Source: Cyanophora paradoxa CCMP329
Taxonomy: Eukaryota; Plantae; Glaucophyta
Length of the DNA stretch: 64,000 nucleotides
Direction of reading: 5' to 3'
Assembly: GCA_004431415.1 (NCBI GenBank)
Contig: QPMI01000005.1
Span: forward strand, 1,178,001-1,242,000
The notes beneath the pieces are model-generated. The model was given only the letters and a program-made list of their open reading frames with translations. It did not search any database and had not been told where the DNA came from. Both the position numbers and the translations under genes were made by a program. Of the stretch, positions 1 through 64,000 are shown in pieces; within the stretch, counting starts at the first letter, position 1; each line of letters begins with the position of its first letter.

Positions 1-366
1 CGAAAGCAGTGATCCTGATTTTGTCGAAGCCGCTGATTATGAGCACCCGCTCCGGATCGTGAAGTGCGCGGCGGTCGCGACCATTATTTCAAGACGAAGC
101 CGAGGAAGATTATTCGAATTCTTTTGTCCTGAAAACGTCCGTCGTTCTGGCAAACTGCGCAAGAATCGAAATATATAATAGCTAATTGTAATCGCTATGC
201 CAGTATGTCCGACGGTCATGATATCGATCATGAGTAATCAGTAAATGGGGGGGTGCGGGGGGGCTTGCCCCCCTGCTTGTTGATATATAGACGTGTCACC
301 GCCGGATTGATCACCGGTGTCAGTAAATGCATATCGATATCGCTGCAGCTGTCCAAAAAGTGGGAC

Positions 367-1085
367 CCGGTCCCGCCCGGTCCCGCGACGAAAGCGCGCC
401 AGGAACGCCCCAGAGCGGTACAGAATGAGAGCCGACGGCGCGCGCACCGCTGCAAGCTCGATTTCGGGCGCCGCCGACACTGCAGTGCGAAGAGTCGGCG
501 GAAACTTTGACCCAGCCGGTCCCGCCTGGTCCCGCGACGCGCGCAATCGATGCGTACTCACGCGCATAGACATAGCACGGCCTGCGCACTCCAGCGATCC
601 GGTTTTCGGAGCCGGAACAGTGCAGGAAGGCACCCGGCGGCGAACTTCGCGATCGGAAAATTCGATCCTGCACAGGCCCGGACATCTTTCCGCGCGCCCA
701 CGCCGCGGCGCATGCGCGGAACAATAGTATAAGCATTTGAGATGTAGACAAATCCTTCCGCGCGCTTTGCAGATGCGCCGGGCCGCGAGGACCCAGCCGA
801 CCCCAAGATTTCGATCCTTGACAAACCTGCCCATCTTTCCGCGCGCCCTCGCATCCTCACGCATGCCCATCCGTACAGTATTCATTTGAGAGCTTTTCCA
901 AGCTTTGCGCAAGCCCTCCGGGGGCGAAAGAGCACAAGAACCCAGCCGACGCCAAATTTTCGATCCTGCACAGGCCTGCACATATTTCCGTGCGCCCTCG
1001 CCTCCGCAGCCCTCCACATTGATAGTATATGCATTCTAAGAGATTCGCAAGCTCTACGCATGTGCATGCGCCTGGCCGCGGGAAC
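367..1085. repeat. Degenerate repeats with 149-bp spacing
   Basis: TTCGATCC at 661/810/959 and CATT blocks at 734/883/1032. ACCCAGCCGA at 791/940. CCGGTCCCGCCYGGTCCCGCGACG at 367/516. Every offset is exactly 149 bp. Confidence 0.75.
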
Positions 1086-1134
1086 CTCGCTCCTCCCCTT
1101 CATCAGGAGCTCGAGCGCTAGCTCGAGGTGAGAC

Positions 1135-1170
1135 CTAGGGGGGAAAGAGGTATATATATTTCCCCCCTAG
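1135..1170. repeat. Perfect 12-bp inverted repeat (hairpin) with a 12-nt loop
   Basis: CTAGGGGGGAAA (1135-1146) and TTTCCCCCCTAG (1159-1170) flank GAGGTATATATA. Confidence 0.7.
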
Positions 1171-1761
1171 ATCCCCCCTAGCGGTGCAAGCTTGATGGAG
1201 AAAAGTAGTCCAGGCGGCACGCGTACCGTGCGGCGTACGCGGCGCAGTGCGAGGAAGCAGAAATCTAGAGGAGACAGCTAGCGCTAGCTATAATATAGGG
1301 AGAAGTGGTTGCCATGCAAAACCGCGCAAGGGAGAGCCCGGAGCTAGAGAGACGTTGGTTTTCCCCTCGAAAACCGCTTTTCGCGAGTTCGAAAGTGCTC
1401 TCGCGAGCTCAGCGGCTCGACTTTGACGGTCGAAAGACGAGAGCTGACCGGTCCACCGAGCCAATCGGAACGCGAATAAGCCCCATTTTTCCCCGTGTTG
1501 CATACTGGACCTCGAAAACGGCCTCAGAAAAATTTTGGCTGAAGCGAGGGAACGGGAAGCAATTTTTGCAAGCTGGGAGAAGCCCTTCGGTCTTCTTCCC
1601 CCCTTGCAATATTTCGCGGTGCGGTGCATCGACGCGGCGCCCGGCGCTGCTGAACGCGCTGCTTCAGACCCCCGCGCTCTGCACCGGTGCGGGGCGCCCC
1701 GCCCCCCGGGCCCCCCGCAAGCCGGCCCCCGCGAGCCGGCCCCCGGGCAGCGCGGCGGGCG

Positions 1762-2600
1762 ATGTCGCTCAAGTTCGGGGTGGCGGCGCTCGAGTACTTC
1801 CTCGCTGATCGCGAGCGCGCCCCGGAGCCCGCCTCCGCCTCGAGCTCCCCCGCGCCCGGTGCGCACCCCGCCCCGCCCCCGCCCCCGCCCCCCGCTCACG
1901 GCGGGGCAGGGCCGGGCGCTGCGGGCGCGCGAGGCCGCCGATCTGCTCCTCGCCGACAAGTCCCAGGCCCGCGTACCCCCCCAGGCCCCCGCCCCCCCAC
2001 CCCGGGCCGCAGGAGGGGAGGCCCTCCTCGCCTCTGCCCGTGCGCCCCCCGCCTCCCGTGCCCCGTACCCCCGCCCTCCGACCTCCCCCTCCAGGCGGTA
2101 CCCCGCCTTCAACCCCCCCCCCCCCCCCCTTGAAGGCGGGCAGGCTGTCGCCGGAGGCGCTGGGGAGGGGCGGTGCGGGCGCTAGCTATAGGGGCGCTGC
2201 TGCGGCGGTCGCCGCCGGAGCCGGCGCCACCGCTGGCGAGCGGGGCCGCCGCCCCGCTGGACCTCGAGGGCCCCGCCGAGGCCCTCGCCGCCGCCCTGGA
2301 CCCCGCCGCCGCCCCGCGCCCCGGCCCTCGCCGCCCGCCCGCCTTCGCCTTCCTCGCCCGGCCCCCGGGCCCCGTCCCGGGCCCGGGCCCGCGCCCCCAC
2401 GGCCCCGCCCCCCGCCGCCTCCGGGCCCACCGCCCTCGATCGCAGGCCCGGGGCCTGTGCAGAATCGATTGCGGCTCCTTCGCGGGGTGTCGGGTAGCCA
2501 CGACGAGCTTCCCGGCGCCGGCCCTCGGGAACGACTCCCCCGAAATAGACGGGCTCGAGCGATGGGCCGGAAAGGGGAGGCCGCAGAGCGCCGGCGGCGC
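1762..2600 (+). pseudogene. Probable degenerate intron-containing gene fragment, no recognisable domain
   Basis: Coding-like blocks (MSLKFGVAALEYFLADRE; RAREAADLLLADKSQ; ARGLCRIDCGSFAGCRVATTSFP) are separated by intron-like GTGCG...GCAG segments, but I could not reconcile the reading phases. Confidence 0.25.
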
Positions 2601-3028
2601 CGAGAGTTCGAAGCAGCGGCCAATTGGAATTGCAAGGCCGGAGCGAGACTCGCGATCGGGGACGAAGACTCGTGAGCAGGATGAGGGGGGGTGGCACCGT
2701 GGCCATGGCAGGCGGCAGCGGGGCGCGCGGCCAACCCCAGAGGGCACACCGAGGGCCCAACGAGGGCGACGTCTCGTTAGACATCGATATTCAATTGTAA
2801 TCGATATCATGCAGAGTGCACGGTCCGCAGTATACTCGAAATTGAATCTCAATCAAATAGCATTCAATATATTATATATTAATCCTGATCGAGCCCGTGC
2901 GAGCTCGAGAAATAGGCCGAGCGAGTCATGTTTTCGTGGGAAACACTAAACAAGACTCAACAAGTCGGATCAGAATGGGTTCAAGGCAACATGTGCGGTA
3001 GCTAGCTACAGGAGGCGACCTGCGGGCG

Positions 3029-6000
3029 CTACTCGTCGGCGGCGGCGAGCTCGGCGGCGGCGGCGGCGGCGTCCTCGGCCGCCGCATCCTCGGCCAGCTC
3101 CACCTCGAGCTCGAGCTCTGCCTCTGAAGCCTCCTCGGGCTGGACGGTGAGAATGTCCTGGGCGCGCGAATTCGAAGAGGCGGTTCAGACTCCGACCGAG
3201 TTCAAATAGAAGGCGGCCGGAGGAGGTGAATCGATTTAGGGTTGAATCGAAACGCGAAAGCAATATATATGAAGAGGGCGCGTTCGCCTATGCGGTGCGG
3301 GAGGCGCTGGCGCTGGGGTCGACGTCGCGATCGGGGGCGCATACATGCGCACCTGGGCGAGGCGGCTGGCGGGGACCTGCATGGGGCTGCCGCAGTGGAG
3401 GAACTCGGACTTGTCGAGGTTCGCGTCGCCGTCGCCGTGGTTGTCGTACAGGCCGAACATGTCGAAAGCCTTCTGGCTGAGCTTTGCGTACTGCACCATC
3501 GCGAACAACTCGTCGGAGCTGACCTCCTCCTGCTCCCCGAAGGTCTCCCCCCAGATCGCCTCCGTGCCCGCGAAGACGAACTTCGCGTCGTTGTCGGCGC
3601 TCTCCAGCACCATCGACAGCTTCTCCCTGCGCCCCCGCCCCCGCCACACACGCGCGCCCGTGAGTGCCGGCGGGGCCTCGGCGGGAGCGGGGGCGGGGCG
3701 GGGGCGGCGCGCACCAAGCGGAGAGGCTCTGGAGGGAGGGATCCGTCTCCAGCTGCTTCGCCAGGTCGTCGCAGTAGATGGTCTTAATGCCCTCCTCGGG
3801 CTCGGGCCCCGAGGAAATCATCGAGCCGAGCTCGGGCCCGGTGCCGTCCCCGGGCACCGAGGTAATAAACCCGCCGAAGTCAGGCTCGATGCCGTCGACG
3901 TCCTCGGGACCCGAGGAAATCATCGGGCCGAGCTCGGGCCCGGTCTGCCTGGCGAAGTAGGCCGCCTCCGTGATCGGCTCGCGGCAGGCGAGGAGCTCCG
4001 ACTTGTCAAGGTTCCTGTCCCGGTCGCCCAGCGCGTCGTACCGGAACGCGCCCTCAAGTGCCCTCTCGACGCCCCCGAACGGCTCCTGGAAAGGCTCGAG
4101 CGCCGCTCCCACCTCGCTCATGGGGACCTCGCTCTTCTCCGCGAAGACCGAAGACCACAGCTCTTCGGTGCCGGAGAACGTGTAGCGCGCCGCGTTTTCG
4201 GAGCTCGTCAGCAGCAGCCCGAGCTTCGCCCTGCCCGTCGCGTGATTCGGCGCGAGCGCACGAAACCATGCGCAGGTCGACGTCTCGAATGGTCCACGCA
4301 CTGGGGCGGGAGTTCCTGGATGGTGACGTTTTGCGCTGTGAACCTGCCCAGGAAGTCGTCGCAATACACCATCCCCGGTGCCCTTTCCTCCGGAATCAAC
4401 GGCCCGAGCGCGGGCCCGGCCAGCGGGCACTTGAGGCTCGTCGCGAGCTCGCAGCTAGCCGAGTCGCCGCTGTGCGTACGTGCGGAGATAAGACCGCAAA
4501 GAGTGTGCGCACTCGGATGGCAAGCGCCAGCACTCACGGGCAGCTGGACGTGAGGAGATCCGCAGCGTTGCTGGCGGGGCCCTCGACCGCCAGGCACTCG
4601 TCGGTGGTGCAAGACTGGGGGCCCGGGATCGGCGTCTTGAACTCCGCCGTGAGCTTTGGCTCTCTGTCCGTGCCGATCACGCATCACATATACGTACAGG
4701 TGCACGTGCACGCGGATTTGATGTGTAGAAGCGATTCAAGATCGCGAAGACACGTGGTGAGCACTAGTACTGACCCGGCCACAGTCAGATTCGGCTCGAG
4801 GTTGCTATCGCCGGACTCGTCTCGCGTTTCGGTCGTAGGGATCTGTGCACGTACGTATACGCCCCCCAAGAAAGATATGATTTGTTAGTATCGGGCACAC
4901 GCAGCAGAATGCAGATGGGTGCCGGGGTGCAGAGGCGCACGCGCTCGCCCGTCGGCTCAGCACTCAGCGCGATGGTCGGCTCGCCCGACGGGAACGCACG
5001 CCCCGCCCAGTATTCCTGCGTGCATACGAGGTGATTTCGCTGGTCAGCGCTGCCCACTCAAAAAAAGATCTCGGGAGACGGATCTCTAGATCTAGAGCAA
5101 CGGACCTGGTTGGGGTCGACGCTCTCCGCCAGGGTCCCCTTGACGACCTCCATCCCGGTTCGGTTGTCCCGCGCGTAGATCTCGTACGTCCCCACCTGTT
5201 TCAATTTTGATCATGTATCAGATTTCTTATACGTAGGATGATGATCGGATCTCAGATCTCTTAGATAGTGGCGACCGTGCGCCGCCGCTGCCGCCGCCGT
5301 TCAAATAGTGGGATCCGATCGCCGACTCGCCTCAAGCCCGGGCTTCGCGTAGTCCGCGATATAGAGGCCGCCGTGCATGTACTTGTAGGTGCCCTGTCCA
5401 GTGACGTCCCCCGTCTGCAGACGTCGACAGCCGCGTGAGTACATGTACGACGAACACGATCTATAGCTAACGTCGAATGCTCGGGCTAGCTATAGGTCGC
5501 AATGTTAATCAACGAATTCGGAAGAAATGACGGCAAGCATTTATCGCGAATTCAGAGCCTCGGAGAAGCTCAGCGAATTTCGAACCTGCGTGGTGTAATA
5601 CGTGCCTGCCCGGAAAGGGAATGAATGAGTTTTTACTAAGTCTTTGCAGTGAGACATATTTAGATTAATTCCAAAGATTATGGTTACCATTTTCCGCGAC
5701 CAGACGCGATTCCTGACCGTGGGTGCTCACGTCGTAATTGAGCTTGTACGGGACGACTCCGAAGTCCTGCGGGCCCCGCCAGCAGATGCGCATCAACGCG
5801 CACGCTCGTCCAACGCGGGCGACACGCAAGCCGTGTGAGTACCATGACAAGCTGCTCGCCAGACAAGGCTTGCTCGGTCACGCGCGCCGCGACGGGGTCA
5901 ACGTCCTGTCGCAGAGCATTGATCACGAACAATGCATGCGCATATGCATGTGAGCCACCGTGGCACTAGTACTGAGCCCTGGTCGGTGGGGCGTGCACGG

Positions 6001-7345
6001 CAGCAACGCACGTTGAGCTCGAGAGCGCGGAGCAGGGTCTCGTTCAGCTGCAGCCCCGCAGCAAAGTCGGCGTCCAGTGCTCCGGGTGCCTTCATCTCCG
6101 TCCCCTTCTCCGTCGCGATCGCGGGCAGCTGCGACTTGAGGCTGCGGGCGTGTCGCCGGTCAACACACAATCGATATCCGCGCGCCGCCGAGACCAAGGG
6201 GTGCATGATCACCAGAAGCTGCCTCCGCACGACTGCTGGGGGGCTTCGTACGAGATGGTAGCGCTGCCGGTCGTGACTTGCGGCGGCGCGATCGGAGTCC
6301 ACTGGCCCTGGACGCCCTCCACGGGGACCCGAGGCCCGTCGGGAAGACGAGCGGACTCCTGGGGGAAGCTCGTTCCGGCAAACGTCTCCGAGGACGGGTC
6401 TCGCGTCCACTGCAAGGCATCCGGCGCTGATGTACCGCAGTGCGTGGGTCGGTTTGGGTGTTCATGATCACGGGCGCGCAGATCGTGATCGCACGCACCA
6501 GGCGACTGGGCGTAGGCCAAGTTACTGCGTTCAACCATCATAGGCATCGATATCATGGCTTATATATAATCATTAGCCACAAAAGAATGTGCATGTAAAA
6601 GCGCACGGGAGTTTCGTAAACTCTCCGTAGTAAACCTTCTGGGGCGTCACGATCTGGCGGAGAACGTAGCCGCCTGCAAGAGCTCGCTCAGCTGCTGGAC
6701 ACGAAACTTGCAATTTCTTGCGGACCGGACACACGTACCCGTCTCAGTGTACGAATCCGTCACGTCGAAGGTCCTCTTCTCCACAAACTCGTCGGTGTAC
6801 CTGCGCGCCCGGGGCCTCGCGTTCGCTCTCATTCGCTAGAATTCGAAGCGCTAACATGCGCGCTAGTATGATTCAAATCACTGATGCTCCAAGGAATTCA
6901 TGGAATACATATACACATGCATGCGCATGTGCTCACGATATTGATCACATAAATTCGAAGTGCTCGGTTAAGTTTTAAGCCTCGGCAACGCACGTGAAGT
7001 TCTGGGTCTCGGTCGCGGGGGCTGTGTAGATGCCGGAACCATGGTACTGCGCGCGGCCGCGGGCGTCGACACGGATGTGCACGTGCACGTTGAGATCTGA
7101 GCGCCCGGCGGCCCACGCGAGCATGTGCATCGCACGAACCTCCTCGGAGCCGGAGGCGCGGATCTTGCCGCTCTCAGAGAACGGGAGCTCGTACGTTCCC
7201 TGCAGGCAGCATGCGCAGATACCATTCGACATGGGCGCGCGCGTGTGCAGCGAGAGGGATTCGACGTTTACCTTCTCGATCAGAACGCCTGGAGTCGTGC
7301 TGAGAGTGTCGCATGACCCCGGCGAGACGTTGGTTGCAGATCTAG
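3029..7345 (-). CDS. Multi-exon hypothetical protein, probably extracellular, with two C-terminal repeats each carrying a variant EF-hand; 5' end uncertain and possibly degraded
   Basis: Exons include SATNVSPGSCDTLSTTPGVLIEK, GTYELPFSESGKIRASG, QGTYKYMHGGLYIADY, VGTYEIYARDNRTG and CVIGTDREPKLTAEFKTPIPGPQSCTTDECL. Two repeats follow the pattern YCDD...KL..L.S..N.A..F.GTE..W...YD..GD.D.NLDKSE.L.C..P. The last exon is DILTVQPEE...AAADE with a stop at 3029-3031. Confidence 0.6.
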
Positions 7346-9148
7346 AATGTTATGTATACGTTAGGAAATTGCACGGGAACAGAAATCGAGAGCGTAAATG
7401 AACACATATATATACGCACGCCATGATCGAACTCTAGATATCGATCTGGCCTGGCAGATTGAAGGTGAGAGAATTCGGAAGCGCGAGCCGGGCTGTGCCT
7501 GGCGCACTACGGTAGTACGGTACTGCCCGCACGATCGCAAGACACTAACCGGTTTAAAATTTTGAGCGTCGAACGACCTTCGGGAAGACGTCGACGCGCA
7601 CACCACTGTGAGTCTGTGAGACCAGCGCTACTAAAAAGGCTAGCTAGGCCAAGCTTAAGCTAGCGCTAGCTGCAGCGCTACTAGGCTTAGTAGGCTACAC
7701 TCGCGCGCACAGTGCCGCACACTGAACACGTATAGCTGCAGCTGGCCATGCGTGACGATGCCGCAGTGCGTCCCATGCCATCATGGGCCATTGATGGCTC
7801 CGAAGAGCTCGGAGCTCTCCGGCCGCGAGTCCGGCGTGGCCGCCGCTGGCCGGGTCACCGGGGTCCGGGTGGCAAGTCACCGTAGTGGCAACCGTGGCAT
7901 CACTGGCCCAGTGGCATGGCGCCGGCCAAATACTGATCATGATTACTCTAGTAGTAGCAGTGAAAACTAGTTTGATTCAAACAGTGCACGTGATTATCAA
8001 AGTATATTACTCCGGGACCGGGCCGGGCCGGGAGTCCGGGAGTCCGGGAGTCCGGGACGTCGAGTCCGACGGTCGTCGTCGACTCGCCGAGTCGATGAGA
8101 GAGTCCATGCATTATGCATATGTAAGTTAGTGGTAAGGATCCCGGAGCTACTGCGCGCCACTGGTCTCAGTGCCGCTATATATATAGCTACTGCCAGCCT
8201 ATATATAGCTACTGCCAGGCTGGCCGGAGGGGCAACCCGGGCAAGCCGCTGAGCCCCGTGGGCTAGACGGTCTAGACCTGGCCAGCAGCTGCAGAGGGGG
8301 GGAGGAACTTGAATGGAGGGGGACTTGAACTTGCCAAGTTGAAAATGACATGCGAATGCCATCGCCATATGCATGCGCCGGCGCCCGCCGCCGGCCGCGG
8401 CGCGGCGCCCGCCGCCGGCGCCGCTAGCCCTAGTAGACTGCGGCGCTACTAGGCTAGTCAAGCCGGCTAGCTAGTCGGCTAGTCAAGCCGGCTAGCTAGT
8501 CGGCTTGACCAGGGCCACAAGCCTAGTCGGAATCACACTGTGACAGTCGGCCCGCGCGCGGGCCGGAAGCCGGGATGACTCGAGCTCGGATCACTGAGTC
8601 ATCGACTCGGATTAATATTACTCGGATCATCGCGATCGACCGAGTCGGATCATCGCCGACGGCGAGTCCGACACGGACCGACCGTCGGACAGATCTAGCT
8701 ATAGACTCCCATACAACACCCTAGCTGCTAGGAGCGTGCCCTCCGGCCTGTGGGCTTTTCCCATCTAAAGCTTGACGTGGGTCGACCAAAAAATGATCTT
8801 CTAGATCTGTCGTCGATCATCGGATCTGTGCATGGTACCGGTAACGAGGCTAACGGTGTCTAACACCTGGCGGGGGTCGAATGTCCTTTTCTCTCCTCTC
8901 AGAGTCTCTGCTCGCATGCGCATATCCACCCCTTACTGCCCGTACCTGATGCTTGGAAACTTGGAAGTAGATAGATCGCGTTTGGGTCATTTCCAGGTCA
9001 TTTTTCACGGCTTTTACACGGTAGCCTGACTGATCTGAGTCTGATCATGAACCTCGGGTTGACTGACTCAGTGATATCGATTCAGTCACAGTCAGGGGGG
9101 CTGACAGACAGACTGGGTCAGCCGGGGGGCTGACTGACGATAGCACTA

Positions 9149-11466
9149 CTGTAAGGCTATAATTTTAGACGTGTAGGCTATTATTTTAGACGCGTACTGT
9201 AAGGCTATTATTTTAGACGCGATAGACGAGGTAACCCATTCGTCTAACTTAAACCCCGCCTAACTGTCTCTTATAAATTAATTAATAATATAAGGGGGTA
9301 TACCATAATACCGCTTGTATGGAGCCTCGGAGCGTCCCCATGGCCCAGTTCCTCATATTAGTCTTCAGCCGTCCATTGTTTTACCAGCTCTACAACCTCA
9401 ATTCCGTTTATACACTCCGTCAGTTTCGAATATATACATATCCCCTCTAGTGGTGTCCTACGTTTCGCCTCTCCTATATAGCTACGTATACTGTTAACGT
9501 TCTAGATCTGCCGCCTCTGCCTCGAGCTCCGGATCCGATCCTGCGACTACGTCTTCTAGTTCTGCTGTACATGTTAGCTATAGCTCTATCTTGTCGTCTT
9601 CGTCTAGATCTTCGTCTTCGACTGTAGTTCCTCGTGCACGTGCTCGCTCTCCTTATAAAATTATTCGCTTTGCCCCCGTGCTCCTCGTCGTTCTAGTGTG
9701 ACTAGTACTTCTGCGTCGACGTCCTTGAGCGCTATAGCTAGCTCTTCTACGTATACGTACTCCTTCTCCTCGCGATCGAACTCGTGCTCGATCGCGAGCT
9801 CGTACGCGTACGCGTTCTCCTTATCTTTTGCGTTCTTTGTGATTGCTTTAATTTGTTGAAAAGTACGACGTGCCGGGATAGCGGCGACCACTGGGCCCCC
9901 GCCGAGACCCTGGAGCGCGTCGGAAGACCTCCCGCAGCCGCCCGTGCACCGGGGCAGATCCCCGCGCAAGCCCTCGTCGATCGGCGATCTGGCCGCCCCA
10001 GACCTTCTCGATAGCTTCCTTACACAGCCAGCGTAGCCGGCAGCCCGACCCCCAGCGAGCGTATCTCCGCCCGCGCATCCCGTCGCGCGCTCGCGGATTC
10101 GCATCATCGGGCGGGTCGCTTATCGGGCGGATCATCGTGGTCATGATCAGCGCGGGCATGCGCGGGGATCATGGCCGCGCGCCGCCGGTCGCCCTGCCCC
10201 TGGCCACGCACGCGTACGATAGCTGCTTCCGGTAGCTGCGCGCGCCCTCAACATGCACATATCCTCGCGAACCTGTCGCCAGGACCTGCCGCGCAAACCC
10301 TTGCCCTGCAGCTGCTGGGCCCTCGCGATCGCCGACACATCCCCCGCGCGCAGGCCACCGGCTGCGGGTTGCAGCACGGGCGCGGGCGCAGCACGGGACG
10401 TCAAGTGGCGCCTCTTCCGCTGGGAGCTGGCCGGGACCGAGCACAAGGCTCAAGAACAGGGAGCGATCCTTGCCCTGCTGCCAGGCTGCGCAAATCATTT
10501 GCCGAGTCCTAGGACCTTGCTGACACGTCGCGCGCATGCGCAGATCACTGATCCGCGGCCGCCGGGCGCGGGCGCGGGCGCGGGCGCTCGACGAGTCATC
10601 TACGCGGCCCACGTGTTCCGGTGCGGCGATCCCGCCCAGCACATCGCGGCGCTCCACCCCCCGGAGCTCGCCCCCTATTCCCCCCGGCGCCGGCGAGCCC
10701 CTAGGCTCCTCCCCCAACCACGACCTAATAACTGCGCACGCCTCTTGCCGCTTCGTTACTATGAGCGCCGCATGCATGCCGCCCGCCGCGGCGCTGTCTG
10801 AGCATGTGGAACCGTGGCGGGGACGCTCGGAACCCTCGCACAAAGTAGTGCGGGGGGAGATTCCGACGGATCGGCCCGGCCCGCAGTCAGCCATGGCAGC
10901 CTCCGAGGCTCCTCCATTCACTTGCTCGCATCTGAGCTGCACCTCCACCGGCGCAGGCCGCTGCCTGGGCCTTTCCCTCTCCCTATTGCGGGTCTGGGAT
11001 CCGTTGCCGCGCATGCACGCCGCGTTATGCATATATAGGGGCCCCAGTCCAGTACACTCCATCGATGCATCCCACTTCGCGGCCTCTCTACATGTACATT
11101 CCCGAGCTCTATAGCTACCCCTCCACTCTCTAGCTAGCCTAGCCTCCTCCGTACACTGCAGCTATCTCTACCTGTAGGGCGGCGCCTCGCCGACCGCCCA
11201 TGACTGTCGGCCTCCCCGGTCGCTGAGATAGGGGAGCGCCTTGGAAATACACACGACCCCCGATGGGGGTCCCCTCCGTGATTGCTTTAATTTGTTGTCT
11301 TTATAATTAATATCACTACCTACGGGGGGTTCGCCCCACCGTAGTCTCTGAAAAAAAAAGCGTCCAGCAGATCGTCTAATAGCTAATTATATAACTTCGT
11401 CCACATCTATTGTGGCGGGTGGGCAAACGTCTAAGTTTGAACCCGTCTATAATAATAGCCTTACAG
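9149..11466. mobile_element. Non-autonomous TIR DNA transposon relic with TA flanks (Tc1/mariner-pogo style)
   Basis: Left end TA|CTGTAAGGCTATTATTTTAGACG is present as three tandem copies (9149, ~9172, 9197). The right end is CGTCTATAATAATAGCCTTACAG|TA (11444-11466), matching the 9197 copy at 22 of 23 positions. Subterminal CGTCTAA motifs occur on both sides. No intact transposase. Confidence 0.75.
9859..11277. mobile_element. Nested 1.4-kb insertion flanked by a 20-bp target-site duplication; probably a truncated non-LTR retroelement or retrocopy
   Basis: GTGATTGCTTTAATTTGTTG is identical at 9839-9858 and 11278-11297. The GC-rich insert sits inside the AT-richer transposon body and has a GACCCCC-GAT-GGGGGTC hairpin near its right end. 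No intact RT motif is visible. Confidence 0.65.
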
Positions 11467-11547
11467 TAGTAACAGTACTAGTAGCCTTAGTAGTAGGTGG
11501 CCCGAATCGTGCACGATGCAAAGCCTTGAGGCCCTTGACTCGTGAAG

Positions 11548-11603
11548 ATGGCCGGGCCATTGACACCCACTGTCAATGGCCGGGCCATTGACACCCACTG
11601 TCA
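11548..11603. repeat. Tandem duplication of a 28-bp unit with internal palindromy
   Basis: ATGGCCGGGCCATTGACACCCACTGTCA occurs twice. GCCATTGACA and TGTCAATGGC are reverse complements. Confidence 0.8.
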
Positions 11604-13600
11604 GATCTAGCTACCGCCGCAGCCTACCGGCGCGGTAGAGGCTGCAGAGCTCCAAGGCTCCGAAGCTCCGACTCAGCCTCCGAGGAAAAAAAAGGTAGTC
11701 GGCGCATGCTCTTAGGAGGCCGATCGTCTCTTAAGTACGTGAATCCTCCACTCCAGTTGAAGGAACAACGACTGTTGAGCCTATCGCTACGAGTTTTTTG
11801 GACCGGCGGATCTTCGCTCCATACAAACTTGAAACCGGATCCGAGTCAACTTAATTGACTAAACTCGGCCGACTTGCTAGACTCGTCCCGGCGTCCGAGT
11901 CAAATTAGTACGGGCCGGTCCCGAGTCTAGCAACTCGGGGAAGATCTGATTGGGCACTGAAGATCTTCGAAGATTTCCCGGAAAACTATTTGATTGGCCA
12001 ATGCTGACGTGACACATGCTGACGTTGATATTTTTTCACAAAGCCCATATCAAGGGCGGTGGCGAGTGTATTTGTTCAGTAACATCATCGTACGCACTAC
12101 CGGTTCCGAATAGGCCGAACTCTGGGTCAGAGCATAACCTGAGGCCGGAACACAGGGATAGGCGCCTCGACGCTACAGCTGAGCGTTTCTCTTGTGGGAG
12201 GGGGCGTGGGAGGGGGTCGTAGGTGTGAGTGTAGGTGTGGGAGTCGTGGCGCCGTGGGGGCCAGGCTTATCAGTCAGGGAAGAACGGGGCGGGGAGGGAG
12301 GGGGGGAGGGGGGCGGCGCGGGCTAGGGTAGCGGGCGCGCCCCCCGATTTTTATTGCGTGCGGGGCGCGGGGTGAGTGTGGGCCGGGTAGGGGCTTTATC
12401 GGGTGTGCCGCGGGGACGGGCGGTGGCGGGCGGGGTGGGCGCCCTAGTACTAGTAGGGTCGGGGGACAGAGGGGCGTGCATGCCATGCATGGCATGGGCC
12501 GCATGATGGGCGATATCGAATCATCGATGGGGCGCCGGCCGGGGCGGTAAATCGGGGGGTAGTTGTAACTTGTAAGTTGTAAGTTGTAACTTTTTAGTAA
12601 CTAGGTCGGTGTGTAGGTAGTGGACACCAATATAATCCGACATAATTCAGTCTCGCCACTTTCTGAATCTTGAATTCTCAGTCCGAGGCACCATCACGCC
12701 TTACAGCCCCAAGACCCTTGGGTCTCGCTTGTTTAAGGATCACCAGTGCACGCGATTTACCTCCTATTGTTCTATGAAAATGTCACAGTGTCACAGTGTG
12801 AATTCGAACATGAGGACATATGTATATGAACATGTAAATGACGAGTCATTGACGACGGATTATACGTTCGACTAGCGGTATCGCGGCGTCCGACGGTCGA
12901 TTCTGTCGACGTCGCGTCCGCATTCGTAGCTTGCAATTGTAATGTCGCAATTGCAATATATATATAGCATTTGTACATGTACATGTGAAAGAATTCAATC
13001 GGATCCCGGATGTTACAAATTAGGGGCTGCAGCTGGCGCGGGCGCCGGGTGGGAATGATGCTCTCAAGCTTTCGCCGACTCCGACTTTGTATACGCCTAG
13101 ATCCGAATCATCCGAGGATCAGATCTCGGCATCATCTCGCTCGTAGCATCATTTCACTGCACACTCTAATTCCAGAGTCCATGCACACACAAACACACAT
13201 TGAATTAAATAATCAATAGGGGGGAAGTGCCGAGCGCGCCAAAACGCGTGAGTCATAGGCTCATATATAGCTGTGTGTACCTGCTGCACCGCGCAGCTGC
13301 AGCGCTAGCTGCCGGCCGCTGCCGGGCCGAGAGAAGCCACGACTTATCCTTATACCTACTGATATCTAAGAGTTAGCCGAATCACCTATTCAGCGCTACC
13401 AAGTCTATTAAACTCATGATAACTATGAAACCTGAACATTCTCGATCTAGATCTGTACACTGGAAGGGTTTTGCGTTCTGCGTTCAATGAAAGGAGAGAG
13501 CGCAAATAGGAAAGGGAAAAGCAATGCGGAGTGGGCCGGGGTGGAGTCCGAGCGCGACAGTAATTATAATCAACGCCGAGGCCTAGGCCGCCCCCGCCGG

Positions 13601-16600
13601 TTACTCATCCTCGTCCTTCCCGATGCCGACGAAGTAGTGGTGCAGGTGGACGCACTGCGGGAAAGTGGGGGGGGGGGGGAGAACCGGATCAGATCGGGCC
13701 AGATCATGATCAGATCAGTTCAGATCAGATCAGATCTGATCTGAGCGGACCTTGAACACGACGTCCTTGGGGAGCATGCGGAGGATCTGCCCCGCACGGC
13801 CCGTCTCCTCCCCCAGGCGCGCCAGCATGGGGGCGAAGAGGTAGACTGCGGCGAAAAAGAAGAAGGAAGGTTCGCGAGAAGTCAGAAGCCAGAGAGAAAG
13901 AAAGCAACGCCGCGACGGGGAGCGCTAGCGGGGGCCGGGGCCGGGGGCGGGGACGCCGGGGGGCTGCAAAGGCCTAGGCCTGGGCCTAGGTCTGGGCCTA
14001 GGTTTGGGCCCGGGGCCTTTGCGCACTGTAGAGGGCGAGGAGGAAGAGTATGACGAAGGTCAGAATGAGCGCCTGTGTGTATGCAGCGCCTCCGTCAGAA
14101 AAAACTAACATGTACCCGGACATGGCAGCGCGCTCGACGATAGGGCGGGCCATGGCCACCGGCAGCCGGCCTAAGCCTTGGACGCTCGAGCTCGGCCTCA
14201 GCCTCGGGGCGAGCAGGGCGAAGCGGGGCGAGCGGGGCGGGGGCGGGGGCGGGCAGACCTCCATCATCTCGATGACGGCCATGGAGGCGAGCGACTCGGC
14301 GACGAAGGCCGCCGCCGCGCGGTTGAGCCCGTCGTCCAGGTCCCCGTCGTCGACCTGAGCCGGCTCGGATCAGATCTGATTCGGGGGGGGGGGGCGGGGG
14401 GGGGCGGGTGGGGGGGGAGAAGGCGGGCGCGCCTCCATCATCAGGTCGAGCTTGGAGGACTGCACGGCGAAGTTGTTGCTCTGCGGGGGAAAGAGAGTCG
14501 ACCTCAGCAGCCGATTCGAAGACCCACTCACTCGTGATCACTCGCGATCGCTGGTTTCACTGACCTGGGCGTAGCGCGCGTCCTCCTTGCCCGTGAGGAG
14601 GAGGTCCGGGGCCGTCTCCTGCTGGATCGCGACCACGAGGTCCAGGACGCCCATCACCAGCGCGTCCAGCCCGTTCGCTGCGGGGGCGGAGCTTAGCTAT
14701 AGCTCGCTTGCTTGGCGGAGGAAGGCAAATCTAGAGCGGGCTAAGCACCGACGAGCTGCATATCCGCCACGCGCCCCTCCACGCACTTGGCCTCCTGATG
14801 CGGGCGTCAGAAGGGGAGGTGGAGGGTACGTAGACGGGAGGAAGCTCGCACGTTGAGGCGGAGGCAGGAGGGGGTGTACATGATCTCGGCAAGGTGCCTG
14901 TTGCGCCCGTTGGCGCCGAGCACGTGGAACTCGGGGTCCCCGAACTTGAGCGCCTGGTGGATCTGCTTGAAGCTGCGCGAATTCGAGGAAGAAGCTCAGC
15001 GGGGCGGAGCTCAGCGGGCGCTCAAGGCTGCAAGTTGCGCACAGCGCCGCCTTCTTGACGAGGCGGGCGTAGATGTCGTCGCGGGGCAGGAAGATGGCGC
15101 CTGCACGCGTGCGGAGAGGGCGTTAGGGGGCGCCGAAACAATAATCAAGGGGGAGTACTATCACTAGTGCGAGGCTTGAGCTTAAGCGAGCAGGCGCAGG
15201 CTCAGGTTGCGCCGCACCGTTAATGTAGAGCTCGCGGGCGTAGAAGGCGACCTCCCGCGCGATCGAGCGCCGCTGCGAAAAACAAATTCGGTCAAGACAC
15301 TTTAAACTCGCAAGCTTCACTTGACCCGATCGCCCGATCGCGATCCAGGCGGCGCACGCGGCCGGCGAGGTTGATCTCGTAGGAGTAGTTCTTGCCGGCG
15401 TCCAGGATGACGAAGCAGACCACGAAGTTGACCACGAAGATGCCGGCCTTCGCGCGATATCGATCGGGATCGGTCAGCCGGAGCCGGGGACCGAAGAGCG
15501 GTGGCTGCGGCCGCAAACGCACGATCACGAAGAAGGCCGCGGTGTACTTGTATGTGAGCCTGCGGGGGCAGGGCAGGGCGGCGCGCGTCAGCTCGAGACA
15601 CTCGCGGGACGGCGCGTGCATGCGTGCGTGCTGGTCCCCGCTCGGCCAGGCCCGGCGCACTTGGTGAGGATGTCGGCGCCCTGCTTCTCGCCCTCGTCGC
15701 CCTTGCGCGCATTCTTCTTCTTCTCCTCTTCCTTCTTGCGCTCCTTCTCCTTCCTCTTCTCCGCCTTGTTCTTTGCGGCCTCGTCCGCGTCCTTCGGATC
15801 CTTGTGGCGGTGGTGGTGGCGCGAGTGGGCCTTGGCGTCGTTCTCCTCCCCGTCCGCCGCCGCCGCCGCCTCCGCGGCGGCCTTGCGAAGGATGCCGCCG
15901 CCGGCGGCGCCGCCGCTGCTGCCCAGGCGGGCGAGCCGCGGCTTCTGCGTCAGCTGGAGGCTCGTGCTGCGGCTGCGGCGCTTCTCCCGCTTCTTCTCCG
16001 CCTCCTCCTGCTTCGGGTCCCACCCGGCGTCGTCGCGATCGCTCGCGATCGAGGCGCTGCTCCTGGAGGCGGGGGCCGGGGTCCCAGAGGCCACGTTGAG
16101 CTCCGCCTTGTCGGGGTCCGCGGCGCGGAGCACGTGCACGGCCGCGCTGCTCGCGTCGTCCGCATCGCGCAGCTCGGGCAGCGCCAGCACCGCGTACCCC
16201 TCCTCGTCGCCGTCGCCGCCGGCGCCCGGCGCCCCGCTGGAGCGCGAGCGCAGGGTGTCCGCGTCCTCGCCGCCGCTGCCGGCGTCGCCCAGGCCCTCCA
16301 GGATGTCCTGTAGCGGCGCCGACGTCAACTCCAGGTCTACAACCACGGCGGGGGCCCGGGCCGGCCCGGGCCCCGCCGCCGCCATCGATCCCGCCAGGAG
16401 CCGCTGCCGGTCACTGCCGCGCGACGGCGGCGCCGAGGCGCGGCGGCTCCCCGCGCTGCCGCCGCGGCTGCCGGCGCCCTCGGCCGAGAGCGAGCCGGAC
16501 GCCAAGACAGGGGCCGGCGACGGCGCGGCCACGGCCACGGAAAGGGTCGCTAAGCCGGCACCGCGCTCCTTGGATGCGGGGCGGACGGGGACTGCTGCGT

Positions 16601-18700
16601 CGCCGCCCTCGGCGCCCGTCGTCTCGAGGTCCGTCGCCTCGTCTGCGCCCCTCTTGACCTCGTACTTCTTGCCCTTGGAGTTCTTGGACTTGTTCCGCTC
16701 CTTCTTCTTCTCCATCCTGCGCTCCTTCTTCTTCTCCTCCTCCTCCTCCTCCTCGTCGCTCGAGTCCGAGGAGTCCTCGTCCTCGCCGGCGCGGCGCCGC
16801 TCCTTGTGTGACCGGGAGCCGGAGCGCCGGCCTCGCCTCGACCCGCCGCGGCCGGAGCGGGCCGACTTCTGGCGCCCGTCGAGCTCGTCCTCCGATCCCG
16901 ATCCCTTGCCGCGGCCGCCGCCTTCGCTCTTGGAGCTGTCGGACGAGTTGCCGCCCTTGTTGGCGCCCTCGCCGCCCTCGCCGCCCTCGCCCTCTTCCTC
17001 CTCCGAGTCTCCCTCCCGGTCACGCTTCTGGGCCTTGGTGTAGTGCTTCGCCACCTGCTTCAGCACTGCGCGCGAGAAAAGAAGAAGAAGGGGCGCGGGT
17101 GAGCCGAGCTGGGCTGAGAGGTCGAGGGAGCGGCGGGAGGGCGGGGCTTTTTTTGCAATTGTTCGAAGAAGCAGCTAATTTTGAGCCACATCATATCGAG
17201 AGATTCGAGAGCTTGCTTGCTCGCTCGCTTGGAAGCTTGAGCCTAGTCTTTCTTTTTGGGGCGGCAGGCGGGCGGGCGGGCGCACGGGGCCGGGGGATGC
17301 CCTCGAGGATGTCGCTCATGCCGCGCATCGTCACCCGCACCTTCGCGAACGAGGGCCTGCATGGGCCGCGTGTGCGTGCGGGGCGCGCACGCGCGCGGTC
17401 AGCACACATAAGCTGCTATCGCGATCTAGATCTGCCGGTTCGAACGAAGGGCCCACCGGAAGACGAAGGCGGCCTCGAAGAGGAGGGTCAGGCACGAGAA
17501 GATGCAGATGCCGAGCAGCACGAACTGCGCCTTCTCGATCGTCTTCATCACCTGCGCGCGCGCGGCGCGGGCGGGAGGGCCGAGGGCGGCCTCAGTCCAG
17601 GTTCGGATCGATCCACGGGGGCGGGGGGGCCGAGAGGGCCGGGTTGGAGGGCCGAGGGCGGGAGGCCTAGGGCCGGGTTGGCGACGCTTGCTTAGAAGCC
17701 GCTGCTAGATTTCTCATTCTCGGATTCTCTGTGTCTAATTTCTTTCTTCTTCTTCTTATTATTATTATTTTAAAGAGAAAGTAGAAAGAAGGGGCTTCTA
17801 GAAAGCAAGCTCGGGCGGGGCGCCCCGGGGCGGGCGGGCTCGGGCGGGCGGGCCGGGGCGCACGTCGTCCTCGTAGACGTCTCTCACTAGAAGGCAATTT
17901 AAGAATTGTCTCCCTGGTCACTATAAGCCACTATAAGAATGTATATATGTTTGTTTCGCACGCACGTCGTCCTCGTAGACGCCGGCGCCGACGTTGAGGG
18001 CGTCGAGGATGCCGAAGATCGCGTTCTGGAAGACGTACCGAACCTCCCGGATCCGCGTGATGTCTGAGGCGTCGTCCGTTGTTCGGTTCGGTTGGATTGG
18101 ATGGGCGGGGGAGGAGCGCGCGCTAGCGCACCCCGGAAGTTTTCGAGCTGCATGAGCGAGATGCGCCGGCACATGAGCATGCTGCGGACACAGGTCATCG
18201 TCGTCCCAGGTCGGGCGGGTGAGCTTGAGCTACAGCGGGGGCGGGCGGGCGGGCGCACAGGGCGTTGCCGGCGTCCCAGATGGTCTGCTTCTCCTTGATC
18301 TCGTAGACGGGGGGCCCCGGGTAGTGCAGCACGACGTCCGTGTCCTTGCGCTTCCAGTAGCTCACGATCTCGGGGTTCGTGCTGGCCGGGAGGCCGATGT
18401 CTGCTCGCGATCGCGCGCGCGAGCGCGAGTCAGGCGCAGATCTAGATCTAGACGAAGGCGGATGCGCATATATATATGCCTCCACCCTCTAACAACAACT
18501 GCGAGTCGAGCAAGCTCCGTCCGCGGGCGGGCGGGCGGGGCGGGGCGGACCCTCGTAGCCGAAGTAGAGGCCGCGGTGGTCAAATGAGAAGTCTTTGGAG
18601 CGGGTCCCGATCTCGCCCGCCCAGTGCGCGAAGAGCTCCGTCCCTTGAGAAAGGAGGAGGAAGAAGAAGAGAGGCCCAAGTCAGCGGCAGGGCTGATCTG

Positions 18701-18733
<33 letters not shown>

Positions 18734-21700
18734 CGGCGCGCGCACTGTTGTTGCGGGCGGCGAGGTGCATGTGGCGGATCATGGCGTTGACGTGGACCGC
18801 GCGGCGCCGCTGGAACGAGAGGAACCGCAGCCGGTTGTTGTTCTGCGCGTACTCCACGAAGAGGAGCTGCGGGCCGTGCGCGGGTGAGCCCCCACTGCCC
18901 AGCTTGTCCGGCCCGACCGGCGCCCACCTTGACGGCGATGAACATGGCGCAGGCGAGGCCGCCGAGGAGCAGCAGACCGATGACGACGCCCCTGCGAGGC
19001 CAGGCCGGTGAGCTCGAGCTCCAGCGAATCCGGAGGCGATCGCGAGGCGCCGAAAGCTCAAGCTTCAGCCAAGGGAGCGCGCGGGTCCCGGCCCCCGGGC
19101 CGCACGGACCAGAAGAGGCGCTTGACAGCCTTGGTCTCGTTGGAGCGGAGCTTGAGCTCCTTGTTGGCGGCCCGCTTCTTGGCGGCCGCCGCCGAGGAGG
19201 AGGCCCCCGACGAGGCCGACTGCGACTCGGAGGCCGACTGCGTGCCCCCGCCGCCGCCGGCCGACTGGCTCTGCGACTGGCTCTGCGAGGCCGAGAGGGA
19301 GGCCGTCTTCGACTCGGACTCCTCGACCTCTTCCGCCTTCATGTAGTAGAGCTGCGCCCGCGCCTTGTCGTTCTGCGCGCCGCCGCCGGTCCGGTGTCAG
19401 CCGCGCCCCCGACCGCCTCCCTGTTCGAATTTAGAGCGGAAAGCACCAGGCAGTGCTCGAGGAAGGATGCGTAGGAGCGGAGGAGGATCTTCGAGTTGCC
19501 GTAGCCTGCGAGCCGGCGGGGCGCTAAGCAGAGCACATCGGAGAAGGGCCCCGGGCAGGGCGGGGCGGGGCGGGGCGGGGCGCACGCTTGATGAGGACGA
19601 TGTAGGCGTTCTCGGCGGTCAGCGCCGCGTGGTGGATGTCCGCCAGCCTGTCGACGTCTCAGGTGAGGCTGGCGAGGCTGGCGAGGCGAAGCGAGGCGAA
19701 GCGAGGCGGGCGGGCCTGCGAGGGACGTCGTCGAGGGCCCCCACGACGTGCAGGTTCTTCTTCGTGAGCTGCACCCAGAACTGCCGCGTCAGCTTCAGCG
19801 TCCTCGTGTCTGCGGGCGCGCGCCGCGCGGATCCGTCAGGCCAGCGGAAAGCGGACAGCGCAAGCACAGCGAGGCGCACGGCTCTGCCTCGCGCTCTCGT
19901 ACTGCTTCTTGGCGTCGGCGGAGCTGAAGAGGTCCGCGGCCGCGATCTGGCCGGTCTGGCCCCCGCTGTAAACCTGCGTCTGCCGCTCCCAGCTGCAGGC
20001 GGGGCGCGGCGCGCATGTCAGCCGCCGCCTCAAGCTTCAATCTTGGCTTAAGTTCGAAAGCTCAAGCTCATGCTTCAATTTTAAGCTTCAGCTCGAGGAC
20101 CGGGCGCACAAGAGCTTGGTTGCGTGCAGCTCGTATCTGTAGTCAATGGTCGGCTCCTTGCGCCACCTGCGGCGGGGCGGGGCCCGGCCTCAGCGGGTTG
20201 GGGGAAGGGCGGGCGAGGGCGCGGGGTGCGGGGCGCGCCCGACGCGGATCTCGGCGTTGGCTGCGTTCGCGTTGTTCCCGTACGCCCTCAGCAGGTTCGC
20301 CAGCTGCGAATGCAAGCGAGCGCGGCCGGCCAGCCTCGTCGTCAGCAAGTCCAGGAGGAGGGATCATCGAAGGAAGCTGCGCTCGAAGGCAGACTAGTAC
20401 TCGCCTGGAGCTGGAGGTAGGCGGAGGAGGGGAACTCGCCGATCGCGTAGCGGTAGATCGCCTCGGCTTTCTGCGAAGGGAATGAAGGAAGGGATGCGGG
20501 AGGAAAGGGAAGAAGAAGAAGAAGAAGAGGGGCGGACGGCGACGGCGGGCTGGGCGGAGTCGCGGCGCAGGAGCGCCCGCACGGCCAGCTCGGCGTCGAA
20601 GTGCGACTTGAGGTCCAGCTTGTCCACCTCCTCCACCCGCGAGAGCTTGTCCGCCTGCATGCGTTGGGCTGGGCTAAGAGGCTAGACTAGGCTAAGGCGG
20701 GGCGACCGGGCGCGCTCGCTCGCTCGCTCGCCTGCCAGTAGCGGAACCAGACGAGCACGAGGCCCACAGCGAAGGCCAGGCCGCCGAAGGCGAGGGCTGC
20801 GGCCGAGCCGAGGGCGCGGGCCGACTCGCCGGGCTGCCCAATCGACGTGAGCACGCACGACGCCAGCGCCAGGAAGGAAGCAGACGCGAGGAAGCCTCCC
20901 CGCTGCGGGCGGGCGGGAGTCGGCGCAGGCGAAGCGGGCTGGCCCGGCTGGGGCCGGCCGCGGGGGGCGCACGATGTAGTTCATGATGGGCTTGTAGGAC
21001 GGGAGGAAGGAGAAGTGGAGGTAGAGGGGGTACGCGGTGCACGCGAGCGAGACGATGCACGCGACGAGGTCCGTGGAGGGTACGGCGATCGTCTGCGCCA
21101 CCATCGCAACCCGAGCCAGGCCATAGACCGCGTGGAACCTGCGCGCGGGGATTCGAACCCGGCCCGGAATTCAACAAACAACGGGATCGAAAACAAGGCG
21201 GGTCGGACCGGCCGTGCGGGCGGGACTCGTAGTCGGGGCAGCTGATGTGGTTGTGCCGGAACAGGAAGAAGTAGAGGGTGGAGAAGAGGAGGAAGAAGGA
21301 TAGGATCGCCCCCGAGACCGCGGCGTACACGGTCTGGGGCCGGTGAGCAGATCAAATTGCGCAGATCGAATTGCGCACCCACTGGAGGTTCAGGCAGACG
21401 AAGAGGGGGGGCGATGCCGGATCTGTGGGAAGGGCCGGCCGCAGGTCGTCCTGCCAGGCCCAGGCTCAGGTGAGTCCGAGCCCCCGCGCGCGCCCGCGCG
21501 CGCCGCGGGCCGCCCGACGAAAGAAGTGCGAGCCGCGCACCTGCCCGCAGGCGAAGACGTTCGCGTACAGCTGCGACGGAAGTCAGAAGACGGCGCTCGC
21601 GGGGGGGGGGTACTGCAGCTCGCCTTCAGATAGGGAATGTAGAGGCCGAAGAGGAGAGCCTGCCGGGGGCGGAGGCGGGCGGGGGCGGGGGCGGGGCGTC

Positions 21701-22650
21701 TCGGAACCGGCGGGCTTGGCCCGGCGAATGCGCGCGAATTAAAGGCGTACCCGGGTGACCATGGACATGTAGATCTGAACCTCGCGGCCCTTTCCCTTCT
21801 GCGCGGGAGCCAAGTCAGCTCGTCCGATCGCGAGACCGGCGCCGGTGCCTTATGATCAGGTGAGGCCGCACCGACATCCTGAGAATGTAGTACCCGAACG
21901 CCAGGACGGCGTACAGCGTCAAAACGAAGTAGACCCAGAAGGTTCGCTGCGCGCGGCGCGGCCGAGGCTTCAGATCAAATTGGATCGAATTCGAATTCGA
22001 ATTCGAATCCGAACCGTGAAGGCCTCCCAGCTCTGCTGCGTGAAGAGGAGGTGCAGATCCAGCCATGAGACGAGCGGCCGCGTGACTCCCGGGTCAAAGC
22101 CTGCGAGCGGCCGCAAATCAGAACGAACGACGGATCCGTAGCCAGCTGCAGGCCCTTAGCGAACCCGAGAACCTCCCGATGACGAGCGCCAGCAACTGGA
22201 GCCCGTCCACGATGGCCCAGAATACCGCCAGCACTTGTTCTGCGCAGAGCTCGAGTCATACATCGCCACGGATATCGATAGGACGGCTGCCCGCGGAGAA
22301 GGCGCCCACCTCGCCTGTTGGTATACTTCTTCGTCGTTATCTCGGTCTGGGCGCATGCGCGATTAGGAGCCGAGGATAACCCGCGCCCTTGGCAGCAGAC
22401 CAGGGCGACTTGGACTGAAAACATCGACCGCCATAGCTGCGCGTCCGGCCCGGAGCGCGCGGATTAGCTCGGCAGCGGGGGAGCTTGCAAGGGCGCAGTC
22501 GTCTCGCACCCGGTCTTCATTCTGCCGGAAACGAGTTCAGCAAGACGTGAGAAACGCGCTTAGCTTGCGAGCTGCTCGCACCTTGCCGACTGCTCCATCT
22601 TCGGCTATCCGCTTCTCCATCGCCGAGTCGCGCGCGTACGGACAACCAGC
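13601..22650 (-). CDS. TmcB/TmcC (tiny macrocysts)-like multi-pass membrane protein with TPR-like region, no PAS domain seen; many exons, start uncertain
   Basis: The N-terminal TM bundle includes VLAVFWAIVDGLQLLALVI, LFGLYIPYLKLYANVFAC and HFSFLPSYKPIMNYIRGG. The TPR-like block includes AEAIYRYAIGEFPSS, KKQYESAR..TRQFW, YGNSKILLRSYASFLEHCL and AQLYYMKAEEVE. Two TM-loop-TM modules follow, with a long low-complexity loop at 15660-17066. The C-terminus is FAPMLARLGEETGRAGQILRMLPKDVV...HYFVGIGKDEDE with a stop at 13601. Confidence 0.8.
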
Positions 22651-23316
22651 TGCGGGGATCGCTCTTCACGCGTGCGCTGCAGCTCAGGGATGTCCAGGTC
22701 GCTCCTCGAGGGAAACTGCGATCAAGTTTGCTAGCTACACGGCGAGCGCAGAGTGCACTGTGAGCTGGCGCGTACTCGCAGGCGCGGTGCGCTGCAGCTT
22801 CCTCTGAAGGGAACCAAGGCATTGGGACCATAGTTGCCCGGAAAAAAACGGGGGTACGCCCATCGCGCGTCGCAGGCTCTGTTCGAGTTGAGAGCCTCTG
22901 CGTCGTTCCGCGAGTCGAACGGACGCCACCGTCGTCGAAACTGTCGAGTCGTCCGGTCCTGGTCCGGATCCGACGATTAGAAGTTTAATGAGGTTAATAC
23001 ATATAAGGCTCAGCAGTGAGTCCACCGGATCCTTCATGATCAATTGCAAGCTTAAGTTTTCAAGTTTCGCAAGTTACCTATCAATGAGGCTATCATGATC
23101 ATGATCATCGGATCATCGGATCATGACCATCGGATGATTCGGATCATGCAGGCTGATGATGGCCGCTGATCATGCAGCGGCCAAATTGGCCAATGCATAT
23201 GCGGCATGATATGCCTTCATTGGCCAAAATTAGAGCTACTAGTAATGATTTACTTCAGATCGACGTCCAGCCTCGGTCCAGCTCGCGGCCCGATCGATCT
23301 CGATCGAAGCAAGACG

Positions 23317-24873
23317 CTATTTTGAAAGAGGACCAGGACGGCTCGCGTTACAGAGTCGCGCACGTGGCACTGCTACTACGTGCTCACGGGAGTCACGGCA
23401 CGGCATGGCGCGCGAACCGCGCCTACCCCCCGCGAACCGCCGCCCCCAGCAGCGCCGGCGCCACGTCCGCCCGCCCGGACGCACAAGCGTCGTGCAGCGC
23501 CGTGGCACCCTCCGCGTCCTGCGCGCGCGCCGCGTGTGAGAAGCGAGCGCCGAGCGGGCGGGCGGCGGGTTGAAGTTGACGCTCACGCTTGGGCGCGCCC
23601 GGCGGAGGCCAGGGGTTCGGCGCAGAGCTCCAGCAGAAGCCCCCGCGAGAGGGGGCGCACGCGCCTTCAGCGGAGAGGTCCGGTGGAGAGGTGGGCGGCT
23701 TCCGGAGCAGGAGCGGAGGGAAGTACCGGTCGGTCCGCCGGACGCCATCGAGGCCGCCCGGACGCGGACCGGCGCGAGTGCGCCCGGAGGGGTACGGACG
23801 GACAGGTTCAGGTGAGCGGCCTTCTCGACCGGGTTCAGGTGAGCGGCCTTCTCGAAGTGCCGGCGGGGCTCCCGCAGCGGCGCGGCGTCCGTGTCGAGCT
23901 GCTCCGGGGTCTGAGGCGGAGCCACAAGCCGGCGCGCTTCGTTCGCGATCCGCTCGACTTCCTCTGCTGCGGCGGGCGGCCGGCTCAGGAGGGGCGCGGC
24001 GGGCCGAAGGAGAAGGCGGCGCACGCACTGCTCGGAGCTCCCGAAGGGCGGGGAAGCGGCCGAGGAGGTAGCTCAGCCCGGCGGGGTCGTACGCTGAGTA
24101 CGCGGACGACACGTCCAGGCTCTGCAGGCGGGGCAGGCTGCGCCGAGGGGGGTACACGTCAGAAGGGGGGGGGGGAAGGCTTCGGCGCCCGCACTCGAAG
24201 TCAAGGAGGGGGAAAGGAGTTGAGGGGGACCTCGGTGAAGGCTAGTGTAGGCTTCGGTGAATTTGGCGTCGAGGTGCGTGAGCCTCGGGCAGGCGCGCAG
24301 GATCCCGAAGAGAAGGGATTCCGCCCGCGTCGCGGTGGGCGCTACTGCTGTGCTTGTGTCCGAGGTGGCCGGAAGCTCACTCGGGGCGGTGCACCAATCG
24401 AGCGGGTCCGGGTGGCCAAGGGGCCGGCAGCTCGCTTTCTCGACGCGCGCGCCGGACATAGCACACAGCCACGCGACATCCAGCAGCGTATCGCCTGCCG
24501 AGTCCGGTGCGCTCGTCGTGCGATCACCCTGCAGCGAGCGTGAGTGGAAGGCAATGCACATGCATGCGAACGCTCCCACGGGCAATCGGCGCACCGGGCG
24601 GGCTTCTGCGCGGCCGCCTACGAAGTCAGGCTCTGTGAAGAGCTTCAAGGACTCCCCGTACGCGAGCTGCTGGAAGCGGCGGCTCGCCGAGGCGAGGCCG
24701 CGAAGGACCGCCATCGTGCCGCTGCCCGCGGCCGCTTTCTCCATCACCAGCAGTATCAGCTCGTCTGCGTTGTAACGCATATCTCAGCTCGCACGCCGGA
24801 GCAACGGGAGCAGAGCAGATGACAGACACGCACCCGGTAGGCTCATGAGCGACGCGTCCTGTTGCTCGGCCAT
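23317..24873 (-). CDS. F-box/LRR-like protein; 3' end approximate
   Basis: Spliced N-terminus MAEQQDASLMSLP|DELILLVMEK...LRGLASASRRFQQLA is an F-box. LRR-like units are ILRACPRLTHLDA, SLPRLQSLDVS and FPALRELR. There is an internal 24-bp duplication at ~23805-23854 (EKAAHLN twice). Confidence 0.7.
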
Positions 24874-25105
24874 CGCTGACCGCGGCCGCTGACGGCCACC
24901 GCTCTCTCCAGGACACACGATGAGCTCGTCTGTAATGCAACAGCTCAGATCGCACGCTGGATTGATAGGCGAGCTCAGCGCGGTGAGAAGACCAGGGCGA
25001 GCTCAACGCGGTCTCGTGATCCCCCATCGTTTCGCACTGCTCCGCTGTTCCCGCACGCTCGCTCGGGCTCGACCGCGTCTCGGAAAAAAGGCTGTATCCC
25101 CCTTC

Positions 25106-26829
25106 ATGAGTTCACACTGTACCCTTGTGTGGCGGGAAATGGCGGCGGCCACAGCGATCGTCCCCGCGTCGACTACGAGGCCCTCAGAGGCCAGGAAGGC
25201 GATCTGGACACCTTTGAAATCGGCGCGCATCGGCTACTGCAACGAAAACAAGCTGGTGCGAGCATTCGTGCAGCTGTCCTCGCCCGCCATCCAGCGAGCG
25301 CGCCGGTGCAGGTGATCCATATCGGCGACTATCTGAAGCTTCCGGCGTCGCGCCTGGGCTTCAATTCCGACCTGGTGACCGCCACATCGGGCCCCGTGGT
25401 TCGATCCGCCCCGCACCACGCCCTCGCGCTTTTCGCCGACGCAGCCTGGCTGCTTCAGGTTGTTCGCATCATTGGCATCGAGTACGATGCGGTAGAAGGC
25501 TTCACAGAGAACATGGCGTACCGTGTGACCTGCCTCCGCTACTCCACCGAGGCGGAGCGGGCGCTTATCGCGAACGCACTGGGGCAAGCCACTCTCGACC
25601 CACACGAGCTTTTCCACATCCCCAAGATGGACAGCACTTGCCGGCGGGTCTTCACGGCGCGGGCGATGACGGCGTGGAACAAGGAAGACGACGTACAGAG
25701 TGCGTATTGGCGGGAATGCGTCGTCTGGCGCATCTCTGACGGAGTTCGCAGTCGTTGAAGTGCTGGACCGAGACACGTGCGAGCGGAGAGTCGCACAAGT
25801 GAACAAGGGGCCGAAGATCAACGAGACCGCGCGGGGATCCCACGCGATGGTCAAGAAGCGCGCCGAGAACCCGGCGAACCGGTTCTACTTTGTAGAGCGG
25901 ACCTGGGAGGCCGGCCGTGCGTGCTCCCCGGCCCGCGCAAGCGCGTCGCCTCCGCCGACCGCGGAGCAGGGAACGACGGCGACGTCGGCTCGGTCAAGCC
26001 TTGCGTGGAGGACCCGTTCTTCACGAGCATCGTCGACAAGAAGCGCGCGGTGAAGTGCAGATCCGGCGTGCGTCCGCGAGCTCGAAAACGCCGCCATCCG
26101 CCTTCCCGCGCAAACCGTCCCTTGCGCAGATCTACTTGTGGAAGAAGCTATTCGTTGAGAACCGCAACGGATATGTTCGCCCGGCGGTGCGTCATGACGC
26201 TTGCGGCGCCGCCGCGCTGCCCCCCGCGCCCGCCAGCTGCGGACGCCGCGCTCAATCGTGCGCCCGCAGCCGCCGAAGGCTAAGAAGCCCCGCAAGCCGC
26301 GCGCGAAGAAGGCGGCTGTCAAAGAAGAGGTGCGGATCAAATCTTGGATCCATTTTCCCCCGGCCGCCCGAGCGAACCCGCCCGGCAGCCGGAGGATGAG
26401 GATGAGGAGGAGGAGGAGGAGGATCAGGAGGAGCAGCAGGAGCAGGAGCAGGAGGGCGAGAATGACAACGACGGGGAGCAGTCCGAGGCGAGCGAGGCCG
26501 AATCGGTGCGCCTGGCCCCGCCCGGGCAAGCGAGCGAGCCGCAGCGCGCGGCTGATCTTCTACAGGAGGAGGAGGAGGAGCAGAAAGAGCAGGCCAAGGA
26601 GGCGGCGGCGGCGGAGGAGGAGGAGGAGGAGGAGGAGGAGGAGGAGGAGCCGAGGACACCGGCACCGAAAAAGGCCCCCGCGCCGGCCCCCGCGCCGGCC
26701 CCCGCGCCGGCGGCCGTCACTCCGAAGCCGAGCGGCAAGGAGGCGCGGGGCAAGCGGGGCAGCCGGGCACTCCTCACCCCCGTGACGCCCGACGCGTCAG
26801 CGGCCAAGAAGCGCCGCACCCACTCCTAG
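25106..26829 (+). CDS. BAH-domain protein with acidic and basic low-complexity tail
   Basis: Spliced motifs IHIGDYLKL, VVRIIGIE, VTCLRY, DPHELF, VVEVL and FYFVERTW occur in BAH-domain order. They are followed by KAKKPRKPRAKK, poly-E tracts and a C-terminal AKKRRTHS (NLS-like). Confidence 0.6.
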
Positions 26830-27128
26830 TATCAATGGCCAGTCCGATGTACATACACAGATCTGAACGGGCCGGTGGGCCCAGCGGCAGCAGCCCAGGG
26901 GCCCACCCTCGCTCGTGTTCTTGTACCCGTAGCCGTTCGGAGCCACTGTAGGCCCCAGTGAGGGGCCTGGCCCCGTGTTCGAATGCACAAGTATACGAGA
27001 CGCGTGCGCTGCCGAGTTGCCCGCGGGCAGCTCCTGATCTTATCTTATCTTGACTGAATGATCATGAATCTAACTAATAATACGAATCATATGCATGAAT
27101 ACGAAAAGGACTGCGCATGCGCCTGCAG

Positions 27129-30100
27129 CTAGCCGGACCCCTCCGTCGACGAGGGCGTACCCGGGGCGAGGGCGGGCGAGCCCGGGGTACCCTCGACCGG
27201 CTCGTGGAGGGTCTCGAAGAGCACGGTAACCCCTGGCGGGGCCGGCCAGGACGGCGCAAGCGCCGGCCCCGCAGGGCCCCCGGCGGCCGGGCCGGCGCCC
27301 GCCGCATCCTCTTCCTCCAGGGGGGTAGAGGCGCCTTCCTCCGGCTCCGCGGGCGGCTCGGGCGGCGGCGGGTCGGCCGGGGCGGGTACGCCGTTGCTCG
27401 CCCCGCTTCCCCCGCTCCCGCCGCTGCCGCCGCTGCCGGTGCCCTCGCTCCCCGCGGGGGAGCCGCTCACGTCGACGACCGCCGGGGGCCCCTCCGCCGC
27501 CGCCGCCGCCGCCAACACCGGGCAGGCCTCCTCGGCCCCTTCCTTGCGGGCGCTGGGCCCGGCCGACTGCGCCGGCCGCGGCGAGGGCGTCACCTCTCCG
27601 CCCTCCTCGTCCTCGTCCCCGAACCAGGCGATGCGGGCCCGCCCCTTCTTCTTGGCGCCCGCGGCCGCGGACGCCGCCCCCGCCACCTCCGCCAGGCCCT
27701 TGACCGACACGCGCCCCGAGGCGCGCGCCGACGAGGGCGGCGGCTCGGGCGAGGGCGACACGATCCCCGCCTTCTCCTTGAACCTGTACCCCCCCGAGAG
27801 TCATGTCCGCGCAGCGTACCCCCCCCCCAAACAGAATCGTGACGTCACGCACTTCCTTGCGGCCTCTTGGACGCGCATGAGCTTGCGCTTGGCGTGCAGG
27901 TGACGCGCCCGCAGGTTCTGCGAACGAAAGAAAGCGCCCCGTAAACAGCGGATTCGAACGGAACTAGACCGGAGTTTTCGCGTACCCGGACGATGGCGGC
28001 GTCCATGTCCGTCACGAGGAAGTGCAGCTTCGTGACGCTCTTCTTCCCCGCCTCGACCTCCTTCGAGGTAACCGTACCCCCCTCGTCCTCGCTCCCGCTG
28101 GGCGTGGCGTCCCGTCCATCCTTCTTCCTCTGCTTCCGCTCCTCCTTCCAGCACATGCCCATGAGCCGCCTCCGCAGCTTGAACTGCGCGGAGCTAATTT
28201 TAGCACGGCCCGAGCGTTTCCTGTAACCCCCGCACCTTCCGGAAGGCGTTTAGCCAGCGCATCTTGGGCGTCTCTCGGAAAGCTTCGTTCACCATCGGCG
28301 GCGCCGGCTTGACCGTAAGCTGCGACGTACCCCATCAGGAGGCCGGGAGGGAGGCAGCGGAGAGGGTTTCAGGCTCGCTCGCTCGCCTTGTAGCAGAGGT
28401 TCTGGAGGGCCCACTTGGCCGACTCCATCCGCCCGTGCTGCAGGAGGAGGAGCAGCAGCTGGTCCCGCACCTGAGAGGGGTACGGGGTCAGGAGACAAGA
28501 AGGGATTGAAAAGGGGGAGGGGGTACGCGCACGGCCTGCTCCTCGAAGTGCCCAACGAGGCCGTGCTTCTGTAGGATGTCCCCCAGCCGCGCCTCCTTCC
28601 ACGCCTGCGGGGGGTACGTGAATCCGAAGGAGGGGAACGCTCGGCGAGAGGAAAGGGCCCCGCGGGGATTCGAACCAGGGGGTCCTGGAGCTGGTAGGAC
28701 TCCGGCTCGTCCTCGACGAGGGCCCGCGGGTCGCAGAGGTGGTGGTACAGGCCGAAGACGCGCTCCATCGTCGTACCCCTCCTGCGCGTGGTTCGGCCAG
28801 AGCGGGGTACCCCCACAGGAAAAAAAAGGAAGCTTCGCACTCGGATTCGTCGACGTCGATGGCGGTGGAAGACGCGGAGGAGAAAAAGAGGTCCAAGAGG
28901 TCGGTAACCAGGCCCTTGAAGGCGTACTGGGGTGCGGGGAGGGGGGTACGGGATTAAGAAGCGCGGCGGGGGGGTGGGGGGATGGTAGCGCACGGCCCCG
29001 ATGCCCGCGGGGGGTTCCTGGGAGGGAGGCGGCGCGTGAGGCCGGGGTACGGGATTTCGAAAGGGGTACGGGGCGCACGAGGTGAATGCCGAGCTGCTTG
29101 AGGACCAGCACGACGCGCGTACCCGGCGTGGTTCGCTCCTTGGGCTTCAGCAGGCCGGCCTGGTTCAGCGATCTGCGGGGTACGGCGTTAGGCTTTCTCT
29201 CGTGGGGGGTACAGGCGCGCCGGGCCGGGCGGCGAGGGGGGTACCGCCGGTTGCGCTGGTGGGAGGTGGTGAAAATTCCGGCCCCCGCGAACTTGCCCCC
29301 CGCCCCCAGGATCTCGTCCGCCGTGGGGGGTAGCTCTGCGTCCGTCCGCACTGCGCACGAAGGTGAGGCGGGGGCAATCGGATGGATGGGGTTACGCACG
29401 CCGGATGCTCCGCGTCCAACGCTTTCGAACGTGGAACTCCATCACCTCGGCTGCGGTCCCGGGTTCGAATCCGGCGAGGCACGCTTCTTTCAGGGGTACG
29501 CACGCGTCTCGAGGAGCTCCTTCTGGCCGATGGCTGCGCCGATCATGTTCATCGGGTTCCAGTGCTGGAGCATTCCCTCCATCTGGGGGGTACGGGTGCG
29601 TTAAGAACGATCGAAAGCAAGGCACTCGCTCCTCAGGGCCCGCGCCTGCATGCGCCGGGCGCGGGCCTCGGCCCCCCGCTGGCTCTTGAGCGCTTCCATG
29701 CTTTTCGTCACGTTAGAGAGCTTGAGAACGAGCTGAAGGAGCTTCGCGCCGATCGAGCCCAGCAGGCCCATCCCGATGAACGCCGTGATGCTGCGGGTAC
29801 GCGAAAAGTTCAGGAGGGGGGGTACCGTTGTGCGGAAGGGGAGGGGAGGGGTACATTGCGATGGCGCGGGATACAGTGCGGCGGGGCACGTAATCGCCGT
29901 ACCCCAGCGTGCAGGCTGCGGGAGGGGGCCGCGGGGCGCGCGATCGGCCGCGGGGGCGGAGGGGGAGTCGCGCGGCACAGGAGGGAGGGGAGGGGTACAG
30001 GCCGCGCACACGTCACCAGGGAGAACCACATGTTCAGGGCGTAGTCCGAGAACTCTGGCTGGGCGGCCTGCGCAACCGGATTCAAAAGGAATCGATAGGA

Positions 30101-33100
30101 AAGAAACGGATAGAAAAGGAAAGGAAAGGAAAGAAGAGGAAGGACCTGCTCGGTGATCTTGATGGCGAGGGCAATGGCCGTAATGATCGCGAGGAAGAAC
30201 GCGTAGATGAAGACGCTGCGCGCGGATCGGATCAAATCCGGATCAAATTGACTTGGAGCGAAGGGGCGGGGCGCAGCGGAGCGCACAAGGGCCGATTAAG
30301 CAGCAGCGAGACGAAGAAAGACGTGTTGAGCATCGCCTGCGGGGGGAGGGGCTCGCTCAGACGCGGCGAGATCAAAAGCGAAGCGGCCGAGAGGCGGGCG
30401 GGGGGAACGCAGGGGGGCGCGCGCGCCTTGTACACCCGGAGGAGGCGAACCACCTTTAGGACCGAGAGCAGGCGCATGATCTGAGAGCGAGATTTGATCT
30501 GAGAGCGAAAGAGAGGCTTGAAGGACAAGAGAGAGCGCACCCGGAAGAAGCGGGTGATGACCGAGAGTTTGAAGAAGCCGGCGGACCCGTCGAGGCCGGG
30601 CACGTCCGTGATGAGCGACGGGAAGAGGTACCTGTGATCCTCTTCAGGAAAAGGAAAGGAAAGGAAAGAAAAGGAAGGAGAGGGGAGGGGATGGGGGGGT
30701 ACCAATTTGCGCGGAGGAAGCGGGGGAGGCGCTGGTCGCGGGGGCGCAGCGCCCACTGGACGCCGATGTCGACGAGGAAGGCGGAGGTGAAGAACCAGTC
30801 CGCCCACTGCGAACGAAGCGGGGTACACGCTTCGTCAGAGGAGGCGCGGCGCACAGCAAATGGGGAAGCTAGAAGCACGGCGCAGCGACCAGAGCAACTT
30901 GAAGCACGGCTAGAAGCAAGGGGCACAGCAACTAGGGAAGCTGGAAGCACACACGAGGTCTTAGGGTCCCTCCAAGCGCGAGCGCGAGCTTGGGCCCCGT
31001 TCTGATCTAACCTAATCCAATCTGATCTGAGCCCATCTGATCTGAGCCCATCTGAGCGGACCTTCAGGGCGACGAGGGCGCGCGGGGGCATGGGCCCCGC
31101 GTCGACGAAGGGCGCCACGGCGACGGAGAAGGAGGCCAGCGAGAGGAGCACCATCAGCACCTGAGGGGGAGTGGATGAGGGAGGCGCCCCGGAAATTCAA
31201 AGGGGAAGGGGAGGAGGAAGTTGGAAGTTAGCGCCGAGGGGCGGGGCGGGGCGGGAGATGAGGAGAAGCCGGGGTCGGGTCGGGGGAGGGCGACCACTGG
31301 AGCTCATCCAAAGGGAAAGCAGGGGGGGAGGGGGAGGAAGCGGTCGGGGGGTACGGGCCTGGGCGGCGAAGTCGGCGGCGTCGATGCGGGACTTGAGGGG
31401 GCTCAGCTCCGCGTTGAGCGCCTCCGCCGCCGCCAGCACGGGGTCTGCAGAGGGACGGGTACAGGTCAGAGCGGAGCGGAGCGGATCGGCAGAGCGGCGG
31501 ACTATCGATCTATCTATCTATCTTCTATCTAGATGCTGGCAGGCAGGCTCTCTCCAGAGCGGGGATTCAGGAGCAGAGTTCTAGAGTGGGGCGGCAAGAG
31601 ACTGTGGAGGCAGAGCGGCAGGGGCGGCGGGGGCGGACCGCGGTGCTTGGCGCGGTCCGAGAGCGAGTCGGTGGAGGCCGTCTCTGAGTAGAGCGAGTTC
31701 TCCCGCCTGCGAACGAAACGGCCCCCGGGGCCCGGGCCGGCGCCTTCTCCCCCTCCCCCTCCTCCTCCTCCCCCCACGCCGGCGCCGACGGAGCTGCTTG
31801 TGGGGGCGGAGGAGGAGGAGGGGAGGGACGGCTCTCGATTCCGGTGGACGGCGGGCTGGCGAGGGGTACAGTGAGTGGGGCACCGCGTCAGTTCGCTTGC
31901 TACTCAGAGCTAGATAGATAGATGGAACGGCCGGGATCCGAACGAACCCGGAGGTCGGAGATGGTCAGGTCGACGCTGCCCCTGGGCCCCAGCATCTGCG
32001 CGCGGCGGACGGCTCGCAAGGGCGTGTCGTCGTCGTCGCTGGGCCGGGGCGGGGGCGTGGGCGGGGCGCTCGCCTTGTCCCACTGCCGCTCCCGCCGCGT
32101 CAGGCCGTAGTAAGAGTCCTTGTCTTCCTGCTCCTCCTCCTCCTCCTCCTCCAGGGATCGAGCCTGGGGGTACACGTCACTCGCGGTGGAGGGGGTACAC
32201 GCGCGGATCGCCGCGTGCGCGCCTCAGAGGCGGCTATGGAAGATCGCCTGCCCCGGGGGCGGGCCGTCACCAGCCCGGGTAGCGCCAACGCCTTTTCGTC
32301 GTCCAGGGTCACCTGGGTACGCGATTTCTTCAGAGCCCTGCCCATTCGTAATCCTGTAACCCTCTGTCGCCCTCACCTGACGTCGGAGGTCCGCGAGTCG
32401 CTCGCGCTGCTTTGCGGTAAGCCCCTCGCGCACCAGGTCCCGCAGCTGTACCCCTGTGAGACGCCGAGGGGGGGGGGAAGAGGCGGGGGCAGGGGGAGAA
32501 CTGAGCGGGGGAAAAGGCCGCGCACCGCGTCCGGGTCCCCATCGATATCGTCGAACTCGAACGACGTCCGCGCGCGCGCCTGGCCCGGCGCGGCTGTCAG
32601 GGGGGGGAAGGAGCTGGGGGGGGGAAGAAGCCGGGGGGTAGAGCACCGCCTCGCGGATCTTGCGGATGCGACGGACGATGGCTGCCGGGGCGCGCCAGAT
32701 CCAGCTGCCGGCTCGGCGCCCCCCCGGAGCGGACGCGTTCTGTACCCCCTCGACCGCGGGGGCGGCGGCGGCGTCCGCCGCGCCGCGGGCCAACAGCGCG
32801 CCGCCCACGACGCTCGAGCTGGTGACTAGAAGGGATGGCACGGCCGGGCTCTTCCGGCCCCCCTCGGGAGGCGGCGTCGCCAGCCCGCTGTTGTTCAGCG
32901 GCGTCGACATCCGCCGGCCTTGCAGCCTGGCGACAGCCGCAGACGTCGAAGGCAAAGGCGAGGTCGACGGCAAGGGCGAGGTCAATGGTAAAGGCGAGGT
33001 CGCCCGCGATCCTCGCCGCGACGCCGATGCCGATGCCGACGCCGGCGCCGATGCCGAGGCCGGAGCCGCCTCGGCGGCGGCGGCGGCGGCGGGGCCGACC

Positions 33101-35833
33101 GCCCCGGACGCAGGCTTCTCCCCCCCCCAGAAGCTCAGAATCCGGGAGAGGACCTGGCAGATCCCTCAAAAGGGGGGGAAGGAAGCGCGGGGGGTACGAA
33201 GTCGACGCACCGCGACGACGTGGGCCTGCCGCGCCTCGGACGCCTCCAGCAGCGCGGCGCGGAGGCCGAAGGTCCGGCCCCGCCGCACCCGCGCCATGTG
33301 CCACGCGATCTGGGCGCCCGGGCTCAGGCGAGGGGGCTGCTCAGGCGAGTCAGTCATCCGAGGCGCGCGCGCACCGAGGCGGCGCGGTGGCGCTCGGAGG
33401 CGCGGCGGACGACGACGGCGTAGACCGCCGCGACCGCGCACATCGCGACGAAGAAGCACGCCCAAACGGTGTCTGATGCCGAAACGGAGGGGCGTAGATT
33501 CGTTAAGAGTTGGGAGACAGCTCGCTCGCTTAGAGGTAGCGAGCGCACAGAGGATCGCGTTGTCCCCCATGCAGGCTTCCCGCACGCCGCTCGTCACGCA
33601 GTCGCCCGTCGCGGCGATCACGTCCACCTCGTCTGCCCCGGGGCGCCCCCGTTAGGCTGTATGGGGTACGTGGTTGCGCGCGTGCGGGGGGGTACCGGCG
33701 ATCCCGTCGTTGTCCGAGTCCCAAGTACCCTCGGGGTCCAGCGGGAAGGCGTCGTGGCCGTCTGTACCCCGCGTGAGGGGGTACGCGGTTTCCGAGGGAG
33801 GGGATACCCGTACCGAAGACGCCGTCGTCGTCCTTGTCCAGATCCAGGCGCAGGAGCGTTCGCCTCCGGCCCCCAGCGGGTGCCTATACCCCCGCAGCAG
33901 TCAGGGCCGCCGGCCCGTGAGCGGGCGGAAGGGGCGGGAGGGGTACCGGGGCGGCCCAGACGAGCTGGTCCCGGTAGATGGAGGCGAGGGGGAGCGGGGT
34001 ACCGGGCGCCGGCGCCGCGGCGACGCAGACGCTGTGGAAGAGCGGGGTCCCCGCGGGGCCCTCGCTGCGGTACAGCAGCAGCCGCCACCCGCCCGCCGGC
34101 GTCCGCTGCCGGGCGTGCGGACGTCAGTTTCACGCGCGCCGGCGCCAGTGGGGCGGCGATGCGGCGGGGGCGGGCGGGCCGGACCTGCCATAGTAGGACC
34201 GAGCCGCCCTGGGGGGCGTACAGGTGCATCTCCTCAGCCGAGTCCAGCGCGTCTGGGGTACGGCATCACAGAGGATCACGTGGGCCGCTGCGGTTCGGGG
34301 GAAGGGGTGCGCCGCACCGGACCAGGTCCCCAGCTCGGAGTGGTAGACGCGCAGCCGGTAGGCCGCGACGGGCGGGCCGTCCGGCGCGGACGAGGGGGCG
34401 CTCGCAGGCTCGGAGGGGCCGGACGGGGGCCGCCCCAGAACGACGGCGAGTAGGGGGGGCGAAGAGGCGGCTCCGAGGAGGTAGACGAAGGGGGCGGAGG
34501 ACCAGGAGGAGGGCCCGAAGGTCGAGAGCGAGCGCGAGGGGAGCGAGAGGACGTTCAGTACCCCGTCCGCGTACGCGGAGGCCTCCCAGGAGGGGTACGG
34601 CGCCGGGACGACGACGCCCCGGGGGTGCAGCCGGACGGGGTACGCCGTCTCGATCCAGGAGGCGACGCAGGCGCCGGAGGGGAGCGCGGAAGGGGTACCG
34701 GGTTCCGACTCGGCCATAGCCATGCGGGGCAGGAACAGGTTCGATCCGGCGCGGAGCGTGAGCCTCTCGCTGTACCCCGTCTCGGAGTGGAAGAGGCGGG
34801 CGCTCGACCGGTTGGCGCTCGGGTCGAACTCCTGCGCCAGCGTGTACGGCCCGCAGGCCTGCGCCGGCGCCTCGGCGGGCGGCAGCGAAGAGGGCGGGGC
34901 GCGGGGGCCGACCTGGGGCGAGAGGAGGAGGGCCGGCGGCTCGGGGCGGAAGGGCACCTGAGCGGCGCGAGAGCGGTCGGCGGGGGCGGGGGCGGGGCGG
35001 GGGCGGGCGCGGGGCGCGGGGCGCACGGGGCTCGTCTCGACAGCGCCGCGCGCGTCGAGTCGCACGGAGACGACGTCGCCGGGCCGGCCCCCGGGCCCGC
35101 CCCGCCACGGCCGCCGCCCCCGCCACCGCAGAGACGGAGCTGCGCGCGCGCGCGCGGGGGACGGCGGCGTGAGTGGCGATCCCGCCGCCGCCCACGGCGC
35201 CCCGCGCGCACCTCGAGTTGCTGTACAGCAACACAGCCTGCACGGCGCGTCGGCGGGCGCGTCGGCGGGGCGGCGGGGCAAGCGAAAGCGCACGCTCTTG
35301 CGGACGGCGTAGTCGTTGCCGTAGAGAACATTGACGCCGCCGGCCTCGAACGAGAAGAGCGCCGCCAGCTTGTCGACCGGCGGCGTGTAGTAAAGCTCCG
35401 CGTAGCTGTGCGATGCGCACCGTCGGCCAGGGTCCGAAGCGGCCCAGGAGGCCGGGCGGCGGGGCGGGGCGGGGCGGGGCCGGACCCCTGGATCGCGTAG
35501 CTGGAGGCCGTGCCGACGCGCCCGTCGCCCTCCTCGTCCACCAGCAGCCACAGGCGGTCCCGCGCGAAGACAAAGCGGTCCTCTGCAGAGCGCGCGGCCC
35601 GTCAGCGCGAGCGGCTAAACGCGGAGCGGGGCGCCTCGCTCGGCGAGGACGAGCGCACCCAGCATGAAAGGGCCTATCCTCGCTGATGCATCTTCAGCTG
35701 CCGCCGGCGCCGAATACTCCGCCCAAGCAGCGGGGGCAAAGTCCGGCAGGCCGCACGGCGGCGGCCCGGGAAGCGCTGCGGCGTGCTGGCCCAAGAGGGC
35801 CAGCAGCCCGAGCAGCACCGCTAGCTTCTGCAT
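27129..35833 (-). CDS. 6-TM voltage-gated-type K+ channel fused to a signal peptide, large ectodomain, thrombospondin type-3 repeat and an extra TM helix
   Basis: Signal peptide MQKLAVLLGLLALLGQHAAA (35833). TSP3 repeat DLDKDDDGVF|DGHDAFPLDPEGTWDSDNDGIA|DEVD (~33845-33620). TM helix YTVWACFFVAMCAVAAVYAVVV. Exons from the TSP3 repeat through S1 (VLMVLLSLASFSVAV) and S2 (WADWFFTSAFLVDI) join in consistent phase. S4 is RFFR|IMRLLSVLKVVRLLRVYK, the pore is WFSLVTSCTLGYGDYVP (TLGYGD at 29893-29910), and S6 contains FIGMGLLGSIG. A long C-terminus ends at 27129. Confidence 0.8.
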
Positions 35834-36069
35834 GGCCGCGTTCGTCGGCCGCGCATCGCGGTCACCGCCGCTGCTGGAGCCAGCAGCTGTAGGTAGCTCG
35901 GTGAAGGTATTCTGCGCTTATAGCTATGAGCTCGTGCTTCTCTGAAAGCGTCTCGGTTGGGGGGAACGGACAAGCGGGGGATACCGCTCGCACAAGCAGC
36001 CGTCGAAGCTGGAGAGCGATCCCCCCGGGAAAGCGATCTTTAGCTAGCTCATTTTGTACCTAGCACGAC

Positions 36070-37922
36070 ATGGGCCGACAGCGGCCTGCCAAGCGTGCGC
36101 GTGCGGAAAATCCTTCGGGCTCGGTTAGCTCGGCGAGCGGCAGCACTAACCACTTCATGCGGCTGCCCGATGAGCTGGTCCAGCGCATTTTCAGCGAGCT
36201 GGAAGCGACGGAGGCGTTCGAGGAGTGCCGGCTGTGGGCGGTGGACAGGCGGTTCCGCCAGCTCGTGCGCGAAGTGCACTGGCAGCAGCTCCGGGTCGAG
36301 TCCAGCGTGCACGTGAACGCAGTCCAGAAGGAGCGTGTAAGAGTGCACAGACAGCGGTTACGCCGAATCGCGGCTCGCGTAGAGAGCGGGGCGATGCGGG
36401 GCTGCAAGAGACTCGTCGTTGGTACCTTGGATGCTGGTGAATTCGAAGATCTTGCGATGACAGGTGTGCACACCGCAATTTCCGACCGCACGCGCATGCG
36501 CACTTGGCTTATAGAACTAGTCGCGCAGAAATGCTGTCGGCACTGTCAGCGGCGCCCGCCCCGCTGGAGCATATCTCCTTCTGCTGCTGCCTTCCATCCA
36601 GTTTCCTGAAGGCATTCCACTCCGCTCCTCTCCAGTCGCTCCATCTGGAGGGGGCAGCGTGCTCCGAATTCGTCGCGGCCGCCGTCCCGGGCCGCCTCCC
36701 GTACCTTCGGGAGCTTTACCTCGGCACGAAAGATCGCCTGGTCTCTCTTGCTCGAGCGGTGCGTTCGCGAAGCAGATACAGCGGGGCGCTGGCTCTGCCG
36801 CTCGCCTCTGACTCCGGATCCGCGGTCAGCTGCAGTCGAAGCTGATGCACATCTGGCCGGGACTGAAGAAACTCTCGTGCGGGGTGCGGGACGGCGCTGC
36901 GCTTCGAGCGCTCGCGGGGCTGCCTCTGGACGAGCTGCGGGTAGAAGTCAGCCCACGGCCCTCCAACAGCTTCGTCTTCAGAGTAGAAGTCGCGAGGGGC
37001 GCCCTCGACGAGGCCATCGAATCGCTAAACGCCGACTGCGTGCGGGCGCTTCACCTGCCCCCCCGCTCCGAGGTGCTCGGGCCCAGCGGCCTCGCCGCTA
37101 TCATCCGCTTCCGTCACATCGAGGAGCTGACCGTCACGGTCCGCCCGGCCCGGCCCTCCCGATCCAGACCGAGACTCTGACGTCGAATCGCCTTTCGCCA
37201 GGTCGACCACACGTCCAGCGGTGTGCTCGCGGGCCTGGGCGCCCTGCAGAAGCTGCGCTCCCTGTCGCTCTGGCTGGACGTGCGCTCTCCGCCGCGCCCA
37301 CGCCGCAGCCCTCGTAGCCTTCCTCTAACACGTCCGTCCCGCAGGCCTCTGCCGCGCCCAAGGGCGCCGCCATCCTGCTGCAGGCCGCGTCGGATGGAGT
37401 GGAAGCGTCCCAGCGGCTCGAGTCCATGACCCTGCGCATCTACTCCACTGAAGAATCGCGGCGGTCGAGGCAGCCGCGAGTGCCGCTGGACCCCCCCAGC
37501 CTGGCCTCCCTGGTCCGCGTCTCCCGGCCGTACCTTGACGAGCTATCCATCGAGGACGGCCCGCCTTCGTTCGACGTCCTGTCGGTCCGCGCGCCCGCGC
37601 CCGCGTCCGCGGCCGCCCGTCCCGCGGCTGACCGAGCTTGCAGGAGATCGCGCGCCCCGGCCCGAAGCTCGAGAGCGTGCACCTCGACTACGAGCTACCA
37701 GAGCCCGAGGACGCAGACTCCGGGGTACAAGAGATCAGCGCCCTGGAGGGGCTGCTGGAGCTGTCCGACGACCGGCACCCCGACCTGGAGATCCGCGTCG
37801 ACGTGAGCCTCGCGTTCTGCGACGCGCAGACTCGGGAGAACCTGTCTGTCCTCCGCAACCAGTTGCAGCTCGAAGGTGACAATCTCCCCATCGCCATCGA
37901 ATTCAGCGAGCGGGACTGGTAA
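36070..37922 (+). CDS. F-box/LRR-like protein
   Basis: F-box HFMRLPDELVQRIFSEL...LWAVDRRFRQLV. LRR-like units include LQSLHLEG, LPYLRELYLG, WPGLKKLS, LQKLRSLSL and PKLESVHL. Stop follows IEFSERDW. Confidence 0.8.
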
Positions 37923-38495
37923 CCTGGTGACCGGGATCTGGCGATATGTCTTTATGAACTGAATGCGCATGCGCATGCCGCGGGGCGGGCGCGCGCGCGC
38001 GCTCTTCGAATTCGAATTCGAAGCTTAACTTAGTAAGTCGCGGCCGTATACGTATACGTAGAGGATCGATATCTAGATCTGGACTCGAATTTCGAAGCCA
38101 GGCCAGCTGCATGCGCAGGTACCGGGCCGGTTGCAGGCTTGCACCGGCAGCTCCAGCTTGCAATTGTCCGCGCAAAGCGTTAAGCCGCCGCCCCGGCGCG
38201 CGGCGCCGCCGCGCCGGCGCCTCGAGCTCGAGCTCACGCAATATTTCTCCCAGGCTCGTGCAATTCCGAGTCGCCGAGTCGATACTAGTACTGAGTCGCA
38301 CAGATTCTTTGTTGTGTTCAGGGCCGGGGTGCAACCGTACCGGCCGGCGGCTGCTCGCGAGGGGGGTACACGTTAGCAAAGACACGCGCTGCAAACTTCC
38401 GATCTCCGTTCGAATAGTGCCAGAACCTCGCCGCGAGGAGGCCTTAGCAGCCTGAGGGCGGCTGAAGGCGTCCCTTGGGACGCAGCGGCGGCAGG

Positions 38496-41400
38496 ATGGA
38501 CGCCGACCTTCTGCTGTACGAGCTTCTCGAGGCGGGAGGGGCTCGGCTGCCTGGGTTCGTCCAGCTAGTGATCGTGCTTGATCCGATAGAAGAAGATCGT
38601 GAGAGTTAACCTGCCACGCCCAGGTTCGCTTACGCGGAGTCTTGGAGCCGGCATGGCCCAGCGACCGATTTCACAGCCACTGGGGCTAGCGTCATGGCAG
38701 GAAGGATCAACAAGCAGGCAGCTGAGGAGTTCCGAGCCGCCACGGCGCTGGTGGCTTTGAAAGCCGGGCAGGACGTGGTGAGGTGCTGGGACTACTGCAC
38801 CGAGTGGATCATCGATGTCTCCCTTCTTCCCAATACTATGTTCTATCGGTCTGCTGAGGCGCGGAAAGTCGGACTGCGAACGGCGGTCGCCGTTCCGCTC
38901 ACGATTCTCGGGTGCGTGCTGGCTTGGCCTTCGACAGGTCGCTATTGCCTCATCAACTGCGTGCCGCAGAATGGATGTTCACGCAGTTCTGGTGTACTAC
39001 ATGGACTTGTGCGCCTAGCTCTGAGCTTATCTGACTTGGCCTCACTGACCACACTTTGCCGTTCCGGCCGCAGCGTGCGAGAGCCGTGCGGAGAGGCGGT
39101 CACGGACCTCCATCTTTGTATTGCAGCTGCAGCCGCAAGCTCGCGGATAGCGTCCAGCGGCGTGCACATCCCTAGCCTGCCGCCAGCCGGCCCGGACGCT
39201 CTAGCGGGAGTTCTGTCGCTCACCGTGTTCTCCCGGCCGTGCGTCACCGCTTTGATTCGGCTTAGCTGCGGGCGTTTCCCTGAGTGCTGCGCTCCAGGCC
39301 CGAGTTCAGAAGCGAGGCCGACGTCCGGCTGGTTGCTGAGCACCTCCGCACCGTTCCCGCGATGCGCAAGTACGAGAGGCACCTTGAGGACCTCGCGCGC
39401 GTGTCTACAATAGCCCAGACGAGGCCGGGCGATCTGAGTGCGCCGCCCGCGCCCAGCCGCATGCTCTGCGCCCTCCGACCGGCGTCCGTGCCCGCCAGTT
39501 TTCGAGGAGGGCACCGCCGGCACCGCCGCCTATCTAGTGATCCTGGGATCCGTACGGGTGCGCTGCGCGTTCCCCGGGGGCACGCACTTCGGTTTCCGCG
39601 CCGGCCGCCGCCGACCCCCGCGCCAGTTGACGACCGAGGCGGGCCCCGTGTCCCTGCTCGGCCCCGGCGCCGTCATCGGAGAGAGCGCCTTGCTACAGAC
39701 GCCCGCGCTCCGGTGAGGGCAGGCGGGCGGGCGCCGAGGGGTCCTGGGGCGCGTCGCGCCGACGCTCCGCGCCCGCAGGACGGGCCGCGCGGTGTGCGCG
39801 GAGGCGAGCGCTCTGCTGGTCATCAACCTGTCGTTCGTGCCGCACTTGCGGCGGCCGAACCCGCCGGCGCCGCCGCCGGCGCCGATGTCGGGCTGCAACT
39901 CGCCGGCCATGCCCCTCCCGTACGGCCTCGCCCACCGAGCCGCGAGCAACGCCGCCGCGCGCGCCCGCGGCAACAGCGTCGACCCGGGCAGCGAGGACGG
40001 GGACCGGCTGCCGAACGGCATGCCCCCGCCGCCGCCGTCCCCCATCACCAGCCCCGCCACGACCCTCTACACCACCGCGGACGGCCGCACGCTCGCCGAG
40101 GCGCTCCCCGGAGTCTTCGGCGCGTCGCCCGATGAAGTTTCCGAGTACAGCCGGCGCTGGTCCATGCCGGCCGGCAGCAGCAAGATCCTGGCCGCAGCGC
40201 AGCAGGCGGCGGCGGCCGCGGCCGCCGAGGCCGCAGCCGCCGCGCTCAAGGCGGCGTACCTTTCGGGATCGAAGCGGCACACGCGGCCGCCGTCGATGAC
40301 CGAGATGACGGTGCAGGCTGTGCCCCCCGGCGACCCGGCCGAGCCGCACTCGCACCGGCGGCGCCTCACCTGCCACCTCCCCGTCCTCTCCCTCCCGTCC
40401 CCGACCGTCCCGACTACCGGCGAGGACCGGGCGCGCGCCCTCGCCGCCGCCCTCTCCGGCCAGGGCCTGATGCAGCGCGGCGGCGGCGGCGGCGGCGTCG
40501 GCAGCGGCGAGAGCTCCCCGACGCACGCCCAGGCCGGGGCGTCCTCCTCCTCCACTTCCTCCCACCTCCTGCCCCTGCTCCGCGGCGGCCGCGTGCCCCC
40601 CCCGGTTGCGGTCCCCAACTTCGCGGTGCAGCCGCCCTCGGTCATCTTCGACGGGGCGGGCCCCTCGGCGCCCCCGCCCCGCACCACGTCGCCCCTCACT
40701 TCCGCCTCTTCCCCATCCTCTGTGGACGGCGGCGCTGGGGAGGGAGCCGCGGGGATGGCGAGCCTGACGCCGCCGCTGGGTTCTGGATCCTTCGGGCGGC
40801 GGGGCCAGCTGCCGGGCGCGCAGGGCTCGTTCCACAGCTTCCGGTCCAACTCGCTGGCCCCGTCGGACGTCTCGAGCGCCTGCGACGACTCGCACACTGG
40901 CGGCGAGGACGAGGACGGCGACGACGAGGAGGACGGGGGCCAGGGCGAGGGGTCCCACCCCACGGGCAGCCCCGAGCTCCACCCGGGCCTCGCCTCCGAG
41001 CGGCGCGGCTCCATCAGCAACTTCGGCGGGCTGGCCCTCGGGGGCGGGGGCGGGGGCGGGGCGGACGGGGCGGTCGCCCCCTCCTCGAGCTGGCCCCCGC
41101 CCGGCGCGCGCTTCGTCGGGCGCGGCAAGATCTCCTACCCCGGCCAGAAGCCACGCCAGCTCCGCCAGAAGGACATCAGCTACGAGATGCTCTCCGGTTC
41201 GAATCCCCGACGATCCCGTTTTGCCCGCTCGCCTCTCTGCTTCCCTCCCGCTCCCTGACCGGGCCGGCCCCTTCGTCGCTCAGCGTGGTTCCACGTGCCT
41301 CTCAAGGTGGCTGCCCAGCACATCGGGCTATCCACGACCACCATCAAGAAGATCTGTCGTAAGATGGGCATAAAGAACTGGTGCGATCCACTCGTTTCCT

Positions 41401-41967
41401 TCGTCTGTGTTGTGTGTCCCACTCTAGCGTTGACTCTTCTGCGTGTCGCAGGCCGTTCCGGCAGCTCGTCTTCTCGACCGGCGACAGCAGCCGGGCCGCC
41501 GCCGTCGCGGCGGCCGCCGCGCGCGGGCGGGCGGAGGCGAGGGCCCTTTGCGAGGGCCGCTCGCGTTCGCCTTCGAACTCCCCGTCGCCCTCGCCGCCGC
41601 CGGCGGCTGCGGGCGGCCCCGGCCGGCCTTCAACGCCGAGCTGGGCCCCGGCGGCGTCGTCCGCGTGACGGCGCCAGCGCCCGGGATCCTGACGCGCCGC
41701 CCTCGAGGGGAGAGGTCCTCAACGCGAGCCCGCCCCTGAACGTGCCCGTACCCAGGCGGGAGGCGCCGCACCTTCAGCAGCACCTCCCGACGTCCCCCGA
41801 GTGCGACGAGGAGGCCGACGATGACGACGCGCCGGCGCCCCCGCCCCAGGGCCGCCCGGCGGCGGCGGCCGCCGCCGCCGCGCAGGCGCAGGCTGCGATG
41901 GCAGCGCGACTGGAGGCGGCGCGGGTCGCCGCGGCGCAGGCATCGGCGGCGCAGGCTGCCGCTGCAC

Positions 41968-41998
<31 letters not shown>

Positions 41999-42404
41999 CG
42001 GCGGCGGCGGGCCCCCGCCCATCCTGGCGCCATCCAGTCTCGAATTCGCGCTGGCGGGACTCCCGGGCCCCGACGGCGGCGGCGTGACGCCCCGGACCCT
42101 CGCGGCCGTCGGCGGCCTCGGCCCGCTCAACGCGGCGGGCGCCGTCGTCGGCGGGGCCGACATGGACCAGCTGCTCTTCGGCCTGTCGGACCCGTACGTC
42201 GACCTTGCCGACGTCCTCAGCGCTACGTTCGCGGCTGCTCCCGCCCTCGGCGCCACGCCGCGCGCCTCCCCGCTCCCCGGCTCCGCCCCCTTCCCCTTCC
42301 CCCTCTCCTACCCCGTGACGCCCTCCGGCGGGACGCCCCGTGACGGGGCCGCCCAGCCATCCCTCCCCACCCCCTCGGGTTTCACGGAAACCATGTGGGA
42401 CTGA
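38496..42404 (+). CDS. RWP-RK transcription factor with N-terminal NLP/NIN-type GAF-like domain and cyclic-nucleotide-binding domain
   Basis: GAF-like region FAYAESW...GQDVVRCWDYCTEWIIDVSLLPNTMFYRSAEARKVGLRTAVAVPL...VLVYY. cNMP domain FEEGTAGTAAYLVILGSVRV...LLGPGAVIGESALLQTPALR|TGRAVCAEASALLVI (39500-39830). RWP-RK domain DISYEMLS|AWFHVPLKVAAQHIGLSTTTIKKICRKMGIKNW|PFRQ (41172-41465). A short final intron at ~41665-41708 joins to the stop at 42404. Confidence 0.85.
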
Positions 42405-43067
42405 CCTCTTTCCTTCCTTCCTATGTCAACGTACCCCCGTAGTGAGACGCGCAGGCCATTACAGAGCAGTACCCCTCGGAAGAGACGTTCAGCCCCCCCT
42501 CTCCCCCTCCTTTGAGCTGTTTTTATTGTGTATTTCCCTCCCACTTACCGCTCCGCGTAGTAGCCTTTTCATGGGATCCGCAGAGCACGCCGGACAGAGC
42601 TGTGGCACGACGAGGCTTGGCTTGCCGCGCCGCGCCCTGTCCTTTAGTTCGGATCCGTTCGCCCTTTTCCCAGCTTCGCTCTTTAGACCTTGTTGGCTGC
42701 TGCCAATGTTTTGACAATTGCAGATAGGCTCTATTTTCAACACGCATGTACACGTCTGATAGGTAAAGGCTCGTTATTCTAGCGAGTGGAAGGAAGATTC
42801 ATTGAGGAATACGTATAGCAAATGAATGAACGCCAAGCCTTCAAGCTTGTATTCGCGCGACCCGGCGGCGCCGCATGCCGGCCGGGCGCCGCAGCTCGAG
42901 CTCCCTTCAGCTGCATGCGCATGTGCACAGTGCGCCGCCGCAGTGCCGCAGTGCATGCACGCGCGTCGCAGCGGCCGTTGCCAAGTTGTCACGCCGTGAT
43001 GCGTATTTACATACGACGTACCGCGCTGTGCAGCTGATGTAACAGACTACACACACCGTGACGGTAG

Positions 43068-44221
43068 CTAGTCCTTGTGGCGGTCCTTCTTCTTCTTCTT
43101 TTTGGAGTGCCTCCGCTCGTCGTCGCTCCCGCTGTCGCTCTCGCTCTCGCTGCTGGAGGACGAGGAGGACGAGGAGCTGCCGCTCTTCCGCTTCTTCTTC
43201 GACGACGACGACTCGCCCTTCTCCTTCTCCTCCTTTCTCCTCTTTCTCTTCTCCTCCTTCCTCCGCTTCTTCTCCTCCTGCGGACGATGGCGGCTTCTTA
43301 GCAGAGACGCCCGGGCCCCGCCCGAGTCGAAGGCGGACCTTCTTTAACCGCTTCTTCTCTTTCTTCTTGGCCTTCTTCTCCTTCCGTTCCCGCTCCTCCA
43401 TCTCCAGCAGCGACTGGAGCTGCTTCTTGCTGCGGCGCGGATCAAATCTCAACGAGGGCCGCGGGGCGCGCGAATTGCTCTCCGGCGGACTCACCGCTCC
43501 TCCACGGCCTCCTTTACCTTGTCGTTCTGCACATAGCCAGCCATGGGGTCGCCGGCTGCCTTCAGCAGATCCTCAGCCTTGCCGCCGGACAGGAACAGTG
43601 GGCAGTCCTTGTCGCCCGTGCGGTGCCCATACGCCTTGCATCTGCAGATTCAACATGTTCAGACCCGATTCAGACGCGAGCGCGTCGCGCGGACCTCCAG
43701 CACTGCATGACCTTGACCTCCACCCCGAGCGGCATCCACAACCCCTTCGTCGGCGCCTGCACCCGCGCAGTTCAGCCGCTATTGCCGCCAGAAAGAAGCA
43801 AAGCGAAGAGGCAGGCTCGCCTTCGCGAGGAACTCCCGGGCCTTCGCGTTCTCGGGCCTGGCGGAGCGAGCGTGAGAGGGGAGCTCGAGCTCGGTCGCGC
43901 GCCGCGTCGCACAGGTCCGGGATGGCATCCTCAGGTCGTGGCTCCTTCTTCTCCACGACAGGCGGAGGTTCATAGAGCCAGCCGGTCTTGTTGGCGCGCG
44001 CTGCGACAGGCTTGAGCTCGCAAGCGAAAGCAATGATGCACGCTATCGAGCCGACGCATTTCGCTTACGTAGCCGATCGCACCTTCCAAAACCTTGCTGT
44101 CCTCGGGGTTCCAAGAGCCCTTGTCGCTGCGGTCCTTGTCTGAGTCGGCGCCGGCGCATCCGCTCGCTCGTCCATCGTCGCGCCTTTCACTCTGCGCATC
44201 GCTTGACCTGTCGCCTCCCAT
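43068..44221 (-). CDS. RP9: RP9 / PAP-1 homolog (CCHC zinc knuckle, splicing-associated)
   Basis: Spliced YEPPP...PEDAIPDL|PENAKAREFLAK|APTKGLWMPLGVEVKVMQCWR|CKAYGHRTGDKDCP matches the conserved RP9 core, followed by a Lys/Ser-rich tail. Confidence 0.9.
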
Positions 44222-44399
44222 GGTCTGACCTCGAGGGCCGGCGCTGCGGCGAAGCGCCTACTTGTGAATGGGCTACTGCAAGTTCTTGCACTAGCTCCTG
44301 CTTGCACTAGCTCCTGCGGGCTTTGCGACGGCTGTATACAGGATTGCGGAGCGTGCCCGAATAACGGGGTACAGGTCCGCAGGGTTGTCACAAGAGGAT

Positions 44400-47300
44400 A
44401 TGGGCGCCGGAGCTGCACGGGTGCGATGCGCATGGCTTCTAGTGCGCTTTCATTGCTGACCCACGCAGCCGGCGTTCCAGCCGCTCGTGCCGCCCGCCAA
44501 GGAACCGCCAAGGGCAGCCGACGAGCTTAGCGGCGCGGGCCGTGCGCAAGAATCCAGTAGGGCAGGCCGCAGCGCAGGCCAAGAAGGGGCCCCGCCGCAG
44601 CGTAGGCCGCGCAGCCTATGGTGCTGCGGCCGCCCCCCGGCTGTGCGCCCCGTGGAGTCCCTTCCTCCCACACCGCTGCATCCGGTCAAGCTGCCAGCTT
44701 GGAAGGCCAATGACGAGGCCCACGCCCTGGAGCTGCCCTCCGAAGTCCTCATGCTGGAGAGCGAGCCCGGGAAGAACGCAGCCGCGGCCGCCCCCGCAGG
44801 ATCGGAGAGCAAGCCAGAAGCGCCGCCGTCGCCAACAAAGTGCGCGGCTCTGCTCGACGCGGGCGCCGCACCCCGGGCGTTGGGTTGACTGCGGCCGCCG
44901 CGGCGCAGCCCTCCCGCAGTCACGCCGCGCCCCGCCGAGGCGCACAGCCCGCTCCAGAAGGACCTAATGGAGGCCAGGAGAGAGGCTGCCATCGAGAAAG
45001 CCGTCGCTGACTTCGTTCTCGAATACGTTACCGACCGGGCCGCGACGTTACCGATCTCGGACGTGCTGGAAGCTGTGCGCCGGGGCCCGGGACGCGTGCC
45101 GCAGTGCTGCGCTCTAAAGCTAATGCGCTGCTGTATTCAGGCGTGCAAGCAGTGCTGCGCGGCCCTGGGGGCCGACTTCGTCTTTCTGGCCGCGGACCAG
45201 GCCATTCTGGAGACGGATCGGGACAACAGGAACCTCCCCGTCGGCCCTGAGTGCGCCCCTCAAGTAAACTTAAAGACTTGAGTTAAGAATTTAACTGGAT
45301 TTTACCTGAGAAGTTTAAGCTTTCGGCCGCGCACGGCCCACCCGTCTCCGAATGAACGGCTCACTGACTGGATGGCCGCGGCGGCGCAGGATGAAGGTTC
45401 TGGGCTCGCACCGGAGGCGCGCGGAGGGCGCGCCCTCCCCGGAGAAGCAGGCGCCCGTCTCGCCACACACATTCAACGCATCGCGCGAGGGAGACCTGGC
45501 ACACGCCGTCGTCTCCGCCCGGCCCGGCCCGCTCGCCCTCCCCGACCCCGCAGCCCTTCGCCTCGAGTGGCCTCCGTTCCTGGGCTCCCAGGCCTCGGCC
45601 GCCGGCGCCGCGCTCGTACCCACCTCCGCGGCCGGCGGCTCGGCGTGGGGGGTACTCGTCGCGTGCTGGCGGGCCGCGCCCCAGCCCGAGGAACTCAGCT
45701 TCGCCGCCGGCGCCGCCGCGCGCTTCGCGGGCGCAGTACAGTCCGCCGTCGAGCACATCCGATCCGTCCAGGCGCGTATCCGTTTGAAGTCTTCCTCCCC
45801 CCCCCCCAGTATACCCTTTCTAACGTGGTACCCCTGCAGTCCCTGAAGGAGGGGGAGTCCCTCCTCCGGTTCGAGAAGGCGATCGCCGACCGGATCGTTA
45901 ACAGCGTACTCCCCCGCCACGTCGTCACGGAGATGCTCTGCAACCACCGCCCGGTCGCCCGGGTACGCCAATCGCTTTTTTCTCGCCCGTTTCTTTCCGT
46001 TCCCGGATCCGAACCCGCCCCCCCCCCCCCCCCCCCCTCCCTTTCAGGTCTACTCCGGCGTCTCGATCCTGTTTGCGGACATCTGCGGTAACCCCCCCCC
46101 GTTCTACCCGTACCCCGGGAACCCGAACGCCGTACCCCCCGCAGGCTTCACGGCGATGGCGGGCCAGATGGGCGCACCCGAGCTTGTGCAGTTCCTGAAC
46201 GACATGTGCGTACCCCCCTCGTACGGTTCCGCCCCCTTTCTCTCGATCTGATTCGTGCGATCCTGCAGCTTCTCCGCGTTTGACGCAATCGCCCGCTCGA
46301 TCGGCGTCGAGAAGATCAAGTGCGGCCGTACCCCCCTTTCGCCTTGTCCTCCCCCCCCTGACATCTTTCTTCCCCTCGCAGGACCATCGGAGACTGCTAC
46401 AGTGCGCGGCAGCGCCCTTCTCCTCCTCCTTCTCCTCCTCCTCCCCCCGGCCGCCGCGGGCTGAGCCGGGTGCCTTCGCTCGCACGCAGTGTGCGCGGCG
46501 GGGATGGAGGAGGGGGAAGGATCCGCCGCCGCCAACGCGAACCACGCCGCCAACGCAATCGAGATGGGCCTCGGTGGGTACCCCTCTCGCCCATTCAGTT
46601 CTATTCGGTACCCCTCCTGACCGGCCGGCTCCAGGCATGCTTCACGCCGTCGAGCTTTTCAACGCGCACTTCGGCACCACTCTTCAGATGCGAATCGGTA
46701 CCCCCTCTTCCGCACTTCCCCCTACTTTTTTTGGACGCCTTGCAAACGCGGTACCCCCAGGCATCCACTCGGGGAGCGTGGTGGCGGGCGTGATCGGCCA
46801 GACGAAGCTCGCGTACGACCTGTGGTACCCCCCCTTTTCCCGCCCCAACCCCCCTCCCTGCCCCGTACCCCCGCCAAATCTCCCTACCCCTCTCTACAGG
46901 GGGGATACCGTGAACCTGGCGTCGCGAATGGAATCAACGGGGGAGCCGGGCCGCGTCCACGTCAGCGACGCGACCTACCGTGCGCCGCCGAGACTCATAT
47001 CAGATCGCATCTGATCTGATCTGATCTGATATGATATGATATGATCCTATCCGATCCGATCCGATCTGAGCGCCGCGCGCAGGGCTGGCGGAGGGGAAGT
47101 ACCGGTGGGATGCGCCGCGGGAGACGCTGGTCAAGGGCAAGGAGGGGCCCCTGCAGACGTACCTCCTCCTCGGTGCGTGCGGGCGGGCGGCCGGGCGGGC
47201 GCGCAGAGGCGCCCGCGAGCGTCCAGGAGGAGAAGAAGAAGTGCCGGCCCCGCCATCTTGCGGGCGGCCGGGCGGGCGCGCGGGCGAGGCGGGCCGGCGA

Positions 47301-48199
47301 GGCGGGCTGACGAGGCGGGGGCGCCGCCAGCGCCCTAAGCGCGCGCCCCGCCCCGCCATCTTTAACGGGGCGCGCGCGCAGGGCGCGGGGGGGGAGACCA
47401 TCGGGACACGGCCGCCGACTACGGGGACCTCATCATGCGCGCCCTCCGCCGCTCCTCCGACGGCGTCCTCGGTTCGTTCGTTCGTTCTAAGCTTCGTAGC
47501 TTACTTAGCGTGAGGATAGATAAATCTAGTCCTTGGTTCGTTCTAAGCTTCCTAGCTAGCTTAGCTTGGGGATAAACTTGGACGAGCTTCTAAGCAGGTT
47601 GGCTTGGATGGACACTAGTACCTAGTAAACTTGGATAAACCGCGTCGTTCGTTCGTGCCGCGCTGGGCGCCTCCTCAGCATCAAACTAGTGAGCTCTGAA
47701 TTTGGCGAATCAAATACGTAAGAGGCGGCCGCGGAGCTTTCTGGTTGCGCCGTCCTCCCGCTTCTCCATCCTTCCCTCCCCACCCACCCCTCTGTAGCTT
47801 GTAGCCCCGCTCCCGCTTCGCCCCTGCCTGACTTCGCCCTCGTTCGCTTCGTTCGCAGAGATGATCCGGCGCTCGAGCACCATCAGCGCCGGGGGGGGGA
47901 AGGGGACCGCGTCGCGCCCCGCGAGCCGCCCGCGCATCCTGCCCATCCGCGGGGGGCCCCCCGGCAGCCGGACCTTCCAGGTCAAGCCGCCCTCGCAGCC
48001 GTCTGGCTTCGAGTCCTCCAAGTCCATGCCGGCGACGCGCGACGCCTCCCCCGCCGGCTCACCTGAGCGGGGTCCGTCCCCCGTGTCCCCCTCGTCCGGC
48101 TTCTTCCCCCGGGCGGGGAGCGCCCCCGCCCTGGCCGATGTGGCCGAGGAAGAGGTTCGCGGCGCCGGCGCCGGCGCCGCGGGGGTTGCGGGGGCTTAG
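44400..48199 (+). CDS. Class III nucleotide cyclase with adenylyl-type residues and an upstream GAF-like domain; no TM helix seen
   Basis: Catalytic motifs are VSILFADIC|GFT, EKIK|TIGDCY, MRI|[22 protein letters not shown]|[14 protein letters not shown] and VKGK. Lys in KIKTIG and Asp in YDLWG indicate ATP specificity. The GAF-like region is [11 protein letters not shown]...ALVPT...WGVLVACWR, followed by the linker [14 protein letters not shown]. The N-terminus is MGAGAAR|P. Confidence 0.9.
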
Positions 48200-48722
48200 T
48201 GGCGGGCTGGCGCCCAGCCCTTGCTCTTTTCTTTGAAGAGAGGTATTTGCTTCTCCTTTCTTTATGTATAGCGTCGTTGCTTAGTGGCAACTTATTTGTT
48301 TACGTAGTCGCCATGCCCCTTTCTCTGCTTCACAGTATCCAGCTGCAGTACTTCGGCCACTACTCCAGGGGCGTGGGCTGCCATAGCCAGTCTCATGATC
48401 ATATATAATCCGATGATCTAGACGGCGCGCATTCCCGCCGGGCCCGGCCGGGTAGCTTAGGCTTCCGTATAGTATGCGCACCGGCCCCAGCCGGCCCGGG
48501 GGGCCAGTTGCGCAAGTTGGGCCGGGGCGGATCAAATTCAATCTCGAATGGGAACAACCGGGAGTCGAAGCACTGGCGAGTTTCCACGAGCGCACTGCAT
48601 GCGGCACATTGAAGCGGTTCAACGGTTACAGTATAGCTAGCTATAGCGCGAGCGTCACACCCAACGTACCGAGCAGCTGGCGTCCTCGCAGCGGTCGCAG
48701 CGATCGCGCTTTGACCTTTGAA

Positions 48723-48977
48723 ATGGCTAAGCGAACAGCAAAGCGCGCGCGTCTACGTACGGAGGCGTCGTTGTCCCCGGCCAGCTCTCGTAGCAAATGT
48801 ACAGCAGCAGGTTCTTCTTCAGCTGCTGCAGCGGAGGCGGGCGCGAGCCCGCGGCGCTGCGCATGCTGCCACGACGGGGTGGCGCTGCTGGCGCGGCTGC
48901 CGAACGAGGTGCGGCGCATCCTTATAGTCATGATCAGCGAGCTGGCCAGAGGCGACAGAGGCGACAGATGTCGCTGA
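48723..48977 (+). pseudogene. Truncated F-box gene 5' fragment
   Basis: MAKRTAKRAR...LLARLPNEVRRIL resembles the start of the F-box gene at 36070, but no LRR continuation follows. Confidence 0.35.
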
Positions 48978-49371
48978 AGGGCTCGATTTCGTACAAGAAC
49001 AACAACGTCAATGTCGTGCACCTCGACGCAGGGACCGACATGAGGCTGGCGCGCGTGAACGTGAACGTTGCCCGCATCTACTTTGTCTCGCGCGCGACCG
49101 GGCAGCCTGTCGGTGTGCCCGCCGGCGTGCACGTCGTCCAGGCGGATGGACAGGAGATCGCGGAGTTCCCGGCGGGTGCATTCTTGATCGTCTGGGTGCG
49201 TGCACCCTACGCATGGCGATTGCGCTCTGCCTGCGCGCTCTCCGCTGACCCACTGCACAGACCAACGACTTCAAGGTCATGCGGGGCGACGAGGTCCTAG
49301 TGCAGCTCACGCGGCAGATCCAGCAGTCCATCGACACGGACCTCGAGACCGATCTCATTAAGCAGGGGTAG
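48968..49371 (+). CDS. Small hypothetical protein of about 112 aa, two exons
   Basis: MSLKGSISYKNNNVNVVHLDAG...GAFLIVW|TNDFKVMRGDEVLVQLTRQIQQSIDTDLETDLIKQG, with a canonical GTGCG...CTGAC...CAG intron and strong GC3 bias. Confidence 0.55.
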
Positions 49372-50012
49372 CGGGCTTTGTGCGGTGCGCGCGCGAGCGT
49401 ACCTCGCGGCACGCAGACCGTCGGACCCTGATTGTGGTGTCTCGGCGCAGATGCAGCCAGCTTCAGATTGCTTCATTCGAGTCAGAGCTGACCAAGACAA
49501 TTTCTACGTGCTCGGCCACGCGTTCTCGCCCGGCGAGGCTGGGTGGGTGAGGCTGGGTGCGGCCCAGCAGACCCTGAGGAGTCAGTGGCTCCTCGCTTCT
49601 AGTTTTTTAGGGGTATAGCACAGGAGCCGCGCTGGCCAGCACTCCCGGCCCCTTCCCCTCCCAGCATATGAATTCGCACACACCGAGACAAATGGCTAGG
49701 GATATAACTGAGGTGTCCATCTGTGTCAAGTCGAGAGATGAACCTACGGGACGTCGACTAGGCCTTTCGGACATCGCCGAGTCGGACCGGGTGGAGCTCG
49801 CGGCCCCTTCCCCTCACTCCCTCCAGCGCCATCCTCCCTACACCCCCTCCTCTAGCTCTGCGGTCCGACGGTCCCGGCTCTCCTGTCCCCCTACGCTGCC
49901 CTGCCATCGGGCCCCTCTGTGCATGTATCCCAGTGTGGACCGCCGGGCGCCTCCTGTACTCCCACGTGCTCGGCCTCCAGAACCCTTAAGCTTTATATAA
50001 TTAAGGCTTCTT

Positions 50013-50105
50013 GGTCGCTGATCGGGCCATTCGAATTCTGGAGACGCATCTGGACAACAGGAACCTGCCCGTCGGCCGGACTCGGGAGTGCGCACCGAAA
50101 GTTAG
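50013..50105 (+). pseudogene. Diverged relic copy of a cyclase-gene exon end
   Basis: [28 protein letters not shown] versus the cyclase exon [24 protein letters not shown] (45190-45265). DNA similarity is evident. Confidence 0.7.
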
Positions 50106-50531
50106 GCTTCCTATCTGCCGCCAGTGCATCATGGCATGCACAGATCTAGACCCCTGCAGCGCAAGCGCAACGGTCTCTGCATTTGCCATGGGCGCCCGGC
50201 ACCGTTGGCAGCTAGCTCTGTAGCCTGATAGCTATAGATGGCAGGGCAGGTGTGAAGCTAATTAGGGGCCGGACACTCCGAGAGGCTCCCTACTTAGTGA
50301 CTAAGGCTAGCCTGGCCCAGGCAACACCAATCATTGAATGGGGGCTACAGCCCTGGCAGGCGGGGCCGGACGCGGCCCGGCCTAGCCTCAGAAGCGCGAG
50401 GGCACTCCGAGATCGACCCGCGCGGAAACAAAGCAACGGAAAGATATTAACATTACGAGACCGAGACTGCATTATAGAACGAGCAGCCCCCGCCACTCTC
50501 TAGAGAACTAAGGCACGTGGATCAAATCTAT

Positions 50532-51950
50532 CTACAGAACAGAGATGGAGTGCTCCGCCGCCCAAGAGTGGCCGTCGGCGGTGAATGCCGCGTCGTCGTG
50601 GAAAGTCGCCGCGTTGTCGTTCGCGTCGGCGTCGGCGGAATCGTCCGCAAAGCTCGGCTCCTCGCCCGCGCCAGCAGCCTGCGCGAGGCGATTCAGCGAT
50701 TCAGCGGCCGGATTCGAATCCGAGATCAAATCGGCGCACGTAGGCCAGGAAGTGCGAGTCGTCGGCCACGATGTTGTTGTGGTCGTCCAGGTGCGCGGCC
50801 TTCTCCTCGAACTGCGAAAGAATCAGCGGCGCTGCATGCGAGATCCGGCGGCGCGGTCGCGCTCGCCTTGTCGGTCGCGCGCTCGAGCGCCGCGGTGAGC
50901 TTGTCGAAGAGCTCCTTCAGCTCCGGCACGTTCTTGTCGAAGATGCCGCTAATCTGGACGCGACAGATAAGGAACAGAATGGAATGGAAGAGCCGCAGGG
51001 AGTCGGCGGACCTTCTCCGCGGAGTTGGCGATCTTCTTGGCGCCTGCGGCGGGGAACTGGCTTCAGCGGCCGCGGCGGCCGGCGTGGATCGGCCACACGC
51101 ACCGACGGAGATCTTCTTGGTGACCTTGCCGAGCTTCTTGAGGCCCTTGTTGAACTTGAAGGTGGTCTGCGCTCGCCCGCCGCCGGTCAGGGACAGCCCG
51201 CTGGAACTCCGGGGCGCGGCAAGGCCGCCGCCAGGCGCACCTTGACCGCCTTCTTGAGGGCCTTGGTGAGCTTCTTGTTCGACTTCACGAGCTTCTTCAC
51301 CTGCGGGCCGCGGGCAGCCGTGTGAGGGCCGGCCGTTTCTGGGCCTTCGGGCGGGGGTCGGTCTCACGCTGCGGGTGAGCTTCTTCGCGCCCTTGCTGAA
51401 CTTCTTCACGTTCTTCGTCAGCTTCTTGACCTACACGGACGATGCATGGTCAGCATTGGCCGCCGGGCCGGCCGAGGTGGTCGTCGAGGGCCGCAACGCA
51501 CGCTCTTGGCCAGCTTCTTTGCGTTCTTGTTGAACTGCTTGGCACCCTTGAACGCTTTGCACTTGATTTTGTTGCACTTCTTCTCCTTCTGGGACTTGCT
51601 CTTCTTGGGCGCCTTGGGCTGCGGCTGGGGGATCAGCTCCGGATCGGAAGGCCGGTCAGACGGACAAGAAACGCGTCTATAAGTCTCTGGGATCGCTTTA
51701 CATGGGCACAACGGGGACTCGGCAGTGGCGTCCGCCAGCCGCCGCCGGGTGGCCATTCCGAGCCACCCGGCCGAACCGGGCGGCCGGGGCGCCGCGAACC
51801 AGCGAAGCACGGTTAAACCCACTCTATAAAAGCCCCGGACAACGGGGCGACGCCCCGGGCGATGTCTGGAGGGTTCGGACAGGCGGAGCTCTGAATCAAA
51901 CGCACCGCAGAGCTGTCCTTGATCAGGTCGAACATATCGTCGAGGCCCAT
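50532..51950 (-). CDS. Hypothetical Lys-rich amphipathic heptad-repeat protein with acidic tail; first exon tentative
   Basis: MGLDDMFDLIKDSSA|PQPKAPKK...AKQFNKNAKKLAK|VKKLTKNVKKFSKGAKKLTRS|VKKLVKSNKKLTKALKKAVK|TTFKFNKGLKKLGKVTKK..|ISGIFDKNVPELKELFDKL...|AAGAGEEPSFADDSADAD...HSISVL stop. Confidence 0.65.
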
Positions 51951-52205
51951 GGCTTCTGCTCTCCTCTGTGTGCTGCTGCTGGCGACTGGAGGGCGGATGA
52001 CGCGGCGATGCACAAAGACCTGGACACCACTCTGGGGGTACGGCGCTGAGGCGGCTTGGACCACCCGGTGCGGGTACAGCGCCTGCGCGGCTAATTTGCA
52101 ACCGGCGAAGTGCTTGGCGCCGAGTTGCCGGGGCTCCTCATGATCACTGCAGCGCTCGGCGGCGGCGGGCGACAGCGGATGAACGTCTCTTAGGCGCAGA
52201 TCGCG

Positions 52206-55200
52206 ATGGAGCGGCCGAGGCCTGTGCGCAGGCTCGGCGACGACGTCGCCCCGCTCGTCCGCGCCGCAGCGCTCGTCCCGTCCGTTGCCGTCGCCGTGGG
52301 GGCCCTGGTCGAGAACGGTGAGCCTTTGAGCTGCAGAGCGATCGTCGCTTCCTCTGCGAGCGCTCACGCGTGCCCGCACGGCCCCGCAGCGCTCGACGCC
52401 GGCGCGACCTCTGTAGATGTGAGCGCCGACCTCGCCACGGTGCGTGGGGCGAACGAAAGCGCTCGCGATGAGAAAACTAAAGAGCGCGAGGGCGCAGTCC
52501 ACTCTGCGGGTGGAGGACAACGGGACGGGGATCGCCGAGGCGGACCTGGAGGCGGCCGGCGAGCCCTCGTGCACCTCCAAGATCGCCTCCGCGGCAGATC
52601 TGGAGGACCTGCGCACATTCGGCTTCCGCGGCGAGGCGCTCAGGTGGAAGGCGCGCTCGCAGGGTGACGTCACCGGCGCTTACGGCGCGCGCCGCCAGCT
52701 CCCTCTCGCAGGTTTCCGTCGTCGAGATCGTGACGCGCGCGGGCGAGTCGGCCGCCGGGCCCTCCTTCAAGATTCTCAGCGTGCCCTCTGCTCCCGCGCC
52801 CCTTCAGAGGGAGAGCCCTCCACCCAAACTCGCTCTTGCGCAGGGCGGGCGGACGATCTCCGCGGGCCCCTGGCGAGGCTCCCGCGCCGTCGGTACCAGC
52901 GTCACGTGCACCGGTGCCCGCTCGAGTGTACCCGCCCCGGCTCGTGCCCCTCCCGTTCGAACCCGTACCCCCAGACCTGTTCTTCAACCGGCCCGTCGTC
53001 CGCAAGATGCTCGCGTGCGTTCGCGGGCGCAATCTTGTACCCCCGCACGCCTCAATGCGCTCTGCAGGACCGACGCCGGCGCGGCGGCCGAGTGGGACCG
53101 GATCCGGAGGGCACGCCGTACCCCTCCGCCCCTCCTCGGACCCCTCATTTTACTTTCGCCGCAGCGGGTGGAGAGACTCGCCCTGGCCTGTCCCCACGTC
53201 GCTGTTTCCCTCTCGGACGCCCAGCGGGGTGCCTTCGTTCTCCGGACCCGCCGGGTACGCTGCGGCAGGCGCAAGCCAAAGTTCCCCGGTCGGATTCGAG
53301 CCCGCGGTCGGAGGCAGGTGAACGCCGTTCCCATCCGATTCGGCGAGCTTTTCGGGAGGGCGCGCGGGGACCGCCTCCGCCCCGTGCAGGACGTGCGTAC
53401 CCCTCCCCACCTTCTTCCCCCCCCCCGGCCCTTCTCCCGTGAGTCCGGATCTGGCGCAGGTCGAGACGGGACCCCTCCGCGTCACGGGCTTCTGTACCCC
53501 TCCCCCGGACGGCCACTCCTCGAAGGATCTCCAGTTCCTCTGTGCGCGCGCCCCCGTGAAGCGAACCCGCCCGCCCGGAATCGAACCCGAGATCCGCACG
53601 CGCGCAGACGTGAACCGCCAGGCCGTGCACGGTACCCCCCTCCACCGCATCGCCAACCGGCTTTACCAGCAGGTGCTCGCCCCCCGCCACCCGCACGCCT
53701 ACCCCGCGCCGATCTCGCGCGCCAGTCTTTCGTGGCGGGACGGTGGGGCTCGGCGCCGGCGGGCGGGCGCCCGTCCCCCGGCCGCAGCGCAGCCCAGCAA
53801 TCCCGCGAGGCCGGGGAGGGGTACGCCCTCCCCCGGCGCCGCTTCCACGCCGCTGCTTTGAATCAACCAACCCCGCCCCAGATCCTTCCCCATGTTCGTC
53901 ATCTTCATCACGTGCCCGACGTCCTGGTGCGTTGTACCCCCTCTTTCTTCCCCCCCGCTGGTGACATGTACCCAGGTACGACATGGAAGTGGGGCCCGAT
54001 CGGACGGCGATTGAGTTCTCGGACTGGTACCCCCTATCTGAAGCCCTCTCCTCGTCTCTGGCCCCCCTCTTCGCCCGCCCCGTACCCCCCTCGGTTCCAA
54101 TCCCAGTACCCGGGCCGGCTACTCCTCCTTCAGTTGGAACCGCCCCGCGGCCCTCTACCCCCGCGACCGCTTCGGACATCGGGGCCCCCTCCCGGCGTCT
54201 CACGCTACCCCCCCAGCCCGATCCGGCCACGCCCCCCTCGGACTCTTCCCCCTACTTCTTCTCCCCCTCCCCCTCCTCGTCCCGGAAGCGACGGCCCTCG
54301 GAGAACGAAGAAGAGGGGGGGACGAGCCCGGGGCCCCCGCCCGCCCGCCCGCGTCGCTTCGACCTCCTCCTGTCTCGCGCGGCCGGCCCCGCCCCGCCCC
54401 CCGCCGCCTCGCCGCCCCCTTCGCCCCCTCCGCCCGAGCCCCCTCCGAGCCTCGAGAAGGAGCGGGGGGGTACGGCATCCCTCGACGACCTCCTGCGAAC
54501 GTGGGGCGGGGGTGGCGGCGCCGGGGGCCGATTCCTGGCCCCACGAGAGCCCGCTATCCCAGACGCCGGCGCCGCCCTCGCCGCCGCAGGCTCGTCCCAG
54601 CGCCGAGCCGCTTTCTCCTCGTCGTCCTCCTCCGGCCCCGGCCCCGCCGGCGCCCCCATTACCCTCTCGCGTGACTCTCTTTCCCGCCTCCGGGTGCGCT
54701 GCACCCCGTACCCCCTCCGCTCCAAGAGCAAACGCGTACCCCCGGGCAGCTCGTGGGGCAGGCGGCGGACCGCTTCATCGTGGCGCTGGACCCCCTCGAC
54801 GGGACCCTGTGCGCCTACCCCCCTCGCTTCTCCCCCCCCTCCCCCTGGGCCCCCCGCGTACCGCCCGCTCTCTCTGTACCGTCCCTCTCCCCCTCTGGCC
54901 TACTCCCCCACCCTTTCCCGGACTCGCGTACCGCCCCTCCACCCGCCCCCTCCAACCCCTCTGATCGAGCCTGGAAGGAGCCCCCGACCTGACCTGCGGG
55001 GCCTCGTGTACCCCCCCCCCTTCTCCCCCCCCCCAGGATCGCGGTCGACCAGCACGCGGCGGACGAGCGGGTGCGGCTGGAGGCGCTCCTAGAGGCGACC
55101 TTCCCGGAGGGGGGCGGCGGCCCGCCCCCGGCCCTGGGCCCCCCCGCCGTGCGCCCGTTTAGAGCTCGTCGTTGGCTCGCGTTATGCGTTTCTAGCTGGT

Positions 55201-56424
55201 TCTCGAGGCGGGGTGGCGGCCCGCCCCCGGCCCCGGGCACCCCCGCCGTGCGCCCCGCCCAGCCCCGCCGGGCCGCCTGTTCTAAAGGCTGTCGTTAGCT
55301 CCCGTCTAAATCTTTTCTAGCGTTTCTAGCTGGTTCTTCTGGCTCTTGTCTGGGGAGCGGCCCGCCCCCGGCCCTCCTCCCTGCCATGCGCGAGCCTCCT
55401 TTCTACTCTAGCTGGCTGGTTTCTAGCTTGCTCTTATGATAAGCTGGCGTATTATAAGCTGGCGTCTAGCTCGTTCTTAGCGTTTCTAGCTGGTCCCCCC
55501 GCGGAGGGCTGCCCGCCCCCTGCCCTCCCCAGACTTTCCCCAGTGCGCCCAACCTTCCCTAGAGCTTGTTCTTAGCATGGTTCTAGCTTGTTGTTCTGCT
55601 ACCTTCTACCTCATATATATGCATGACCGATTCCTCCTTTCTCTCCGCAGGCGGCGGACGAGCCGCTGCTGGTGACGCCGCAGGAGAGGGCGGCGCTGGA
55701 GAGGGCCCGCCCGCACCTCGAGCCCTGGGGCTGGTCCTTCTCGTTCGAGGCCGGTACCCCCGAGGCCGGCGAGGGGTACACGCGCGGCCGCCTCCGCTCC
55801 GCGCCGCGCCTCTTCGGGGCGACTTTCACAGCCGCGGATCTGAGGGAGCACGCGGCGGACCTTTGGGCCTCGCCGGCCCCGGCGACCGTTCGCCCTCGCC
55901 CCGTCCTCCGCCTCCTCGCATCCCGAGCCTGCCGGGGGTACGAACGTAGCTTTCAGCCAGCTTGCTTGGGTTTGAGCGATCGGCCCGGTTCGAATCTCGG
56001 CAGGGCGATTATGTTTGGGGACAGGCTGGACCCGGGGCGCTGCGAGGAGGTCCTGGCCTCCCTCGCCGGCTGCCGTCTACCCTTCCAGTGTGCGCCGTAC
56101 CCCGTATCCCCGTGGGCGCCCCCCCGTACCCCCCACTTCGCTAAAGCTTGCTTGCTCGCAGGCGCGCACGGGCGCCCCTCCATGGCGCCCCTGGTCCGCC
56201 TCCCGCCCCTGGCGCGGGCGTCCCAGGGCGCGGACGGGGCCTCGGGCTTTGATGCATGCGACGCCGTCCGCGATCGCGAGTTCGCGGCGGAGGCGGAGGG
56301 CGGGCTGGTGGGACCCCTCCGCATCGGGGCCCTCGCCGCGGCCCACCGGGGGGCGCGCGGGCCGCCCGGCTTCCCCCGCCAGACTCGGGAATCGGAGCCG
56401 GCGTCAGCGTCAGTGCTTCACTAG
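52206..56424 (+). CDS. MLH3: DNA mismatch repair / meiotic crossover protein MLH3 (MutL family)
   Basis: GHKL ATPase motifs LVEN|ALDAGA, VEDNGTG, TSK and TFGFRGEAL, plus DLFFNRPV. The endonuclease motif is DQHAADERVRLE. C-terminal ACRG|AIMFGD and LPFQC|AHGRPS are characteristic of MLH3. Confidence 0.93.
55110..55560 (+). repeat. Four degenerate tandem copies of an exon-end/donor region within an MLH3 intron
   Basis: GCCCGCCCCC(G/T)GCCC recurs at ~55118, 55217, 55358 and 55511, interleaved with GTTTCTAGCTGGT. Confidence 0.65.
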
Positions 56425-57016
56425 TACTAGTACTGACTGGCACCCGCCCGACCGCGCCCGGCCCCGGCCCCCAGCTGGCGACGCCACTCGCCCAACTATA
56501 GCTAGCTCTTCCCCGTCAGCCTAGTAGCAGCTGCAGGCCTGCCACACGCACCCGTCATGCGAGATCTCTTACTTAAATACAATACAATAACTCATACGTA
56601 ACACGATTTGGTACAGTTGCAGAGTCATCACGACCGAATAACTGAACAGCAAGAAACAGGGAGCACCAGCACATAGCACGGCAGCCTGCCCACACTACTA
56701 GAAACGAATGTTACTTATCCTACCCCTATCACAATGCCCTACCGATCACGAATGCCCTACCAATCACGATCGCCCTACCGATCCGACTGCACGCCTCGCA
56801 AGTACGAATTGCAAGGCAGATTATGCAAAAAATTTGCAACGCATATACGAAAATATACGGGATATAAAGTCCGATATCTCAAAAATTGAGTCCAAAACCA
56901 GAACGGAGGCGAGACTGAGCCTCCGTGACAAAACTCCGGTTCGAAGGACATAGCGCAAAGCTGGATCCGTGGCGAATCACGAGCCACGGACGCGCTGGAA
57001 AGGGCCGCCGGGGCGG

Positions 57017-57344
57017 TCAAAAAATGATGGTCCCGCAGCCACCTGCCGAAGACAAAGACAACATCGATCAGCGGCCCGCGGATGAAGCAGAAAGAAAGAG
57101 GAAAGGAAGGAAAGGAAGGCGCACCGTACGAGAGCTTGTTCAACTCGCGGCTGGGGATCCTGACGGGTGCCGACGTTTGCACCTTCGCGGCGTGCGGGTC
57201 CGCGGCAACTTCGAAGTCGTCGTCGTCGGCATCGTCAAAGTCGTAGTAGGCGTTTGGCGCTGCGCCGTTGAACCGATCGCGGGCCGCCAGGCCGCTCGCG
57301 CTCCACTTGCGCTCAAGCTTGGCGTTCAGAATTGTCCGCGGCAT
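57017..57344 (-). CDS. Small hypothetical protein of about 81 aa, two exons
   Basis: MPRTILNAKLERKW...YYDFDDADDDDFEV...LNKLSY|GGCGTIIF stop, with a GTGCG...CTGAT...GCAG intron. Confidence 0.35.
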
Positions 57345-58639
57345 GGCCGGGTGGGCCTGGGTGCTCTTCTCGCTCGACGATCCGATTTCCACCGGCGCCG
57401 GCGATGCGCTAACTGAACCTAGACGAACCATATGCATCTCCGATCAGCAACAGGGCTCGCCGCCGGCGGAGCCTTGGCACTAATAGATCTAGACCGCCGC
57501 ACCTTGGAATTGGGTCTGCGGGCGGCGACCCTGGGACGCTTCCGAGTCGCTGTCGCTGATGTTCGCTGACCTCGACTGCTTCAGAACGCGCCTTATCGAG
57601 GGTCTGCGGGCCGCGACCATCATCAGCCGCTGGCGTCTGATCATGATCAGAGCGGATATCGACACTCGAGCTCGCCTCCTGCAGGTGTTCTCGGTTGCGG
57701 ACTCGCTGTCGCAGTCCAGGAAGCTAAACATATCTGTTTGAGGAGATGGTCAGCGCTAAACGGCGGGAAAACGGGCCTCCACGAGGGCTCGGCAATGATC
57801 ACCGTTGCTGTCCACCCGCTTCATGCCGCCGGCCGTCACCACCGCGGCGAGGGGCCTGGACGCGACGAACATGGGAAGCGCCGCAGTCGACATTTGCTTG
57901 GATTTCCGAGGCTCGTTCGGAGGACTGCAGATCGACAGGCTGTCCCTCTTCAGAGCGCGTGCACGCTGTTGCGCTGGCACAGGCCACGCAGCCCCAGCCT
58001 CCAGGCGATCGACAAGCTCAAGAAGAGTTCCGCCGCCGCGCTGTTAATGCTGCTACGTATACGCTGCTCCGCAGCGCTGGCAGCTGCTGCTGCTGCTGAG
58101 CTGCTGCCGAATCAGTGCCGATATACCCGGGTACAGCTTTGGTGAGCATCGTGCCGGCACACTGACCAACCACATTGCGGCTTCTTTCCGGATCCGGAGA
58201 TCCGGATCTTGCAGTTGGGTCCGAACTTACCACATGAGCCCTGTGCCAAAGCGCCCAGTCAGGCTGGACGGAGGATTGAGTCAACCGGCTTGACGGTCTT
58301 GACCGATCGTTTAATTTTGATTTTCAACTGCCCCAACTGCCGATGGAGGGGGGTACGTGTACGTATCAGAAGCTACGAAGGCGAACATTCGTTTGACACG
58401 AGCCACGTGGCACGTTGCACCGTGCCCATGACATATATATATATATATGGCCCCATGTGACCGTGTCACCGCGGCCGTGATCATGACGGGGGCCGGGGCG
58501 CCGGGCCGGGGGGCGTATACGTACCCGCTGCCACTAGCCTGCATCATGGCATATGCATGCCAGGCCCGCGCGGCGGCCGGCCGCGGGCGCCGGCCGCTGG
58601 CCAGTGGCCAGTGGCCATGGGGCGCGCGCGGTCGACGGC

Positions 58640-59205
58640 CAGTGATGTTATTCCGAATTAACCGAAAAACTGCCCATTCCAGGAATAATTCCTGGAATAT
58701 TCCTAGTAAGATTCCGAATTCTTTATTGTTTCTAGAAACCCTTCCCTCATACACGCGTACCGCACTGCAGCTGCGGCACCCCACGTGCACGCCGTGACGC
58801 CGGCCCAGCCCCGCCCTGCCCGCTCCTCCCCGCTTTGCGAGACCACTGTATGAACTGTCAAGCATTAAATATTGAAGCATATTCATATGCATGCGTTCGA
58901 AGGTGCAGCAGTGAGCTCGAGCTGTCGTCGTTGACGTCATCGGGCAGACCGCTTGCGGATCGGAGGCGACTCCGACGGGCCAGCTGAGCCCTCGTTCTCA
59001 CCAGACATCGATTTGCGATGCGGGCGCGCTCTGCTGGACGCTGTGTGCTGCGTTCTGGCGAAAAATCCCATGCACGAACAAGTACCCCCCCTTATTCGGA
59101 ACAATTCCTGAAAGAACGGCGTTCCCAGCACCATTCCAGGAATCATTCTAGGAATTATTCCAGGAATATAATTAAAAAATGTTTCTAGAAAGAATGCCAT
59201 AACTG
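58640..59205. mobile_element. Non-autonomous hAT-type element (MITE), 566 bp
   Basis: TIRs are CAGTGATGTTATTC and GAATGCCATAACTG (11/14 match). A perfect 8-bp TSD TCGACGGC lies at 58632-58639 and 59206-59213. Subterminal ATTCC/GGAAT motifs cluster at both ends. Confidence 0.85.
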
Positions 59206-60340
59206 TCGACGGCCCGCGGCCGCCGCCGGCATGCATGCGCATATATATGCATATGCGCGCGCAGCCCTCTAGCCCTACTAGGCTACTGTATTAGGGCGCC
59301 GGCGCCGCCGGGCCGCCGCGGCCAGCCTGGCAGGGCGCCGGCCAGGGCCGCGGCGCCGGCCCGGCCCGCCGCGGCCGGCGCCGCCGGCGGGCTAGCGCTA
59401 GCCTAGTAGCTGCGGACCTGCGGTCCAGCGGCTCGAGCTCCAGCGGCGGCTGACTCACTGTGAGTCAGTGAGCGGCCGCCGGGCCACTGCGCCGGCCAGC
59501 CTGCCGCCTAGGCCTGCATGCGCAGGCACCCAGACTAAGTAACCCAGTGCGACCCGGCCAGGCGGCCGCGGCCGCCCGGCCGGGCCTGCCGGCGCCATCA
59601 TGATCAGTGCCATGGCCTGCATCATGGCTGCATGGCCGCCGCCCGCCCCGGGCCGCCTCGGCCCGCCGACGGGCCGGCGACGGCCCGGCCCGCGCGCGCC
59701 GCGCGCCGCCCGCCGCCCGCCGGCCGCGGCGGCCCCGGGGCCGGCGCCGGCGCCGCGGCGCGTTATATATATAGAAAAATAAAAACCACTAGTAGTACTG
59801 AGTATGCCGTATACGTATAACCCGTGTTGTATTATACTATGCAAACGCTAAAATACTTGGTATTCGCCATACTGGGCGCCGGACGCAATCTAAACGATAT
59901 ACGGCCCGCCTTCGCCCGGTACCAGGCGACGTATCCGCATCTGCCGGACCAAAAGTACTAGATTAAATTGCTAGTACCGAGCCAAGACCCCTCTCCGAGG
60001 TCCCGGTCCGGCGCCGCCCGGCGGCCCCCGAACCCTAGGCCCCCTCACGGCGGCGCTTTCCCGGCCCGCCGCCCCCGCCGCCCGCAATGCATGCGCAGCC
60101 CCGTCGTACTTTCGAGGCCTCCCGCCCCCCGCCGCGCTCTCCTGCGAGGCCGGGCCGGCCGGTCCCCCCGCACGCCCGCCCTTCCCGACGGCCGCCCGAC
60201 GCCGCCCGCTGTCCCGCCCCGCGCCCCGCGCGCCTCGCCGTCCTTGTTACGCATAAAGAAGAGCGCGTGCACGGGCGGGGACCAAAAGGTGAAGGGCCCG
60301 GCAGAGGGGGGAGGGAGGGCCGCGCGGCCCGGCCCGGCCC

Positions 60341-63300
60341 ATGTCGGTCCGCACCGTCCGCGACGGCTGGGAGCGGATCGAGTTCCGCGGGCCGTTCGGC
60401 GATGATGTGCTCCACGTCTTCAAGTCGCCCGACGGCGGGCCCGTCGTGGCGTCTGCCGAGTTCATGAGGGTGATGAGGAACGCGCCGGGCGAGGCGGCGG
60501 AGGAGGCGGAGCGGGTCCTAGCGTCCCGCTACGGCGCGGCGGCGCGGCCGCTCACCGGCTCCGAGGTCGAGGCGACGATCTTGTGCTGGGAGATGCTCGG
60601 CATCGCCCGCCGCGGCGACCTGCACCCCGTGCACAACCCGCCGCGCGTCCTGAACCTACGCGTGTGCGAGGAGGTGGCCTCGGACGCGTGGGAGGCGAGC
60701 GAGAGCCGCGCCTGCAGGCGGCGTTTGCGCGGTTCGCGGCGGCGATCGAGAGGCGGCGGGCGGAGACCTTTGAGAGGGTCGAGGTCGCCGTGCTCCGCGC
60801 CGAGGGCCTGCGATTCCACGCCTTTCGGGTGCGCCGCATCGAGCACCCGGAGACGACGTGGTACGTCCCGCTGGCGAGCGTCTCGGCCGCCGTCTACGGC
60901 GACGCGCGGGACACCCAGTCGGTCCGCCGCGAGCTCGGGCGGCGGCACCCCGAGGTCGGCGAGGGCTCGCCGTTCCTCTGGCGCGCCTCGTCCAAGGCCC
61001 TCGGAAAGGAGCGCTTCCGCCTCATCTGCCGCACGATCGCTCGCTTCTGCGGCCTGGGGAACGAGGCGGGCGAGGCGCACCGGACGGCGGCGCGCCAGTG
61101 GCTCTTCCTCTCGATCGAGGCGACGAGCGGCTGCTCTTCAAGCTCCCGGGCCGCGAGCCGGCGCTGGCCGTCGCCTTTCGCCGCGCGCGGCTCGCGCTGA
61201 TGGGGCCGATCCCGCCGAGATCGACCTCGCCGCCCCGATGCCGCCGCCGGTCCGGCGGCTCGCGCTGTTCGGCCGCAAGGACTGGCTCCAGGACGCCCAG
61301 ATCGCGAACATCGTGTGCGCCCGCCGCCGCCGCCCCGGCCCGTCCGCCACGGCGCGCGCCGACGCCCGCGCCCGCCCGCCCGCAGCACGCTCCTGCTCGT
61401 CCGCGCCGGCCCCAGATCCGCGTCCGCAGCCTGTACCGGCCTCGTCCGACATCGTCGCCTCGAACCTGCGGCGGTACGCGAGGTTGGAACCGGAACGGAG
61501 GAAGAGGAAGAGCCTGGGCTACGCCTCGGAGGGTGGAATCGTTCTATGCCCGTCAGCATCGGGTACGGGCGACGGACGTCGGCGCGGAGCTGGAGCACCG
61601 GCGGGCACTGGTAAAATTGCGCGTACCCTCCGATTGTACCCTAACCCCACCCTCCCCTCCCCTCGCAGGATCCTACTCGCCGTCGACGGCGCGACGAGGT
61701 CCGCCGGGACCCCCGTACCCCCTCCCTCGTCCGACCCGAAGGAAACTGCGTACCCTCGTGCGCAGGCGCCTGCGTTGGTTCGACTCGCTCGGGCTCGCCC
61801 GGACCGCGCCGTCGAGAGGGCCGCCAAAAGGCCTTTCCGGCGTTCTCCTGGGCGTCGACACCGTCGGACGCCTGCAGACGGACTCGTTTCAGTGCGGGAT
61901 CTGGTGCGGGAGGGGGTGGACTCCCCTCGCGCCGCGCGGCGCCCGCTCACCGGCCGGGATGGGGACCGCAGGGTGTGCTTCTTCGCCGAGTCGATCATCA
62001 ACGAGGCGGCGACGCAGTTTGGATGGGAGGAGCACCTCACGGGAGCCCGCGCCCTCGGGTTCCTGCGCGAGGGCGGTCAGGATCGGGACGAGTTCGCCGC
62101 CCGCAACGGCCGCTTCATCGCGAACCGGCGCGAGGCGTTCCGGAACCTCTTGGAGTCGGCCCTCGTCGACCGCAGCGCGACGCGGCTCTTTGAGGAAGAG
62201 GACGAGGACGTGGACGGGGAGGGCATCGTTTTACCCGCCTCGGCGGGGCGGGCCGAGGCCGCCGCGATCCCCTCGTCCTCTTCCTCGTCGTCCTCCGCGT
62301 CGGACGAGGCCGAGGGCGAGGGCGGAGGGGAGGAAGAGGCGGAGGCGGAGGGCGAGGGCGAGGGCGGGGCCGCCGACGGGGGCGGCGAGGGCCCGTCCGC
62401 CGGGCCCGTCGACCGCGGCCAGTTTACGCTCGCCGCGTCGTCCATGGGCGCCACGCTGCGGGCGCAGTTGGCCGCGTTCAAAACGTGGCGAACGGCCGTC
62501 CTCGAACCTTCGCGGCGCGGGGCGCGCGTGGAAAAGGACTCGACTCTCTCGAACGACCTGTGCAACTTTCAGCGGCTGCTCGGCTACGTCAACACGCGCG
62601 AGACGATCGACGGCGAGCTCACCCTGGACTCGGTCCTCGGGCGCATCGATGCGGCCGAGATCGTGATGCGCTTCCTTCGGTACCTCAAGGACGAGCGCGG
62701 GGCGGCGCCCCTCACGCAGGTCAACTACCTCTCCTCCATCCTCTCGGTCGCCGGGTTCCTCCACACCCGCTCCGGCGCGCCGCCGGGCAGCGAGTCGGAC
62801 CTGCAGCGCGCGCTCAGGAACCTCAAGGTGCAGACGTGCGCGCCGGCGGCGGCGGGGGGACTCACCGAATCGCGTCGCAGGGCCAGCTGCAGACCGAGGC
62901 CCGGTCGGCGCGCAAGTGGGCCGCGCGGCAGGTGTGGATCGAGTACGAAGAGGTTCTGGAGGGTCGAATCAAGGCCTACGAGGCGTTTCGGGCCGAGGAG
63001 GGCGAGCGGGCGCGGGCCAAGCACCTCCGGGACGCGCTCGCCCTCGGGATGCTCTCGCTGTGCCCCGCGCGCGTCGCCGTGGTGAGGAAGCTCCGGATCG
63101 GCGACACGCTCACGCGCGAGGGCGGCCGGTGGTGCCTCTCGCTGCTGCGGATGCGGGATGAGCCCGGGGACGGCGAGGACGAGGGGCGGCTGGCGCACAA
63201 GACGGCCAAGATCCACGGCGCCATGCGAGCGACGCGTCCCCGCCCGCCCGCCCGCCGCCGGTCCCAAGCTGACGCCCCGTCCCTCGCGCAGCGTCGTCCC

Positions 63301-64000
63301 GATCGCCGAGCCGCTCCAGGAGCTCTTTACCCAGTACACGGAAGAGCACCGGGCCGCCCTCCTCGCCGACGGCGCCCGGGGCTCGGACCCGGGCTTTATC
63401 TTCTGCAAGTACGACGGCGGGCCGATGAGCGTCACGGATTTACCGCGTACTTTAAAAAGGTGAGCGTACCTCGGTCCCCCCGTCGGCGCGCCCCGACGAC
63501 GACGACGCCCGCCGCCGCCAGGCGACGCTCCGCTGGACGAAGAAGGAGATCCGCCGCGCCTCCTGCGCAGCGTCGTGAGCACGTGGGTGCGGGACAAGAG
63601 CGCCGAGGGGCCATCACCGCCGACGTCGCCGACGGGATCATCCGCGGCACCGCCAAGCTGCTGGCCCATACGCCGCGCGTCGCGACGCTCCACTACGACG
63701 TGCACGCCAAGCAGCGCGAGGCGGCGACGGCGGCGGCCTGGTTCGAGCACGCCGCGCTCGAGTACGAGGCCCGCCGCGCCGAGCGGGACCGCCCGGCGAC
63801 GCCGCCGGCGCTCGAGGGGCCGCCGGCGCCCAAGGGACCGTCGCCGCGGAAGCAGAAGAAGGCGGCGGCGAGGGCGCCGCCGGAGCGCGCGAGCGCGATG
63901 GCGGTCGAGGAGCTGCCGCCGGCGCCGCCGCTCCCGTCGCCCGACTCGCCGCTGCCGGGCGGGCGGGCCGCCGCCGTCGGCGCCGCCGTCCCGAGCACCG
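60341..64000 (+). mobile_element. Intron-containing gene for an Ulp1/C48 cysteine protease fused to a tyrosine recombinase (Crypton-like YR element); runs off the window and has apparent frameshifts
   Basis: Splicing restores the protease motifs WLQDAQI, GH(61606)W|ILLAVD, WFDSLG and QTDSFQC(61893)GIW|VCFF. After an acidic linker comes a core-binding region FLRYLKDERG...TQVNYLSSI. The YR catalytic set is CPAR(63070), HK(63199)T, RLLR(63557-63568), LAH(63667) and HY(63694)D. Confidence 0.8.

Follow-up and report, generated by a model that had tools for sequence, protein, structure and literature searches.

A predicted ectodomain and an extra transmembrane helix joined in one chain to a potassium channel-like core in the glaucophyte Cyanophora paradoxa

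The locus lies on the minus strand of a 64-kb window, the whole stretch of Cyanophora paradoxa DNA that was analysed (64,000 nucleotides). Here, a single 1,783-residue frame runs from an ATG at 35833 to a stop at 27129, with introns of 49-255 nt, of which 37 are GT-AG and six GC-AG. No second copy of the gene was found inside the window. The spliced model served to translate the gene, to compute hydropathy and to compare the product with a dozen fetched proteins; searches and folds were run exon by exon or through public protein identifiers. The features assigned, in the order in which they are translated, are as follows.

27129 to 35833, minus strand: complete gene with 44 coding exons encoding 1,783 aa (RNA contigs and exon table)
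35774 to 35833, minus strand: putative signal peptide, aa 1-20 (sequence; hydropathy 1.82)
33468 to 35773, minus strand: predicted ectodomain, aa 21-521, exons 1-13 (RNA contigs and model)
35092 to 35104, minus strand: two bases missing singly from exon 5 of the reference, in G/C runs (extra bases in RNA contigs)
33842 to 34924, minus strand: segment (aa 187-460) with homology to the beta-propeller predicted for paralog P0002 (28% identity)
33432 to 34513, minus strand: tract common to a second expressed copy (∼98-99% identity; EukProt tig00000215_g18534)
33625 to 33844, minus strand: TSP3-like Asp-rich repeat, aa 460-494 (motifs; TSP_3 match)
33408 to 33467, minus strand: predicted extra transmembrane helix, TM0, aa 522-541 (hydropathy 2.44)
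31359 to 33407, minus strand: predicted cytosolic linker, aa 542-972, 46% Pro/Ala/Gly/Ser (composition)
31101 to 31160, minus strand: S1, aa 973-992 (hydropathy and profile)
30750 to 30806, minus strand: S2, with D1008, F1015 and D1018 (sequence)
30571 to 30707, minus strand: S3, atypical (sequence and profile)
30427 to 30555, minus strand: S4 (sequence)
30152 to 30291, minus strand: S5 (hydropathy and profile)
29893 to 30046, minus strand: pore helix and K+ signature TxxTxGYGD, aa 1147-1155 (motif, profile and splice joint)
29724 to 29871, minus strand: S6 (hydropathy and profile)
27853 to 29723, minus strand: cytosolic C-terminus, proximal part (aa 1191-1566), of ordinary composition (exon-level scans)
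27129 to 27783, minus strand: last exon, low-complexity tail, 63% Pro/Ala/Gly/Ser (composition)

The gene is expressed, as its introns were found spliced out in RNA contigs of three studies. These contigs include exon 1 and tile 6 kb of the gene. Thirteen model introns, from 33946 to 29915, were present among the joints listed for RNA-like contigs, and the joint inside the K+ signature (29915/30010) was seen in four runs. For the 14 introns 3′ of 29880, the evidence consists of the lengths of two contigs (3,509 against 3,413 coding nt, and 2,324 against 2,233), both of which imply a 3′ untranslated region of 91-96 nt. One joint, 30418/32964, had non-canonical ends and a 21-letter side; it was read as mis-placed GC-rich contigs and discarded.

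A first-pass annotation of this DNA had described the frame from the TSP3 repeat into S2 as free of stops. The whole frame is open once exon 5 (35139-35027) is corrected from RNA; the raw reference frame ends at residue 376 because that exon is short of one base behind 35092 and another behind 35104. Both bases were present in RNA contigs of 2-3 runs, in which the frame is kept. Given that RNA contigs do not carry this sole frame break, a pseudogene reading was rejected.

Continuity between the two halves of the protein was assessed with X1 record 1, an RNA contig of 1,743 nt that spans the TSP3 exons through S2. In this record, genomic positions 31855 and 30806 occupy positions 1234 and 1636, in exact agreement with the model. 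The record carries 516 nt 5′ of 33012 where 525 nt were expected, indicating a 9-nt in-frame difference near that position. Its depth of 7.04 equals the depth at 33727 (TSP3 exon), 33602 (post-TSP3) and 33432 (TM0), and from this length and depth we infer splicing as modelled at all five junctions from 33814 to 33153. The bridging evidence is formed by assembled contigs, not single molecules.

In principle, assembly or rare read-through could have joined two adjacent genes, one for a receptor that stops after TM0 and one for a channel whose first residue is Met667 (32909). The public gene models of two family members do terminate just after TM0, and X2 record 6 starts at 32969. However, the end of the public model is a read-through into an intron with normal donor and acceptor sites, position 32969 lies within a short tandem repeat where contigs break, and the record offsets match the fused model exactly. 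Moreover, X1 record 1 and X6 record 13 extend 5′ past 33012, so that contigs of two runs argue against a channel mRNA beginning near 32909 as the only form. The two-gene arrangement is accordingly very improbable and was rejected, and we conclude with high confidence that a single transcript covers the chain from signal peptide and ectodomain through TM0 and the linker to the S1-S6 core. The in-frame passage from the TSP3 region through an extra helix into S1 and S2, proposed in the first-pass annotation, is borne out by the RNA contigs and by the S1-S6 profile match described below. Since the public models are cut after TM0, the fusion is hidden in public proteomes.

A profile built from nine prokaryotic K+ channels matched residues 976-1185 with 60.6 bits, the best of 500 shuffled sequences reaching 11.8, and placed an S1-S4 sensor and S5-P-S6 collinearly in one domain. 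The sensor part alone scored 10.8 bits, with shuffles at 7.7 or less. The best PDB matches of the filter exon, although weak, were K+ channels. S4 has basic residues at 1067, 1070, 1073, 1079, 1082, 1085 and 1088 and Ser at 1076, filling seven of eight third positions, and both the Arg/Lys-rich S4 and the GYGD filter noted at first reading were retained. In S2, the three residues listed have the counter-charge and charge-transfer spacing, in register with Shaker. The usual Asp of S3 is displaced out of register. The core probably forms a K+-selective, voltage-dependent pore.

The affiliation of this core was less clear. No T1 (BTB) domain was detected N-terminal of S1, where the low-complexity linker lies in exons lacking a Pfam match. 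After S6, no cyclic nucleotide-binding domain (CNBD) was found by exon-level Pfam scans or by comparison with one MloK1-type CNBD. Likewise, no RCK domain was found in the C-terminus by exon-level Pfam scans or by comparison with two bacterial RCK/TrkA tails, both weak tests; the ordered C-terminal region of 376 residues is too short for two RCK domains in tandem. With exons of only 15-70 codons, most of the exon-level scans against Pfam, NCBIfam and PDB gave no match. Given that no T1, CNBD or RCK domain was detected, no named K+ channel family fits, and “Kv-type”, the original label, is apt for the S1-S6 K+ core but loose as a class. Membership of the Shaker-type Kv1-4 group was rejected on the N-terminal signal peptide and TM0 and the undetected T1 domain. 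Membership of BK, with which a predicted S0-like topology is shared, and of the CNBD channels was set aside more tentatively. S2 and S4 appear to resemble the EAG type. Polycystin-1 family membership was rejected in view of seven predicted transmembrane helices, a GYG filter and the lack of matches to GAIN, REJ and PLAT Pfam domains.

At the other end of the protein, the putative signal peptide has a basic start, a Leu-rich core and small residues at −3/−1. The signal peptide and ectodomain anticipated upstream are both present in the model, the latter, at 500 residues, at the low end of the 500-600 estimated. An Arg-rich stop-transfer stretch directly follows TM0. Hydropathy and charge predict an outside N-terminus and seven transmembrane helices, in agreement with the expected signal peptide, extra helix and six-helix core.

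No Pfam match to a propeller was found, and a first structure model was unusable (pLDDT 38). The propeller segment aligned pairwise with paralog P0002 at E 2e-28. The P0002 ectodomain model (one of five, from a three-sequence alignment) reached a pLDDT of 54 and a pTM of 0.59, and the top matches of its fold search were all propellers: TolB (E 2e-6), S9 peptidase (Z 12.3), DPP4 (Z 11.7) and DPP10 (Z 11.1), with TM scores of 0.5-0.56 to atlas PD40/DPPIV_N clusters. Given that Z-scores differ little among propeller classes, the likeness to DPP proteins may reflect shared fold only. The ectodomain is likely to be a beta-propeller; that of the paralog was modelled, at modest confidence, as one of the TolB/DPP-IV class.

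The ectodomain ends in the TSP3-like repeat, which holds two Dx[DN]xDG motifs, at residues 462 and 484. Thrombospondin type 3 repeats were represented by models PF02412 and PF18884; the Pfam TSP_3 match gave 13.2 bits against a gathering score of 25 (E 0.076), and the atlas feature rows TSP_3 and TSP3_bac were all below 0.9. The closest genome matches were Bacteroidota proteins, of which one carries a TSP_3 match of 57.7 bits, and the spaced Dx[DN]xDG..D motifs resemble bacterial TSP3 proteins. The Ca2+-binding TSP3 repeat first proposed stands as TSP3-like motifs, under the Pfam cut-off. Direct gating of the channel by this repeat as an external Ca2+ sensor seems improbable: the two motifs are ∼30 residues from TM0 and such motifs can be regulatory, but the stretch amounts to only some one and a half repeats, a structural role is common among sites of this kind (PMC3123361), and the paralog's public model keeps the first motif only, which may be an annotation skip.

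The second expressed copy shares only residues ∼306-533 with the present protein. An exhaustive search with exons 6-7 returned two Cyanophora models only, metagenome scans gave no match, and no homolog outside Cyanophora was found in length-limited searches. Word-index protein searches returned the query alone and say nothing on full-length kin, because their length window lies below proteins of 1,300-1,800 residues. No contig was on record for P0001 or P0002.

Five known systems come closest to the protein. BK/Slo1 (KCNMA1 type) shares the K+ signature, the voltage sensor, a cytosolic loop between extra helix and S1, and a helix preceding S1, by which the N-terminus comes to lie outside (bioRxiv 10.1101/2021.06.01.446568), here by predicted topology. 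By contrast, the Cyanophora chain has a cleavable-type signal peptide and a 500-residue ectodomain ahead of the helix, a loop of 430 residues and no detected RCK domain. In Kv4-DPP6/DPP10 complexes, an outside beta-propeller and one transmembrane helix also accompany a voltage-gated K+ channel (PMC9409431), and DPP10 was among the top fold matches of the paralog model. However, DPP6/10 are separate type II proteins with a hydrolase domain, whereas the Cyanophora module is predicted to be type I, has no hydrolase domain, carries a TSP3-like stalk and lies in the channel's own chain; the likeness observed is one of fold. The polycystin-1 family (PKD1, PKD1L1-3, PKDREJ) likewise combines a big N-terminal ectodomain, extra transmembrane helices and a 6TM voltage-gated-superfamily domain (PMC12799467), but PC1 has 11 transmembrane helices, GAIN/REJ/PKD domains and a TRPP-type non-selective pore, and assembles 1:3 with TRPP, in contrast to the predicted seven helices, GYG filter and charged S4 found here. 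TRPW of choanoflagellates, which are unicellular eukaryotes too, joins a beta-propeller N-terminally to a 6TM channel (bioRxiv 10.64898/2026.06.15.732144), but its propeller is a cytosolic WD40 domain and its pore TRP-type. Prokaryotic 6TM Kv-like channels (KvAP/“ion transporter” type) share collinear S1-S6 and a short S5-P linker, with nothing comparable N-terminal of S1.

The protein may be a Kv-like channel that carries its own accessory module, similar to DPP6/10, whose main role would be gating modulation, a reading that we prefer tentatively, at somewhat under an even chance. The tetrameric voltage-sensor K+ channel would then carry its accessory subunit within its own chain. The signal peptide would take the N-terminus out of the cytosol and TM0 would halt transfer, after which the six core helices would insert as usual, giving seven transmembrane helices and an outside N-terminus as in BK. 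The propeller would sit on a short, Ca2+-stiffened TSP3-like stalk, TM0 would pack on a voltage sensor in the manner of BK S0 and of the helix of DPP6/10, and a ligand or surface partner on the propeller would shift voltage gating or kinetics. DPP6/10 act on Kv4 through their transmembrane helix at S1-S2 (PMC9409431). The flexible linker, in which no Pfam domain was found in the exons scanned, would serve only as a tether for the module. A direct pull of TM0 on S1 is disfavoured given a flexible linker of 430 residues, and coupling would need helix packing in the membrane. The disordered loop does not force TM0 beside the sensor; this and the lack of the usual S3 Asp count against the preferred reading.

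This same linker is relevant to two further explanations. Being low in complexity, it would let TM0 float free, as expected if the ectodomain-TM0 module anchors, clusters or traffics the channel, at a flagellar or cortical site or in an organelle lumen, with gating unaltered. In DPP6, what requires the ectodomain is trafficking and stability at the surface, not gating (PMC9409431), and propellers commonly serve as protein-binding surfaces. Against this, TM0 and its flanking Cys motif, which precedes the helix and is kept in the paralog, are conserved across 28%-identical ectodomains, beyond the needs of a plain anchor, albeit in two sequences only; we regard the anchoring role as rather unlikely. 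Being long and exposed, the linker might also be cut, or the ectodomain shed, so that the chain separates into a receptor portion and a conventional 6TM channel, in the manner of polycystin-1-type autoproteolysis in the PC1-family receptor-channels (PMC12799467). Against a precursor of this kind, no GAIN/GPS or other Pfam domain matched and no conserved cleavage motif was seen between the two ectodomains; it appears distinctly unlikely.

The preferred accessory-module reading also admits a stronger and more doubtful form, a receptor-type K+ channel family in which the propeller would bind ligand, prey or partner cell and directly retune the pore, and exchange of the N-terminal propeller half between copies would diversify specificity. 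No description of such a receptor-like layout was found for any potassium channel in the literature searched. To our knowledge, large outside domains of K+ channels come only from separate subunits (DPP6/10, LGI1-ADAM22, LRRC and AMIGO proteins), while a receptor-channel design has been described for polycystins, which are TRP-type. Glaucophytes branch early among the relatives of plants, and studies of their channels are not known to us. The Cyanophora protein would offer a one-chain test system for the coupling of a single accessory helix to a voltage sensor and, if the interpretation is true, a K+-selective channel that combines a voltage sensor with an ectodomain in its own chain would give a single cell a new route from outside contact to a change in membrane potential.

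In this window, eukaryotic DNA of high GC content is interrupted by numerous short introns, and the channel gene was modeled as 44 minus-strand exons running from 35833 to 27129. Every intron has an AG acceptor, and donors are GT in 37 introns and GC in 6 (14% of the 43, within 29027-35660), with RNA joints backing 4 of the latter. On the uncorrected reference, the model frame meets a stop at aa 376, but two bases absent from the reference are present in RNA contigs, one behind 35092 (three runs) and one behind 35104 (two runs). Both sites lie in G/C runs, and insertion of these two bases opens the frame to 1,783 aa. Given that the contigs with the extra bases restore the frame, the stop is read as a reference assembly error, and the pseudogene reading was rejected. 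At 35823-35856, the channel start codon is overlapped by a short upstream ORF that begins at 35856 in a different frame. An F-box-like gene on the plus strand (36070-36609; Pfam E 2e-4) lies head to head with the channel, ~240 nt from its ATG.

Features of the protein encoded by the minus-strand gene (35833-27129)
aa 1-20: signal peptide (predicted)
aa 21-521: ectodomain
aa 522-541: TM0, the extra transmembrane helix (hydropathy 2.44), with an Arg-rich stretch after it
aa 542-972: linker (Pro/Ala/Gly/Ser 46%)
aa 973-1190: channel core
up to aa 1783: C-terminus

Transcript structure was assessed with 11 runs from three studies, presumed to be RNA, that contain 16-45% of the window's words; contigs of four runs were compared with 29880-35879. 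These contigs are spliced: their joints include 13 model introns, almost every one of them seen in three or four runs. X1 record 1, an RNA-like contig of 1,743 nt, agrees exactly with the model in placing 31855 at its position 1234 and 30806 at 1636, and it has 33012 at position 517. Its first 516 nt map 5′ of 33012, compared with 525 exonic nt in the model for 33850-33013, 33850 lying directly behind a variant site, where a contig would begin. This 9-nt in-frame shortfall suggests that the Ala/Ser repeat of the linker differs in length by three codons. The depth of this record (7.04) equals that at 33727, 33602, and 33432, which fall in the TSP3, post-TSP3, and TM0 exons. From these offsets, the 5′ length, and the depth, a single contig carries TSP3, TM0, linker, S1, and S2, with the five junctions across 33814-33153 deduced from length and depth. 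In two runs, the RNA contigs break off at 33012, in keeping with a length difference in that region (33012-33153).

The ectodomain is tiled by contigs at 34471-34760, 34340-34592, and 34567-34857, and a 587-nt record spans exons 7 to 3, its leftover length fitting exons 2 and 1. For the exons 3′ of 29880, support comes solely from the lengths of two long records, 3,509 and 2,324 nt against 3,413 and 2,233 coding nt in the model, the excess being 96 and 91 nt of 3′ UTR. The gene is therefore real and expressed, with all parts in frame on one transcript, although contigs are not single molecules, do not show transcript ends, and are compatible with an additional short isoform. The single-gene fusion proposed initially, from ectodomain through channel, is borne out from TSP3 to S2 by X1 record 1, and two separate genes are very improbable. 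At 33844-33956, a non-canonical joint (24-letter side, depth 19-24, three runs) leaves out the intron together with 16 codons (48 nt) of exon sequence; its origin may be a higher-expressed paralog with a shorter loop or a misplaced contig.

Residues 976-1185 aligned to a profile of nine prokaryotic K+ channels with 60.6 bits (best of 500 shuffles, 11.8), and the sensor part alone scored 10.8 bits against ≤7.7 for shuffled controls. As first annotated, S4 is rich in basic residues (seven at i+3 spacing, with one Ser) and the filter contains GYGD, within TxxTxGYGD. The acidic-Phe-acidic spacing of S2 is kept, the Asp usual in S3 is absent, and a single charge lies in the S4-S5 linker. This charge pattern resembles that of animal outward rectifiers, which have 7-8 S4 charges and few in the linker, with the caution from the same paper that these regions do not determine gating direction (PMC4565715). 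T1, RCK, and CNBD domains were not detected in what were weak tests. The channel is a member of the 6TM K+ channel superfamily but probably of none of the named families tested; given its S1-S6 match and filter, its core is Kv-type only in a loose sense. The proximal C-terminus (376 aa; 27853-29723) has a globular-like composition and no matched domain; for the basic amphipathic stretches at its end (aa 1470-1500 and 1545-1568), calmodulin or lipid binding is a guess.

Of 1.84 billion representative proteins, exons 6-7 matched only two, the Cyanophora paradoxa EukProt models tig00000215_g18534 (P0001) and tig00021043_g17612 (P0002). The ectodomain aligned with P0002 over aa 187-537 (28% identity, E 2e-28), a span that takes in the strand leading to the first Asp motif as well as the Cys motif that precedes TM0. 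The best of five models of P0002 aa 150-495 (pLDDT 54, pTM 0.59) gave beta-propellers as top structural matches without exception. Foldseek returned TolB, prolyl-oligopeptidase-type, and kelch propellers (best E 2e-6), Z-scores were 12.3 for an S9 peptidase, 11.7 for bacterial DPP4, and 11.1 for DPP10, and TM values against PD40/DPPIV_N clusters were 0.5-0.56. With modest confidence, the modeled P0002 ectodomain is a beta-propeller, a statement of fold that implies no function. Before TM0, the aa 460-494 repeat contains two Dx[DN]xDG motifs. Its closest matches in genomes are Bacteroidota proteins of the outer-membrane type, among them one with clear TSP_3 repeats. The repeat scores under the Pfam TSP_3 cut-off, so the TSP3 repeat first annotated is better termed TSP3-like on its motifs. 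In exon 2 (35520-35545), a degenerate acidic motif (aa 74-79) lies roughly where P0002 shows a perfect DxDxDG (aa 91-96), and it could be an additional Ca2+ site ("calcium blade") close to the N-terminus. Direct Ca2+ sensing by the channel is improbable.

P0001 is 98% identical to the channel over aa 311-552 (33432-34513), with three residue differences, two of which are RNA variants. It diverges 5′ of aa ~306-310, as do RNA contigs of three runs, the loose RNA end being in frame and homologous but with other residues. Variants are concentrated in aa 334-533, with 8 sites in 671 exonic nt versus none in the following 1,879 (Fisher p 2e-5; sites not independent). Together, the differences, divergence, and clustering argue for a second expressed gene, P0001 representing a locus different from the channel gene. 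Up to TM0, the two genes have in common just the propeller's C-terminal half, the repeat, and TM0 itself, and 33432-34513 is either a paralog conversion tract or a partial duplicate without the channel. Protein and metagenome searches returned no relatives outside Cyanophora, full-length proteins being unreachable via the channel core.

The Arg-rich stretch after TM0 is that expected of a type I stop-transfer helix. The protein would have 7 TM helices and a non-cytosolic N-terminus, placing four propellers over one K+ pore. Because of the length and flexibility of the linker, coupling, if there is any, would have to run through TM0 packed against the voltage sensor. In Kv4 channels, the helix of the separate accessory subunits DPP6/10 acts at S1-S2 (PMC9409431), and in BK, S0 is placed by the voltage sensor (bioRxiv 10.1101/2021.06.01.446568). 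By analogy, the channel may work like a Kv-type channel with a DPP-like accessory module fused to it. That an outside binding event modulates gating is a tentative proposal, at slightly less than even chance; a role in anchoring or trafficking only is rather unlikely, and a cleaved precursor is improbable.

Both public models terminate directly after TM0, that of P0001 reading into the intron behind the TM0 exon, and such truncated models would conceal the fusion from proteome surveys. Polycystin-1 provides a precedent for an ectodomain with extra helices and a 6TM domain, but its pore is TRP-type (PMC12799467), whereas the filter here is GYGD; in TRPW, the propeller is cytosolic (bioRxiv 10.64898/2026.06.15.732144). 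No description of a K+ channel of this build was found in the largely open-access literature searched, and within that literature the architecture is a previously undescribed variation on the known 6TM K+ channel theme.

Follow-up and report, generated by a model that had tools for sequence, protein, structure and literature searches.

To our knowledge, the effectors of eukaryotes that carry a cyclic-nucleotide-binding (CNB) domain comprise kinases, exchange factors, channels, and membrane proteins, and it is by way of kinases that cAMP acts on eukaryotic transcription. In bacteria, CRP signals via a C-helix dimer into an adjoining helix-turn-helix (PMC2275311; PMC2246266). Land-plant AtNLP7 senses nitrate through residues H404, L406, and Y436 (PMC13523203), and ligand binding to the N-terminal sensor of NLP7 causes a conformational change that relieves autoinhibition and alters nuclear retention. 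For the control of algal nitrogen genes by cyclic nucleotides, a direct interaction with NIT2 has been proposed, not demonstrated (PMC4620153). Here, we describe a glaucophyte gene that joins a GAF domain, a CNB domain, and an RWP-RK DNA-binding domain in one protein.

Transcript and domain architecture of g15646

The locus at 38496-42404 of the window corresponds to Cyanophora paradoxa gene g15646 (EukProt tig00000042_g15646.t1). The window, the entire stretch of 64,000 nucleotides analyzed, is eukaryotic DNA that is rich in GC and has short introns. A phmmer search with its exon 2 identified a 100% identical protein of 1068 aa, hereafter P0001, which is that same EukProt entry. Exons were derived from splice signals and then tested against contigs of the public runs X1, X5, and X15 (table 1). 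X1 and X5 come from two studies and their RNA type is guessed rather than recorded; X15 is DNA-like. Contigs of X1 and X5 lack each of the nine GT-AG introns (58-87 nt); X15 retains them. One X1 contig of 3023 nt corresponds to 38373-41960 with no other letters and carries GAF, CNB, and RWP-RK in a single open frame. g15646 is a real, expressed gene with its three domains on one transcript, as the earlier note had anticipated, and a chimeric gene model is ruled out by this contig, whose frame is open throughout. An in-frame stop lies upstream of the start ATG at 38496, and the transcribed leader has no earlier ATG.

Table 1. Features of g15646, in coordinates of the window.
Feature	Position	Strand	Description
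5' untranslated leader	38373-38495	+	contigs start at 38373-38387; upstream ATG absent
Coding region	38496-42404	+	ten exons; 1101 aa with the two missing C bases restored
Exons 1-5	38496-38554, 38624-38911, 38970-39008, 39074-39238, 39298-39437	+	
Exons 6-10	39499-39557, 39627-39712, 39779-41196, 41284-41380, 41452-42404	+	
Single divergent GAF	38502-39155	+	aa ~3-156, exons 1-4; of the bacterial GAF_2 / NLP-NIT2 type; lacks the His and Tyr of the nitrate pocket
CNB domain	39305-39848	+	aa 187-302, exons 5-8; has N3A helices and a beta barrel, with Gly235, Gly238, and Tyr242; hinge short and containing Pro300; C-helix missing
Phosphate-binding cassette	39678-39782	+	Gly268-Glu269 to Arg279-Thr280; interrupted by intron 7
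Low-complexity linker	39849-41162	+	aa 303-740; 438 residues; 55% Ala/Gly/Pro/Ser
RRx[ST] kinase motifs in linker	40152, 40359, 41001	+	
RWP-RK DNA-binding domain	41172-41470	+	aa 744-790, interrupted by introns 8 and 9; NWPFRQ core at 41376-41464
C-terminus	41471-42404	+	low-complexity, Ala/Pro-rich, no PB1; acidic-hydrophobic stretch near end
3' untranslated region	42405-42843	+	contig ends at ~42843

The single phase-consistent spliced model proposed in the earlier note stands in its coordinates and in describing one transcript, but its frame is broken in the window. Exon 10 is short of one C after 41616 and of another after 41699. Because X1, X5, and X15 all carry both bases, the losses at 41616-41700 are assembly errors. 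With both restored, the frame of exon 10 continues as far as the stop at 42404. The public model is 33 aa short and uses a tenth intron (41665-41755) that is ruled out by reads and is an artefact of the two deletions. Pfam and homologue searches were done with single exons and with P0001, which equals the spliced model over its first ~838 residues and includes all three domains.

The order of GAF, CNB, and RWP-RK is confirmed by Pfam and by profile comparison. P0001 scores 41 bits against Pfam cNMP_binding (cut-off 27.5) and 58.7 bits against RWP-RK (gathering score 29.3), and exon 9 alone scores 41.1 bits against the latter. A PB1 domain, reported absent by the earlier note, has no Pfam match in the 3' exon pieces or in P0001. 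Near the end of the low-complexity C-terminus, the acidic-hydrophobic stretch may be an activation region. As read from sequence, the layout follows that of Chlamydomonas NIT2, but a cyclic-nucleotide domain has been added behind the GAF.

The pairing of cNMP and RWP-RK is visible in the database annotation of P0001. The literature that was searched, which comprised papers available without subscription, lacks a description of the pair. For oomycete RWP-RK proteins, one survey has Myb as the only extra domain and never mentions cNMP in its tables (PMC7399023). Homologue searches, which relied on shared words and length limits and so give a weak blank, yielded neither another protein that combines the two domains nor an orthologue of g15646. 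In the ESM Atlas, restricted to clusters of 50 or more, no cluster joins CNB and RWP-RK; clusters with CNB and GAF are bacterial and those with GAF_NLP and RWP-RK are chlorophyte. A metagenome scan yielded two RWP-RK loci (L002:1377-1502 and L001:577-702), both without CNB or GAF, and viral scans were blank. The L002 locus is in a 40 kb contig of 44% GC and has a short ORF with core RWPHRQ; it may be viral or protist DNA.

Several genes flank g15646. Directly upstream is an F-box-like gene (36070-37922, +) with leucine-rich stretches and a Pfam match at E 1.7e-4, below cut-off. Downstream, the product of a spliced gene (43060-43950, -) combines a CCHC zinc knuckle with a tail rich in Lys and Ser and may resemble RP9/PAP-1 splicing factors. 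Beyond it is a many-exon class III adenylyl cyclase (45840-48199, +), for which ten phase-consistent exons are predicted from splice phase across 45840-47172. This part contains all catalytic residues (both metal Asp, the ATP-specifying Lys and Asp, and the Asn/Arg pair), and no sensor domain was found in the part read. A gene module like that of Cya and CRP is unsupported, as another gene lies between g15646 and the cyclase, and their proximity is probably due to chance. The intergenic region 37923-38372 has 51 palindromic hexamers versus 8.3 in base shuffles. Similar runs are at 42860-42970 and 48400-48640, and such clusters may be typical of intergenic DNA in Cyanophora.

Cyclic-nucleotide-binding domain and its possible coupling to transcription

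The CNB of P0001 has PKG I, Epac2, and Plasmodium PKG as its closest PDB sequence matches. An AlphaFold2 model, for which the mixed alignment was shallow (mean pLDDT 64; CNB block means 53-83), has its fold-search matches taken up by this domain, which aligns with CNB domains of PKG, PKA-R, and channels at Z up to 10.5 (rmsd ~3.4 over ~110 residues). In the model, N3A helices are at 190-201 and 204-218. Features that define a canonical CNB (N3A, the glycines of the beta2-3 loop, and the cassette) were taken from PMC2275311 and PMC2246266. The phosphate-binding cassette is intact, as first described: Gly268, Glu269, and Arg279 are kept, as are Gly235 and Gly238 of the beta2-3 loop. Thr280 follows the cassette Arg as in PKG, and the cassette is one residue longer than that of PKG. 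The helix that had been quoted before the cassette needs correction, because its LRSR is intron-4 sequence; the spliced protein there reads FSRP-PEFRSEADV. Ser259 presumably occupies the position of the selectivity Arg of PKG CNB-B. Since this position is Ser, little discrimination between cAMP and cGMP is expected and probably either would bind.

The domain has no lid. Hinge B/C helices and an evident capping residue are absent from both sequence and model; strand 8 is followed by a short hinge with Pro300 and then polyproline. Reads agree over this stretch of exon 8, without differences. The base is capped in all known CNB structures, and stable binding needs the hinge in the cited model (PMC2275311; PMC2246266). 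Because the C-helix is absent, another element would have to supply the cap. In PKG I CNB-B, one helical turn and a loop cap the base. On these features, the CNB is a predicted cyclic-nucleotide pocket and direct gating by cAMP or cGMP is plausible.

We suggest, with a probability of roughly one half, that g15646 encodes a NIT2-like factor with a GAF-CNB sensor that is gated by cAMP/cGMP and released from autoinhibition upon binding. Either nucleotide would bind the CNB with modest affinity, with the base capped from outside the domain by the GAF, a partner subunit, or a short segment around Tyr327. Binding would shift the N3A/GAF surface and thereby release an inhibitory contact or change nuclear retention, which would free the RWP-RK domain, far along the chain, together with the putative activation region at the C-terminus. 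The GAF would more likely be a dimerization or regulatory scaffold than a nitrate pocket, and the RRx[ST] sites may add kinase input. Release of autoinhibition, the route of NLP7, is likelier than coupling of the CRP type because the C-helix is missing and 440 low-complexity residues separate the CNB from the DNA-binding domain.

In favor of direct gating, we counted the single spliced transcript, cNMP_binding and RWP-RK scores above cut-off, matches to PKG, Epac, and PKA, canonical contacts, N3A, and the precedent of NLP7, whose N-terminal sensor activates it by changing conformation. Counted against it were the lack of a C-helix or evident cap, the Pro in the hinge, the one-residue insertion in the cassette, the low-complexity linker, through which the CNB is not rigidly connected to RWP-RK, the loss of Arg1 and Lys6 from the RWP-RK core, and the failure to retrieve an orthologue. 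A wider proposal is tentative and somewhat short of even odds: that glaucophytes have a family of one-component factors in which direct binding of cAMP/cGMP to the CNB controls DNA binding by RWP-RK or nuclear retention, bypassing PKA, on a NIT2/NLP scaffold. If true, a second messenger would control genes directly, and there would be a class of eukaryotic cyclic-nucleotide effectors that bypasses PKA. The soluble sensor of g15646, at ~345 residues, makes direct control testable.

The same lidless hinge is consistent with a CNB that is a ligand-poor structural or protein-interaction module, with control exerted by kinases through PKA-type motifs or by partner subunits, which might be paralogues that have a lid. 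Beyond the missing C-helix and the proline, this explanation draws on the three RRx[ST] motifs of the linker (0.31 expected, p=0.003 by shuffling; the motif is common to several kinase groups) and on the degeneracy of the GAF and RWP-RK core. However, the ribose-phosphate contacts and both loop glycines are all kept, whereas drift would usually erode them, and PKG I CNB-B binds with just one turn of C-helix. A ligand-poor CNB is the main rival reading and is less probable than direct gating.

GAF and RWP-RK domains

The earlier note described the N-terminal region as an NLP-type GAF. A GAF-like region is upheld by profile comparison, but Pfam GAF models, including GAF_NLP, have no direct match in P0001. 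Besides P0001 itself, the only phmmer match is P0002, a bacterial triple-GAF cyclase (E 3.5e-6) whose repeats match Pfam GAF_2 and GAF_NLP. Comparison by hhalign of a profile of 53 bacterial GAF repeats with aa 52-136 gave a probability of 95.9% (E 5.6e-9), and the same profile used as an HMM scored 30.3 bits, with 6.8 as the maximum over 2000 shuffles. By ESM features, the match is to GAF clusters (0.94), and the AlphaFold2 model has the strand and helix order of a GAF over aa 50-156, with low confidence in the first strands. Profile and sequence evidence thus point to a GAF that is real but divergent. Its loop is seven residues long, as in GAFs of plant NLPs, versus five in bacterial ones, and it has the R-x-x-E-A of NIT2 (both compared by eye with sequences in the supplement of PMC7399023).

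P0002 is a bacterial adenylate/guanylate cyclase, and its repeats also match Pfam bHLH-MYC_N. Its GAF group may be a bacterial sister of the NLP/NIT2 sensor.

Input from a nitrogen ligand, which the earlier note had raised, is unsupported. By-eye mapping on AtNLP6 text places Val63, Leu65, and Phe93 at the equivalents of H404, L406, and Y436, and the G-x-x-G-R loop is degenerate (D-V-V-R). Sensing of nitrate by this GAF is unlikely because Val63 and Phe93 replace the His and Tyr and the loop is altered. g15646 has one GAF only, and a second repeat with a nitrate pocket is not present.

A GAF that binds a different small molecule beside the CNB, either a cyclic nucleotide or a carbon/nitrogen metabolite, would make g15646 a two-ligand factor. 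Matches of the related bacterial GAF profile include NifA-like Nlh1/Nlh2 and GAFs of phosphodiesterases, and the NIT2 GAF has been proposed to bind cGMP or 2-oxoglutarate (PMC4620153). The glycine loop of that GAF group (Gly61 and Gly64 are invariant) is nevertheless altered in g15646 and the first strands are poorly modelled, and we regard a second ligand of this kind as improbable. A dual sensor of nitrate and cyclic nucleotide, with an NLP7-like nitrate receptor, is very improbable: the NLP-type GAF with its plant-like loop spacing and the ties of the RWP-RK family to nitrogen favor it, but the His and Tyr positions are changed and the sole GAF resembles NIT2 and the first NLP repeat, not the nitrate-binding second repeat.

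The variant core NWPFRQ is confirmed in the spliced model. Within the RWPxRK motif, Trp, Pro, and Arg are kept, whereas position 1 is Asn and position 6 is Gln. Positions 1 and 6 vary in oomycete proteins, and NIT2 likewise has Gln at position 6 (printed sequences in the supplement of PMC7399023). The domain is identical to NIT2, MID, and NLP7 at ~21 of 47 residues each, as counted by eye, which does not discriminate orthology. The altered core and a short helix behind it could mean that the protein no longer binds DNA alone and is a dominant-negative or a scaffold for other RWP-RK factors, yet its Pfam score is twice the cut-off and its substitutions are at the positions that vary elsewhere, making such a loss highly improbable.

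Comparison with known systems

In its CNB, g15646 is closest to PKG, PKA-R, and Epac, which are the best matches in sequence and structure and share N3A, the beta2-3 loop, and the Arg-Thr cassette. Unlike these proteins, g15646 has a transcription-factor domain as its output and is missing the lid helix.

Like bacterial CRP/FNR, g15646 has cyclic-nucleotide-binding and DNA-binding domains in one chain. The analogy drawn in the earlier note fails on mechanism. In contrast to CRP/FNR, g15646 has the N3A of a cis-regulated CNB, lacks the C-helix that is the dimer and hinge element of CRP, and has RWP-RK instead of the CRP helix-turn-helix, with ~440 low-complexity residues between the domains. 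Its best CRP-type NCBIfam match is 15.9 bits (cut-off 300). Because CRP works through a C-helix dimer into the adjoining helix-turn-helix, rigid coupling of that type is excluded.

Land-plant AtNLP6/7 share with g15646 a GAF-type N-terminal sensor, the spacing of the GAF loop, and RWP-RK. They differ in that g15646 has no second GAF, no His or Tyr of the HLY pocket, and no PB1, and its CNB occupies the place of the second GAF. Chlamydomonas and Volvox NIT2 are alike in having one N-terminal GAF of the type of the first NLP repeat (R-x-x-E-A), a long low-complexity middle, and Gln at RWP-RK position 6; PB1 is not named for NIT2 in a review (PMC4620153). Unlike NIT2, g15646 has a CNB after the GAF, and by eye its DNA-binding domain resembles MID and NLP7 as much as it does NIT2. 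The product of g15646 is a NIT2-like RWP-RK factor with a CNB that is canonical in its core but lidless; it is neither an NLP nor CRP-like in mechanism. These comparisons suggest that the GAF-RWP-RK scaffold predates green plants and that different second sensors were added to it, a nitrate GAF in land plants and a CNB in glaucophytes.
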